Shown here in pieces: positions 1 through 64,000 of a stretch of DNA of 64,000 nucleotides (its first letter is position 1; each line of letters starts with the position of its first letter). A program made the translations under genes and the position numbers. The DNA is taken from contig CM059432.1 of the NCBI GenBank assembly GCA_030390025.1, forward strand, positions 47,370,001-47,434,000, read 5' to 3'. The stretch comes from Squalus acanthias. Lineage: Eukaryota. Under the pieces are notes generated by a model. The model made no database searches and was not told the DNA's origin. It saw nothing but the letters and a program-made list of their open reading frames with translations.

Positions 1-422
1 CCAAACTCTTCTCTTAGCACTTAGCAGCAAAACAAGCTTTCAGTTTTCTAAAATGCTTACATTGTATTTGAGCAAATACAGAATAATTAGTTTATAAAAC
101 TCAGCACCAGTTCAACCCTGGCACGAAATGCAGTCACAAACCAAAAGGCTGATGGGTGGTGGATGGCATTCTGGCAGCTGCAATTTGAGAGAGGACGCTT
201 GATCTATACCCTGCCCCACATGATTCTTAGACCACTCCCTTCACTCCTACTCACCCTCCAGTCCTAAATTCCAGCTTTAAAAAAAAACCAAAAAGCCCAT
301 TTGCCCAGCAGTGAGCTGGGAAACACAAGTTTTTTTAAAAAATTCCCCCAAAACTCTGCTGGTTTCTTGGGTTACACTGACAGACCAGTAGGGAGATGCA
401 TCAGATGAGAGATCGGACGGCT

Positions 423-795
423 TAAACATTCACTCCCTCCACCACCGGCACACCGTGGCTGCAGTATGTACCATCTACAAGATGCACTGCAGCAACTCGC
501 CAAGGCTTCTTCAACAGCACCTCCCAAACACAAGGGCAGCAGGCACATGGTAACACCACCACCTGCAAGTTCCCCACCATCCTGACTTGGAAATATATCG
601 CCATTCCTTCACAGTCACTGGGTCAAAATCCTAGAACTCCCTCCCTAACAGCAATATGGGAGAACCTTCACCACATGGACTGCAACGGTTCAAGGCGGCT
701 GCTCACCACCACCATCTCAAGGGCAATTCGTGATGCGCAATAAATGCTAGCCTTGCCAGCGACGCCCACATCCCGTGAACAAGAAAATTAAAAAA
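423..795 (+). mobile_element. 3' fragment of a non-LTR retrotransposon (CR1-superclade-like)
   Basis: LHHRHTVAAVCTIYKMHC-type RT C-terminus and 3' end gcaataaatgct.gccttgccag. Same family at 22490-22670, 38164-39105 and 60215-60350. Confidence 0.75.
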
Positions 796-1793
796 AGGAT
801 GGAACACAGGTTACAGCTCAAGGCTGATGCCGGTGTTGGGTAGGTCAGAAGCCTGAAGCATGAGGTTTGAGACGTGTAGCCAGAGGCTCAAAACATCAAT
901 AGGGCAGGAGATGACAGCAGTGGGAACGGGCAGGCAGGCAGGCCAAAATCTGAAATTTCCAATGGGGTAGGTAGCAGTGGAAGTAGGCAGGTAGAGGAAA
1001 TGGGCCCAGTGAGCCAGGTCCCAAATCTGAACACGATAGCCAGTGGGAGCAGTGGAGATTGAGCAGCAGCAGAGCCTTGGGTGGGAACATTACTCCTGTT
1101 AGTTGAGTTGGAGCTACCTCTGGTGCTCAACAGAGGGATCCAGCCAGGGCTGCAGGGTGGTTTTCTGGTGATGGACAGTGGGTTGCGGAGCCACAGGGCA
1201 GTAACAGAAAACAATGTGGAAGAGGTGGCATACCACCTTACATACCACTCATCACCTCTCCATGTCCTCTCATCCGCCTTCTCCTCCACATCATCTCACC
1301 GCCATCCCACCCCTCCTCCCTGACCCTTGCCTCTCTTTCTTTCCGACATTTCTTCTCCTCTTTCCTACCCTCCCCTCCTCTGTCAGCATTTCCCCTACAC
1401 CATCTCCCTCCCCTGCTCTTTCTCCCAGGCCTTGATGTCCCCTTCTCTCCCCTCTGCCCCTTCCCCATATACTACAGTTAACCCTCCCACCAGGCCTGCT
1501 GCATCAGCCTCACCTGTTTTCCAGCACTGAGCTGGGAAAACAACAGCTTAGTTTCTAAAGCATCATTATGCTTATAATGTATTTGCTAAATATACAGCCA
1601 GCAAATACATTGTCAGCATAAAAAACTAAGCTGCTGACTCAATGCTGCAAAAATCGGCAAAGACGCAGCAGCAGTCCTGGGGACAGGAAACAGAGCTGCT
1701 GAGGCCCAAGGGAGCCATTGGGGGTGAGTGATGGAAGGTAAGCAGCAGCTGAGGCTTCAGACACAAGGCAGCAAACAGAGCAATGGTTGAGGC

Positions 1794-1794
<1 letters not shown>

Positions 1795-1825
<31 letters not shown>
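1795..1825. repeat. (GA)n microsatellite in a purine-rich tract
   Basis: Direct reading of the sequence. Confidence 0.9.
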
Positions 1826-1828
<3 letters not shown>

Positions 1829-1985
1829 GGAGGCACAGAGCAAGAGAGGGACAGAGAAGAGAAATCAGAAAGCAACAGGAGAGATGAGAGAAAGAAAGAA
1901 AATAAAAAGAATGTACGAAGCAATCATTGCAACAGTCAGAATAAAGCCCTTCATCAATAATCAGATAAGGGCCAACATTTCTTAC

Positions 1986-2072
1986 CTGGCATAATTTGAA
2001 ACTCACTATTCCTGAGTTTTTGTAACTTCTCTTTTTCTGCTTCTTCTTTGGATTAATACACTCAAACTCTGC
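1986..2072 (-). CDS. CPNE3: Copine A exon: [29 protein letters not shown]
   Basis: 87 nt, cttgcag acceptor, gtaaga donor; copine lysine-rich segment. Confidence 0.95.
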
Positions 2073-2274
2073 CTGCAAGAGAAATGTGATAGCAAATCAT
2101 AAGATGAAACACAATGGCCTAGGCTTTCTGATCATATAAATTTAAAGTAGTCACATATTACTGTACTTGGAAAAGAAGAATCTAAATGGGGTGGAGGTGC
2201 AAAGGGATCTGGGAGTACAAATACACAAATCACTAAAAGTTGCGACACAGGACAAGGCGGCCATAATAAAAGCA

Positions 2275-4360
2275 TGATGCGGAGATGCCGGTGTTGGACT
2301 GGGGTGGACAAAAATGAGAAGTCGCACAACACCAGGTTATAGTCCAACAGTTTTATTTAAAATTACGAGCTTTCGGAGCGCTGCTCCTTCTTCAGGTACA
2401 AGTACAGTGAGGGAATACAAATCGGCAGTATATATACACAGAGAACAATTTGTCTGCAGAGATACAATCTGTTAGGAAGGCATTACATCAAAGACACATC
2501 AGAGTACAGCTAAGACAATGAGGTGGGTCACGGGGTCCAACGTGTCAAATGTTGCCGTCTGCAGTTGAGCTTTTAACTTTTTTTTGGGGGGGTATTTTTG
2601 GTGGTTTTTTTTAAATGGAAAGACAGACAACGCTGTCGAGTCACGTTCTGTAGCGTGACATGAACCCAAGATCCCTATTGAGGCCGTCCTCATGGGTGCG
2701 GAACTTGGCTATCCTTTTCTGCTCGATGATTTTGCGTTGTCATGTGTCTCGAAGGCTGCCTTGGAGAACGCTAACCCGCAGATCCGAGGCTGAATGTCCT
2801 TGACTGCTGAAGTGTTCCCCGACTGGGAGGTAACAATCCTGCCTGGCGATTGTTGCGCGGTGTCCGTTCATACGTTGTCTCAGTGTCTGCATGGTCTCGC
2901 CGATGTACCATGCTCCGGGGCATCCTTTCCTGCAACGTATGAGGTAGACATCGTTGGCCGAGTCACATGAGTATGTACCATGTACCTGGTGGGTAGTGTC
3001 CTCACGTGTGATGATGGTATCTGTGTTGATGATCTGGCATGTCTTGCAGAGGTTGCCGTGGCAGGGTTGTGTGGTGTCGTGGTCGCTGTTCTCCTGACAG
3101 CTGGGTAATTTGCTGCGAACGATGGTACTTTTGAGGTTAGGCGGCTGCTTGAAGGCGAGTAGTGGAGGCGTGGGGATGGCCTTAGCAAGGTGTTCGTCGT
3201 CATCGATGACATGTTGAAGGCTGCGAAGAACATGGCGTCGTTTCTCCGCTCCGGGGAAGTACTGGACGACGTAGGGTACTCTGTTGGTTGTGTCCCGTGT
3301 TCGCCTTCTGAGGAGGTCTATGCGGTTTTTCAACGGGCCACAGCGAAAAACCGCATAGACCTCCTCAGAAGGTGAACACGGGACACAACCAACAGAGTAC
3401 CCTACGTCGTCCAGTACTTCCCCGGAGCGGAGAAACTACGCCATGTTCTTCGCAGCCTTCAACATGTCATCGATGACGACGAACACCTTGCTAAGGCCAT
3501 CCCCATGCCTCCACTACTCGCCTTCAAGCAGCCGCCTAACCTCAAAAGTACCATCGTTCGCAGCAAATTACCCAGCTGTCAGGAGAACAGTGACCACGAC
3601 ACCACAACAACCCTGCCACGGCAACCTCTGCAAAACATGCCAGATCATCAACACAGATACCATCATCACACGTGAGGACACTACCCACCAGGTACATGGT
3701 ACATACTCATGTGACTCGGCCAACGTTGCCTACGTCATACGTTGCAGGAAAGGATGCGCCGGAGCATGGTACATCGGCGAGACCATGCAGACACTGAGAC
3801 AACGTATGAACGGACACCGCGCAACAATCGCCAGGCAGGATTGTTACCTCCCAGTCGGGGAACACTTCAGCAGTCAAGGACATTCAGCCTCGGATCTGCG
3901 GGTTAGCGTTCTCCAAGGCAGCCTTCGAGACACATGACAACGCAAAATCATCGAGCAGAAAAGGATAGCCAAGTTCCGCACCCATGAGGACGGCCTCAAT
4001 AGGGATCTTGGGTTCATGTCACGCTACAGAACGTGACTCGACAGCGTTGTCTGTCTTTCCATTTAAAAAAAACCACCAAAAATACCCCCCCAAAAAAAAG
4101 TTAAAAGCTCAACTGCAGACGGCAACATTTGACACGTTGGACCCCGTGACCCACCTCATTGTCTTAGCTGTACTCTGATGTGTCTTTGATGTAATGCCTT
4201 CCTAACAGATTGTATCTCTGCAGACAAATTGCTCTCTGTGTATATATACTGCCAATTTGTATTCCCTCACTGTACTTGTACCTGAAGAAGGAGCAGCGCT
4301 CCGAAAGCTCGTAATTTTAAATAAAACTGTTAGACTATAACCTGGTGTTGTGCGACTTCT
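2275..4360. mobile_element. Penelope-like (Neptune-type) element as an inverted pair, GIY-YIG endonuclease region only
   Basis: ORFs 2740-3333(-) and 3443-3937(+) show a Cys-rich linker CHGNLCKTC and VYLIRC...WYIGET...R. Arms 2314-3331 and 3345-4363. 13-bp TSD cataataaaagca at 2262-2274 and 4361-4373. Confidence 0.93.
4278..4314 (+). ncRNA. Minimal type-I hammerhead ribozyme motif in Penelope terminal repeat (mirror copy at 2363-2399, minus strand)
   Basis: GUAC CUGAAGA A GGAGC AGC GCUCC GAAA GCU C GUAA: conserved core, 5-bp stem II, palindromic stem III AGCU, 3-bp stem I. Confidence 0.65.
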
Positions 4361-5198
4361 CATAATAAAAGCAAACCAAGCACTAGGGTTTATTTCTAGA
4401 GGGATAGAATTGATAAGTAGAGCAGTTGTGCTAAACTTGTTTCGAATCTTGGTTAGACCACATGTGGAGTACTATATGTACAGTTCTGGTCACCATATTA
4501 TAGAAAGGATACAGAGGCACTGAGGAGGGTGCAACAAAGGTTTACAAGAACTGCGAGCGTATACCTATCAGAAAAGGATGAACAACAGGCTGGGTCTCTT
4601 TTCTCTTGAAAAAGAGAAAGCTGAGGGGTGACCAAATTGAGGTCTTTAAAATTATTAAAAGTTTTGATAGAGTAGATACAGAGAGAGTGTTTCCACTTGT
4701 AGGGAAGAGCAAAACCAGAGGCTATCAATATAAGATAGTCACCAAGAAATCCAATAGGGAATTCAGAAGGAACTTATTTACCCAGAGTGTGGTGAGAATG
4801 TGGAATACGCTACCACAGGGGGTAGTTGAGGCAGATAGTATAGATGCATTTAAGGGAAAGCAAGATAAGCATATGAGGGAGAAGGGAATAGAGGGGTATG
4901 CTGATAGAGTTAGATGAGGAAGGATGGGAAGAGGCTCAAGTAGAGCATAAACACCCGCATGGACTGGTTGGGCCGAATGGCTTGTTTCTGCTGTATATTC
5001 TACCTAACTCTATACAATCCATTAAAATGATCGCTGTGATAGTAAAACCAAGGCCAATGACACTAAGTTACTGCAAAGAAAGCACAGACAGCCAATGGAG
5101 CCTTATTGACACGCATTACCTCATCAACGCTCTGCTAGGAGTGAGAAGCAAAAAACAAGCTTCAAGACAGGAATGTTGCAATATTCTTTTACAAACAC

Positions 5199-5315
5199 TT
5201 GACGAAAGGTCATCGACCTGAAACATGAACGGTTTCTCTCTCCACAGATGCTGACTGACCTGCTGAGCATTTCGTTTTTATTTCAGATTTCCAGCATCTG
5301 CAGTATTTTGCTTTA
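5199..5315 (+). mobile_element. Short Penelope-type terminal-repeat fragment (family 2) with degenerate hammerhead core
   Basis: tgacgaaaggtcatcgacctgaaac...ccacagatgctg...cagtattttgc. Homologous to 20448-20584, 36116-36239 and 42542-42667. Confidence 0.7.
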
Positions 5316-5316
5316 G

Positions 5317-5412
5317 CACACACACACACACACACATAATACACACACACGTGCACTTTTTTTATATTTACATACACATTTTTATATATTTGTATGTATA
5401 TATACACATATT
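5317..5412. repeat. (CA)n/(TA)n microsatellite
   Basis: Direct reading of the sequence. Confidence 0.85.
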
Positions 5413-5420
5413 ATGCACAT

Positions 5421-7435
5421 GTCGCTAACAAGGGAAATTAGGGATAGCATAAGATCCAACGAGAGGACAATTAAATTGGCCAGAAAAAGCAGCAAACCTG
5501 AGGATTGGGAGCAGTTCAGGATTCAGCAAAGGAGGACAAAGGGATTAATTAAGAGGGGGAAAATAGAGTATGAGAGTAAGCTTGCAGGGAACATAAAACT
5601 GACTGTAAAAGCTTCTATAGATATGTGAAGAGAAAAAGATTGGTGAAGTCAAGCGTAGGTCCCTTGCAGTCAGAATCAGGGAAATTTATAATGGGGAACA
5701 AAGAAATGGCTGACCAATTAAATACATACTTTGGTTCTGTCTTCACAAAGGAGGACACAAATAACCTCCCAGAGATGTCGGGGAACATAGGGTCTAATGA
5801 GAGGGAGGAACTGAATGAAATCAGTATTTGTAGGGAAATGGTGTTAGGGAAATTGACGGGATTGAAGGCCGATAAATCCCCAGGGCCCGATAAGCTACAT
5901 CCTAGGGTACTTGAGGAAGTGGCCCTAGAAATAGTAGATGCATTGCTGGTCATCTTCCAAAATTCTATAGATTGGAGGGTAGCTAATGTAACCCCACTAT
6001 TTAAAAAAGGTGGTAGAGAGAAAACAGGGAATTATAGACCGGTAAGCCTGACATCAGTAGTGGGAAAAATTCTAGAGTCCATTATAAAAGATGTAATAGC
6101 AGAGCACTTGGAAAACAGTGACAGGATCGGACAAAGTCAACATGGATTTACAAAAGGTAAATCGTGCTTGACTAATCTACTGGAATTTTTTGAGGATGTA
6201 ACTGGTAGAATAGATAAGGGAAAACCAGTGGATGTGGTGTATTTGGACTTTCAGAAGGCTTTCGATAAGGTCCCGCATAAGAGATTAGCGTGCAAAGTTA
6301 AAGCACATGGGATTGGGGGTAAGGTACTGACTTGGACAGAGAACTGACTGGCAGACAGGAAGCAAAGAGTTGGAATAAACGGGTCTTTTTCCGAGTGGCA
6401 GGCAGTGACTAGTGGGGTACCGCAGGGATCGGTGCTAGGACCCCAGCTATTCACAATATATATAATGATCTAGACGAGGGAACTAGATGTAATATCTCCA
6501 AGTTTGCAGACAACACAAAGCTGGGTGGGCGTGTGTGCTGTGAGGAGGATGCAGAGAAACTCCAGTATGATTTGGACAGGTTGGGTGATTGGGCAGATGC
6601 ATGGCAGATGCAGTATAATGTGGATAAATGCGAGGTTATCCACTTTGGTGGCAAAAACAGGAAGGCAGATTATTATCTGAACGGCAATAGATTGGGAAAA
6701 GGGGAAGTGCAACGAGACCTGGGTGTCCTTCTGCACCAGCCGCTGAAGGTAAGCATGCAGGTGCAGCAGGCGGTTAAGAAGGCAAATGGTATGTTGGCCT
6801 TCATAGCGAGAGGATTCGAGTACAGGAGCAAGGATGTCTTGCTACAGTTGTACAGGGCCTTGGTGAGACCACACCTTGAGTATTGTGTGCAGTTTTGGTC
6901 GCCTTATCTGAGGAAGGATGTCCTTGCCATGGAGGGAGTGCAGCGAAGATTCACCAGACTGATACCTGGGATGGCAGGAATGGCGTATGAGGAGAGATTG
7001 GGTCGATTGGGCTTATATTCGCTGGAGTTTAGAAGAATGAGAGGGGATCTCATTGAAACTTATAAAATTCTAACAGGACTAGACAGACTAGATGCAGGAA
7101 GGATGTTCCCCATGGCCGGGCAGTCCAGAACCAGGGGTCACAGTCTAAAGATAAGGGGTAAGCCAATTAGGTCAGAGATGAGGAGGAATTTCTTCACCCA
7201 GAGAGTGGTGAACCTGTGGAATTCTCTACCACAAAAGGCAGTTGAGGCCAATTCATTAAATATATTCAAGAAGGAGTTAGATATATTTCTTAAGGCCAAC
7301 GGGATCAAGGGATATGGGGAGAAAGCAGGGACAGGGTACTGAATTTAGATGATCAGCCATGATCTCATTAAGTGGCGGAGCACGCTCGAGGGGCCGAGTG
7401 GCCTACTCCTGCTCCTATCTTCTATGTTTCTATGT
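5421..7435 (+). mobile_element. CR1 LINE, 5'-truncated, RT region nearly intact
   Basis: ORFs 5625-6347 and 6533-7342 with [21 protein letters not shown] and RRMRGDLIE motifs; premature TGA at 6345; 3' tail ttctatgtttctatgt. Confidence 0.95.
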
Positions 7436-7494
7436 ACTTATATAGTGCCTTTAACATAGTAAAACGACCAAAGGTACCTCACAGGAGTGTTATC

Positions 7495-8450
7495 ATAGAA
7501 TCATAGCAAGTTACAGCACGGAAGGAGGCCATTTCGGCTCATCCTGTCCGTGCCGTCCAACAAAGAGCTATCCAGCCTAATCCCACTTCCCAGCTCTTGG
7601 TCCGTAGCCCTGCAGGTTAGAGCATCCCAAGTGCACATCCAAGTACTTTTTAAATGTGGTTAGGGTTCCTGCCTCTACCACCCTTTCAGGCAGTGAGTTC
7701 CAGACCCCCACAACCCTCTGGGTGAAGAAATTTCCCCTCAAATCCCCTCTAAACCTTCCACCAATTACTTTAAATCTGTGCCCCCTGGTTTTTGACCCCT
7801 CTGCTAAGGGAAATAGTTCCTCTGTATCCACTTTATCTATGCCCCTCATAATTTTATACACCTCCTAAGGTCTCCCCTCAGTCTCCTCTGTTCCAAGGAA
7901 AACAGACCCAGCCTATCCATTCTTTCCTCATAGCTAAGATTCTCTACTCCCGGCAACATCCTTGTAAATCTCCTCTGTACCCTCTCTCGTGCAATCACAT
8001 CTTTCCTGTAATGTGGTGACCGGAACTGCACGCAGTACTCTAGCTGAGGCCTAACTAGTGTTTTATACAGTTGAAGCATAATCCCCCTGCTCTTATATTC
8101 TATGCCACGGCTAATAAAGGCAAGCATTCCGTATGCCTTCTTAACCACCTTATCTACTTGCCCTGCTACCTTCAGGGATCTGTGGACATGCACGCCAAGG
8201 TCCCTTTGTTCCTCTACACTACTCCGTGTCCTACCATTTAATGTGTATTCCCTTTCCTTGTTAGCCCTCCCCAAATGCATTACCTCACACTTCTCCGGAT
8301 TGAATTCCATTTGCCACTGTTCTGCCCACCTGACCAATTTATTGATATCTTCCTGCAGTCTACAGCTTCCTTCTTCAGTATCAACCACACAGCCGATTTT
8401 AGTATCATCTGCAAACTTCTTAATCATACCCCCTATATTCAAGTCAAGAT
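7495..8450 (-). mobile_element. Young CR1 LINE 3' part, inserted into the 3' end of an L2
   Basis: KFADDTKIG RT motif and ctatgattctat tail. Near-identical to 46247-47320 and 32911-33347. L2 sequence continues on both sides. Confidence 0.95.
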
Positions 8451-10100
8451 CGAACAAAATTTGACAGAGTCTCATTAGGGCAGGTGACCAAAAGCTTGGT
8501 CAAAGAGGTAGGTTTCAAGGAGTGCCTTAAAGGGTGAGAGATAGGCAGAGAGGTTTACGGAGGGAATTCCAGAGCTTAGCTCCTCGGCAGCTGAAGGCAA
8601 GGCCTCTAATGGTGGAACGATTAAAATCAGTGATACGCAAGAGGCCAGAATTGGAGGAGCGCAGGTAACTCGGAGGGTTGTAGGGCTGGAGGAGGTTACA
8701 GAGATAGGGAGGGGCGAGGCCATGGTGGGATTTGAAAACAAGGATGAGAATTTTAAAATCGAGGCATTGCTAGAATTGGAGACAATGTAGGCTAGTGAGC
8801 ACAGGGGTGATGGGTGAACAGGACTTGGTACGAGTTAGTATATGGGCAGCAAAGTTTTGGATGAGCTCAAGTTTATGTAGGGTGGAAGAGGAGGCTGGGC
8901 CAAAGCATTGGAATAGTCAAGTCTAGAGGTAACAAAGGCATGGATGAGGGTTTCAACAGCTGATGAGCTGAGGCAGGGGCGGAGGCAGGCGATATTATGG
9001 AGGTGGAAGTAGTGATGGAGCGGTTATGTGGTTTGTAGTTCATCTCGGAGTCAAATGTGACTCCAAGGCTGGCCTGGTTCAGCCTCAGACAGTTGCCAAG
9101 GAGAGGGATGGATTTGGTGGCTAGGGAATGGCGATTGTGGCAGGGAGGAAATTTAGTTGGAGGAAATTTCTGCTTATCCAGTACTGGAGGTCAGGAAAGC
9201 AGTATGACAAATCAGAGACAGTGGAGTGGTCGAGAGAGGTGGTGATGAGGTAGAGCTGGGTGTTGTCAATGTAAATGGGGAACCTGACATCGTGTTTTTG
9301 GATGATGTCGCCGAGGTGCAGTATGTAGATGAGAAATAGGAGGGGGCCAAGCATGGATCCTTGAGGGACTCGAGGGGTAATGGTGTGAGTGTGGGAGCAG
9401 GAGGGGAAGCCATTGCAGGAGATTCTCTGGCTGTAACTGGATAGATAAGAATGGAACCAGGCGAGGGCAGTCCCACACAGCTGGACGACAGAGAGTGGCA
9501 TAGGAAGAGGATGGTGTGGTGAATCGTGTCAAAGGCTGCAGACAGGTCGAGAAGAATGAAGAGAGAGAGTTTACCATGGTCACAGTCACACAGGATATCA
9601 TTTGTGACTTTAATAAGGGCCGTTTCAGTACTGTGGCAGGGTGGAAACCTGATTGGAGGGATTCAAACATGGAGTAGTGGGAAGGATAGACATGAATTTG
9701 GGAGGTGACAACATGTTCAAGGACTTGAGAGGAAAGTGAGGTGGGAGATGGGGCAGTAGTTTGCAAGGATTGGGGGGGGTTTGAGGAGAGTGGTGGTGAT
9801 GGCAGATTTGAATGGGAGGGGGATAGTGGATAGTACAGAATAGAGGGAACCGTTAACAATATCAGCTAACATGGGGCCCAGGAAGGGAAGTTTGGTGATC
9901 AGCAGTTTGGTGGGAATAGGGTCAAGGGAGCAGCAGGTGGGTCTCATGGACAAGGTGAGCTCAAAGAGGACATGAGGGGAGATAGGAGAGAAACTAGAGA
10001 AAGATGCAAGTTCAGGGCTAGGGCAGTGAGGAACCTTGGGGGAAGTTTGACCCCGGTAGACTCGGGGAAGGGAGGGAAGTGGCAGAGGCAGCTGAATGGA
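8451..10100 (-). mobile_element. L2-type LINE remnant (tail at 7436-7494)
   Basis: Frameshifted RT motifs [12 protein letters not shown] and LDPIPTKLL; 3' end homologous to 24782-25529. Confidence 0.85.
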
Positions 10101-11214
10101 TCAAATTCTGTAGAGGATGTGCATAGTTGCATTTCCCCATTTCTTACTCTCCTTTGTGAAACAGTTCCCTTAGCACACCAGCCAGATAATTCAACAAAGA
10201 TTGCCCAATAAATGGAGAGTGAAAATGCACAGTCAAAATTCTGGTGCAGACTTTTTCTGTGAAATCTACAGGACTGAATTGCCACACCTAAATGCATCTT
10301 CAACAGGAAAAAAAAAGTCAGATCTCATCCAAATTGGAACACAGAACTATCAAATGGAACCACTAAAATACTGGACTAGTGTATAAACAAGCCACAGCAT
10401 CACAGGATCAATCTCGGAGTCCTTGGCCACAATTTTATAATACACGTTCATGGTAGTCCAGCTACCTCATCATGGGCAAGGACTCAGGAAATCCATCCTC
10501 TTGACTCATTATTTACATGCTTCACTGAATGTATCATTGTGTCTTCTGGAAGCAGCCCTTTAACCTGCCACACACCCAAGTGCAATTTTATAAGGAGGTA
10601 GCATTCCTTTGGTTTACCTAGTTATTTTTTGTGTGGTGAATAAGTCACTGTTTGATTGTACCAACAACAACTTGCATTTATATAGCACCTTTAACAGTGA
10701 GCAAAAGCTTGGTCATTGAGGTAGGCTAGGCATACTCAATATGACAACTAGAATTAGCTATTTTTTTTTAAACAAACCACATTTTGGTAATATGCTACTG
10801 GTTAACTACTGCAAGAGCTATCATCAGATGTAACTCTAGAAATTCAAAGTCAACGCAGGTGTTCTTAACATTTAAAAGCATTTGAGAATTTAGGCGTTAT
10901 GAAAATATAAACAGTTAGGATACTGCAGCAAAAAAAACCTAGAAGACAAGAACTTTGTGTGCCCAGTGGGAATCTTTGCCTGCAATCAAAAATTGTGGTA
11001 CTTGGTACACCCAATTTTCAACCATGAGTTATTGGTTAAATAATTGGGTGCACCTGAAGTTCCAATATGCGTTGCCAGTGGGCAAGGCTCTTCAGTGAAT
11101 GTGCAAAGTCTGAAAATTCCTCCTTTAGGGTACTATAGCTTTAAAAGCAGCTAGAGAGACATTGCACTTTAGACTTGAGCAAAAATAATAAAAACAAGAA
11201 CAACAACAAAACAA

Positions 11215-11514
11215 GGGGCCATAAATACAACATAGTTACTAATAAATCCAACAGGGAAATAAGGAGAAATGTCTTTACTCAGAGAGAGTGGTTAGAATGT
11301 GGAACTCGCTACCACAAGAAGTGGTTGAAGCAACTAGCTTAGGTGCTTACGAAAGGAAACTAGACCAGAATAGAAATAGAGAATAGAGAATAGAAAGATA
11401 TGCTGAAAGGCTGAGATGAGGTAGATGGAATGGAGGAGACTAGTGTGGAGTTTATACACCAGCACAGACTAGCTGGGCCGAATGGCCTGTTTCTGTGCTG
11501 TATTATTCTATGTA
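11215..11514 (+). mobile_element. Old CR1 3' end
   Basis: agaatgtggaactcgctaccac...gggccgaatggcctgtttctgtgctgta tail. Confidence 0.8.
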
Positions 11515-11523
11515 AAAACCTAC

Positions 11524-11622
11524 TGGTGAGTTGTAGGATGCTTCTTGTAGTCTAGTCATATCAGTCTCAAATATACCAATTAGGTCATGTGATCCATCAT
11601 TGTCATAGTCATAGCAATCCAC
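11524..11622 (-). CDS. CPNE3: Copine A exon: [33 protein letters not shown]
   Basis: 99 nt, tttttcag acceptor, gtaggt donor; C2B loop 3 [13 protein letters not shown]. Confidence 0.94.
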
Positions 11623-12673
11623 CTGAAAAAGATTAAATTAAAATTTTGTTGCAACTGTGTAAATTGCTATTTTCAAGTTTCCACATTCTGCTGCCCTCAA
11701 TCTGCAGTATTAATGGGCCTATTGTTGATGACGGATATAACATTCCTCCGTGCATTACCCTCTTTTTTGATTGGAGCAGTACTGGTCATAAATAATTCTC
11801 ACTGCAAATCTGCAGCAAAAGCCTTCAGCAACTAAGCAGACTTGTTGACAAAACATCTTTGTAAAATACCAGAAGTGAGCAGACAGATAATAGCTGACAT
11901 ATTTGCAACTGCAACCCAAATGATGAGGTTTGATTTAACAGCCAAGATTTTCTGCCAACTGACAATGAAGCATCATCAACACTTGGAACCTGAGCTCTCT
12001 AAACTAGCTTGTTTATATGGATCAGCATTGCTAACCCATTAGGACCAATATAAATTCAAATCCTATTTTAATTCAAACTCGTCTCGTTAACAGAGTTCCT
12101 AAAAACTGGCCAGACGAGCCATTAGATGAGCACGGCACATGAATAAAATGCTTTATCCCCTGCACAGGAAGAACTTGTGTCAGCATATTACAAACAGGTA
12201 AGGATAGCACCTATGAAAAGTTTGCCAAACTCTGAATTAGCCCAAATCCGACTGTTTTATAAACAAAAGAACTACTTATAGAACTAATGCCAGCAGTGTT
12301 TAACCCTTACTCATTTAGCCACTCAGAAAGAAAGCCATCCTTTAATAACCTTTATGACTACTAGAAATTCCCAAACCATACATTATACATGTTCAAAACC
12401 TCTCTGTCGCTACTTGCTTGTACAACAAAATTTAACCAAGGACTTCACTCACAATTGAATGCACTTGCTCAGTCTGGTCAATTCTTTACAAGAATACTGA
12501 TGGTGATACTAATATTCAGGCAGACACACTTGCTGATGTGATTTTATGTTAATCACTATGAAAGATAACCAACTAAATATTTCCCTACTGATTGTTTTTA
12601 AATTAATCAATATTCTGGAAAAAGATGAGGAAAGTACTTGTTTCCACTTCTATGTAGATAAATATAAAAGTAC

Positions 12674-12763
12674 CTTGATAGACCTCTGTAAGTCACCATT
12701 GCACAGAGACCGCAAAGGGATTTTAAAAGGTTTCCAACTTGGATTCAGATTATTCTTTATTAC
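12674..12763 (-). CDS. CPNE3: Copine A exon: [30 protein letters not shown]
   Basis: 90 nt, tttttag acceptor, gtactt donor; KNNLNP.W C2 motif. Confidence 0.94.
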
Positions 12764-13349
12764 CTAAAAAGTAAAGTAGGAAATACAATAACATAATTGA
12801 AATATCACAAAAGTGTTGCTTTGACTTAAAAAAGATCCCTTGTAATCTGTGTGACAGTTCAATCAAGTTCCTCCACTGTACAGAGAGCCACAGCATCAAT
12901 TTTTGAAATTGGAAAGATCACATTGTAAAAATTGAAGAGACAGAAAGCAATTGTATGCTCTATCATTTCCTGAGGCATTGTTCATGATTAAATAAAAGTT
13001 GTATATTCTAAAATTATACAAGGAGGTTAAAAATAATCCGTGCATAAAAATGTGTTAAATTAATGTGAGGGGTCAGAGATTGTGCATACAAGATAAGCTA
13101 AGTTGAAATGAAAAAAATGGAAGTTAGAAGAGAAAGAAAAAGAAAAACAGAAAGCAGTTGAGGGAAAAGATTGTAAAAGGGACTACAATTATATTGGAGC
13201 AGTTTGTTGATGCACAGGTCAACAGTTGGCCATTTTACACACTATATAAAGTGCACATCGGCTGTTGACAAAGGGGGGAAAATGGGTCAGAAAGCACTGG
13301 AAACAGATGCTGAAGTCAGAATTCAGGGTGAAATACAGCCCTTGGGCTT

Positions 13350-13890
13350 CCAAAAAGAAACAGGCCGTTCAATCCATTGTGTGTGTGCTAGCTCTTCAGG
13401 TGGAGCTGCCTACTCTAATCCCAATTCCATACCCTTCACCTGTATCCTTTTCAAATCCTTATCTAATTACATTTTAAATAATGTTATAGTCCCTGTCTCA
13501 ATAGCCACTTGTGGTAAAACATTCCAGGTTCTAATAGCCCACATTTATTCAAATTTCCCCTTTCTTCTAGGGATAATTCTTAGTTGTCAACCACTGGAAA
13601 AAGTCTTTCACCATTTATCTTCTCAAAAGACCCAGTCAAAGCCTTTCATAATTTTTAAAACTCCCATCAGAACCCTAGTTTTAGTGAAATAAAGCCCAAA
13701 TTTTTTCACAGATTCTTCATAACTACAATCTCTCATTCCAGTTATCTGTCTAATGAATCTTCGTTGTATCCTTTCCATAGTACTAATATCCTTCCTATAA
13801 AGGGGTGCCCAGAATTGCATGTAAAACTCCAATTTTGGTCTAATTAATGTGTTGTACAAATTCAACATCGCTTTCTTATTTATGTATTCA
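13350..13890 (-). mobile_element. Old CR1 3' fragment
   Basis: ORF 13623-13910: LYNTLIRPKLEF..QFWAP.YRKDI. Confidence 0.8.
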
Positions 13891-14143
13891 GCAGAAGTGT
13901 GCGCAAGCATCTTGGACCCAATTTTTGATCCAGCATAGCACCTAAAAATTGGGTGCTACAAGGCCCAATTTATCCCCATAGTTTCAGTATCACATAACCA
14001 GCATAAAATCACAACAGTCTAATGAGCATTCCAACGCATTTGAAAGGAACAACTTGGTAGTTAGTTAGTTTGTATAAGGAAGAAAAGTAGACAATAATGT
14101 GTGTATTAAAAATGAGAGCAAACATGTTAACACCAGCTCTTCA

Positions 14144-14281
<138 letters not shown>

Positions 14282-14504
14282 TTATTGCCAGGTAGAAAAT
14301 TGGAACCAACAATAACTACAAATAATACTTCATTGATACACAAAACCCAGAGATAAAAAGCAAAACTGTTAATCTGAAACAGAAAATGATGGAAGTAAAC
14401 AGCCAGTGTTGATGAAGGGTCTCTAGCCAAATCACTGGTCAATTTCCCCTCTTTTCAGTTGAAGAACCTGCTGTGTATTTTCAGTTTTTATATATAAAAC
14501 GCAC

Positions 14505-14576
14505 CTTGTTATCCAGGTTCCGTGCTTGAGCTTCAAAATTTACCACCCTGTTGTCTTTCACCTCTTCTGCAAAAAT
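14505..14576 (-). CDS. CPNE3: Copine A exon: IFAEEVKDNRVVNFEAQARNLDNK
   Basis: 72 nt, tttaag acceptor, gtgcgt donor; C2A-C2B linker. Confidence 0.93.
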
Positions 14577-14667
14577 CTTAAACATGAAAATAGAGAACAG
14601 AATAGAAACCAATTAAAAACACAATGATCAAATAACTTGCACTTCAAATATCTGAACTAGAGGCGTT

Positions 14668-15265
14668 GGCCCAAAAATTCAGGATCACCCATTTTTGGGC
14701 ACACAGGGAGCACAGGGCAAATACCCTGCACCAGAATGATGAGGTCCAAAACACCCCCGATATTGGGCCTCGGATCTCATTGTAATAGAAACAGCATGGC
14801 GCTACAGCCCACCGATGAAGAGTGGTGAGGACCGGTAAGAAATTAGGCCACTACTAGTGCAGCAGAGGCCCTCAGGCAAGTAGGTCCGGGGGACCGGTCG
14901 GGGATGGGAATAGCAGTGGCTATCGGGAGGGTCTTTAATGTGGAGTTGGGAGAAGTACTACTATACTCCTCCCGGCTCCACATTCAGCTAAATTATTTGT
15001 CTTCTTTGTTGCATGCGTTCTGTAGGGCCCGTTTCCCCGAGTGAATCAAGGCAAACCAATGTTACAGCGAGGACCTCAAGCAGATGTTAGGCCCCTTATT
15101 TGCATATGCAAAGGACTCAATGCCTGCTTCGTTTGTCCTTATCTAATATGGCGGGAGGTGCACTTCTAGCTGGAAGTGTGTGCATGCTTCCTGCCCACCA
15201 ATTTGGGGCCTTAGGTGTCCGCACAGTGCCCGAAAACATGTGCTGCGCGATTTAATTTTTAGGCC
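14668..15265. mobile_element. Harbinger-type MITE, diverged
   Basis: TIR ggcccaaaaatt / aatttttaggcc; TSD not preserved. Confidence 0.55.
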
Positions 15266-15399
15266 ACAATGTCCTATTCAGATTCTTCATTTTGTAGCTC
15301 TTCTTACTTGTTGCTTGGATCCAGATCACTCAATTTAAAAGTTACAAAAAAGAATCCCAACCATCTGCCTGTTCGTCCTTTCCCGATAGTCCTTTTAAG

Positions 15400-15810
15400 T
15401 CTTTTTTGTACCCTCTCCAGTGCCTCTATATCCTTTTTATAATATGGCGACCAGAATTGTACACAGTATTCCAAGTGTGGTCTAATTAAGGTTCAATACA
15501 AGTTTGATAACTTCTCTACTTTTCGATTCTATCCTTCTAGAAATAAACCCCAGTGCTTGGTTTGCTTTTTTTATGGCCTTATTAACCTGCAACGCTACTT
15601 TCAGTGATTTATGTATTTGTACTCAGAGATCCCTTTGCTCCTTTACCCCATTTAGATTCTTATTTTCCATCTAATATGTTACCTTCTTATTTTTCTTACC
15701 AAAATGTAATACCTCAAATTTATCTGTGTTGAAATTCATTTGCCAATTATATGCCCATTCTGCAAGCTTATTAATGTCTTCTTGTAATTTGTTGCAGATT
15801 TCTCAGAATA
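15400..15810 (-). mobile_element. Old CR1 fragment
   Basis: Reverse complement of the [27 protein letters not shown] region. Confidence 0.8.
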
Positions 15811-15899
15811 CCCTTGTTCCTGTGTTATAATGAGAAGAATGACAAGAACATGGAAGAGAGGAAGGAAGCATGGAAAGGAAGGCATCATGGAAGGTATCA

Positions 15900-16470
15900 G
15901 CATCCGACACGTACCTACCCACTCCAGAGGGTACACCAATCTTGGAGGCCATAAGTTGACTTTACAGAGGCGATATTAGAAAACAAATTCACCTGAATGC
16001 AACTGGCTAGTTATGCCAGCTGCTGGCCGCAGACTTGCAGCCCAAATGAATAAGGGACGCAGTGTTGTCAGTGACTGTTAAGTGACCACAGCACTGAATT
16101 TTTACACCACTAGGTCCTTCCAGGTATGACCCAACTCACATCTATTGTGCATCACTGTATTAAGGTGGTTACAGATGTTCAGGTGGGCTTCTTAAATGGA
16201 CCCTGCCAAGCATTTATAGAATAGCAGGAGCTCGTTTGAGCTCATTGTCGTATAGAGAACAGATCCAACAGTACCAATTAAGTCTTGCAATCCCTGTGCT
16301 ATGGTACTATTAAGGGTGTTTCACAAGAAATCAATGGAAGCAGTCATAGCTCCCATCTTAAAGGCTATGACTGTTCTTCAGTCCTCCTCCTGCACCCTTG
16401 CAGCAGTAGATCTCTCCTGGACTGCAACACATTCCATGACCTCACAAACTTCTTTTGTTGTGTTACAAAT
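15900..16470 (+). pseudogene. Decayed PIF/Harbinger (HARBI1-like) transposase fragment
   Basis: QLLAADLQPK*IRDAVLSVTVK / VTTALNFYTTRSFQ (16082-16123) / VHHCIKVVTD resemble the Harbinger transposase N-terminal region; stops and frameshifts present. Confidence 0.65.
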
Positions 16471-16808
16471 GTGAATAGTGGGCAGCAATCCAGTCAGGAG
16501 CAGGAAGATTGCTAAAAAGCCATCCCGCCTATAAAATGAGGCTCCCCTCCACAGTGCCATGTGCTGAAGCAGATGTCTAAACTCAGGCACAGTATGATTA
16601 TCTGGGCAAGATGTCAGAGGGCTCCAGTACAAGTCATCACCATTTAGCAGAGAGATAATAAAAATAAAAGGGGAAAAACATTTAAGATAAATACATTGGT
16701 GTGGTCCACTATTTAATTTTCCTAGTGTTGCTGGAATAATATTAAAACTACTTGCTACATTCACCAAAGTCTACCCCCAACAACTAAATAAGATATTTAG
16801 GTCTGTAC

Positions 16809-16883
16809 CGTGATCGTTCCTTTTCCTGCTGGTCTTCTATCTCGCAGCACAAGAGGTCTGGTCAGTTTTTTGCTGGAGACAAT
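16809..16883 (-). CDS. CPNE3: Copine A exon: IVSSKKLTRPLVLRDRRPAGKGTIT
   Basis: 75 nt, ttttgacag acceptor, gtacag donor, in frame. Confidence 0.93.
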
Positions 16884-17991
16884 CTGTCAAAATAATTTAA
16901 CTGTAGATGCTCAGTTTCCAACAGAAATAATTACCACAGACTCAAAAGTTAGAAATCAGTGAGTAGAAGTGCTAATTTTCCTCACACTTAAACCTGAACA
17001 TAGAGATTACTGTGCATTATTCAATGGTGTAGCCTAAAGAGCAGTATGCTACCTCAACTGTGATGCTACTTGTTCATGTGTTGCATGGTTGGGACCAAAG
17101 CAATAAATGGCAGCAAACAAACATTGACAAAGTACTGAGTTTTTGATTGTATTTTTTAATTTCAAAAACCTATTGTACAAGTAGGAAATCACACTAGCAA
17201 TTTAGAAATTGTTAGCTGGCTTTCGATATCATAGACTGCTACTGCATAATGCATTATTCATCAAGTTTCATATTCAAATTTAGTGAAATAGTAGAAAAAC
17301 ATAATTGTCATATCTATATTAAAAATCTTACAACTACACACAAGTCAATTAACTGCCTATGTAAACTTCTTGCACTGTAATTATACTGTTCCCCCACTGG
17401 AGGCACTGCAGTGCCACTACGAGCAGGAAGCTGTAGTTCCAGTTTAACAAGTTTACATAGTCAGTTTCCACTATAAATGTAGACATAGGAATTTATATGG
17501 GAATTATTTAAAGTTAAGAACAGAATGTATGACTTTAAAATTGCAACTGAAGTACAACTGAGCATCTTGATCCAACTGCCCCCAGCCTCTAACCCCACTT
17601 CAGCTGAAGATTAGACTTGGTTTTGACTCATGTGTAACGCGACAGGAGATCAACTAGTCCAAAAAATAATAATGGTGACAGTGGTAAAAGACTGCAATAC
17701 ACACTGTACAAAATAATTTCATGTCAGCACTTGAAATTGTAATATCGTCAGCGTGCATATCGAACCCATCGTCATGGGTTCGCATGATGTCGCCGACTGT
17801 CAGTATGTCCAGTAAATAAGGTCAATCCTCTTCAAGCCTTCTTTCTTCTCACAGAACAAATTTATTACTGGTTCTAGCAGAGAGATAACCCAAGGTTTGT
17901 AAATTGTTTTCCTAATTCAGCATTGTAGAAATGTCCCCAAAGTATTATTCAGTGGCAAAGATAAATAATAAAAGCTTTTATTTGTATTTAC

Positions 17992-18171
17992 CTGTCCCAG
18001 AGTACATTCAAATTCTCCCAGGAAGTCATCATCGCTCAAATCAATGGTTTTATTGTCAATATCGTAAATTCCAAACTTCAGTTTCTGAACTTGCTCAAAG
18101 CAGTAATCTATCAGGAACTTCTTCGCAAACTTTGGAGCGAGACAGTTATTAACTCTCTCTGTGCGATCAAT
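17992..18171 (-). CDS. CPNE3: Copine A exon: [60 protein letters not shown]
   Basis: 180 nt, tttgtag acceptor, gtaaat donor; C2A Ca2+-binding loop YDIDN..DDDFLG. Not in the ORF track. Confidence 0.95.
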
Positions 18172-18549
18172 CTACAAAAAGAAAATCCCCTAATTAAAAC
18201 CACTCAAGTGAAATGAACCAACAAGTACAGATCATGCCAATAGTGCATTCTAAATCCAAAATGCACTGTCAAGCAGCACTTGGATATGAAGCAGACAACA
18301 CCCAGCTCTATTTACATTTCTTTGTAGTCACTTTCAAATTTCTTCAAGCACCAACTACTGATTTGAAGCTGACCCATTTATATAAAAGTATCTAATTAGG
18401 CTACTAGAAAAGTAAACAACAATAAAGTTATACCTATACAGAACTAAGGTCTAGTAGGGCACTTATTCCAATATAAAGTCCCCTGAAGTACCGAGGAAGA
18501 CAAAAGTGCTTAATGCTGACACAGGGTGCCTAAAATGGAAACTATTCAC

Positions 18550-19270
18550 AGAACCATACAAGTTTACTGAACAAAAGGAGGCCATTTGGCCCATCGCATT
18601 TGTGTCAGCTCTTTGTTACAGAATTCCAAAATTAACCCCCTGGCCTTGTACCTTCCTCTGCTTTAAATATTTACCCACTTTACCCTTAAAAAAAGAAAAA
18701 AGACTTGCATTTATATAGCGCCTTTCACGACCACCGGACGTCCCAAAGCGCTTTACAGCCAATGAAGTACTTTTAAGTGTCGTCACTGTTGTAATGTAGG
18801 AAAAAGATGCAATGATTTCTGCCTCAACTACTCCTTGTGACAAAGCATTCTATGCTTCAACTCTTGAGTAAAGAAAATTCTTCTAACCACGCCACCCCCA
18901 TGATATTTTAAATTGATGACTCCAACCAGAGGAGAGAGAAGTAATCTTGCCCTATTCATCCTTTCAAAACCCATCCTAATGTTAAAACCCTCCATTGAAT
19001 TTCCTCTTAGCCTTTTCTGCTCCACTGGAAATAGTCCCAGTATTTCAAGTCTCTCCTCATAAGTTTAGTTTCCCATCCCTGGCTTATCCTAGTAAGTCTA
19101 TTGTATGGCTTTAACATCTTTTGTATTAAATGCTCAAAACTGAAAATAATACTTTTGTACAACTGTATCTTTACTTCTTTACTTGTGCACTCTATGCCTC
19201 TATTTATAGAACCAAAAAATCCTCCTGGCCTTGTTGATACACTCAGGGAATTATTATACAGTTTTCAACA
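18550..19270 (-). mobile_element. Old CR1 3' fragment with an inserted DeuSINE/L2-type tail (18690-18802)
   Basis: CR1-like LRGN.MEGFNI and RIFFTQ remnants; tail gacttgcatttatatagcgcctttcacg...tgtaatgtagga. Confidence 0.7.
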
Positions 19271-19929
19271 GCTAAGATTAAAACCACTAAAGTGAAATGA
19301 ATCAACAAGCACAGATCATGCCAACAGTGCATTGTAAACCCAAAATGTGATGATCACAAAATTCACCAAACTTTTTAAGTAAAAACCTTCACTGAAAAGT
19401 GAACCGTAAAAGTTTTTCTGATTCAGTTTCCCCCTCCAATTTTCTTCCCTCTATTTTCTTTCCACACCCAGGTAGTTTGAAAAGCATTATTTATATGCTG
19501 ATAAACCAAGGCTATAACAATGTTAACAAAAAGTCACTGAAAAATAACACTAATAGCTGGTATTCTAGGCCTCACTGGCATAAAAGATGCACCTGTAACT
19601 CCTATGGCAAGCCAGAATAGATCACTCAGTGGTCCACTTCTCATAAACCCACACCATTAAGGACTTACGTGAAGCAGGTTATGCAGCAGATTTTACAGCA
19701 ACACTCCTGTATACATACTACATACAACTGTCAGGATTCCTGCAGACTTTTACTAACAATTTCTATCATATTCCACCAAAGCAAGTGACATTCAAGGTCA
19801 ACTTTAAAACACTGATCACCAAAATAAAACCTAAGGGCCTTGTTAGTGGTATCCGTTATGTAAACTGAGTCTTACTGGTGACTAACTGGCCTGAAGATCT
19901 GAGGGACAGCAAAGTTTGAAAAAAACTCA

Positions 19930-20274
<345 letters not shown>

Positions 20275-20447
20275 CTACATAAAAGATGCAGCACAGATTG
20301 CACTGGACTGAACCTCTACAATCTCCCCTTCCTTTCTCTATAGGTCCAACTCTTGCAGCCAAAATTTCTAGCATTTTATTTTAACCATGTGCCCAAGAAT
20401 CATTTACCTAGGTTGCTCAATTTCCAGACCAACACATGAAAACCTTT

Positions 20448-20584
20448 ACAAAAGCAAAATACTGCGGATGCTGGAAATCTGAAATAAAAACAGAAAATGC
20501 TGGAAATACTCAGCAGGTCAGGCTGCATCTGTGGAGAGAGAAACAGAGTCAACGTTTCAGGTCGATGACCCTTCGTCAGGTATT
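20448..20584 (-). mobile_element. Short Penelope-type terminal-repeat insertion (family 2) with hammerhead core
   Basis: 14-bp TSD acatgaaaaccttt (20434-20447, 20585-20598); CUGACGA AGGGUC AUC GACCU GAAACGUU. Confidence 0.8.
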
Positions 20585-21345
20585 ACATGAAAACCTTTCC
20601 TTGATATGGTCAGGATTTTCTGCATTTCTGCAGCATCAAGAAGAATGGCAGATGAGCCAATCATCTAAATATGGATATAAAGGAAGTTGACACCTTTGTA
20701 AGGCTCTTGCAGGTAATATAAAGACAAATGAGAAAACAATTGGCCCGGAATTTGTGGTCTGGATGACGGCAAACGCACTTAAATGTACAACAAATATCAG
20801 ATCTAACTATTTCACACAGAGTGGTAAGGGTGTTTGGAACACACTGCACAGGGAGACAGTGGAGGCAGATAATGTCAGCAAGTTTAAAAGGGAGACAGAT
20901 AGTTTTTTTGCCATAAGAAGCAACTGATGGGTATAAACGAAGGTGCTGCACAGTACAGTTTTGTTTAAAAAAAAACTTGTCAGATTGACAGGAATTATCT
21001 TTTCCAAAGCTAAACATTCCTAAATAACATGCTTTTTTAAAAAAAAAACAGAAGTGTAGAGATTACTTGTAATAGTTTTTTTTAAATTACATTTATATAG
21101 CACTTTTTACAACCTCAGGACGACCCAAAGCGCTTTACAGCCAATTCATTACTTTTGAAGTGTAGTCACTGTTGTAATGTTGGAAATTATAAATCTTATG
21201 TTACTTATAAATCTTTTCTATTGTAATTAGAAAGAATTAGCCTCAATTTTGGGAATATGTAAAAGTGGCACAGGAAGGTGAATAAATTGGGAACACAATG
21301 CATTTGTCAGCTGGGATATTTTGAGGTGCGCTCTCAAGTGATATA

Positions 21346-23100
21346 TTTAAATAAGGATGGAACTCAGCTTTAAATAAAATATTGCAATGGTTTATTTAGA
21401 CAGCTCTTTGAAGAGTCAAAATGCAGCATTAGACAGCTTAAAATTGTACAACATATAAAGTGAAATGTGCTTGAAAACATAGTAAATATAGGATTTTAGT
21501 AAAAGTACAATTAATGTGCAAACAACAAATCTTTAGCACAGCTCATACTGATTCCCATCAGAGGCCAGAGTTAGAGGAACAGAGTTCGAGGAAGTTATAT
21601 GGCTGGAGAAGATTAGAATTTTAAATTAAAGCAATTCTTAAAAGGATTCCAACGTCACAGGCTGCCACATTCTTAAAAATGTGACAGGACAGGCATCACC
21701 AGATGTAACATAGGTGTGGACATAATGGGCCAAAAATTCATCCCGCTGCGCGAGAGTACGCACTGCGTACTCTCGCGTATTCTCTCTCCAATTGCCGGTT
21801 TTCTGCATGCCCTGCGCATGCGCTGAAAACCGGCACTTGGTCTTTTGAAAAGGGGGCGGTTCCTCGGTGCATCGCGTGCGCGCTACAGGCTGCGCGCACG
21901 CTGTGCACTTCGTGCTTTGGACGCGCAGGTAAGGACGGAAGATTTTAGAAATGGAAAAAGGAGGAGTAAGACCCACTTTTAACAAGGTAAGTAGTGAATT
22001 AAGTATTTTTTTGAATTTTTTTTAACAGGTATATCTTTTTTAGAGACTTTAAAGACAGGTAAGTTTATTTTTATAACTTTTTAAAAGATTTTAAATTTTT
22101 TCAAAAATTTTATTTTTTATTTAAAATGGTTAATTTATTTAACCATACTTATTTTATTAATGTGATGGTTTTTTTTTTTAATTTAATTGAGGTTTAGCTG
22201 TTATTTTGGGGGGGTGTAAGATTCATAGATTTCACAGCACGTATGTGAAACTTATGAATGGAAGATGGTGTGCTGCCATTGGCTCTAACTGAGTCACGTG
22301 ATCCCACAGCTCGCACGAATTCACTACGCCGGTGGGATACGCAAGCACTGCCCAGCTGATGTCTGGAACATCAAGTTCGTGCGAGCTGGATCTGAAAAAG
22401 CCAACGCGGAGTGAGAGATCGCGGGGAAGCCTTACCCCCGCGGAACAGAGCGAGATCAATTTCTGGGCCATTGAACATTGAAAACTCCATACATCATTGT
22501 TCCTTCATCGCTGGGTCAATATCTTGGAATTCCCTACCCAACACCATTGTGGGAACACCATCACCACAAGGACTGCAGTAGTTCAAGGAGAAGGCACACC
22601 ACAACCTTCTAGGGCAACTAGGGATTGGCAATAAATGTGGCCTTGCCAGTGATATCCACATTCCGAGAACAAATATAGATTTTAAAAAAGGGCTGTTAAC
22701 ACAGGGCGTTTGAATGGAAAGATGACAGGCCATAAAAATATAAATAATATATACATGGGAATGACTGGGAACAGAATCGATTTGTTTCAATTAAATTGTA
22801 GATTTTAACCAAATTGGCTGGGTGCATAGTGAGAGTAGGCCTGACTACAGCCCTCCTCGAACTCTGTTCCTCTAACTCTGGCCTCTGATGGGAATCAGTA
22901 TGAGCTGTGCTAAAGATTTGTTGTTTGCACTATAATTGTACTTTTACTAAAATCCTATATTTACTATGTTTTCAAGCACATTTCACTTTATATGTTGTAC
23001 AATTTTAAGCTGTCTAATACTGCATTTTGACTCTTCAAAGAGCTGTCTAAATAAACCATTGCAATATTTTATTTAAAGTGGAGTTCCATCCTTATTTAAA
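21346..23100. repeat. 247-bp inverted duplication (21346-21592 and 22854-23100)
   Basis: Arms are reverse complements with about 5 mismatches by eye; 1261-bp spacer. Confidence 0.95.
21727..22469 (+). mobile_element. Harbinger-type MITE
   Basis: TIR gggccaaaaatt / aatttctgggcc; GC-rich ends and AT-rich centre; homologous to 23313-24079. Confidence 0.8.
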
Positions 23101-23312
23101 GCTGTCTTTTCTGCAAGTCACTGATCACTCCCTGTGAATGAGTCACCCTGTGATTTCCCTCCCCACTTGTGAAGGAGGATATCAGCTTTGCTTGTATCTC
23201 CTTCTAACACACAGCTAAAATTGAATCCAACTATCTTGGAGAGTCACAGGAATCAGCTAACTTATTAACAGTATTTTGCAGTGAGGACATTAGCTGCCCA
23301 GGTAGAGATCAT

Positions 23313-24079
23313 GGGCCAAAAATTTGGCCCTTCCCGGGTGAGTACACAGTGTGTACTCACCCATAAGGCGTCCTGAAGTGCCGGTTTCCTGCATGCACTG
23401 CGCATGCGCGGGAAACCGGAACTTCCGGTCTGGTGAAGGGGGCGGTTCCTAGGTGAACCGCGTGCGCGGTAGAGGCTGCGCGCACGCAGCAAACTTAGGT
23501 TTTTTTTCAGGTTTCTACGGGAGGGTTGGTATTGAAGAACCTGCGCTTTTAAAAAGGAGGCGCAGGAGCCGTTTTCAACAAGGTAAGTGGTTAATTAACT
23601 ATAATTTAAAAAAAATTTCAACAGGTTTATCTTTTTTAGATACTTTAAAGAAAGGTAAATTTATTTTTATCACTTTAAAAAAGTAATTTAATTTTTTCAA
23701 AAATTTTAATTTTTGTTTAAAGTGGTTAATTTATTTAACTTATAGTTATTTTATAAATGTGATGGGTTTTTTTAAAAATTTATTTTAAGTTTAGCTGTTC
23801 TTTTGGGGCCGATTTCAATTCACAGATTTGACAGGTCTTCCTGTCAAATCTATGAATGAAAGATGGTCTGCTGCCATTGGCTCTCCATGGCCCACGTGAT
23901 CCCAGGGGACGCATCGCACTAACTGCGCCCCTGGGACACGCACGCACTGCGCGCTGGCACTTGGAGCAGGCCCAGGAGCTGAAGTTCCCGTGGGCCCAAA
24001 ACACAACGGCAGGCGCGGTAGGTAAGTGCGCGCACGATCCTTACCCCCGCGGCAAGCCGGAGAGGCGAATTTCAGGGCC
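23313..24079 (+). mobile_element. Harbinger-type MITE
   Basis: TIR gggccaaaaatt / aatttcagggcc, TSD CAT; highly similar to 33348-34117. Confidence 0.85.
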
Positions 24080-24082
24080 CAT

Positions 24083-24766
24083 GGCCCAGATATTCTAATC
24101 CCTACGGGTGGGTACACGCTGTAGGGACATCGGAAATGCCGGTTTCAGGCATGCACTGAAAACCGGCATTTCTGATCTGTCAAGAATGGTCTTGACAGAT
24201 CCTCCGGCTGCCCTGGAGAAGGGCCTCTGCGGGCGGATAGTTCCGCTTTCTGGAGACCCTCCGCCAACAGAAAACCCTTACAATTCTTACGCTTGGTAAA
24301 AGCAGGCGTAAGGCCTGCTTTTACCTGGATAAGCGTTGAAAAAAAGTTTTTTTTTTTAAATTCTCACTGATTTATCATTTAAAAATACTTTTAAAAAAGT
24401 AAGTTTATTTTTAGCCCTGTAAAAAATTAAATTTGTTTAAAATACTTAATTTATTGTAATTTCAAGTCATTTTAAAAATGTGATTTTAAAAAAAATGTAT
24501 TTAAAGTTTTACTGTGTTTTTGGGGTGATCTCCATTCATATATTTGACAGGTCTTCCTGTGATTCCCTTCTGTGATTGGCTCCCCATGGCCCACGTGATC
24601 CCAGGGACGCTGCGAGCTACATGCGCCCCGGGATACGTGGGCCCTGCACACTTCAAGTTTGGAGAGGCCCAGGAGCGGAAGCGTGTGCGTCCCGGGAACC
24701 CTCAGGTAAGGGCGTAGATTTTTCCAGATCGCAGGCCTCCGCCCGCGGGATCGGAAAATACGGGCC
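24083..24766 (+). mobile_element. Harbinger-type MITE, second subfamily, abutting the previous one
   Basis: TIR ggcccagatatt / aaaatacgggcc, TSD CAT; related to 51360-52053. Confidence 0.8.
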
Positions 24767-24781
24767 CATGTTGTAGACATC

Positions 24782-25529
24782 TGTCTGAGGCTGAACCACA
24801 CTGTTCACAACCTTGGTGTTATATTTGACACTGAAATGAGCTTCCGACCACATATCTGCAGCATAACTAAGACCGCCTATTTCCACCTCTGTAACACTGC
24901 CCGTCTCTGCCCTTGCCTCAGCTCATCCACTGCTGAAATCCTCATCCATGCCTTTGTTACCTCTAGACTTGACTATTCCAATGCACTCCTGGCTGGCCTC
25001 CCACATTCCACCCTACATAAACTTGAGGTCATCCAAAACTCGGCTGCCCGTGTCCTAACCCACACCAAGTCCCGTTCGCCCATCACCCCTGTGCTCACTG
25101 ACCTACATTGGCTCCCGGTTAAACAGCGCCTCAATTTCAAAATTCTCATCCTTGTTTTCAAATCCCTCCATGGCCTCGCCCCTTCCTATCTCTGTAATCT
25201 CCTTCAGCCCCACAACCCCCAGAGATATCTGCGCTCCTCTAATTCTGCCCTCTTGAGCATCCCTGATTATAATCGCTCAACCTTTGGCGGTCGTGCCTTC
25301 TGTTGCCTAGGCCCCAAACTCTGGAATTCCCTGCCTAAACCTCTCCCCCTCTCTTTCCTCCTTTAAGACGCTCCTTAAAACCTACCTCTTTGACCAAGCT
25401 TTTGGTCGTCTGCCCTAATTTATCCTTATGTGGGTCGGTGTCAAACTTGTTGTCTTAAAATACTCCTGTGCAGCGCCTTGGGACGTTTTACTACGTTAAA
25501 GGTGCTATATAAATACAAGTTGTTGTTGT
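24782..25529 (+). mobile_element. L2-type LINE 3' end
   Basis: ORF 24836-25366: LIHAFVTSRLDYSNALLAG...QNSAAR...LHWLPV; tail aaatacaagttgttgttg. Confidence 0.92.
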
Positions 25530-25739
25530 ATGAAGGGGAAGGTATATCCAGAGTCCAGGATGTTCAGAGTGTTTTTTGCTGCTTCGGGGTGCAGAGGAGT
25601 TCTTAATGTTTTTGTTCTTTTTAAAAAGTGGGTGAGGAGCTGAATCCAACAGTGCAGTCACGTTACTAGGTTAGCATCAATACAAAGCAATTTCAGGCTC
25701 CTTTGCTATGCTACCAATCGCATCCTTAAAGCCCTTTCC

Positions 25740-28212
25740 CCACCTACCAATTGCCATCTCTCCTCTGCCCCCTCCACCCTCACCTCTAACAAGTGTGAGT
25801 AGTTCATGGATTTCTAGATCACCAAAATAGAGACCATCTATTCAGCTGCTTACCCCTTCCCTCTAAGCCAAACCTCCCCAGTCATGCCTCCACTCTAGCC
25901 CTGAATCATTCATTCGATCTTCAAGTTCATCTCATCCACAAGACCCAGCTCCTGTTCCCTCAATTCCACGGCTACTAAACTTTTGATTCCCTCCCTAGTC
26001 CACATATTAGCCAATAATGGTTCCCGCTCCTCAGGAACTGTTCCCCCTCGCTTTCAAGACCATAGCCATTATCACATTTTTTTTTTAAATCCACTCTCCG
26101 CCCTCTGTCTTCACTAAGTACCATCCCAACTCCAATCTCCTTCGCCACTCCATGGTCCTTGAAGGTGTTGTTGCCTACAAAATCTGTGCCCATCTTTCCC
26201 ACAACCTCCTGTCTGAATTATGCAATCAGGCTTCTGCCCCTCCCACAGCACAGAAATAGCACTAACCAAAATCAGGAATTACATTCTTTGTGACTGTGAC
26301 CATGGTGCATTATCCCTTCTCAACCTCTTGATACAGTCGATCACATTATCCTCCTCCATTGTCCAGCTCTAATGGACTGGAGCTTCTTGGTGGTGGATGA
26401 TGATGATCATCAACAACTTATATTTATATAGTGCTTTAAATGCAGTAAAACATCCCAGGGTGCTTCACAGGAGCATTATGAAACAAAATTTGACAGCGAG
26501 CCACACAAGGCGATATTAGGGCAGATGACCAAAAGCTTAGTCAAAGACGTTAAGAAGCATCTTAAAGGAGGAACGACAGGTAGAGAGGCAGAGAGGTTTA
26601 GGGAGGGAATTCCAGAGCTTAGGGACTTGGTAACTGAAGGGATGGCCACCAATGGTAGAGTGATTCAATTCGAGGATCGTCAAGAGGCCAGAATTGGAGG
26701 AGTGCAGAAATCTTGGAGGATTGTAGGCCTGGAGGAGGTTATAGAGATAGGGAGGCCTTGGAGGGATTTGAAAACAAGGATGAGAATTTTAAAAATAGAG
26801 GCGTTGCTTAACCGGGAGCGAATGTAGGTCAGCGAGCACAGGGGTGATGGGTGAACAGGACTTGGTGCGAGTTAGGACAAGGGCAGCAAAGTTTTGGATG
26901 ATCTCAAGTTTACAGAGAGTGGAAGATGAGAGGCCGGCCTGGAGTGCATTGGAATAGTCAAGTCTTGAGGCAACAAAGTCATGGATGAGGGTTTTCAGCA
27001 AATGAGCTGAGGCAGGGGCGGAGTCGGGCAATGTTACAGAGGTGGAAATAGGCTGACTTAATGATGGTTCTGCTCTTACATAACCAATCATAGCCAACAA
27101 TGGCTTCTCTTCCCACCCCTGCACCAACACCTTTGGAGTCCCCCAAGGAACCATCCTTGGGCCTCTCCTTTTACTCATCTACATGGTGCCCCTTTGAGAT
27201 ATCATCCAAACCCATGGTTTGGTTTCAGCTTCCATATGTATGCCAATGACACCCAGGCTCTACTTCCCCATGATTTATTTTGACCCACCACCGCCTGTTT
27301 GTCCAACAACCTCCTTTCCTCTGCCTTCGCCACCCTCACCTCGAACAAGTGAGTGTGTGTCTTGGAGGATACAGAACTTCCTCCAGCTAAACACTAGTGA
27401 GACTGTAGCCATCACCATCATCCTCTTCCCTGGAAAATGCCTGAAACTGAATTAAACTGTTCGCAACCACAGCATTCTGTTAATCACTGAACTGAGATTT
27501 CAACCCCATATCGTCTGCATCACAAAAATTGCCTACTTCCACCTCCGTAGCATTGCCCACCTCTCCTTACTTCAGCAATCTGCCACTGAAATCCTCATTC
27601 ATGCCTTTGTCATCTCCAGACTCAATTACTCCAATACCCTCCTGACTGGTCTAGTGGCCTCCCATACTCTATCCTTCATAAACCTCAGCTCTTCCAAAAC
27701 GTTGCCGTCCATATCCTATTCCACAACCAAGTCCTGCTCAACCCTTCATTATTTACTTAAACAATGTTCCCGCTCCCAACGCCTTAAATTTTAAATTCTC
27801 ATCTTTGTGTTTTTCATCCATTGCCTCATTGTTTCCCATCTGTAATCTCCACCAGCCTATAATCCCTTTCCCTCAACTCTCTCTTCCTATGATGCCATTC
27901 TCTTGTGCATCTCCCCCCACTAATCCCTTTCCCTCAACTCTCTCTTCCTATGATGCCATCCTTCCATCCTTTTGTGCATCTCCCCACCCCCTCCCCGCCT
28001 TCAACCACCTAGGTCCCACTCTCTGGACTACCTCCCTAAACTCCTCCACCTCTATTTCCTCCTTAAAACCTGCCTCTGTGACCCAGCCTTTGGTCACCCT
28101 TCCTAATCTCTCCTTTTTTGGTTCAGTGTCTGTTTTTTCTACATGCCTTTGTGAAACCCTTTGGGATATTTGTTCTATATTAAAAAGTACTATATAAATG
28201 CAATTTGTTGTT
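25740..28212. mobile_element. Old plus-strand L2 remnant with a nested minus-strand L2 (about 26410-27060)
   Basis: GVPQGTILGPLLL and SRLDYSNALQAG remnants; two opposed L2 tails; internal tandem duplication of about 60 bp at 27860-27985. Confidence 0.8.
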
Positions 28213-28839
28213 GGAGCTTAGAGTGTCAAAGGGCAAACTAACTCCAAAGCAAAGAGGCATGACAACAACTCCTCCAGATTCTCATTCCACCTTGCTGCAG
28301 TTTTAGATGGGCCTTTGACTCCAGACTCAAAACTACCATGACACTATACTACACTGCCCGTGCAAGATGAAACAGCAGTGTCGATTCAAGGTGGAAGTGC
28401 GATACACTAACACTACTGTTAATCCTCGAAGAACAGTTTTGTTGAAATGGGAATCGAGGAAAAACGGAATTTCTGCGTAACATAATTGGCAAACAGCAAG
28501 TCCTAAATAACAAAGTAGGAAGGGGAAAACGCATTTAACCAATGAAGCAGAAAATCGAATAGCTGAGACGCCAAGCACACAAGACATTTTTAAACGTTCT
28601 ATCACCACTTACATACTATTGACCAACACTACGTCTCAGAATTTCATGGAGACTATTGAGAACTTTGCTGAATAGTTTGAACCACAAGGTGCACAAACTA
28701 CAACTTAATCGGCAATGTTATTCCCGCTCTGCGAGCCTTCAGTTAAAAATCGATAGAATTCCACTAGAGGTCCAACAATAAACAAGAAGTTATCACTGAA
28801 AACACAGATTTGAAGGGACTATGACAACAGACACACAAC

Positions 28840-29270
28840 ACAGCCCTTGGAGCCAGAGGTCTGGTCCTTCCTGCGACGACGCCCCATAAAATAACGCACA
28901 GATCAATCGGTGTAAAAACTACCACACCTCTTATCTCCTCGCTCAAAACTGACTTTACCGCAATACAACAACAACAAGCACCTTATGACATTAGTACGAC
29001 TGCGGAAAAGTAGTTACACAAAGAAAAATGTTACCAGTGGGAGCCGCAGCCACGTTCATTGGCTCACCGAGCTCGCTCGCGCACAAAGCCTGCTGACACA
29101 ACGTTCGGTCCCGGTGCGCGCGCCGGTGTGATGGGGCGAGCCTGACAGCCGCCCACACGCTCCGGGCGGGGCCAGCCTGACAGCCGCCCACGCGCTGCCG
29201 GAAACGGCCGACGTCGTTCCTGTTTACCAATCCACCAAGTAGAATCGTGCAAAGCAAGGATCCTTCGCCA
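28840..29270 (-). promoter_or_regulatory. CpG-island promoter and probable non-coding first exon of copine A
   Basis: CpG-rich non-repeat island with GGGCGG boxes, ETS-like CCGGAA, CCAAT, and a minus-strand donor TCG|GTGAGC at 29068/29067. TSS position is inferred. Confidence 0.7.
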
Positions 29271-30319
29271 GTGAAAGGATAATGCACATGGATTTGCAAT
29301 TTATATAGCTGCAATCCATTCTGCAAACTAAAAGCATTTGCCCCCGTACTTTTTCATGAAGATGCCAGGCAGATTTGCAATCCCTTTTTTTGTCTATAGC
29401 CAGGAAAATACAAGAAAAATCGTATAACTCGGAAAGAAAATAGTGCAAAATAGGAAAGCCTATTAATGAGGACATTTCATTTCGTAATATTTTACTCACT
29501 GTATTTTTATGTCTGGTATTCTAGATGCCTTTCATACATATTCTCTAAAATAAAATGGGCCCATGAAAATAGTTTTTTCTGAAAGGTTCCAAAGTTGATG
29601 CTTTGTTTTCTGCCCTCACATTGATTTGCACTGTAAAGGATCATACTGGAGTTAAGAATTCTTGCGGCCTTCCGCACCCACTAACCCACCCCGTTACAAC
29701 ATGCATGTGAACCGCAATGGCAACTGTCAGTATTTATATTGTAACAAACCTGCCTCACTCCCTTCTGATAATGTTTTTAAATTGTAGAATATTTTGAACC
29801 AGTGGTTGTATGCAGTTTTTTCTGCATTGTGGTGAGTTTTGCTCCATAGGCTCGTGCGTTATTCCACCCCGATAGAGGGGCGCACGCGTTGGATATAAAA
29901 CATAGACACAGTTGAAGACAGAAAATAGTGTATAGGTAAATTTAAGAATTTCCTTGTAACTTTTGTATTTTGTATATCCCTTGTGTTGTAAATCTTTTTT
30001 TCCAGTTCTCAGTTTCTCAGTTAGTGAGAGTTCAAGATGCCAGTTTTATGAAAATGAAATTTCAGCCAACCAAGTGGGATAAAAACATACGAGTTACGCA
30101 GAGTGTGAAGTGTGACACTGGAAGTATGTTGGTCAAAATATGTGCTAGATGTGCCATGTTGTGCATATTCTAGTGGTATTGTTCACATATTTTATGATGC
30201 ACTGTTTAATAATGGGAGGAGCATAATACCATGTGTTATTGTGCCGCTCGGTGGATCGTTTCTGGTTACCAAAGCACAAGAGAGACATTCAAGCTCTGCA
30301 GGCAGTTCAAACAAGAGCA

Positions 30320-31660
30320 CAAGCTGATTATTAGCATCAGAGGACTGAAGTATGCGGAAGACTGGAGAATGTTTTTTTCATCCTTGAAGGGAGGTAGCTA
30401 AGAGGTAATTTTACAGAGGTATAGAAGGAAATAAACTATTGAAAAAGGTAGCCACAGATATTACTTCAAACTAAATTATGAGAGCAGGACAAGGGTTTAT
30501 TTACGACTGACACCAGGAAGTTCTCCACATAGTGATCAACATATGCAATGGACTTCCAGGTAGAGTAGGTAGAGTAGTTCAGGTGAAAACTGAAATAATT
30601 TAAATGAGCCAAATAGCCTTCCTGATCCATGTTTATCTTGTAATCTGTATACCTTTAAGGCCATAATGTCAATCATTTTAATCCAATTTAGTACCATCTC
30701 CGTAATTCCATACCCCATAATCTTCTCCTGTGTGGTACCTTGTCAAAGGCCTTTTGAAAGTCAATGTACACCATATCCACTGCATTTTCCCATCCACCAT
30801 TTGCCACTTCCTTAATGTACTCCGTCAGGTTACGTATTCTTTTATTGTTTAATACAGAAGAAACATGGGGAAACATCAGGGCCAGTCAGTACAGATTTCT
30901 AAAAGGCTGTTTGTACTTGACCAACCTTATAGAATGCTTTGAAAAAAGTAACGATAAAGGAAATGCAATGGATGTGATTTATTATGAATTTTATAAAAGC
31001 CTGTGGCAAGGTATTACATAATGTAAAGATTATGCTTTGTGAAATTGAGGGGAATGTAGCCACATGGATAGTTGGAGGACAGAAACCAAAAGGTACAGGT
31101 AAAGATATGGGGGGAAAAATTTGGTATCGACCATTTTGGGGGTGCTAACATCACCTGGGTGCTAATTAGCACCTGCGACCGCGAAATTGAGTTTTAGTTC
31201 CCCAAGAGGGAAGTAGAGCGCTAAATCAAGATTCTCCGGGCGAAGGAGATCGGAGCGCAATGCTGTAGCGCCGCCGCAAAACTCCCGCCGAATATGGCGG
31301 GAGTCAATGTCAGCACTACACCCGGTCGCAAAGCCATTTGCGCCCCGTTAGCGCCCCCGGGGGTGCTAATAGGAGGTACAAAGGCACCCAATTTCACCCC
31401 CATGGTTCTCAAAATGGAAAAGTATGGCTCAGAGTGTTCCATGGGGGTCTATGTTGGAGCTGCTCTTATTTACTATATAAATAAAAGTCATAGACTTAGG
31501 AATTGAGAGAACTATATTGACATTTGCTGATGGCAGCATAGAGAAAATGGCAAATTATATTACAAAAGAATGTAGGAGGACATAGCTAGCAGAATTTGCA
31601 TAGGTGCCAGATGCAGTTCAATGTTGAAAAATGTGGAAAAAAGTACATTTTGGAAGTGTC
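30320..31660. mobile_element. Rearranged old CR1 fragments in both orientations
   Basis: VYIDFQKAFDKVPHRR on minus (30688-30876) and CLYLTNLIECFE on plus (30764-31021). Confidence 0.75.
31110..31401. mobile_element. Short Harbinger-type MITE inside CR1
   Basis: TIR gggggaaaaatt / aatttcaccccc, TSD ATG; removing it restores CR1-like sequence. Confidence 0.8.
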
Positions 31661-32336
31661 TCCAATAGTAAGCATTTTAAAGACACTTAAAGATTGGTTT
31701 GTTTTCAGCACTTAAAAGGTATTTTTGAAATACTTTACAGTCCCAGATGAGTCTTCATGAGCTGAAGTATGTATCTTATACACTATAACCTTACAGAGCA
31801 TGTTTTTTGTATCAAATATCTGAAAGGCAGAAAGTCCAGTTTTATCATGTACAACTTGAGAATATGTAAATAATGACTGTTATTTACATGGTGTTCTTTT
31901 AGGAAGGAATTTTAAAAATAAATCGTGCCAGTCAGTCAATTGAGAATAGACTTTGACGCCCTTTACAATGTTTAAACCCTTTCCTAAGTGTTTACAAAAC
32001 CATTATTAATTGATTATAACCTTTAAGGTAAGTACAGTAACTATTTTAAATATTTGTCTTTTTATTCACTTTTTAATGAAAAGAAAAACAGTGGATTGGT
32101 TTATAGACTGAATCAGAGGAGAAAAAATTGAAGACTTATCTTGAATACATAGTTTTGTTTGGTAGTTGTGAAATGTTAGAACTTAATACGGGAGCTGGGG
32201 GGAATTGAACTAGCATATGCTAATTGCCTTTTTATAGAGGGCACAAACAGCCAATCACATGTTGGCAACTATCACAGTCTCCAAGTTGGTCACATTATTC
32301 AATACTAATAGCCAAATAGGACAAGAGGAAACTCTT

Positions 32337-32900
32337 AGGGGGTTATTTTGGTGAAAGGGTGAAAACAGGTGCTAAATGGGTGCTATGTTAAGAAGATACA
32401 CCTGTTTGAAAGTCTGATTTTAGCATGCAATTTTGGTCCTAATTACTGATTACCATAATTTGAACTTGTTGGAGGTGCTAAAACAGACATCTGCAGGTTT
32501 AGCGCTGATTAGTTGCAATTTTAATGGAGCAATATACGTGGGCTCCACACACTCACTTCCACTGAAGATGTGGAGTGTGCTGGCTGACACACAGCGGCAG
32601 GTTTTAGGATGGCTTAGGGACCGAATGAGAGGTCCTCGGATGTGGCACTGGAGGTCCTGATGGAGGAGGTCCAGAGGAGGAAGGATATCCTATACCCCCA
32701 AGGAAGGGGTCCATCTCGTGCCCTCCTGTCCCTCTCTCCTGCAACAGTTGGTGCTATTCTGCCTGGCCTCATGTCCTCCTCCCATTCCTCCTGCAGTCCA
32801 AGGGGGACCCCCGAGCAAGATGCCGATGACCAAGCACTCACTTTTTCCTGGTGACTCCGAAAAGGTGTCCAAATAAAGTAGAGTAGCACAGCACTCACTC
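32337..32900 (+). mobile_element. PIF/Harbinger remnant with Myb/SANT-like ORF fragment
   Basis: Starts gggggttatttt; VALEVLMEEVQRRKDILYPQG resembles the Harbinger ORF2 N-terminus. Confidence 0.6.
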
Positions 32901-32910
32901 TTTTTTAGGT

Positions 32911-33347
32911 AGAATCATAGTAAGTTACAGCACGGAAGGAGGCAATTTCGGCTCATTGTGTCCACACTGGCCAACAAAGAGCTATTCAGCCTAATCCCAC
33001 TTCCCAGCTCTTGGTCTGTAGCCCTGCAGGTTAGAGCATCCCAAGTGCACATCCAAGTACTTTTTAAATGTGGTTAGGGTTCCTGCCTCTACCACCCTTT
33101 CAGGCAGTGAGTTCCAGACCCCCACAACCCTCTGGGTGAAGAAATTTCCCCTCAAATCCCCTCTAAACCTTCCACCAATTACTTTAAATCTGTGCCCCCT
33201 GGTTTTTGACCCCTTTGCTAAGGGAAATAGGTCCTTTCTATCCACTTTATCTAGGCCCCTCATAATTTTATACACCTCAGTAAGGTCTCCCCTCAGCCTC
33301 CTCTGTTCCAAGGAAAACATACCCAGCCTATCCCGTCTTTCCTCATA
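32911..33347 (-). mobile_element. Young CR1 3' end
   Basis: ORF 32991-33320 is nearly identical to the C-terminus of 46339-47238. Confidence 0.95.
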
Positions 33348-34117
33348 GCCAGAAATTCGGCTGTTGTCGGGTGAGTACGCGCTGTGTACTCACCCGTAAG
33401 GCCACCTGAAGTGCCGGTTTCCTGCATGCACTGCGCATGCGCGGGAAACCGGAACTTCCGTTCCCCTGAAGGGAGGGGTTCAGAAGTCGAACGCGTGCGC
33501 GGGAGAGGCTGCACACACGCAGCGAACTTCAGGTTTTTTTTCAGGTTTCTCCGGGAAGGTAAGTATGAAGAAGCTGCACTTTTAAAAAGGAGGCGCAAGG
33601 CCTGTTTTTAACAAGGTAAGTGGTTAATTAATTACAATTTAAACATTTTTTCAACAGGTTTATCTTTTTTAGATACGTTAAAGAAAGGTAAGTTTATTTT
33701 TAGCACCGTTAAATATAAATTAAAAGTATAATTAATTTTTTCAAAAATTTAAATTTTTGTTTAAAGTAGTTAATTTATGTAACTTAGTTATTTTAAAAAT
33801 GATGTTTTTAAAAAAAAATTATTTGAAGTTTAAGTGTGGTTTTGGGGCCGATCTCTATTCATAGATTTGACAGGTCTTCCTGTCAAATCTATGAATGAAA
33901 ATGCCGCGCTAGGATTGGCTCTCCATGGCCCACGTGATCCCAGGGGACGCTTTGAACTAACTGCGCCCCTGGGATACACAAGCACTGCGTGCCGGCAGCT
34001 GGAGGAGGCCCAGGAGCCGAAGTCCTCGTGGGCCCGAAGCACAACTGCAGGCGCGGTAGGCAAGTATGCGCGCGATGCTTGCACCCGCAGGAAGTCGGAA
34101 AGCCAAATTTCTGGCCC
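33348..34117 (+). mobile_element. Harbinger-type MITE
   Basis: gccagaaatt / aatttctggccc; left tip fused to the CR1 5' junction. Confidence 0.85.
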
Positions 34118-34149
34118 AATAACTACTAGACACTTCATCTCTAAAACAA

Positions 34150-34187
34150 ACAGAATATGAAAAGTGATTTTTCATGGTTTCTTTATT
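34150..34187 (-). terminator. Candidate polyadenylation signal of copine B
   Basis: AATAAA at 34187-34182 followed about 25-35 nt later by a U/GU-rich tract (tctgtttgtttt); implies a 3' UTR of about 1.4 kb. Confidence 0.5.
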
Positions 34188-35579
34188 ACAGAAAGTGCTA
34201 CAAGCAGTGTGCATAGTTTGTAAATTTTCAATGGCAAATATTTTTTCTGAAACAACCCTAACAACTTAGCTTTCCCTTATTAATTTTTAATCTTTGGTAA
34301 TTTTGGCTAAATATTTAAACCTCTTAATACAATGTACTGCATGGTGCTATATGAAAAGCACACTCTATAAATCATTTCCAATTCAATGTTACAACTGATG
34401 CTTATACTGAATACATGTATTTGGCCAAAATTGGGGGGGGGGAAATTGTAAAAAGGCAACATAGAACACTAAAAAATGTGCTAAGCATTATAAAGCATTA
34501 TAAATGAAAAAAGTTTAATCAGAAATAATCTACAAGCCTGAAAAAAAGAAAAAAAACCAGAAATAATCATTGCATGATCCATTTTGAATATTTTCAAAAT
34601 AACTAAGCATGGTATAAAGTAAATTTTGATAAACATTTAATAATAAAGTTTAGAGGTGAAGCATATTCCTGGGGGAAGGGAGTGGTGCAGAGACAGTGTG
34701 GATGAGTAATTCAATAGAAAGCTATTGCGTGTAATGGAAAACAAGTGGAGTGCCAACTTTTAGGAGAAAAGTGCTTTCATTTTCTATCTCCTCTTCTCCC
34801 TCCTTTGCACAGCAACCCACCACTTCTTGTCTGCGCTCCAGTGATGTAGTGTACCCTGGATCAACTCCATAGTGACCTAGAAATCATCATGTGGAACTAG
34901 CATGGAAAATATATATTTTTCTTAATTTCCTTCCTTTTTTTGAAGACAATGAGGTATTGGTACAGTTCCACAGGAACTAACACCCCACATCTATCTCATC
35001 CAATTGGCCACTCGTCATGTGCAAGATGTTAAAAATATTAGTGTTGGTGAACTAATCAACCATCAGAGCTGGGCTGCTGTCAGCTTCACACAGTATCTAC
35101 CCATGCTTCTAGCAGTCAAGAGCAGGAACTCTGACTGAATGTTCTCCTCTCTAGCCTGGGAATGCTGAGGCTAAGAGAGACCAACTAATTTGGCTGGTCT
35201 GCATGACTCAGTGCTACAACATGCAGCCAAAAAAGAAAAAAAAGTTACTCGGCTAGCATTAACATTTCCCAACTCAAAAACCTTTAGATCACTTTTGTAT
35301 AAAGCAATGGAATCACATGCAGACAGACACGCCCAGAACTTACATCATCAGAGCGGATTAATAGAGCAATTCATTATGGAAAGAGACCCCATATTGCAAG
35401 TGTTTAATGGAAAAACATTCTTTAAGTTGCACAGAGGGGAAAGAAGAACTTTGTTCACCTTTTCCTTTAAAATAGACTAACCATATGCAGCTGTTTCATT
35501 AATACATTTACAAGGGCCTAACAAGTGCATTGGCACTTAGACACAAGTGTAAGGTTGAAAGACTATTCTTGCCCTTCGA

Positions 35580-35777
35580 CTAGAAATCCAGAAAGTCTTC
35601 AGGTAATAGCTCCGTTGGAGGTTTTTGCTCAGTTGGAGGATTTTGCTCAGTTGGAAGTTTTTGCTCAGTTGGAGGTTTTTGCTCATGTGGAGGACATATT
35701 TTACGTGTGTTGAAGTAGCACACCACTTGTTGAGGCACTTCAGCCAATACACTTTGTGCAAGAGCTTCTTTGGCAGC
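35580..35777 (-). CDS. CPNE3: Copine B last coding exon: [65 protein letters not shown]
   Basis: ttctacag acceptor; LA..VLAEVP.Q C-terminal helix motif; TAG at 35582-35580. Confidence 0.94.
35609..35693 (-). repeat. Coding 18-bp tandem repeat, about 4.7 copies (EQKPPT)
   Basis: Plus-strand units gctccgttggaggttttt / gctcagttggaggatttt / gctcagttggaagttttt / gctcagttggaggttttt / gctcatgtggagg. Confidence 0.95.
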
Positions 35778-36115
35778 CTGTAGAAAGAAAGATAAAACCC
35801 ATGCAAATTAAAGTAAAGTAAGCTTGGGTAAACAGATCTGGACAAATTTTGAAGTCACTCCAAAAATACGGTCATAATTAATTTGAATTAAATAAATTAA
35901 TGTATATGGACACATGAATTAAGTAATTAACTCAAACTACAATTCTCTCATACCTACATCAGATGTGCAGTACTTACACAGGAGAAAACAAATGTAAATC
36001 TCTCAATTTGCAATTAAACAAAGGAACACAGCATATAATAGGTTTTAAACTGGATTTAAATCCTCCTGGATACCTGTAATAAAATGTACAACTTAAACAC
36101 ATTACTTTCTATTTT

Positions 36116-36239
36116 AACAACAGAAAATGCTGGAAAAACTCAGCAGGCCAGGCAGCATCCGTGGAGAGAGAAACAGAGTTAACGTTTCAGGTCGAAGACC
36201 TTTCGTCAGAACTGGAAAAAAGCAGGAAATGAAAAAAAA
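36116..36239 (-). mobile_element. Short Penelope-type terminal-repeat insertion (family 2)
   Basis: 12-bp TSD actttctatttt at 36104-36115 and 36240-36251. Confidence 0.8.
36177..36213 (-). ncRNA. Minimal type-I hammerhead ribozyme motif
   Basis: AGUU CUGACGA A AGGUC UUC GACCU GAAA CGU U AACU: 4-bp stem I, 5-bp stem II, palindromic stem III ACGU. Confidence 0.7.
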
Positions 36240-36371
36240 ACTTTCTATTTTGATGATCAATTTAAGTGATGTTTACGATGGGAAATTGAGCTTTATCCAC
36301 TACTTTTAATACCCAGTGTCAGGATGGTTTTGGATGTACATATTTGAAATTAGAAAATAATTGAAAGACCT

Positions 36372-36818
36372 GTTCACCCTGTGCTCACCGACCTACATTG
36401 GCGCTCAGTCCGGCAATGCCTCAAATTTAAAATTCTCATCCTAGTGTTCAAATCCCTGCATGGCCTCACTTCTCCCCATCTCTAATCTACTCCAGCCCTA
36501 CAACCCTCGCAAACTCTGCGTTTCTTCAATTCTGGCCACTTGTGCATCCCCAAATTCCTTTGCCCCACCAGTGATGACCGTGCCTTCAGCTGTCTAAGCC
36601 CCAAGCTCTGGAATTCCCTCCCTAAGCCTCTCTGCTTCTCCACCTCTCTCTCCTCCTTTAAGGTGCTCCTTAAAACCTACCTCTTTGACCAAGCTTTTGG
36701 TCACCTGTCCTAATATCTCCTTGTGGTTTGGTGTCAAATTTTGTCTGATAACACTCATGTGAAGTGTCTCGAGACATTTTACTCTGTTAAAACCACTATA
36801 TAAATGCAAGTTGCTGTT
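36372..36818 (+). mobile_element. L2-type LINE 3' end
   Basis: Homologous to 25083-25529; tail tataaatgcaagttgctgttg. Confidence 0.85.
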
Positions 36819-37114
36819 GGAAGATAATGCTATAGTGCTGGTAGTACAGGATAGCTGTGCAGCTAAAATTCCTTCGATAGACGCTGTAATGGTCTTAACT
36901 AAAGTCAAGTTACTTAATGCTGATAGACGTGGATGAATGTTAAGACTGCAGAACTACCAGAAGTGGGTGCAGAATAGTTTGTGGAGCTAATCCCACCTGC
37001 CTGCTCGCTATCTAGACCCTTTAATAGTCCTCTCTTTTAAGCAACTATCTATTGCTTTTTGAAAGTACTAATGAACTCTACTTCAACAGTTTGTGACAGA
37101 GAATTCCATATTTT

Positions 37115-37553
37115 AAAGAAAGACTTGCATTTATACACAACCTAAGGACGTCCCAAAGCGCTTTACAGCCAATGAAGTACTTCTGAAGTGTCGTCACTGT
37201 TGTAATGTAGGAAACGCGGCAGCCAATTTGCGCAGAGCAATGTGAGAATGACCAGATAATCTGTTTTTAATTAAGTTGATTGAGGGATAAATATTGGCCA
37301 GGACACCAGGGATAATTCCCCAGCTCTTCTTCGAAATAGTGCCGTGGGATCTTTTACGTCCACCCAAGAGCAGATGGGGTCTCGGTTTAGCATCTCATCC
37401 AAAAGATGGCACCTCCGACACTGCAGCACTCCCTCAGCACTGCCCTGGAGTGTCAGCCTAAATTTTTATGCTGAAGTCTCTGGAGTGGGACTTGAACCTG
37501 CAACCTTCTAACTCAGAGGTGAGGCAGAGTGCTACCAACTGAGCCACGGCTGC
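37115..37553 (-). mobile_element. tRNA-derived DeuSINE (SacSINE1-like), near full length
   Basis: Pol III A box tggctcagttgg and B box ggttcaagtcc, Deu-like core gtaaaagatcccacggcactatttcgaagaagag, L2-like tail. Confidence 0.8.
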
Positions 37554-38163
37554 TAAACATTTTTTTCTGCTATCCCCTTTAATTCTTTTGGTGATTATCT
37601 TAAATTTGTGCCTTATTTTTATGGTCTCGTGAACTAGTGGAAACAATTTATTTTTAACCCGATCACAACTTTTCATAATCTTGAAGACATCAAGCTACCC
37701 TTTAACCTTCTCAACTCTATAAAACAAAAAACCTCAACTTTGAGTCTCTCCACAATTGTTGTAACCCCTTATCCCAGTGAATCTACACTGCACCTTTGAG
37801 CACACAACAGTTTATAATTTATATTAATGGCCCAGGTTCAGAAACCCAATGCCATATTTGCAGATAATAACAAATTAGGAGGGGCATTGAAATTGGAGGA
37901 GGCAGCCCAAAAATTACAGAATTAGTTGGACAAAGTATGTAGGTGTGCAGGTGGTAGATTAAATTTAATGTGAACGAGTGTAAAGTACTGCACACAGCAA
38001 GAAAAAAATGCATACCACATGCACTCCATGTTCAAATAATTACAGTTGAAAAAGACCTAGAAGTCTTAGTAGGCCCAACATGCCCAACCAATACAGAGCA
38101 GTAAAGGAAAAGAAAAACATGGATTTAGATAGCGCCTTTCATGACCTTAGGATGTCTCAAATC

Positions 38164-39105
38164 ATTTTTTTTTATTCGTTCCTGGGATGTGGGCAACACT
38201 GGCATAGCCAGCATTTATTGCCCATCCCTAATTGCCCTTGAGAAGGTGGTGGTGAGCTGCCTTCTTGAACCGTTGTAGTCAGTGTGGTGATGGTACTCCC
38301 ATAGTGCTGTTCGGTAGGGAGTTCCAGGATTTTGACCCAGCGAAGATGAAGGAACGGCGATATATTTCTAAGTCAGGATGGTGTGTAACTTGGAGGAGAT
38401 GGTGTTCCCATGCACCTGCAACCCTTGTCCTTCTAGGTGGTAGAGGTCACGGGTTTGGGAGGTGTTGTCAAAGAAGCCTTGGCGAGTTGCTGCAGTGCAT
38501 CTTGTAGATGGTGCACACTGCAGCCACGGTGCGCCGGTGGTGGAGGGAGTGAATGATGGGGTGCCAATCAAGCGGGCTGCTGTGTCCTGGGTGGTGTCGA
38601 GCTTCTTGAGTGTCATTAGAGCTGCACTTGTCCAGGCAAGTGGAGAGTATTCCATCACACTCCTGACTTATGCCTTGTAGATGGTGGAAAGGCTTTGGGG
38701 AGTCAGGAGGGGAGACACAGAATACCCAGCCTCTGACCTGGTCTTGTAACTACAGTATTTATGTGGCTGGTCCAGTTAAGTTTATGGTCAATGCTGACCC
38801 ACAGGATGTTGATGGTGGGGGATTTGGTGATGGTAATGCTGTTGAATGTCAAGGGGTGGTGGTTAGACTCTCTTGTCAGAGATAGTCATTGCCTGGCACT
38901 TGTGTGGTGCGAATGTTACTTGCCACTTTACAGCCCAAGCCTGAATGTCATCCAGATCTTGCTACATGTGGGCATGGAATGCTTCATTATCTGAGGAGTT
39001 GCGAATGGAACTGAACACTGTGCAGTCATCAGCGAACATCCCCACTTCTGACCTTATGATGGAGGGAAGGTCATTGATGAAGCAGCTGAAGATGGTTGGG
39101 CCTAG
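38164..39105 (-). mobile_element. Non-LTR retrotransposon 3' part inserted into a DeuSINE (SINE pieces at 38105-38163 and 39117-39420)
   Basis: MEYSPLAWTSAA..TLKKLD..Q..AARLIG; same family as 423-795. Confidence 0.8.
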
Positions 39106-39989
39106 ATAGTTTGGCTTTGGCTTTACAACCAATGAAGTAATTTGGAAGTGTAGTTGCTATTGTAATGTAGGAAACGCTGGAGCTAATTTCCATACAGCAA
39201 GCTCCCACAAATAAAACTGAAATAAATGACCAGATCATCTGTTTTATATGTTGGATGAGGAATAAATGTTAGCCAGGACACTGGGAGAACTCCTCTGCTC
39301 TTCTTCAGAATAGTGCTGTGGGACCTTTTATGTCCATCTGAGAAGGCAAACGGCACCTTGGTTTAACATCTCATCCGAAAGATGGCACCTACATCTGTGC
39401 ATAATTGCCTCAGTACTGAACCGCCGATTGAATATTCTATTCTACTATTTTGATTATGTTGTTCAAGATAGAGGAAGTCATGATCAAACTACATAGTGGT
39501 CTGGCCAGACTGTGTCTTATGTTTCATTTTACAGTGACTAGCACTGGACACAAAGGGGACATTCATGTGTTGGTGGCAGGCCAGAAAAGTGCCAGGAGAC
39601 TGATCCCTCGTGTTAAAGATTGGAAAGACTGAAGAAATTTGAAAGGAGGCATCGAGCTAAACAAGATAGTAAACTTTATGGAAAAAGAAAATCTGGAAAA
39701 ATTACCTTAAATTAAATTTCAAGAGCAGGACAAGGTTCAAACTACTAAAAAGCAAATTGAGGACTGATACTAGGAAGCTCCCCACACTGAGTGAGATCAA
39801 ATGGAATGCAGTCCAAAATAGAGTTGTGCAAATTAATACCCTAGAAATCATAGAATGATACAGCACAGAAGGCGGCCATTCGGCTCATCATGCCAGTTCA
39901 TGGTAGAGTTATCCAATTAATCCAATTCCCCAGCTCTTTCAAACTAATACGGGGGAGGGAGGGTTCAGATAAGGGTAAATTTATAAGTT

Positions 39990-42068
39990 TGAAGAGAAAA
40001 GTCAAGGCTGTAGAGCAGAGTAGCGATTTGGGTAAAATCAAGCAACTTGTGTCAGGAAGGGACAGAGCGATTAATAACGGTAATAGGGCATTAGCGACTA
40101 GGTCGTGATATCTGAATGCACAAAGCATTTGCAACAAGATAGATGAATTAATGGCACAAAGAGATAAATGGGTTTGATCTAGTAGCCATTACTGAGAAAT
40201 GGTTTCAGGGTAACCAAGGTTGGGAAATAAATATTCCAGGATACTTAACTTTTAGAAAAGATAGGCAAAATGGAAAAGGAGGTGGGGTAGCCCTGATAAT
40301 AAAAAATGAGATAAAGGCAGTAGAGAGAAAGGATCTTGGCCCAGAAAATCAGGATGTAGAATCAGTATGCGTGGAGCTAAGAAATAATAAAGGGCAGAAA
40401 ACACTGGTGGGAGTAGTTTCTAGGACCCCTAACAGTAATCAATGTTGGACAGAATATAAATCAGGAAATTAGGAGCATGTAACACAGGTAATGCAATAAT
40501 CATGGGGGACTTTAATCTTCATACAGACTGGGCAAACCAAATTGGCAAAGGTAGTTTGGAGGATGAGTTCATAGAATGAATTTGAGACAGTTTTCTAGAA
40601 TAATATGTCGAGGAACCAACTAGGGAACAGGCTATTTTAGATCTATTATTGTGTACAGAGACAGGGTTAATTAGTAATCTTATAGTAAAGGATCCTCTTG
40701 GGGAAGAGTGATCATAATATGGTAGTTTGAGAGTGTGAAACGAGAGTTTTAAACTTAAATAAAGCAAATTACACTGTTATGAGGGACAAGATAGAATTTC
40801 ATATTAAGTTTGACAGTGATGTGGTTAAGTACAAAAGTAGGGTCTTAAATTTAAACAAAGCCAATTACGGAGGTATGAGGGGCAAGTTGGCTGAGGTAGA
40901 TTGGGAAATTAGATTAAAAGATAGGATGGTAGATAAGCAATGGCAAACATTTAAAGAAATAATTCATAATTCTCAATGAATATACATTCCCTTGAGGAAT
41001 AAAACCTCCACTGGAAAAGTGGTACAGCTGTAGCTAACTAGAGAAGTTAAGGATAGTATTAGATTAAAAGAAGCTTATAATGTTGCAAAAAAGAGTAAGC
41101 CTGAGGATTGGGAGGGTTTTAAAAATCAGCAGAATATGACCAAGAGATTGATAAAGAGGGAGAAAATAGAATGAGAATAAATCAAGAAATATAAAAATAG
41201 ATTGCAAGAGCTTTTACAAGTGTGTAAAAAGGAAGAGATTAGTGAAAGTAAACATGGGTCCCTTAGAGGCAGAGACAGGAGAAATTATAATGGTGAATAA
41301 GGAAACGGTAAATAAATATTTTGTGTAGTACAGGACACAAAGAGACACCGGAAATTGTGGGGAACCAAGGGTCTAGCGAGAATGAGGAACTTAAAGTAAT
41401 TAATATTAGTAAAGAAAAAGTACTGGAAAAATTAATGGGACTAAAAACAGAAAAATCTCTTGGACCTGATAGCCTACACCCTAGGGTATTGAGAGGTGGC
41501 TGCAGAGATAGTGGATGCATTGGTTTTGATCTTCCAGTATTCCCTAGATTCTAGAATGGTCCCCATGGATTGGAAAGTTGCAAATGTAACCCCACTGTTC
41601 AAGAAAGGAGGGAGAGAGAAAACAGGGAACTATAGGCCAGCTAGCCTGACATCAGTAGTAGGGAAAATGCTAGAATCTATTATTAAGGATGTGGTAACAG
41701 GGCACTTGAAAAATCACAGTAAGATTAGGCAGAGTCAATGCGATTTTATGAAAGGGAAAGTGTTTGACCAATCTATTCAAGCTTTTTGAGGATGTAACTA
41801 GCAGGGTAGATAAGGGGGAACCAGTGGATGTAGTATATTTAGATTTTCAGAAGACATTCGATAAGGTGCTACACAGGAGGTTGCTACACAAGATTAGGGC
41901 TCATCGTATTGGGGGTAATATATTAGCATGTATTGAGGATTGGTTAACGGGCAGAAAACAGAGAGCAGGAATAAATGGGTAATTTTAGAGATGGTAGGGT
42001 GTGTATATAGTGGAGTGCCGCAAGGATTAGTGCTTGGGCCTCAACTATTTACAATCTATATCAATGAC
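39990..42068 (+). mobile_element. Long decayed CR1 including APE endonuclease and RT N-terminal part
   Basis: YLNAQSICNKIDEL, AITEKW, RKDRQNGKGGGVAL, IIMGDFN, YLDFQKTFDKV; many stops and frameshifts. Confidence 0.92.
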
Positions 42069-42541
42069 GTTAAGCTGGCTAGCCTGTAGTTGCCGGGTTT
42101 ATCCCTCATCCTTTTTTAAATAAAAAACAGGGGTGTAATATTTGCAATCCTCCAGTTCTCTGGCACCACCCCCATATTTAAGGAGGATTGGAAGATTGTG
42201 GCCAGAGCCTCTGTAATTTCAACCCATTTAAGAAAGAATTGGAGGGACTGTAGGGCCTGTTACAAGTGGATTACATCACCATGGAATATTTTCCATACTT
42301 TGTGTTTCTTCTACAATATTGTGAAAAAGTAAAAATACTTTTGCACTCATGTCTGGTATTTATTTTCTTGAAGCTAGACAAATAAGGGATAATGCTGGAT
42401 GACTGGCTTAAACCAGATCCAGTTACTATGGTGCATCAATAAGTCCAAGTACCCAATTATTCAAATAGTATGCAGGACTTGTTTTATGTCATAAAATCCC
42501 CGAGAGTTGTATGAATACTCAAGCGCCATAGTGATCGGTTA

Positions 42542-42830
42542 TGACGAAAGGTCATCGACCTGAAATGTTAATTCTGTTTCTCTCTCTACAGATGCTGCCT
42601 GACCTGCTGAGTATCCCCAGCATTTTTTGTTTTTATTTCAGATTTCCAGCATCCACAGTATTTTGCCATAAGTCAACACTGTAAGAACATAAGAAATAGG
42701 AGCAGGAGTAGGCCATTTGGCCCCTCGAGCCTGCTCCGCCATTCAATAAGATCATGGCTGATCTTCTACCTCAACTCCACTTTCCTGCACTATCCCCATA
42801 TCCCTTCATTCCCTTAATATCCAAAAATCA
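42542..42830. mobile_element. Penelope-type terminal-repeat fragment (42542-42667, +) next to a CR1 3' tail (42683-42830, -)
   Basis: Homology to 5199-5315 and to 58081-58220. Confidence 0.75.
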
Positions 42831-42847
42831 TGTAGCTAGCATGACTA

Positions 42848-43135
<288 letters not shown>

Positions 43136-44732
43136 TTAAAAACAAGCAAATTTTCACAAATCAAAAATAAATTAGATAAGACAAGGTCACATTAGTGCTG
43201 TGTTTAAATATTGTTACTTGCAATGATCAAGCATATGAAATATATACAAATTAAAAGATAGCTACATGCTTTTGAAAAAAATGCGTTTGAGGCATTCTGA
43301 CATCCCACAAATTTATGGGGGATTCTCCTCTTCAGTTAAGCCAAGTGAGAAGCTGTTCAGCTGATGCCACTTCTGGGATTTTCCACAGGAAGTGGTGTAG
43401 GATAAACAATACATCGCCCAATTATGGGCAGACACATTAGAAGATGCAAAAGACAGGATGATGTCACTTGCATCTTGGCAATGCTGATCACAGGTGCACT
43501 GGTATTTCTTACATCCAGTGTGGCAAAGGCACAAATAACAGGAAATGCATCCTACGATATCAGCCTGTCATTTATATTTCATGTTAATTTGCCTCCCTGT
43601 ATTTGGGCAGAGATAGGATATACCCACCGTTAATTCTGGTGGAAATCAGATGGCGTATTAAACTTCACATCAACATTTATCAGGTCACCTCTTGCTGGCG
43701 AATGAATGAGGTGCCAGAGGCCTGCCAGTACTTGTAAAATCATACCTTGTATTAGTTTGTGTGTGAGAGGGGGCAAGAGAAAAAAAGAAATCATTGCAAT
43801 AAAGGAAGCTCTGGTGATTTATAACTGACATCGGGACTCCTACTCGATCATTTTATTCATTTTTTAAAAACTTGCCAGAAAGGGGTGACATGATAAATGT
43901 CAATGTGAAGTGTGATCTAATTCTATCTACAGTGAATTAATGATTGAGGTAATTCACCACAAGTTTATTGAGCAACAATCAACAGGTGCATTTTCTGTCC
44001 TGTGTACATATTCCTGTTTCAAGCTCCCTTTGTCTAAATACAAAATACCGTTTTTATCTTGATGATTGAATTTTATCTTATCACACCATTACTATTAGAG
44101 TTTACAACTGAAATTAAACAATTTAGAAAATGAATTTTGTCAATCTTTTATTGTACTTTATCCATATGCAAACATAACAATCAGATATACACCTAGAGAA
44201 TGTTGAATCATGTCTAGGAGAAAGCACCGACTTTACGGACAGATATTCTATCGAAAAAGCAGACTGAACAGAGATGTTTTAAATGTAAACTGCCTGCTGC
44301 ACCAGGGTAAATTTTTCCACTGTGGCCTCTAAACGAGATTGACACAAGTGAGAAGTGCTGTTGAGCCCTTATCTTATGCCCGTCAGCAACTGTATTAGAA
44401 TGGTCCAAACACATTTTATACATATGACTCTTCTGGGCTGAAAGGAGGAGTCTTCAATCACATCACTCTGGGTTGGAGTTCCCAAAACTGTATGCAATAC
44501 TGTAGCTGTGATCTATTTAAGGTCTTGTACAAGTTTAACAATATCTCCTTGTTGCTGTATCTCTAAATACAAAACCGAGGATTCGGTTTCCCTTTATATG
44601 GCCTAATGTACTTATGCTACCAACTTTAATGAGCTGCACAAAGTCTCTCTGCTCCTATACACCATTTAAAATCTTACCATCTAAAAAGGTGTATGTATGT
44701 CCTTTCCAGATTCTTATTTCCAAAATCTATTA

Positions 44733-45087
44733 CAGGAAACTCTTTGGTATCCGGCACCGACGGGACCGGGATGGTGCCAGTTGATTAAAAATTCCGGATA
44801 ACGGAGAGGTATATCTAACAAGGCTATTTTTAACAAACAAAAATAAAAAAATCAAGAAATGTGCAGTATAATTGGGTACTCCCCTACAGAATGTTGTGTT
44901 AAATGGATGGTGGAAGATGCTTGATTAAATACAGTAATGCCAGTTGAGGGTAATCCATAACTCTTTAATTACTTAACAGTAAAACAAAACTTATAAACGA
45001 CTGTATACTGTAGTTTTCGGAGTATGAATTCTGCCGGTTATTAGAGAGTTCCGGATATTTAGGTGCCGTTTAAACGAGAGTTTCCTG
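44733..45087. mobile_element. Tc1/mariner Tigger/pogo-like MITE inside an old CR1 fragment (about 44450-45170)
   Basis: TIR caggaaactct / agagtttcctg; TA on the left and CA on the right; subterminal ccggata repeats. Confidence 0.7.
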
Positions 45088-45521
45088 CACTTCACATTTT
45101 TCTACATTGAACTACATCTGCCACCTATCTGTTCATCTATCCTGCAATTTTCCTACAATATCACAATTTGCCAGTCAGAAAATGAGAAATATCATAATTA
45201 TGGAAAAAAATTACCACAGCTAAACTTCAAAATGTTTACCTGCTCGCTCCTTATTCATCCATTTTCTATTGATCTGCCTAATGATTCATCATAGATGCAG
45301 TTTGATATGTTGTAGTCAATAAACCCATTCAGCAGATTCATAGTAGTCCTGCTCCTTCCCAACCCACATATATACATACAGAAGACATACATATACAAAG
45401 AGGATCTTTAAAAAATACCACTATATTATGGAGATAATTTACACAAATGCAAATGCTTCATATTCCAGCATTTCAGTTTTATTTCATATTTCTAGTATCT
45501 GTGTTTTTTCTTTATACTCAC

Positions 45522-45655
45522 GGAAGCTGTCGGCTGCTGTGCTGCTGCAGCTGCATATCTTGCCATGTTGTTTATTAGGGGAGAGAAGTTTGTTGGTCCA
45601 TAGAGTCTGACTTGAGGAAGACAGTTGCGGTAGGCATCCACAATTCCTTGTACTC
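45522..45655 (-). CDS. CPNE3: Copine B exon: (G)[44 protein letters not shown]
   Basis: 134 nt, ttgttag acceptor, gtgagt donor; LYGPTNF motif. Confidence 0.95.
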
Positions 45656-45777
45656 CTAACAAACACAAATTGGTAAAAGATATTTACTGAAGACAACCTG
45701 GCATGGTTACATTTTTAGCTTAATTCTAAATATTTCACTCCCATAATTGAGCTCTTATTCTCTACAAACCATACTAT

Positions 45778-47530
45778 GGGCTGGATTTTTTCCAACCTCA
45801 GTGGGTCCGGGGCGGGCGATGTCCGTGGCGTGTGGGGACCCCGCATCTGTCTTGATCCCGGCCTCCAACAAGATTTTCTATTGATGGGGCTGGTTAAGCC
45901 TGCCCTGCGAGGTTCCTGGCCAATTAATAGGAAGCGGGTCTGTTGACGTCATTTGATGTTGCGTCGTCAGCTGGTTTTCTTAAAGGGACCATGTCCACAA
46001 TCATTTTGACAGTTGTGCTGTCACTTCTGCAGCATTGAGGTGCATGGCTGCACCCAGGCTCTCCCATGACCCCCTCCATATGCTTATGGAGGGAGTCACA
46101 GCACGCAGGGAGGTTCTCTTCCCTTCCAATGGGTGGAAGAGACCTCCCCAGGAGACCAATGCAGCCTGGTTGTACGTTACACAGGAGGGCACAAGCAGGG
46201 ATGTCGTCAGGAGGACCAGGCTGCAGTGGTGCAAACCTTTCAATGATCAAGTTGGATTCAAAACTGGCTCGGAGACAGGAAGCAGAGGGTAATGGTTGAT
46301 GGGTGTTTTTGTGACTGGAAGGCTCAGTACTAGGTCCCTTGCTTTTTGTGGTATATATCAACGATCTAGACTTGAATATAGGGGGTATGATTAAGAAGTT
46401 TGCAGATGATAGTAGAATCGGCTGTGTGGTTGATACTGAAGAAGGAAGCTGTAGACTGCAGGAAGATATCAATAAATTGGTCAGGTGGGCAGAACAGTGG
46501 CAAATGGAATTCAATCCTGAGAAGTGTGAGGTAATGCATTTGGGGAGGGTTAACAAGGAAAGGGAATACACATTAAATGGTAGGACACTGAGTAGTGTAG
46601 AGGAACAAAGGGACCTTGGAGTGCATGTCCACAGATCCCTGAAGGTAGCAGAGCAAGTAGATAAGGTGGTTAAGAAGGCATACGGAATGCTTGCCTTTAT
46701 TAGCCGTGGCATAGAATATAAGAGCAGGGGGGTTATACTTCAACTGTATAAAACACTAGTTAGGCCTCAGCTAGAGTACTGCGTGCAGTTCTGGTCACCA
46801 CATTACAGGAAAGATGTGATTGCACTAGAGAGGGTACAGAGGAGATTTACAAGGATGTTGCCGGGAGTAGAGAATCTTAGCTATGAGGAAAGACTGGATA
46901 GGCTGGGTCTGTTTTCCTTGGAACAGAGGAGGCTGAGGGGAGACCTTATTGAGGTGTATAAAATTATGAGGGGCACAGATAAAGTGGATACAGAGGAACT
47001 ATTTCCCTTAGCAGAGGGGTCAAAAACCAGGGGGCACAGATTTAAAGTAATTGGGGGAAGGTTTAGAGGGGATTTGAGGGGAAATTTCTTCACCCAGAGG
47101 GTTGTGGGGGTCTGGAACTCACTGCCTGAAAGGGTGGTAGAGACAGGAACCCTAACCACATTTAAAAAGTACTTGGATGTGCACTTGGGATGCTCTAACC
47201 TGCAGGGCTACGGACCAAGAGCTGGGAAGTGGGATTAGGCTGAATAGCTCTTTGTTGGCCAGTGTGGACACGGTGGGCTGAAATGGCCTCCTTCCGTGCT
47301 GTAACTTTCTATGATTCTATCTCATTAGATCACGAAATGTTACTCCAAAGCCACGCTCAGCCTCATCCTGCTGTGCCACTCATCACCTCCCTATCACTCT
47401 GCCTTCCCTACCCTACTCCTGCACATCCTTACTCACACCAACTCACCTTACACCTCCACCCATCCCTCTCTATCTACATTATCACTTCCCCATCTCACTA
47501 GCCACCCCTCACACTCACCCTCATCTTTCC
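45778..47530 (+). mobile_element. PIF/Harbinger remnant with Myb/SANT-like ORF, split by a CR1
   Basis: TIR-like gggctggatttt; AAPRLSHDPLHMLMEGVTARREVLFP...AW....VVRRTRLQWCKPFND resumes as LIRSR at 47321. Confidence 0.75.
46247..47320 (+). mobile_element. Young CR1 LINE 3' part with an open 299-aa RT C-terminal frame
   Basis: [23 protein letters not shown]; tail ttctatgattctat. Confidence 0.95.
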
Positions 47531-47783
47531 AGGCTTTCTTAAAGTTTATAGTTCAAGGCCAAAGTCTAGGCTCTGACAGGATATTTTTATCTCTAGAATA
47601 ATGGAAGAAAGTTTGAAACTACATCTGTGCATTCTGAGCGTGTGAAAGTGGCAAAATTGCATTTTGCATCAATAGGTTTCTGAGAGTTGACGTAGAAGGA
47701 TCTCTCCTTGTCTTGAGGTTGAGAGTACTTTTGTTCCCCCCCCCCCCCACCAAAATAGATTTAAGACAAACTGGAAATTAGGT

Positions 47784-47902
47784 GTCAGCCTCAGCTCAGT
47801 AGTAGAACTCTTGAGACAGAAGGTTGTAGATTCAAGCCCCACTCCCAAGAACTTGAGCACAATCTCACCTGACACTTCAGTGCAGTACTGAGGGAGTGCT
47901 GG
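47784..47902 (+). mobile_element. DeuSINE 5' (tRNA-like) fragment followed by an old CR1 tail
   Basis: Homologous to the head of 37115-37553. Confidence 0.65.
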
Positions 47903-49201
47903 ACAGAGAGCAGGAGATAACTCTCTGTTTAAAACAAAAAGTATGAAGCTGTGAAATACACTACTAAAGTTAGTGATCGAAGCAGAGACTATGTCAACAT
48001 TTAAAAACAGGCTAGATAGGTGGTTGAAAGAAAGGGGGAAATAAAGAGATATGGGAACAAAGAGGGCACATGGCATTGGAGCTACTGTTCACATGGAGGA
48101 TAAATACCATCACAGCCTGGTTGTGACGAACAGCCTGTTTGTGTTTTAATTTCCATGTAATTCTATGCAGTCTTGCAACATGTATAATATGGAATGTATT
48201 GTGACAACACCATCATTCATGAGCAACTTGGAGCTTAAAATAGAAACTGCCAACTACCCTGAAGCACAATAGAACGTCAGAAATGTCCCCTTTTCAAAAT
48301 ATTCACTTAATCAAACCTATGAAACTACAACTTCAATAAAATAGAGCTGTTCAAGTCTGAACACCAAGGGAAACTTTTAACAACCAGCACTACTGCATTC
48401 TCCAACTGCCAAAAGCCAACCACTTCCTCAAGAATCTGTGGCTCCCAACAAATTTTGAGGCAATACATCCTACTTTACATCACATAAAACAAAAATTTGT
48501 CACAGAGTTTAACAAACAGAAAAAGAAGTGCTCTGAAAGTATTTTCTCTTCTTCTGTAAAAGTACTCAGTTGACTTCCTCTCATATTTTTCTCTGTGGAC
48601 AGTGTCGGACTTGCACTACACACCTCCCTGTGGTAGTATGGTTAAGAATGGAAACTCAGCCTGGGGGGGGGGGCGCGGGCGGGGTTACAAAACTGGAGCC
48701 TGGGGCTCCAATAGACTGAGCTGACAAGTTTTTTTTTTAATTCTTAAAATGTAAAATACTTCAATGTCTGAGTATGCCGACTTCTTCATTCACTCATTAG
48801 CAAATATTATAATAGACTCCATTCCACACACTCAGGCAAGCTTCAGTTGGAGGAAAAATTACATTAGAACAATATTGAGGCAGATTGCATTGATACTTTG
48901 TTTTCTCACCTGAAAAATGCACATGAAAGTCATACTGCTTATGGTATGACATTTTTCCTGCCTTGCAGTGCTTCAGTTGTCAGTTAATACAAGCAATGGA
49001 GTCAATGATCTGGTATTTGATTAGTCACACACAAGTCAGTTTTTTTTGCGGGAGGTGAGAGGGAGAAGAATTCATTCATTGAGTAATTTTGCAGTCTATA
49101 AATATCTTTGCTCTTTGTTTTCTAATTTAGAAACAATTATAGCACATATTACCCTGTCTGATTCAAGGTGCATTTTTCTTGCCCCCTTACGCTGCTATTA
49201 T

Positions 49202-50075
49202 GGGGGGAATTTTAACCCCCAAAAATGGGTGGGTTGGGGTCAGGTGGGAGGTTAAAGAGTAAAGAAGCTGAATTCAGTCCCCAACCTGCCCACTTCTGGT
49301 TTTAACGGAGGCGGGGCAGACAGCCAACTCACTGCCAAGAGGCGGGTCGCCCATTCAAATATTATAAATGAGGCTTCGTGCCTCATAGTGATCCACCATT
49401 ACAAATTTAACTCAGGCCTCGGGGAACCAGACAGCTGAAGTAAGGTGAGGACTGCTGGATTCAGGATGCAAGTGCTTTTACACTTACCTGCTGGATCCGG
49501 CATCCTTGCCTCACCCACTGCCCGCGATCGGAGACCCCCGCCCCCGGCGGTCGGATCCCCCCCACCCCCAGGACTCTGATTTCACCCCCTCCCCCACACA
49601 AGGCCTCCGGTCGCCTTTTCCTGGCCTCCCCCCTCTGGCCCCAATGCTCCTCCGACCCTACCACCCCTCCAATCCTTCTCCGGCCCCGATTCATATCCCC
49701 CCGATGCTCCTCCAGCCCCTGACCAGCCCGCCCCCACCCTCCCCCCGATGCAACTCAGACCCCGACCACCACCCCCCAATCGCCTTCCCAGTCTCTCCCC
49801 TCCAGCCCAATGCTCCTCCGGCACCCAACCACCCTCCCCCCACCCGCTCCTCTAGCCTCCCCCCTCCAGCCGCCAACCATCCCCCACCCTCGATCCCTCC
49901 TTCCTCTCTGTGGCCTAGTGCCACTGGCCTACCCACCCACAGTCAGCCAGCCTCTCCATCTATCTGGCTGCGGGTGGGAAACAGAGGTTTGAAATGTTAA
50001 TCAAGCCCTGCGGAAAACCAGTTCTCCCAGGTTTCCTGCCTGCTTTCGACCCGCCTCCAGATTAAAATTCCAGCC
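49202..50075 (+). mobile_element. Harbinger-type MITE with C-rich interior
   Basis: TIR ggggggaatttt / aaaattccagcc, TSD TAT. Confidence 0.75.
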
Positions 50076-50672
50076 TATAATATTTAAACAAGTGCTACAT
50101 TATAATTTTTTTTCCCACTGGGTGATTGAATAGGCTTCTTGTTATGTGCCAATTATTGTTGCTAAAAGGCTTTTGTAGTGTTCCTAGAAGCAGAAACTGG
50201 ATGCTGCAACAATATAATTTAAATTAAGTCCCAGATATGTAAAGATTTTCAACTCTTAATTTAAAAAAAAGAGGGTAGCCTGGAGCATTGTATTTTTCTT
50301 CAGCGGTGTTCAGTTTTCAAAAAAAAGTTAATTCAAAACGATTACAAAAGCTAGGATTTTTTGAATGTTCTATGTACAAACACTTTGTAAATCCAGTTTA
50401 GTGTTTATTGTGTTATAGAAATAGTGAGAATAATGTCCCTCCCTTCAGCTTGGCAGTAACACAGGTAGGATCAGCAACTTGTTAATTCAGTGAAGTCCAG
50501 GTAGAAAACAGAGTGAAAATTGACACTGTAACCTTGCTAGTCCAATCCATGACATGCATAAATGTGCCAAGTTAGGATCAAGGTTGTTTCTAATTATGTA
50601 TTTTCACTATTCCCAAAATCCATGACTGACTATTTTCAACCCAGTATTATACATTTTTGCACAATTCCATAC

Positions 50673-50724
50673 CTGCACAGAATGGGTTGTCAGGGTTGAA
50701 GTTAATTGAAAATTCATGTGAAAC
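50673..50724 (-). CDS. CPNE3: Copine B exon: VSHEFSINFNPDNPFCA(G)
   Basis: 52 nt after a 97-nt intron; ttttag acceptor, gtatgg donor. Confidence 0.94.
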
Positions 50725-50821
50725 CTAAAAGGGGAAAAAGATGTTGTATAATATGATTTGAAATCAAAGGTGTATATATATTTTTAAAAATCTTTCATGT
50801 AACTGTTCTATATTTATTTAC

Positions 50822-50876
50822 CTGCCACTTAGGGGGTATCTGTGCACCAAATCCCAACACTGGGAACATCTTGTCT
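50822..50876 (-). CDS. CPNE3: Copine B exon: (T)DKMFPVLGFGAQIPPKWQ
   Basis: 55 nt, tttacag acceptor, gtaaat donor; phase matches the previous exon. Confidence 0.94.
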
Positions 50877-51359
50877 CTGTAAAGAAGCAAGTGGCAGCAT
50901 GTGAATCAGACATCTGGCAGGAGAGCAAACATTAATATTTCCTCGTTTATTTTATACACTATGATTTTTCACTTGTATTAGGAAAAATACTAATTATTCA
51001 TAGAACAGTTCTGGAACTGCTCACAAAAGATGACAGAAGTGGTACAATGAGTTGTGGTGCTACAGAATGATGCAACACTCATGCTATAACTTTACAGTCC
51101 CAGTGATGTCTTTGTCGGTAATCTCCAGTGGAGCTAGAGTGGGAGAAGGGAGGGAATAAGTGTCACTCCAGCAGACTCTTGTGAATTTCTTCGTAGGAAG
51201 TTCCTAGGAGCAATAGTTTTTTTTTAAAATATAAAAACACAACAGGAAGAGCATGCATTTTGTATTTTCCTGTTTGTATTTTATATAACTAGCAGATATC
51301 CCATGGCGTTATTCACAGCAAGCCAAAGGTTTGCATTTTCTTAAAGGACAGAACACAGT

Positions 51360-52053
51360 GGCCCTGAAATCGCGGTCTCCATGACTGTGTATGCTGGTCA
51401 TAAGCCTTGGGTTTCCACATGCGCTGTGTATGCGCGAAAACCCGGAATTTGCTATCTGACAGATCGTCCGCCTGCGACCCAAAAACACTTCGCTGACGCA
51501 GAGTTGAGCTATTTGCCCAACTACTGCCCAGCAAATGCCCACAAAACCCTTACGCCTGGTAAAAGCAGGCATAGGGCCTGCTTTTACCAGCGTAAGGGTT
51601 AATATAAAATGTTAAATTAAAACATACACAAACACTTAAAAATTAGTTTATGTAAATTTTGGCCCAGATTAAAATGTTTAAAATTATTTTTCAAAAAATT
51701 AAATTTTTATTTTAAATACTTCATTAAAGGGACATTTAATTAATTTTGAAAATGGGAACATTTATTTTTATTCCAGTTGTGTAAATTATTTATTTGGGGA
51801 TTCTGTTTGTAAATGGAATTCCCATAAGCATAATAGGAATCCTCCTTTCTGATTGGAGGACCTGGCCCACGTGATCCCAGGGACACTTGCAAACCGCCTG
51901 CATCCCTGGGATCCGTGGGCCTTTACGCAGGTGTCTGTCTGCAGGCCCAAGACCCAAAGACTCCGAAGCCTGGGAACCAGCAGGTTGGTTCGTATTTTTT
52001 TTCAGGTCGGTGGCGTACACCGGAGGTAGGCCTCTGACTGCAAATTTCAGCCC
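51360..52053 (+). mobile_element. Harbinger-type MITE
   Basis: TIR ggccctgaaatc / aaatttcagccc; shares ggtaaaagcaggc...gcctgcttttacc hairpin and ggcccacgtgatccc with 24083-24766. Confidence 0.8.
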
Positions 52054-53129
52054 AATGCATTATTCTGTTGCCAAGATCCAGCTGTGTATAATCCTAAGGC
52101 CACAAAGTCTAATTGCTTCCCTGAGAGCATTTGCCTCAAATTGACTTTAGCCAAATTCTGAGGTTAATTAGACATCAGAACAAACCTAGATGAAGGTGAC
52201 TGTTTTTTAAAAAAATACCTTTTTTTAAAAAAATGCAGAAATGCGTGATAAAGTGCGACAGATAAATATTTAAAGGAAGTTGATTTTTACTTTTTATATT
52301 ACAAAACATTGTAAACAAACACTATTGTTCTTTTAAAACTTGCTTTTTATAGCCCAACACCATTGTTGGGTCAAAAAAAACCTTAAAAAATGTTTGTGTC
52401 TGTAAAGACCCAAAGGTGGTGTAGATTTACGACAGCCCTTACAAACCCAGGAGGTACAAGCCTATCTTCTTGAGAAAGTCTCACCACATGCCAACATTTG
52501 ATATGCTGACACATCGGCAACTTCATTCTCTAATTACATCTGTGTTTGTCAGTTGATGGCACATATATTCTATTTCACACGAACAGAGAAATTGCAGTAT
52601 AGACTGTAAGACAATAATACACCTGCATGCATTGTGGATTTAACATTTTTAAATTGCAATAGTCTTTTACTGTAATTTAATACAAAGAGAATAATCTATC
52701 CTGCATTACAACAGTGACTACACTTCAAAAAGTACTTCATTGGCTGTAAAGCGCTTTGGGACGTCCGGTGTTCGTGAAAGGCGCTATATAAATGTACGTC
52801 TTTCTGTTTTTCTTTACAAACAATCATGAAAAATGCTATGCATAGCTCAAAGTTGGTATCTCTGATATTTGTGAGTGGTGTGGCTGATTGCCTACATCAA
52901 AAGATGAATGGGTAGTGCTGAGGGAAATTTTTTTTTATCCCTGTAAAAAAACAATTTTATTGGTAACTTTTGGAAATGTTGGACAACAAGAGCTAATAAC
53001 TATAAATTAGTAATGTAAAAGAACATGTGTATTTATTGGTTTGTTAATGACTGGACGAATTACTCAGGTATTTGTAGCATCCTATTTTGTAATGGTAATA
53101 CAATTAACAAAATAAAAAGGAATACATTA

Positions 53130-53336
<207 letters not shown>

Positions 53337-53423
53337 TCAGGAGGGGGAGCAAAGACATTAATCATTACATTTCATAAACTATACTTTGTTTTTAATAAAA
53401 TCATGGGCTTCACTAGAGTGCTT

Positions 53424-53916
53424 GGAAGGCAATTTTTACTTTTGGACCCGCAGGGAGTGGGGCGGGGGTGGGGCGGGGGTGGGACAGTAGCGTGTGGAAA
53501 ACCCTGAAGTCTGGGTTTTCCCCGCACACTGCGGAGTTTTAACTCCACAGCTTGCGTGTGACATCACTGACAGGTTCCCCGCCCAAAAGTCAGCCTGATC
53601 AATAGGCTGGCTTCCAGTCGGGCGGGGAATGCTGGACAAGAGGCTGCAAGCCCAGGTAGGTGCGAGGAGTGCTCCCTGAGGCTGTCCTCGCCTCGCTGCA
53701 GCTGCTGGGATTCCCAAAGCCTGGGAACCCTGGCCGGTCACAGTTAAACCTGCAAAGCAGGTTAATTCAGAGGCTTCCAGCCTCATCATCATATGCCCCC
53801 GCCCACCCGTCCCGCCTCAGTTAAAACCGGAAGTGGGCGGGTTAGAGCCGGGATTCAGGTTTTTAATACTTTGACCTCCCAAACCTGTCCGATTTTTGGG
53901 GTTAAAATCCACCCCC
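53424..53916 (-). mobile_element. Harbinger-type MITE, inverted relative of 49202-50075
   Basis: The reverse complement starts gggggtggattttaaccccaaaaat...cccacttccggttttaac, as at 49202. Confidence 0.7.
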
Positions 53917-54054
53917 ACACCCCTTATCTCTGAATATATATATTTTTTTAAAACAACTGGTTTATCTTCTCCAAATTACAAATCTTTTACCACTAGACAT
54001 AGTCCCACTGATACTACAGTAGTCTATTTAAATTTGTAAACAAAATTTACTTAC

Positions 54055-54114
54055 AGTAAAGTTCATCTGACAGCCACCCATAATGTAATCCAGGAAAGAA
54101 TATTCTTTCACAAT
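54055..54114 (-). CDS. CPNE3: Copine B exon: IVKEYSFLDYIMGGCQMNFT
   Basis: 60 nt, taacag acceptor, gtaagt donor; SFLDYI.GG copine motif. Confidence 0.94.
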
Positions 54115-55092
54115 CTGTTAATAAATGTTTAATTGGATTAATTATGTGGTAATAATTCACTGTGTACATTATCAAATCGCCATGGATTTTTATTCAATGT
54201 TTATCTTATTTGAAAAAAAGACAGATTTGCATTTATATAGCACCTTTCACGACCACCGGAAGTCCCAAAGCGCTTTACAGCCAATGAAGTACTTTTTGAA
54301 ATGTAGTCACTGTTGTAATGTAGGAAATGCATTATTGATTATTAAAATGGAACTAATCTCCCATGGCGCTGCATGCAGTAAGTCGGAGAATATGTTCACC
54401 CTCTTATCGGTCTGAGGTCTTTGTTTCTCGGTCTATCCTCTTATCCTTCTGTCTTTTTACTTCTCTCCCTATCCTCTTTTTTCCCTTTTTGGTCAGAGGT
54501 GGTATGGGACAGGGAAAGGGGCCACAATGGCTGCACTTGGGGTGGAGTTGAAAATATGGCTCTCAGTGGCTCTCTTCTCCCTCCCCTCACTCAATTACGT
54601 TCGTCCCAACCAAACCCATTCTCTCGCTCCTAACACGCTCCTTTCACCTTCCCCTATCCCCTTCCCTTCCTACAGCTGTCACTCCCATCACTATCCCTAC
54701 CTATTGGCCTCCAAATAGGACCCACTCAATCCCTATGCTCCCCTCACCCTAGCTCCACAGTCACTCAACCCTCTATCCAATCCCGCCCCCCCTCCCCCCC
54801 CCCCCCCCACTATGAGTGAGTGGTGAGAGGCCAAAGAACACTTCACCTTCAGCCTGTTTTGCTTCACCCCTCCCTTCCTATCTAACACATCAAGAGGCAT
54901 TCAAAATTCAACTTCAGTGTTTAAAAAAAAAATCAAATTAGAATGAGGAAACGGCAATGGGATTAAATTCCCTTGAGAGTTACAACAAATTCCTGCTGTA
55001 ATTCAAGCAGAGCTGTTTGCGAAAAAGGATGGGACCCGGCTACCCCAAATTCTGACCTTTGTTGGGAAATCCTGGTAGACCTTGTTTGGGGA

Positions 55093-56260
55093 AATCATAG
55101 AATTCCAAAGCACAGGAGGAGGCCATTCGACCCGTCGTGTCTGTGCCAGCTCTTTGAAAGAGCTGGCCAATTTAGTCCCACACCCCAGCTTTTTCCGCAT
55201 AACCCTGCAAATTAGTTCTCTTAAAGTACATGTTCAATTGCCTTTTGAAAGTTCCTATGGAATTTGATTCCACCATCCTCTCAGAAAGTGCTTTCCAGAT
55301 ATTAACTACCCTCTATATGAAGCAATCTCTTCATTTCCCCTCTAGTTCTTTTGCCAATTATTTTAAATCTATGACCTCTGGTTACTGATCCACTTGCCAG
55401 AGGAAACAGTTTCTTCCTATTTGCTCTATCAAAACCCCTCATAATTTTGAATACCTCTATTAGGTCTCCCCTTAACCTTCTCTGCTCTAAAGGAGAACAA
55501 TCCCAGCTTCTTCAATCTCTCCACATAACTGGATTCCCTCATCCCTGGTATCATCCTGGCAAACCTCCTTTGTACCATCTCCAAGGCCTTGACATCCTTC
55601 CTAAAGTGTGGTGCCCAGAATTGTACACAATACTCCAGCTGAGACCTAACCAGTGATTTGTAAAAGTTTAGCATGACTTTCTTGTTTTTGTATTCAATGT
55701 CCCACTTACAAAGCTAAGTATCCCATACGCTTTCTTAACTGCATTATCAACTTGCCCTGCCACCTTCAAAGATTTGTGAATATGCAACCCAAGGCCCCTC
55801 TGCTCTTGCATCCCCCTCAAAATACTACTATTTAGATAATACTGCCCCTCCATGTTGTTTCTTCCAATGTGCATCACTTCACACTTATCCACATTAAATT
55901 GCATCTGCCATGTGTCTGCTTATTTCACCAGTCTGTTTGTCTGCCTGTAATCTACTGCTATCCTGCTCACTATTTACTATGTTACCAAGTTTTGTATCAT
56001 CCGCCAACTTCAAAATTGTACTCCCTATACCCAAACTGAGGTCACTTTTTTTATAACAAGAAAAGCAATGGCCTAAGACCGACCCCACTGCATAATTTTC
56101 TCGTCAGAGAAACATCCGTTCACCGCTACTCTCTGCCTGCCATCCCTTAGCCAATTACGTACCCAAGTTACCATCGTCCCTTTAATATCATATGCTTCTA
56201 TCTTTCGAACAAGTCTGTTATGTGGTACATTATCAAGTACTTGTGATTGCCCTTTATAAG
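55093..56260 (-). mobile_element. CR1 LINE 3' part, decayed
   Basis: ORFs 55429-55674, 55668-55904 and 55894-56088 (LADDTKLG). Confidence 0.9.
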
Positions 56261-56372
56261 ACCAGTCAGGTGAAAGGACATGGGGCTGTGGGCTTGGATT
56301 TCCTTCACTGGGAGTTCCTGCTTCCCTAGCCCATAAGTGACCTGATGCAACACTGGAGGCTGGTAAGCCAAG

Positions 56373-56953
56373 CAATGTTCCCTCTAACTTTTTTTTTTGG
56401 CGCACTGTCCCTTTAAATTTGCTGTGCAGCCGCGCATGTGCCGTATCTTTTCCAGCAGCAGCAGCTGATGAACGGCCTGCACGGGACCTCCCGATTGGTG
56501 CACACCTTAGGAGGAATATTGAAGCCAAGGGAGATGAGGTGCACAGCTTCCAGAAAGGTGGAATTGGTAAGTGGCCTAGATCCCTGAAAAACAGGCAATT
56601 TTTTTTCCTCTTTGAAAATGTTAAAATTGGCCCCCATACACAGGGGGCTGAGGGGAGAAACTGCATGGTGTCTCAGGTCGGGTAGGCTGGGCACCGTCGA
56701 TGGTGATCAAGCACTGGGACCTGAGACGCTCCTGTAGTGGTGCTGGTGCCAACCAATCCCATGCAAAAGATAATGGCCTCCCACTGATGCTGCAAACTTG
56801 GGTGCGTTCAGCACAGAGTATAATCCCAGCGTTAATGCTGGGATTGCAGCCCATGGATTTTCAGGGTCACTGTCTGCCTGCGTCTACCTCTCGGTCAGAA
56901 GTGTTTGCTCGTAGGATCTGTCTCATAGGTATATGGAATTAGCGGCAACCCTT
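56373..56953. mobile_element. Possible hAT-type non-autonomous element
   Basis: Left end caatgttccctctaa and degenerate right end ttagcggcaaccctt; 8-bp TSD not convincing. Confidence 0.4.
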
Positions 56954-57190
56954 TCCAAGTACCAGCAAAACACAAGTAGATAATTAATTGGCTTCAAAAT
57001 TCTACTTTTTTTTGTGGGGGGGGGGGGGGGAGAAATTGAACCAATATTAGGATGAATTCTATCACTGTTTCCCTGTCTCTTTCTTTCCTCCTAGCTAAAT
57101 GCACTCTGAAATTTATACAGGTGTGTAGTTAGAGCACTGTCATTTTTTCCCCCTCATTCTTCAGACACTCACTCTCTTCTTAAAAAGAGA

Positions 57191-57360
57191 GAAGTCGCAC
57201 AACACCAGGTTATAGTCCAACGGCTTTATTTGACTTCACCTGACGAAGGAGCAGCGCTCCGAAAGCTTGTGATTTCAAATAAAGCTGTTGGACTATAACC
57301 TGGTGTTGTGCGACTTCTCTCTTTTGTCCACCCCAGTCCAACACCGGCATCTCCGCATCA
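57191..57360 (+). mobile_element. 170-bp hairpin Penelope-derived mini-element (same family as 2275-4360)
   Basis: 14-bp TSD ttcttaaaaagaga (57177-57190, 57361-57374); inverted arms; same terminal tail as 2275-2313. Confidence 0.9.
57236..57272 (+). ncRNA. Minimal type-I hammerhead ribozyme motif
   Basis: UCAC CUGACGA A GGAGC AGC GCUCC GAAA GCU U GUGA: 4-bp stem I, 5-bp stem II, palindromic stem III. Confidence 0.7.
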
Positions 57361-58079
57361 TTCTTAAAAAGAGACATTATAAATTTTACCTCAGCAAATC
57401 ATTTGAATTTTGACCTTTGTTATTCAAAATTATTTGATCACTACTGAGTAAAAGTGCTAGAAGCTAAAGAAAAATTCTCATCAGTACAGCTGACTGAAAG
57501 GTACTGATGCATCCCGAGAAATGAGGCACACTGCTCATGCTCAGATTGCACAAACCAAATTCAGCCGAGAGTCACAGCTCTGGGCAATAATATCAAGTCT
57601 AAGCCGAGGCTTTTGGGAGAAGTTGGGACCTTTAACTAAAAGTTTTAATGGAGGCATAAAAAAGGCACAAATGATCATGTTATTGTGAAATGCATACATT
57701 TTTTAAAATAACTTTTTGTTTAAACCCTTATTTTAGCCATTAGAAATTAAACTTTAGCTATAAAAAAAATCTGAAAACATTTTGAACAATTTGACTGTTG
57801 TTTCATCTTCCTCTCCTAAACATAATGCCGCCCTCACTGAGGTGCGTCAACAGATGCAGTGGTTTCTCTTGAGCATCTTGTCCAAATTATTATTTCTGCG
57901 ACAGTAAACACCGGATTATTCTACCATAGAGGAGTCACAGCCAAGCTCGTGTCCTTTATTTATCAGCTGTCCAGTGCACTTCCAGCACAGGTCGCTCAGG
58001 CCGCTGTGGCTAACTGTAACCTCAGCTAAATTTAGAACACACCAAGGGTCAAACTGAAGACTTCTTGGTTGATATGGCT

Positions 58080-58684
58080 CATAGAAACATAGAAAAATAG
58101 GAGCAGGAGTAGGCTATTCGGCCCTTCGAGCCTGCTCCGCCATTCAATATGATCATGGCTGATCCTCTATCTCAATACCATATTCCTCCTCTCTCCCCAT
58201 ACCCCTTGATGCCTTTCATGTCTAGAAATCTATCCATCTCCTTCTTAAATATATTCAGTTACTTGGTCTCCACAGCCTTCTCTGGTAGAGAATTCCACAG
58301 GTTCACCACCCTCCGAGTGAAGAAATTTCTCCTCATCTCAGTCCTAAATGTCCTACCCCTTATCCTGTGACCCCTTGTTCTCGACCCCCCAGCCAGGGGA
58401 AACATCCTCCCTGCATCCAGTCTGTCTAGCTCGGTCAGAATTTTATACGTTTCAATGAGATCCCCTCTCATTCTTCTAAACTCTAGTGAATACAGGCCTA
58501 GTCAACCCAATCTCTCCTCATACAACAGTCCTGCCATCCCAGGAATCATCTGGTGAACCTTTGCTGCACTCCCTCTATGGCAAGTATATCCTTTCTTAGG
58601 TAAGGAGACCAAAACTGCACACACTACTCCAGGTATGGTCTCACCAAGGCCCTGTATAACTGTAGTAAGACATCCTTGCTCCTG
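58080..58684 (-). mobile_element. CR1 3' end (family of 5421-7435)
   Basis: MRGDLIETYKILTELDRLDAGRMFP; tail ttctatgtttctatg. Confidence 0.92.
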
Positions 58685-59100
58685 GCTCCCAGGCAGAGAT
58701 TTTACCTCTAGGTCATTGGGACTGCTGAAAGCACATCTTGATCAGTTTTCTCCTCATCTCTTCAAGCTCCAAGTTCTCCCTAGGTTTTTACCTTTGTAAT
58801 TACTAATAATTGAAAACTGAGAGTTACTAAAGTGCAAGGCTCAAAATTCTAGGATTATAAAAAAGGTAGAATTATGCAAATCTGACTCAGCAAGGACAAG
58901 ACACTGAATTTGTTTTTAAAAGTTATATAGATACTTACTCATTTAGGTAGATAAAATATTTGATACAAGAGTGAGGCAAAGAGACTTTGCTCCCTGGTGC
59001 AAATATGTTTTAAGTAATATTTGTACTTGGAATGAAGAAAGCACGTCACCGTAAGGAAAATAATTTGAAGCATGTCACCTTAAGGAAAATAATTTGCATG

Positions 59101-59533
59101 GTCAGCTTGATTCAGTGGTAGTACTCTCGCCTCCGAGCTAAACGTTTGTGGGTTCCAGCCCCACTATAGACTTGAGTATATAAGTTAGGCTGATACTTTA
59201 GTGCACTATTGAAGGAGTGCTGCATTCTTGGAGGTGCTGTTTTTCAAATGAGATATTAAACCAAGGCCCTTTTTAGATGCACTTTCTTTGAAGAATGTGG
59301 AATTCTCAGGGTGTCACGACCTACACTCACCCCACAACTCGCACCACCAAAAAAAAATTATTAACTGGTTAGTCATCTCACTGTTTGTACAACTTTGCTG
59401 GGCACAAATTGGCTGTTACAGTTGTCTACAAAGCAGTGACTGCACTTCAAACGTTATTCACTGACTGTGAAGTGCTTTGGGAGTTACCAAGGATGTGAAA
59501 AGTGCTTCATAAATGCAAGTTCATTTTTCTTTA
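59101..59533 (+). mobile_element. Diverged DeuSINE
   Basis: tRNA-like head, core and tail collinear with 37115-37553. Isolated tails also at 21086-21185, 52697-52812 and 54213-54330. Confidence 0.7.
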
Positions 59534-59684
59534 CCTAATATTTTAACAATGGAGAAGGAAGGAAGGGAATTGTATGCCCACCAATTTAATTTCATGGGTA
59601 GTTTAGCTAATCCATTAATCCAAAATCACAAAGGATATATTCCCATAATATTATGCTAGCTCAATTTAAAAACATGCATTATTA

Positions 59685-59948
<264 letters not shown>

Positions 59949-61233
59949 TCAACTATACATTTAAAAATATAAAGTAACAATATTCATAACCACTGGATTG
60001 ACATTGGTTTTATGCCCAAGAAAGCATACGAATTTAGCAGTGGAGTAACCTGTGTCCAATCTGCACAGGCATTGGTCCCACTGCTAAATGCCCCTTGAAT
60101 CTGTTAATGAGGGGCCTAATGCCCGTTGAAGGACCCCTTTACAAAATTAGTTAGCAAAGAGCAGGGCAGGTGTCGGACCTGCCTCGCTCAGGATTCATCC
60201 TGCCATGAACTGTGGGAGTACCTTCACCACTCGGACTGCAGCGGTTCAAGAAGGTGGCTCACCACCACCTTCTCAAGGGCAATTAGGGATGGGCAATAAA
60301 TGCTGGCCTTGCCAGCGACACTCGCATCCCATAAACGAATTTTTTAAAAAAATGACTGCCAACTAAAGGTAAACTAAACCCTTCTTGTGTAGCCAGGAGG
60401 AGCAAAAGTGTGTCTCCGAATCCACAGGTGTCGCAATTGCCCATCCCTCTCACCCCACCGGAACCTGCTCCAACCCCCACCTGGGACTTGCCAGAGTGCC
60501 ACTGTCAGCATTAAAATGTTTTTTCCCCATTGCCTGTGAAGGCGTGTTCAGCGCCGACAGCTCACCCAGAGCGTGCAGATAAGGCCAGAGGACTGATTTC
60601 TATTGATCCTCAGGCCCAGACCAATTTCTACCCCCATGTTTCTACAAGTGGTTCTGATTACACAACACATCAGCAATGCTACGTCTAGGCAGGGCCATGA
60701 GTCCTATCAATATAATATCACCTAGCAACTAATGCAATTGCCAAGAGAAGTCAGCTCTTCCAACATGTAAGAGCAGAATTCACTCAATAACTTACCTTAT
60801 TAAATTAAAGTTTTAGTCAGCATTTTGCTCCTTTGGAGACAGCGCGATACATAATAATCCAATACATACAGTTGCTAATCTTCTTTGCGGCGTCACAAAA
60901 CAATATAGTTACACAACTATCACTGTATAATGACATGACCATATCACCACACACAAACCGCACCCATTGTTTTCTTTGAGGCAGGAAGGTCAGTTTACGA
61001 AAAGGCACTATAAGTAATACGTGCTTTGTATTACCCAGTGAAATCAGCAGCAAATGAAGAAATGTATCTCGATGCAGTGCTCAATGGGGCCTGCGACCGA
61101 GGCTGCCAACTGTAGATATTTTGTTTGCAACTGGAGAGTTGCCGGTTGAAGTTCCAGCCTCTGATCTCCCAGTCAAAGTGTCTTTGACTCTGTCATGGCA
61201 ACGCCTGACAGAGAAAATACCACGGTCATATTA

Positions 61234-61443
<210 letters not shown>

Positions 61444-63572
61444 TTAAAAATAAGTTCAAGCCTAATGGATCGAACATTCCTTCCCCCTCCCAACCCCGAG
61501 GAATCACATCATTTTGGTGTTAAATGCAACCTTTAATTACTTTTTGGGTCAAGAGTTCAAGCCACACACCCCTGCATCTCACCAGACTAGGCTATGTAAA
61601 GCACAGTAAATTTATGCATTTGTCAAACAGAAATAAAATGCATCATTTACAATTTGCGTAATTGAGAAAAAAAAAGACAGCCCTTTAGAAAGTTAAAAAG
61701 CCACTCTTGGTTTGTGCCCTGAAACAGTTTTGCACCAACATAAAAATTAGGGTCTAATCAATGAATATATCCTCCAAACTATGATGGGTGGCAACATTCT
61801 GAAAACATTACTGTTCTGAAAAACTAAGACTTGCACTATAATTTATTTCCACATATGTTACTAACACACGGTGTTAGTAAAAGTATATTTCTTTGCAGAA
61901 AGGAAAATTTTCAATTTCACATTTTTGGTCAATGTCTGGCCATGTTTATGTCAAGCTTCTGCAAGTTGAATTTTCAGAGGGGAGGGAGGAAGGGGCTCTT
62001 TATACCACAGCAATCGCTGCACTGAAAGATAATGGATTGGCTTATTGACCGCAAAAGCAAAAGGCAATTAAAAAAAAATGAAATCTACTTAATATTGTTT
62101 TACTTATAATTGTCCTAAACCATAAATCGATACTTGTTCAGAGGGTCTCTCGAGCTTTATATTTATTTACAACAAATATATGCCATAACGGCAGTTATTT
62201 ATTCAGTTGACTCAATCCTACACTTGAAAATTGATGGCAAAACTTTCCCATTAAATGATCTTAACTTCCTATTAAAATACCACTTTAAAATCCTATCTAT
62301 ACAACAAATATGGCCCAAATTTAGTTTTTATCATATAATTTAAAGGCAAAGGAAAGGAAATTGCAATAGGTACAGCAACGTATAAAAAAAATTCTACCTG
62401 GCACAGTTCAATTCACAGAATGAATGCTTACTGAGGTAAACTTCAACAAAAAGCACTTTTTGCCAGAGCATCGTGTGGCATGCCCATTAGTTAGACTTGT
62501 TCGTGTTTATTTAGGTTTTTACATTTTTTGCCCACATAGTTGCTGGATGTGCAAGCTTATAACAGCGCAGCGAGGGCAACAGGGCATCTAGGACCTTGGT
62601 GAACAACGGGACAAACAGTGTATCTACCTAACTAATGAGATTTAAGGATTGAGAAATAAACAGAGGAAAGACTGAGAAGGAGGGGGAATTAGAGAGGGTG
62701 AATTCAATGTCAAATCAGGTACAAAAAGAGAAATAAAAATAAAGAGGGGGAAAGAAAGATTAGATTGAGAGAGAAAACAAGAGAATGAAAGGAAAAGTAA
62801 GAAAAAATTACAATTACCACGTTAAAAGGGTACTTACTTACGCTGTTAATTACTCGACTGAACTTTGTGGCAAGATCAATGGGCAATTAATGCACAAATG
62901 CATCAATTTCATGAAAATCACGGGGAGGTTAAGCGGGAGATGCCGTTTTTGCAAAGCTAACAGCGGAGTGGCACAAATGGGCCAGTAACTTGTGGCGATT
63001 CGCAATTCATGGGGTATCTCTTCCTCGCTACAAGTTGCTGGCCAATTTGCACATTAATAATGGCGTGCGTTGTTCGGACGCTGTTATTTTTTCAAACAAA
63101 ATCTGGCCAATTGTCAAGCACGGTTAAATGTACATTTTAAAAATGGCAATATGACACTCTTCTCAAATGGCAGCATGTACACTTTTCCAGGGTTGCAACT
63201 AGTAAATTCCTTAAGAAAAACAAAACTCATAAAAATTCCAATACTGGCAATAACACTGTCCCACCCACGCAGTCACAGAATATAGGAATCACAAGCCCTA
63301 TTTGTGGGAGAGAATGCGGTGCCTGGAACTGCATGCACAGTTAGGCATTAGCACATCAACCAATGGCTAGTTAGAAAACCCGACGCTGTTGCCTTTCCCT
63401 CAGAAGGATCAAATTTCATGCCAAGCTGAAAACTATAAAAACCTGCTCTTGTAACTAAACAATCAGGTCAGTGAGCATTAGTAAACATTTTCCCATCTTT
63501 TTAAAATAATGAGAACTGATCTTTTGAACATATGTGCAATATAATTGTCTTTATTTAGGCATACATGAATAC

Positions 63573-63662
63573 CTTGACTGGCCTCTGTAAGTCACCATTA
63601 CAGAGAGAATGCAAAGGAATTTTAAATGCTTTCCAACTGGGATTCAAGTTGTTTTTGATGAC
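63573..63662 (-). CDS. CPNE3: Copine B exon: [30 protein letters not shown]
   Basis: 90 nt, ttttcag acceptor, gtattc donor; paralogous to 12674-12763. Confidence 0.95.
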
Positions 63663-64000
63663 CTGAAAAGGAAAACAGGGAGGGAGATGAAAGAACAAAG
63701 TAAAAAATAAATTGGGTGTACAACCTATTCCAATCATTTTCCTCTTCCCAGTGGAGTGTGAGGCTATAATTAAGCTCATTTTTATATATTTGGTTCATGC
63801 CTATTATCTGGAAACACAGACATCTCTGGTTTTCCTTCAATACGAAGAATGCATCATTTGGGCCTGTAGCTCTGAGCTCTTCCCTTGGGCAGTAGTCAGT
63901 AGTGGAGTGCGATTTATTTTCTTCTGTTTAGTTCAAATTTTATGAGAAATAACCCCAGGCTCCTTTTCTCTAGTACTAGTTGATAAATTGCCTCCTTAAA

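What the first reader, a model, noticed from the sequence alone, without database searches (positions are those of the whole stretch)
57177..57374. 170-bp Penelope-derived hairpin element whose loop is a hammerhead ribozyme
Seen: arms 57183-57233 and 57275-57325 pair over about 51 nt with one G.U. The roughly 40-nt loop is almost exactly a minimal type-I hammerhead (57236-57272), followed by a 35-nt tail and bounded by a 14-bp TSD. Relative to the copy at 4278-4314, stem I shows a compensatory change (UCAC/GUGA versus GUAC/GUAA). Established: Penelope-like elements carry minimal hammerheads with palindromic stem III that are thought to act as dimers. Inference: this is either the smallest inverted-type Penelope insertion product or a non-coding ribozyme-bearing mobile unit (retrozyme-like).
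Basis: partly seen in the sequence, partly recalled or inferred. Interest (0 to 1): 0.72.

Follow-up and report, generated by a model that had tools for sequence, protein, structure and literature searches.

The report
Cap-stopped, double-primed Penelope hairpin insertion
This 170-base hairpin is a real but non-coding stub of a very abundant Penelope-type jumping gene, likely made once on landing when both cut DNA strands copied the start of the element's messenger RNA, so it is not a self-spreading ribozyme, though such stubs likely record how this poorly understood class inserts.

Summary
The anatomy is confirmed: 14-bp TSD, arms matching at 50 of 51, a minimal hammerhead, a 35-nt tail. It is not a mobile unit of its own. 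It belongs to a Penelope-like family with 68,197 exact arm matches and intact 892-aa RT/GIY-YIG parents. The right arm is the parent's 5' UTR, from the TATA/Initiator +1 to the ATG. The exact junction recurs at 20 independent sites, but in mirror forms (tail right 9, left 10) and in several subfamilies. Other junctions are commoner (711, 103). Arm ends pile up at +1, where a non-parental G outnumbers A 3983:592, the known mark of copying up to an mRNA cap. 153 of 163 hairpins have one tailed arm, none two. Best reading: both strands of a staggered cut prime on the RNA at two sites, one cDNA runs off the cap, and the two join by microhomology. The ribozyme lies in the loop because it starts 7 nt after +1. 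A small excess of ends at the predicted cut site hints at cleavage in vivo. The scan has noted such hairpins, and once the extra G, on other DNA.

The parts
57177..57190 (+). Left target-site duplication (14 bp). Its last 8 nt match the element's antisense at 7 of 8, a likely primer-template pairing at the inner priming site.
   Evidence: family TSDs are 12-13 bp in 110 of 163
57191..57233 (-). Inverted, tail-less arm: a short cDNA likely primed from the top-strand 3' end at the inner site.
   Evidence: tail-less arms end in one cluster about 38 nt before the tailed arms
57231..57233 (.). Junction microhomology TGA. The TG is not in the parent's sense strand, whose upstream base is C or T.
57233..57360 (+). 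Sense arm: the parent's 5' UTR from the Initiator A (+1, predicted start) to the A of the ORF ATG.
   Evidence: 123 of 128 identical to the same span of ORF-linked copy L343; +1 to ATG is 127-133 nt in 19 of 30 ORF-linked loci, with no core detected in the other 11
57236..57272 (+). Minimal type I hammerhead motif with palindromic AGCU in place of stem III; predicted cut after 57268 (CUU).
   Evidence: features as in PMC4209133; cleavage untested
57326..57360 (+). 35-nt PLE tail, between the two priming sites, ending at the start codon.
57361..57374 (+). Right target-site duplication.
2262..4373 (.). Comparison element: a 2.1-kb inverted insertion of a sister subfamily with a 13-bp TSD (2262-2274, 4361-4373), tail on the left arm only, hammerheads at 2371-2395 (-) and 4282-4306 (+), and GIY-YIG fragments.

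Best explanation
This is a non-coding, promoter-less stub of an abundant Neptune-type Penelope-like retrotransposon, likely made once at insertion by double target-primed reverse transcription of the 5' end of the element's capped mRNA. Shown in the sequence: the sense arm equals the parent's 5' UTR; the inverted arm lacks the tail; there is a TSD; arm ends pile up at the Initiator with a non-parental G. Inferred steps: (1) the pLTR TATA/Initiator starts a capped RNA 7 nt before the hammerhead core; (2) the GIY-YIG domain makes a staggered cut of about 12-14 nt; (3) both 3' ends prime inside the RNA, one at the start codon (tailed arm) and one about 38 nt upstream (tail-less arm); (4) when the 5' pLTR copy is used, RT reaches the cap after about 127 nt and adds C opposite the cap, then A residues; (5) that cDNA end anneals to TGA in the other cDNA, the flap is removed and the gaps are filled. 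The ribozyme sits in the loop because it begins just after the RNA start. It was not cut in the template of the sense arm, and as a lone monomer without a promoter it would most likely be inert.
For: Family size: 68,197 exact arm matches. Intact 892-aa ORFs in 3138-bp tandems with RVT_1, a CX4CxxC linker and GIY-YIG motifs. TATATA lies 30-34 nt before the A of YACTT in 25 of 26 clean read-through arms. Sample not selected on junction type, 98 arms: 32 of the 84 that reach +8 end between -10 and +8 (0.031 and 0.018 per nt, against 0.002-0.006 upstream); +1 is the commonest single end (7, 5 of them with G before). Before ACTTCACCTGANGAAGG, G occurs 3983 times and A 592 times, both non-parental; 1-nt microhomology alone predicts about 10:9. 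In 10 of the first 30 G-class loci the G/TG/TTTG is explained by neither partner arm nor target (read by eye). At the ribozyme cut site the preceding base is A 12, G 3 among the 15 ends without the partner's GTGA (read), so the G is specific to +1. An extra G marks capped full-length L1 insertions (PMC11702581, passages). 153 of 163 hairpins have one tailed and one tail-less arm, 0 have two tails, 10 have none. Two internal RT start sites bounding the tail, cleavage of both strands, and uncut RNA as the main substrate were shown in vitro for an anole PLE (PMC11167929). Junctions at different TGA/TCAC microhomologies number 711, 103 and 31.
Against: No direct RNA evidence for the start or the cap: only assembled contigs were available and showed no start. 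In 20 of 30 G-class loci the G could also come from the partner arm or target. Ends are spread over about 18 nt around +1, not sharp. 0 of 19 ORF-linked 5' pLTRs begin with the extra G. The hairpin set was gathered by targeted queries, not at random. The in vitro paper found no homology between primer and RT start, whereas genomic overlaps here average 1.6-1.8 nt.
Confidence: 0.72

Rival explanations
1. The hairpin is a non-autonomous mobile unit (retrozyme- or MITE-like) copied from a hairpin master.
For: The exact junction occurs 31 times, at 20 independent sites, most with their own TSD. Non-autonomous PLE-derived retrozymes exist (bioRxiv 10.64898/2026.07.22.740005; PMC7229834).
Against: Of the 20, the tail is on the ribozyme arm in 9, on the inverted arm in 10, and on neither in 1. 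8 different core variants occur among the 18 rows scored. The inverted arm starts at a different base at each site. 12 of the 31 matches are one insertion inside a duplicated block of 1-3 kb. No tandem array and no promoter. Other junctions are 3 and 23 times commoner.
Confidence: 0.04
2. Double priming is right, but the 5' boundary comes from RT stalling at the ribozyme's stem I or II structure, not from a capped RNA end.
For: Ends are spread from -10 to +8, with a raised rate inside the core (0.009 per nt at +9 to +20). Many junctions use microhomology.
Against: A cDNA primed downstream would stall on the 3' side of stem I, where 0 of 98 arms end (+33 to +40). Stalling does not predict G over A at 6.7:1 exactly at the Initiator.
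Confidence: 0.1
3. Short hairpins are longer palindromic insertions that later collapsed by microhomology-mediated deletion in DNA.
For: Long inverted insertions are common (30 inverted pairs among the first 100 arms, 11 with spacers under 100 bp; read). Junctions lie at microhomologies. Such deletions are reported in Adineta PLEs (PMC3846280).
Against: A deletion cannot create the non-parental G/TG. Non-inverted copies joined directly to the target also start at G-ACTTCAC (L086, L063, L067).
Confidence: 0.07
4. The inverted arm arises by self-priming (fold-back) on an antisense template, as proposed for Adineta PLEs.
For: This is the published proposal for palindromes at the inverted junction (PMC3846280, passages). 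Arms agree at a subfamily site in 75 of 86 hairpins.
Against: 11 of 86 disagree, more than a single fold-back would give. Both outer ends stop at the two known RT start positions and abut the TSD. The extra G is on the sense 5' end.
Confidence: 0.07

Closest known systems
EN+ Penelope-like element insertions with an inverted 5'-truncated pLTR and a 30-40-bp tail (Adineta Pen2a_Av, PMC3846280; general scheme PMC8557442 Fig. 2)
   Same: Inverted pLTR, one-sided tail, long TSD, TATA plus TCACT Initiator-like motif in the pLTR, hammerhead in the pLTR.
   Different: No ORF or internal sequence at all. The sense arm is exactly the 5' UTR, with a cap-like extra G. Those papers ascribe the tail to endonuclease resolution and the inversion to antisense self-priming.
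Poseidon of Anolis carolinensis in vitro (PMC11167929)
   Same: Two internal RT start sites bounding the tail, cuts on both strands, uncut RNA as template.
   Different: The parent here has the CX2-5CxxC linker (Neptune/Nematis type) and its ATG lies about 90 nt after the cut site, not inside stem II. The sections read (parts 1-2 of 4) give no account of inverted products or cap run-off.
L1 twin priming and the extra G of full-length L1 insertions (PMC11702581)
   Same: Second strand primes on the RNA, inverted 5' part, discrete TSD, microhomology at the inversion junction, G from the cap.
   Different: L1's two cDNAs cover mostly adjacent parts of the RNA and start at poly(A). Here both copy the same stretch from two fixed internal sites, giving a palindrome.
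Metazoan non-LTR retrozymes (PMC7229834; bioRxiv 10.64898/2026.07.22.740005)
   Same: Non-coding, type I hammerhead, PLE pLTR ancestry, long TSDs.
   Different: Retrozymes are head-to-tail tandems of 150-450 bp, mostly with canonical ribozymes, expressed as circles. This is a single head-to-head stub with a minimal ribozyme.

Membership tests
EN+ Penelope-like element insertion | Parent ORF with RT and C-terminal GIY-YIG | tested here: met
   892-aa ORF, RVT_1 E 2.7e-8, VYLIRC...WYIGET motif read by eye. Pfam gave no GIY-YIG hit. The stub itself is non-coding.
EN+ Penelope-like element insertion | Inverted 5'-truncated pLTR copy | tested here: met
EN+ Penelope-like element insertion | 30-40-bp tail on one end only | tested here: met
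   35 nt here; 153 of 163 one-sided, 0 two-sided
EN+ Penelope-like element insertion | Target-site duplication | tested here: met
   14 bp; family mode 12-13
Neptune clade (parent) | CX2-5CxxC linker between RT and EN | tested here: met
   CHGKLCKTC in the L396 ORF; definition from PMC8557442. Nematis shares the motif.
Neptune clade (parent) | RT phylogeny | not tested
   no tree built
Minimal type I hammerhead of PLEs | Conserved core, extra base between 9 and 10.1, G10.1-C11.1, palindromic 15.2-16.2 | tested here: met
   CUGA, GA and GAAAGC columns invariant in 18 variants; criteria from PMC4209133
Minimal type I hammerhead of PLEs | Covariation in stems I and II | tested here: inconclusive
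   98.1% of cells paired; 1 double change, and one-sided G.U changes at 4 pairs; 159 of 500 shuffles as high
Minimal type I hammerhead of PLEs | Self-cleavage as a dimer | not testable with these tools
   indirect only: small peak of arm ends at the predicted cut
Non-LTR retrozyme | Head-to-tail tandem units with at least two hammerheads | tested here: not met
   single motif; the next same-strand motif in the window is 53 kb away; none of the 20 junction-sharing insertions showed a tandem hairpin in the stretch displayed
Non-LTR retrozyme | Copies descend from a shared unit | tested here: not met
   mirror forms and mixed subfamilies
Non-LTR retrozyme | Expressed as linear and circular monomer RNA | not testable with these tools
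   only contigs available
MITE (DNA transposon derivative) | Terminal inverted repeats flush with both ends and a short fixed TSD (definition recalled) | tested here: not met
   35-nt unpaired tail on one side; TSD 9-16 bp and variable

The most novel reading that the evidence does not exclude
These stubs are a genome-wide record of the whole Penelope insertion cycle. A dimeric RNP primes both strands of one staggered cut at the two tail-bounding sites, sometimes on two different RNAs. cDNAs end either at the mRNA cap (extra G, thousands of cases) or, in about 1% of arms, at the uncapped hammerhead cut (no G). That would explain PLE inverted repeats and tails, and would be evidence that the minimal PLE hammerhead cleaves in living cells.
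Probability: 0.4. Interest if true: 0.7.

Novelty: new variant of a known kind. Interest (0 to 1): 0.42.

Why it matters
How Penelope-like elements make their inverted repeats and one-sided tails is an open question (PMC8557442, PMC11167929), and the published proposal is antisense self-priming (PMC3846280). The counts here point to double priming on sense RNA and locate the RNA start from DNA alone. Both can be tested with the existing in vitro system. For annotation, such stubs can be mistaken for MITEs, microRNA hairpins (weak MIR396 match) or retrozymes. The single element is an ordinary by-product; the value lies in the family statistics.

Tried and rejected
(1) My first idea, that ATTTGA upstream of the core is parental and extends stem I, was wrong: read-through arms have TTC/TTT there. 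(2) A splice acceptor as the cause of the +1 boundary (a D. virilis intron ends at helix I, PMC4209133) was rejected: there is no AG before +1 in the parents. (3) An upstream tandem hammerhead cut as the source of the 5' end: no such arrangement was seen in the loci displayed; no dedicated genome search was run. (4) Rfam found no hammerhead. (5) Public runs were contigs only; 4 of 24 were laid and showed no start or end sites. (6) One search used a reference panel contaminated with palindromic junctions and was replaced. (7) The automatic junction parser miscalled loci whose arms differ, so the 10 of 30 count is by eye. (8) Pfam did not recognise the GIY-YIG part. (9) Literature: Penelope + 'twin priming' gave 3 papers, none on PLE mechanism by title or abstract start. 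The 'extra G'/cap search gave 4, none on PLEs by title or abstract start. The shark/Neptune/inverted search gave 5, none describing such stubs by title or abstract start. Searches supplied the PLE papers. Subscription papers, Repbase/Dfam entries and supplements were not seen and may describe these stubs.

Full report
Observation. The sequence is as described: TSD 57177-57190 / 57361-57374, arms matching at 50 of 51, a minimal hammerhead at 57236-57272 and a 35-nt tail. The fold is far beyond chance (z -15.2). The outer 8 bp of the left arm belong to the TSD. The claimed compensatory change is one real double change next to a broken pair, and covariation over 18 variants is inconclusive (98.1% of cells paired, 159 of 500 shuffles as high). 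The comparison copy at 4278 is an arm of a 2.1-kb inverted insertion with GIY-YIG fragments.

The family. The genome (3.7 Gb; a cartilaginous fish by my recall of these repeats, not checked) holds 68,197 exact matches to a 25-nt arm anchor and 533 places where the tail runs on into an ORF start. L396 has 3138-bp tandems with intact 892-aa ORFs: RVT_1, a CX4CxxC linker and a GIY-YIG motif, which is the Neptune/Nematis layout (PMC8557442). The window's sense arm, 57233-57360, matches the span from the Initiator A to the ATG of ORF-linked copy L343 at 123 of 128 positions. Read-through arms have TATATA 30-34 nt upstream of that A in 25 of 26 clean cases. A TATA plus TCACT motif in pLTRs was already noted in Adineta (PMC3846280).

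Is it a mobile unit? The exact junction occurs 31 times. Twelve are one insertion inside a duplicated block, leaving 20 independent sites. Read, the tail is on the ribozyme arm in 9, on the inverted arm in 10, and absent in 1. Eight core variants occur among the 18 rows the script scored (it missed 3 sites and counted one duplicate). One hairpin master cannot give mirror images from several subfamilies. Other junctions are commoner: 103 where the inverted arm ends at the predicted cut and joins by TCAC, and 711 at CAGGTGA. Recurrence therefore reflects hotspots, not descent.

Why the ribozyme is in the loop. I took every exact-anchor arm with enough flank in the loci covering the first 100 matches (98 arms). 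Of the 84 that reach +8, 32 end between -10 and +8. The rate is 0.031 per nt at +1 to +8 and 0.018 at -10 to -1, against 0.002-0.006 further upstream. +1 is the commonest single end, with G before it in 5 of 7. Genome-wide, G precedes ACTTCACCTGANGAAGG 3983 times and A 592 times, while parents have C or T (19,432 non-G matches for the CTGACGA form). One-base microhomology would give about equal G and A. In the listing, tallied by eye, G precedes 15 of 33 ends at +1 but only 4 of 26 at +2 (p 0.024). In 10 of the first 30 G-class loci the G, TG or TTTG is in neither the partner arm nor the target; in the other 20 it could be either. An extra G is the known trace of copying a capped RNA to its end in L1 (PMC11702581). 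So the template likely began at +1, 7 nt before the core. Any cDNA that ran to the end leaves the ribozyme next to the fold point. Against this reading: there is no direct RNA evidence, the ends are spread, and 0 of 19 ORF-linked pLTRs start with the G.

Why a hairpin with one tail. Among 163 short inverted pairs with a TSD of 9 bp or more (all fetched loci; not a random set), 153 have one tailed and one tail-less arm, 10 have neither and none has two. The two arm ends cluster about 38 nt apart, the outer cluster at the ATG. TSDs are 12-13 bp in 110. This fits the in vitro anole PLE, which cuts both strands and starts RT at two internal sites bounding the tail, using mainly uncut RNA (PMC11167929). 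I infer that each strand of one staggered cut primes at one site and that the two cDNAs join by microhomology, as in L1 twin priming but over the same RNA stretch. In this copy the top-strand end matches the inner site at 7 of 8 bases. The cap-ended cDNA (ending T-C-A) would pair with TGA at 57231-57233. Arms agree at a subfamily site in 75 of 86 cases and differ in 11, so one RNA is usual and two are possible.

Does the ribozyme cut? Most arms pass the predicted cut intact: 0 of 98 end at +33 to +40. A search enriched for ends near the cut gave 1187 matches. In 96 of the first 100 (near-identical tandem copies merged, one not recovered), 23 start at the first base after the cut and 15 one base before, against a mean of 8.3 at seven other positions. 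Eight of the 23 are explained by GTGA microhomology with the partner, leaving 15 (p 0.02). One of those 15 is an insertion in a read-through arm and two are the arms of one insertion. The preceding base among the 15 is A 12, G 3, with no cap-like G. This is a hint that about 1% of templates were cleaved, not proof. The window copy itself has lost the TATA box, has no same-strand partner motif within 53 kb and lacks stem III. Single minimal PLE hammerheads were inactive in vitro (PMC4209133).

Comparison and verdict. The anatomy is the known inverted-pLTR-plus-tail insertion of EN+ PLEs, reduced to the 5' UTR. It fails the retrozyme and MITE tests. I found no paper giving double priming or cap run-off for PLEs, within a library that lacks most subscription journals. 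Papers seen: PMC11167929 parts 1-2 of 4; PMC4209133 parts 1-2 of 4; bioRxiv 2026.07.22.740005 part 1 of 5 plus passages; PMC8557442, PMC3846280, PMC11702581 and PMC7229834 passages only; no supplements. The scan's index lists 550 notes with these words in at least 41 genomes, several with the double-priming reading and one with the extra G. I consulted them after forming my reading, and they are not evidence. Verdict: a real feature and a new variant of a known kind, interest 0.42. The single element is a by-product, but the family counts make an open mechanistic question testable.

Noticed in passing
window 2262-4373: 2.1-kb inverted insertion of a sister subfamily; its centre (about 3305-3370) is itself a short palindrome, which gave a spurious mir-255 match.
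   Followed up: partly
window 57319 (right arm, CTCTCTTTT): The family has A where this copy has T (T in 7 of 309 matches, 3 of them this locus fetched three times). The T makes the arm pair perfectly with the left TSD, possibly through arm-to-arm correction from target sequence.
   Followed up: partly
L007, L008, L010-L012, L016-L023 (G000 C20, C3, C8, C3788): One hairpin insertion is carried inside a block duplicated at least 13 times at 98-99.5% identity over 1-3 kb; the block was not identified.
   Followed up: partly
L094, L105, L110, L114, L123, L154: Junctions contain short direct repeats of the RNA 5' end (CACCTGA-CTTCACCTGA, repeated CTTCAC), as if the cDNA end re-annealed to the template and extended again, reminiscent of telomerase-like translocation.
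   Followed up: no
hairpins: The two arms differ at a subfamily-diagnostic site in 11 of 86 cases, which suggests that some insertions use two different RNAs.
   Followed up: partly
L396 (G000 C2:211.21 Mb), L397, L398: Head-to-tail tandems of period about 3138 bp, with two identical intact 892-aa ORFs in L396: the family is young and probably still active.
   Followed up: partly
L271 (G000 C2:31.49 Mb): Palindrome in which both arms end exactly at the predicted ribozyme cut, with 2 inserted bases between them.
   Followed up: partly
window 5580-8499, 24710-25366, 45924-47238: LINE RT fragments (CR1- and L2-like by recall); many flanks of the fetched hairpins also look CR1-like by eye.
   Followed up: no
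window 1540-1637: Unrelated AT-rich hairpin of about 98 bp with weak miRNA-family matches, possibly a MITE.
   Followed up: no
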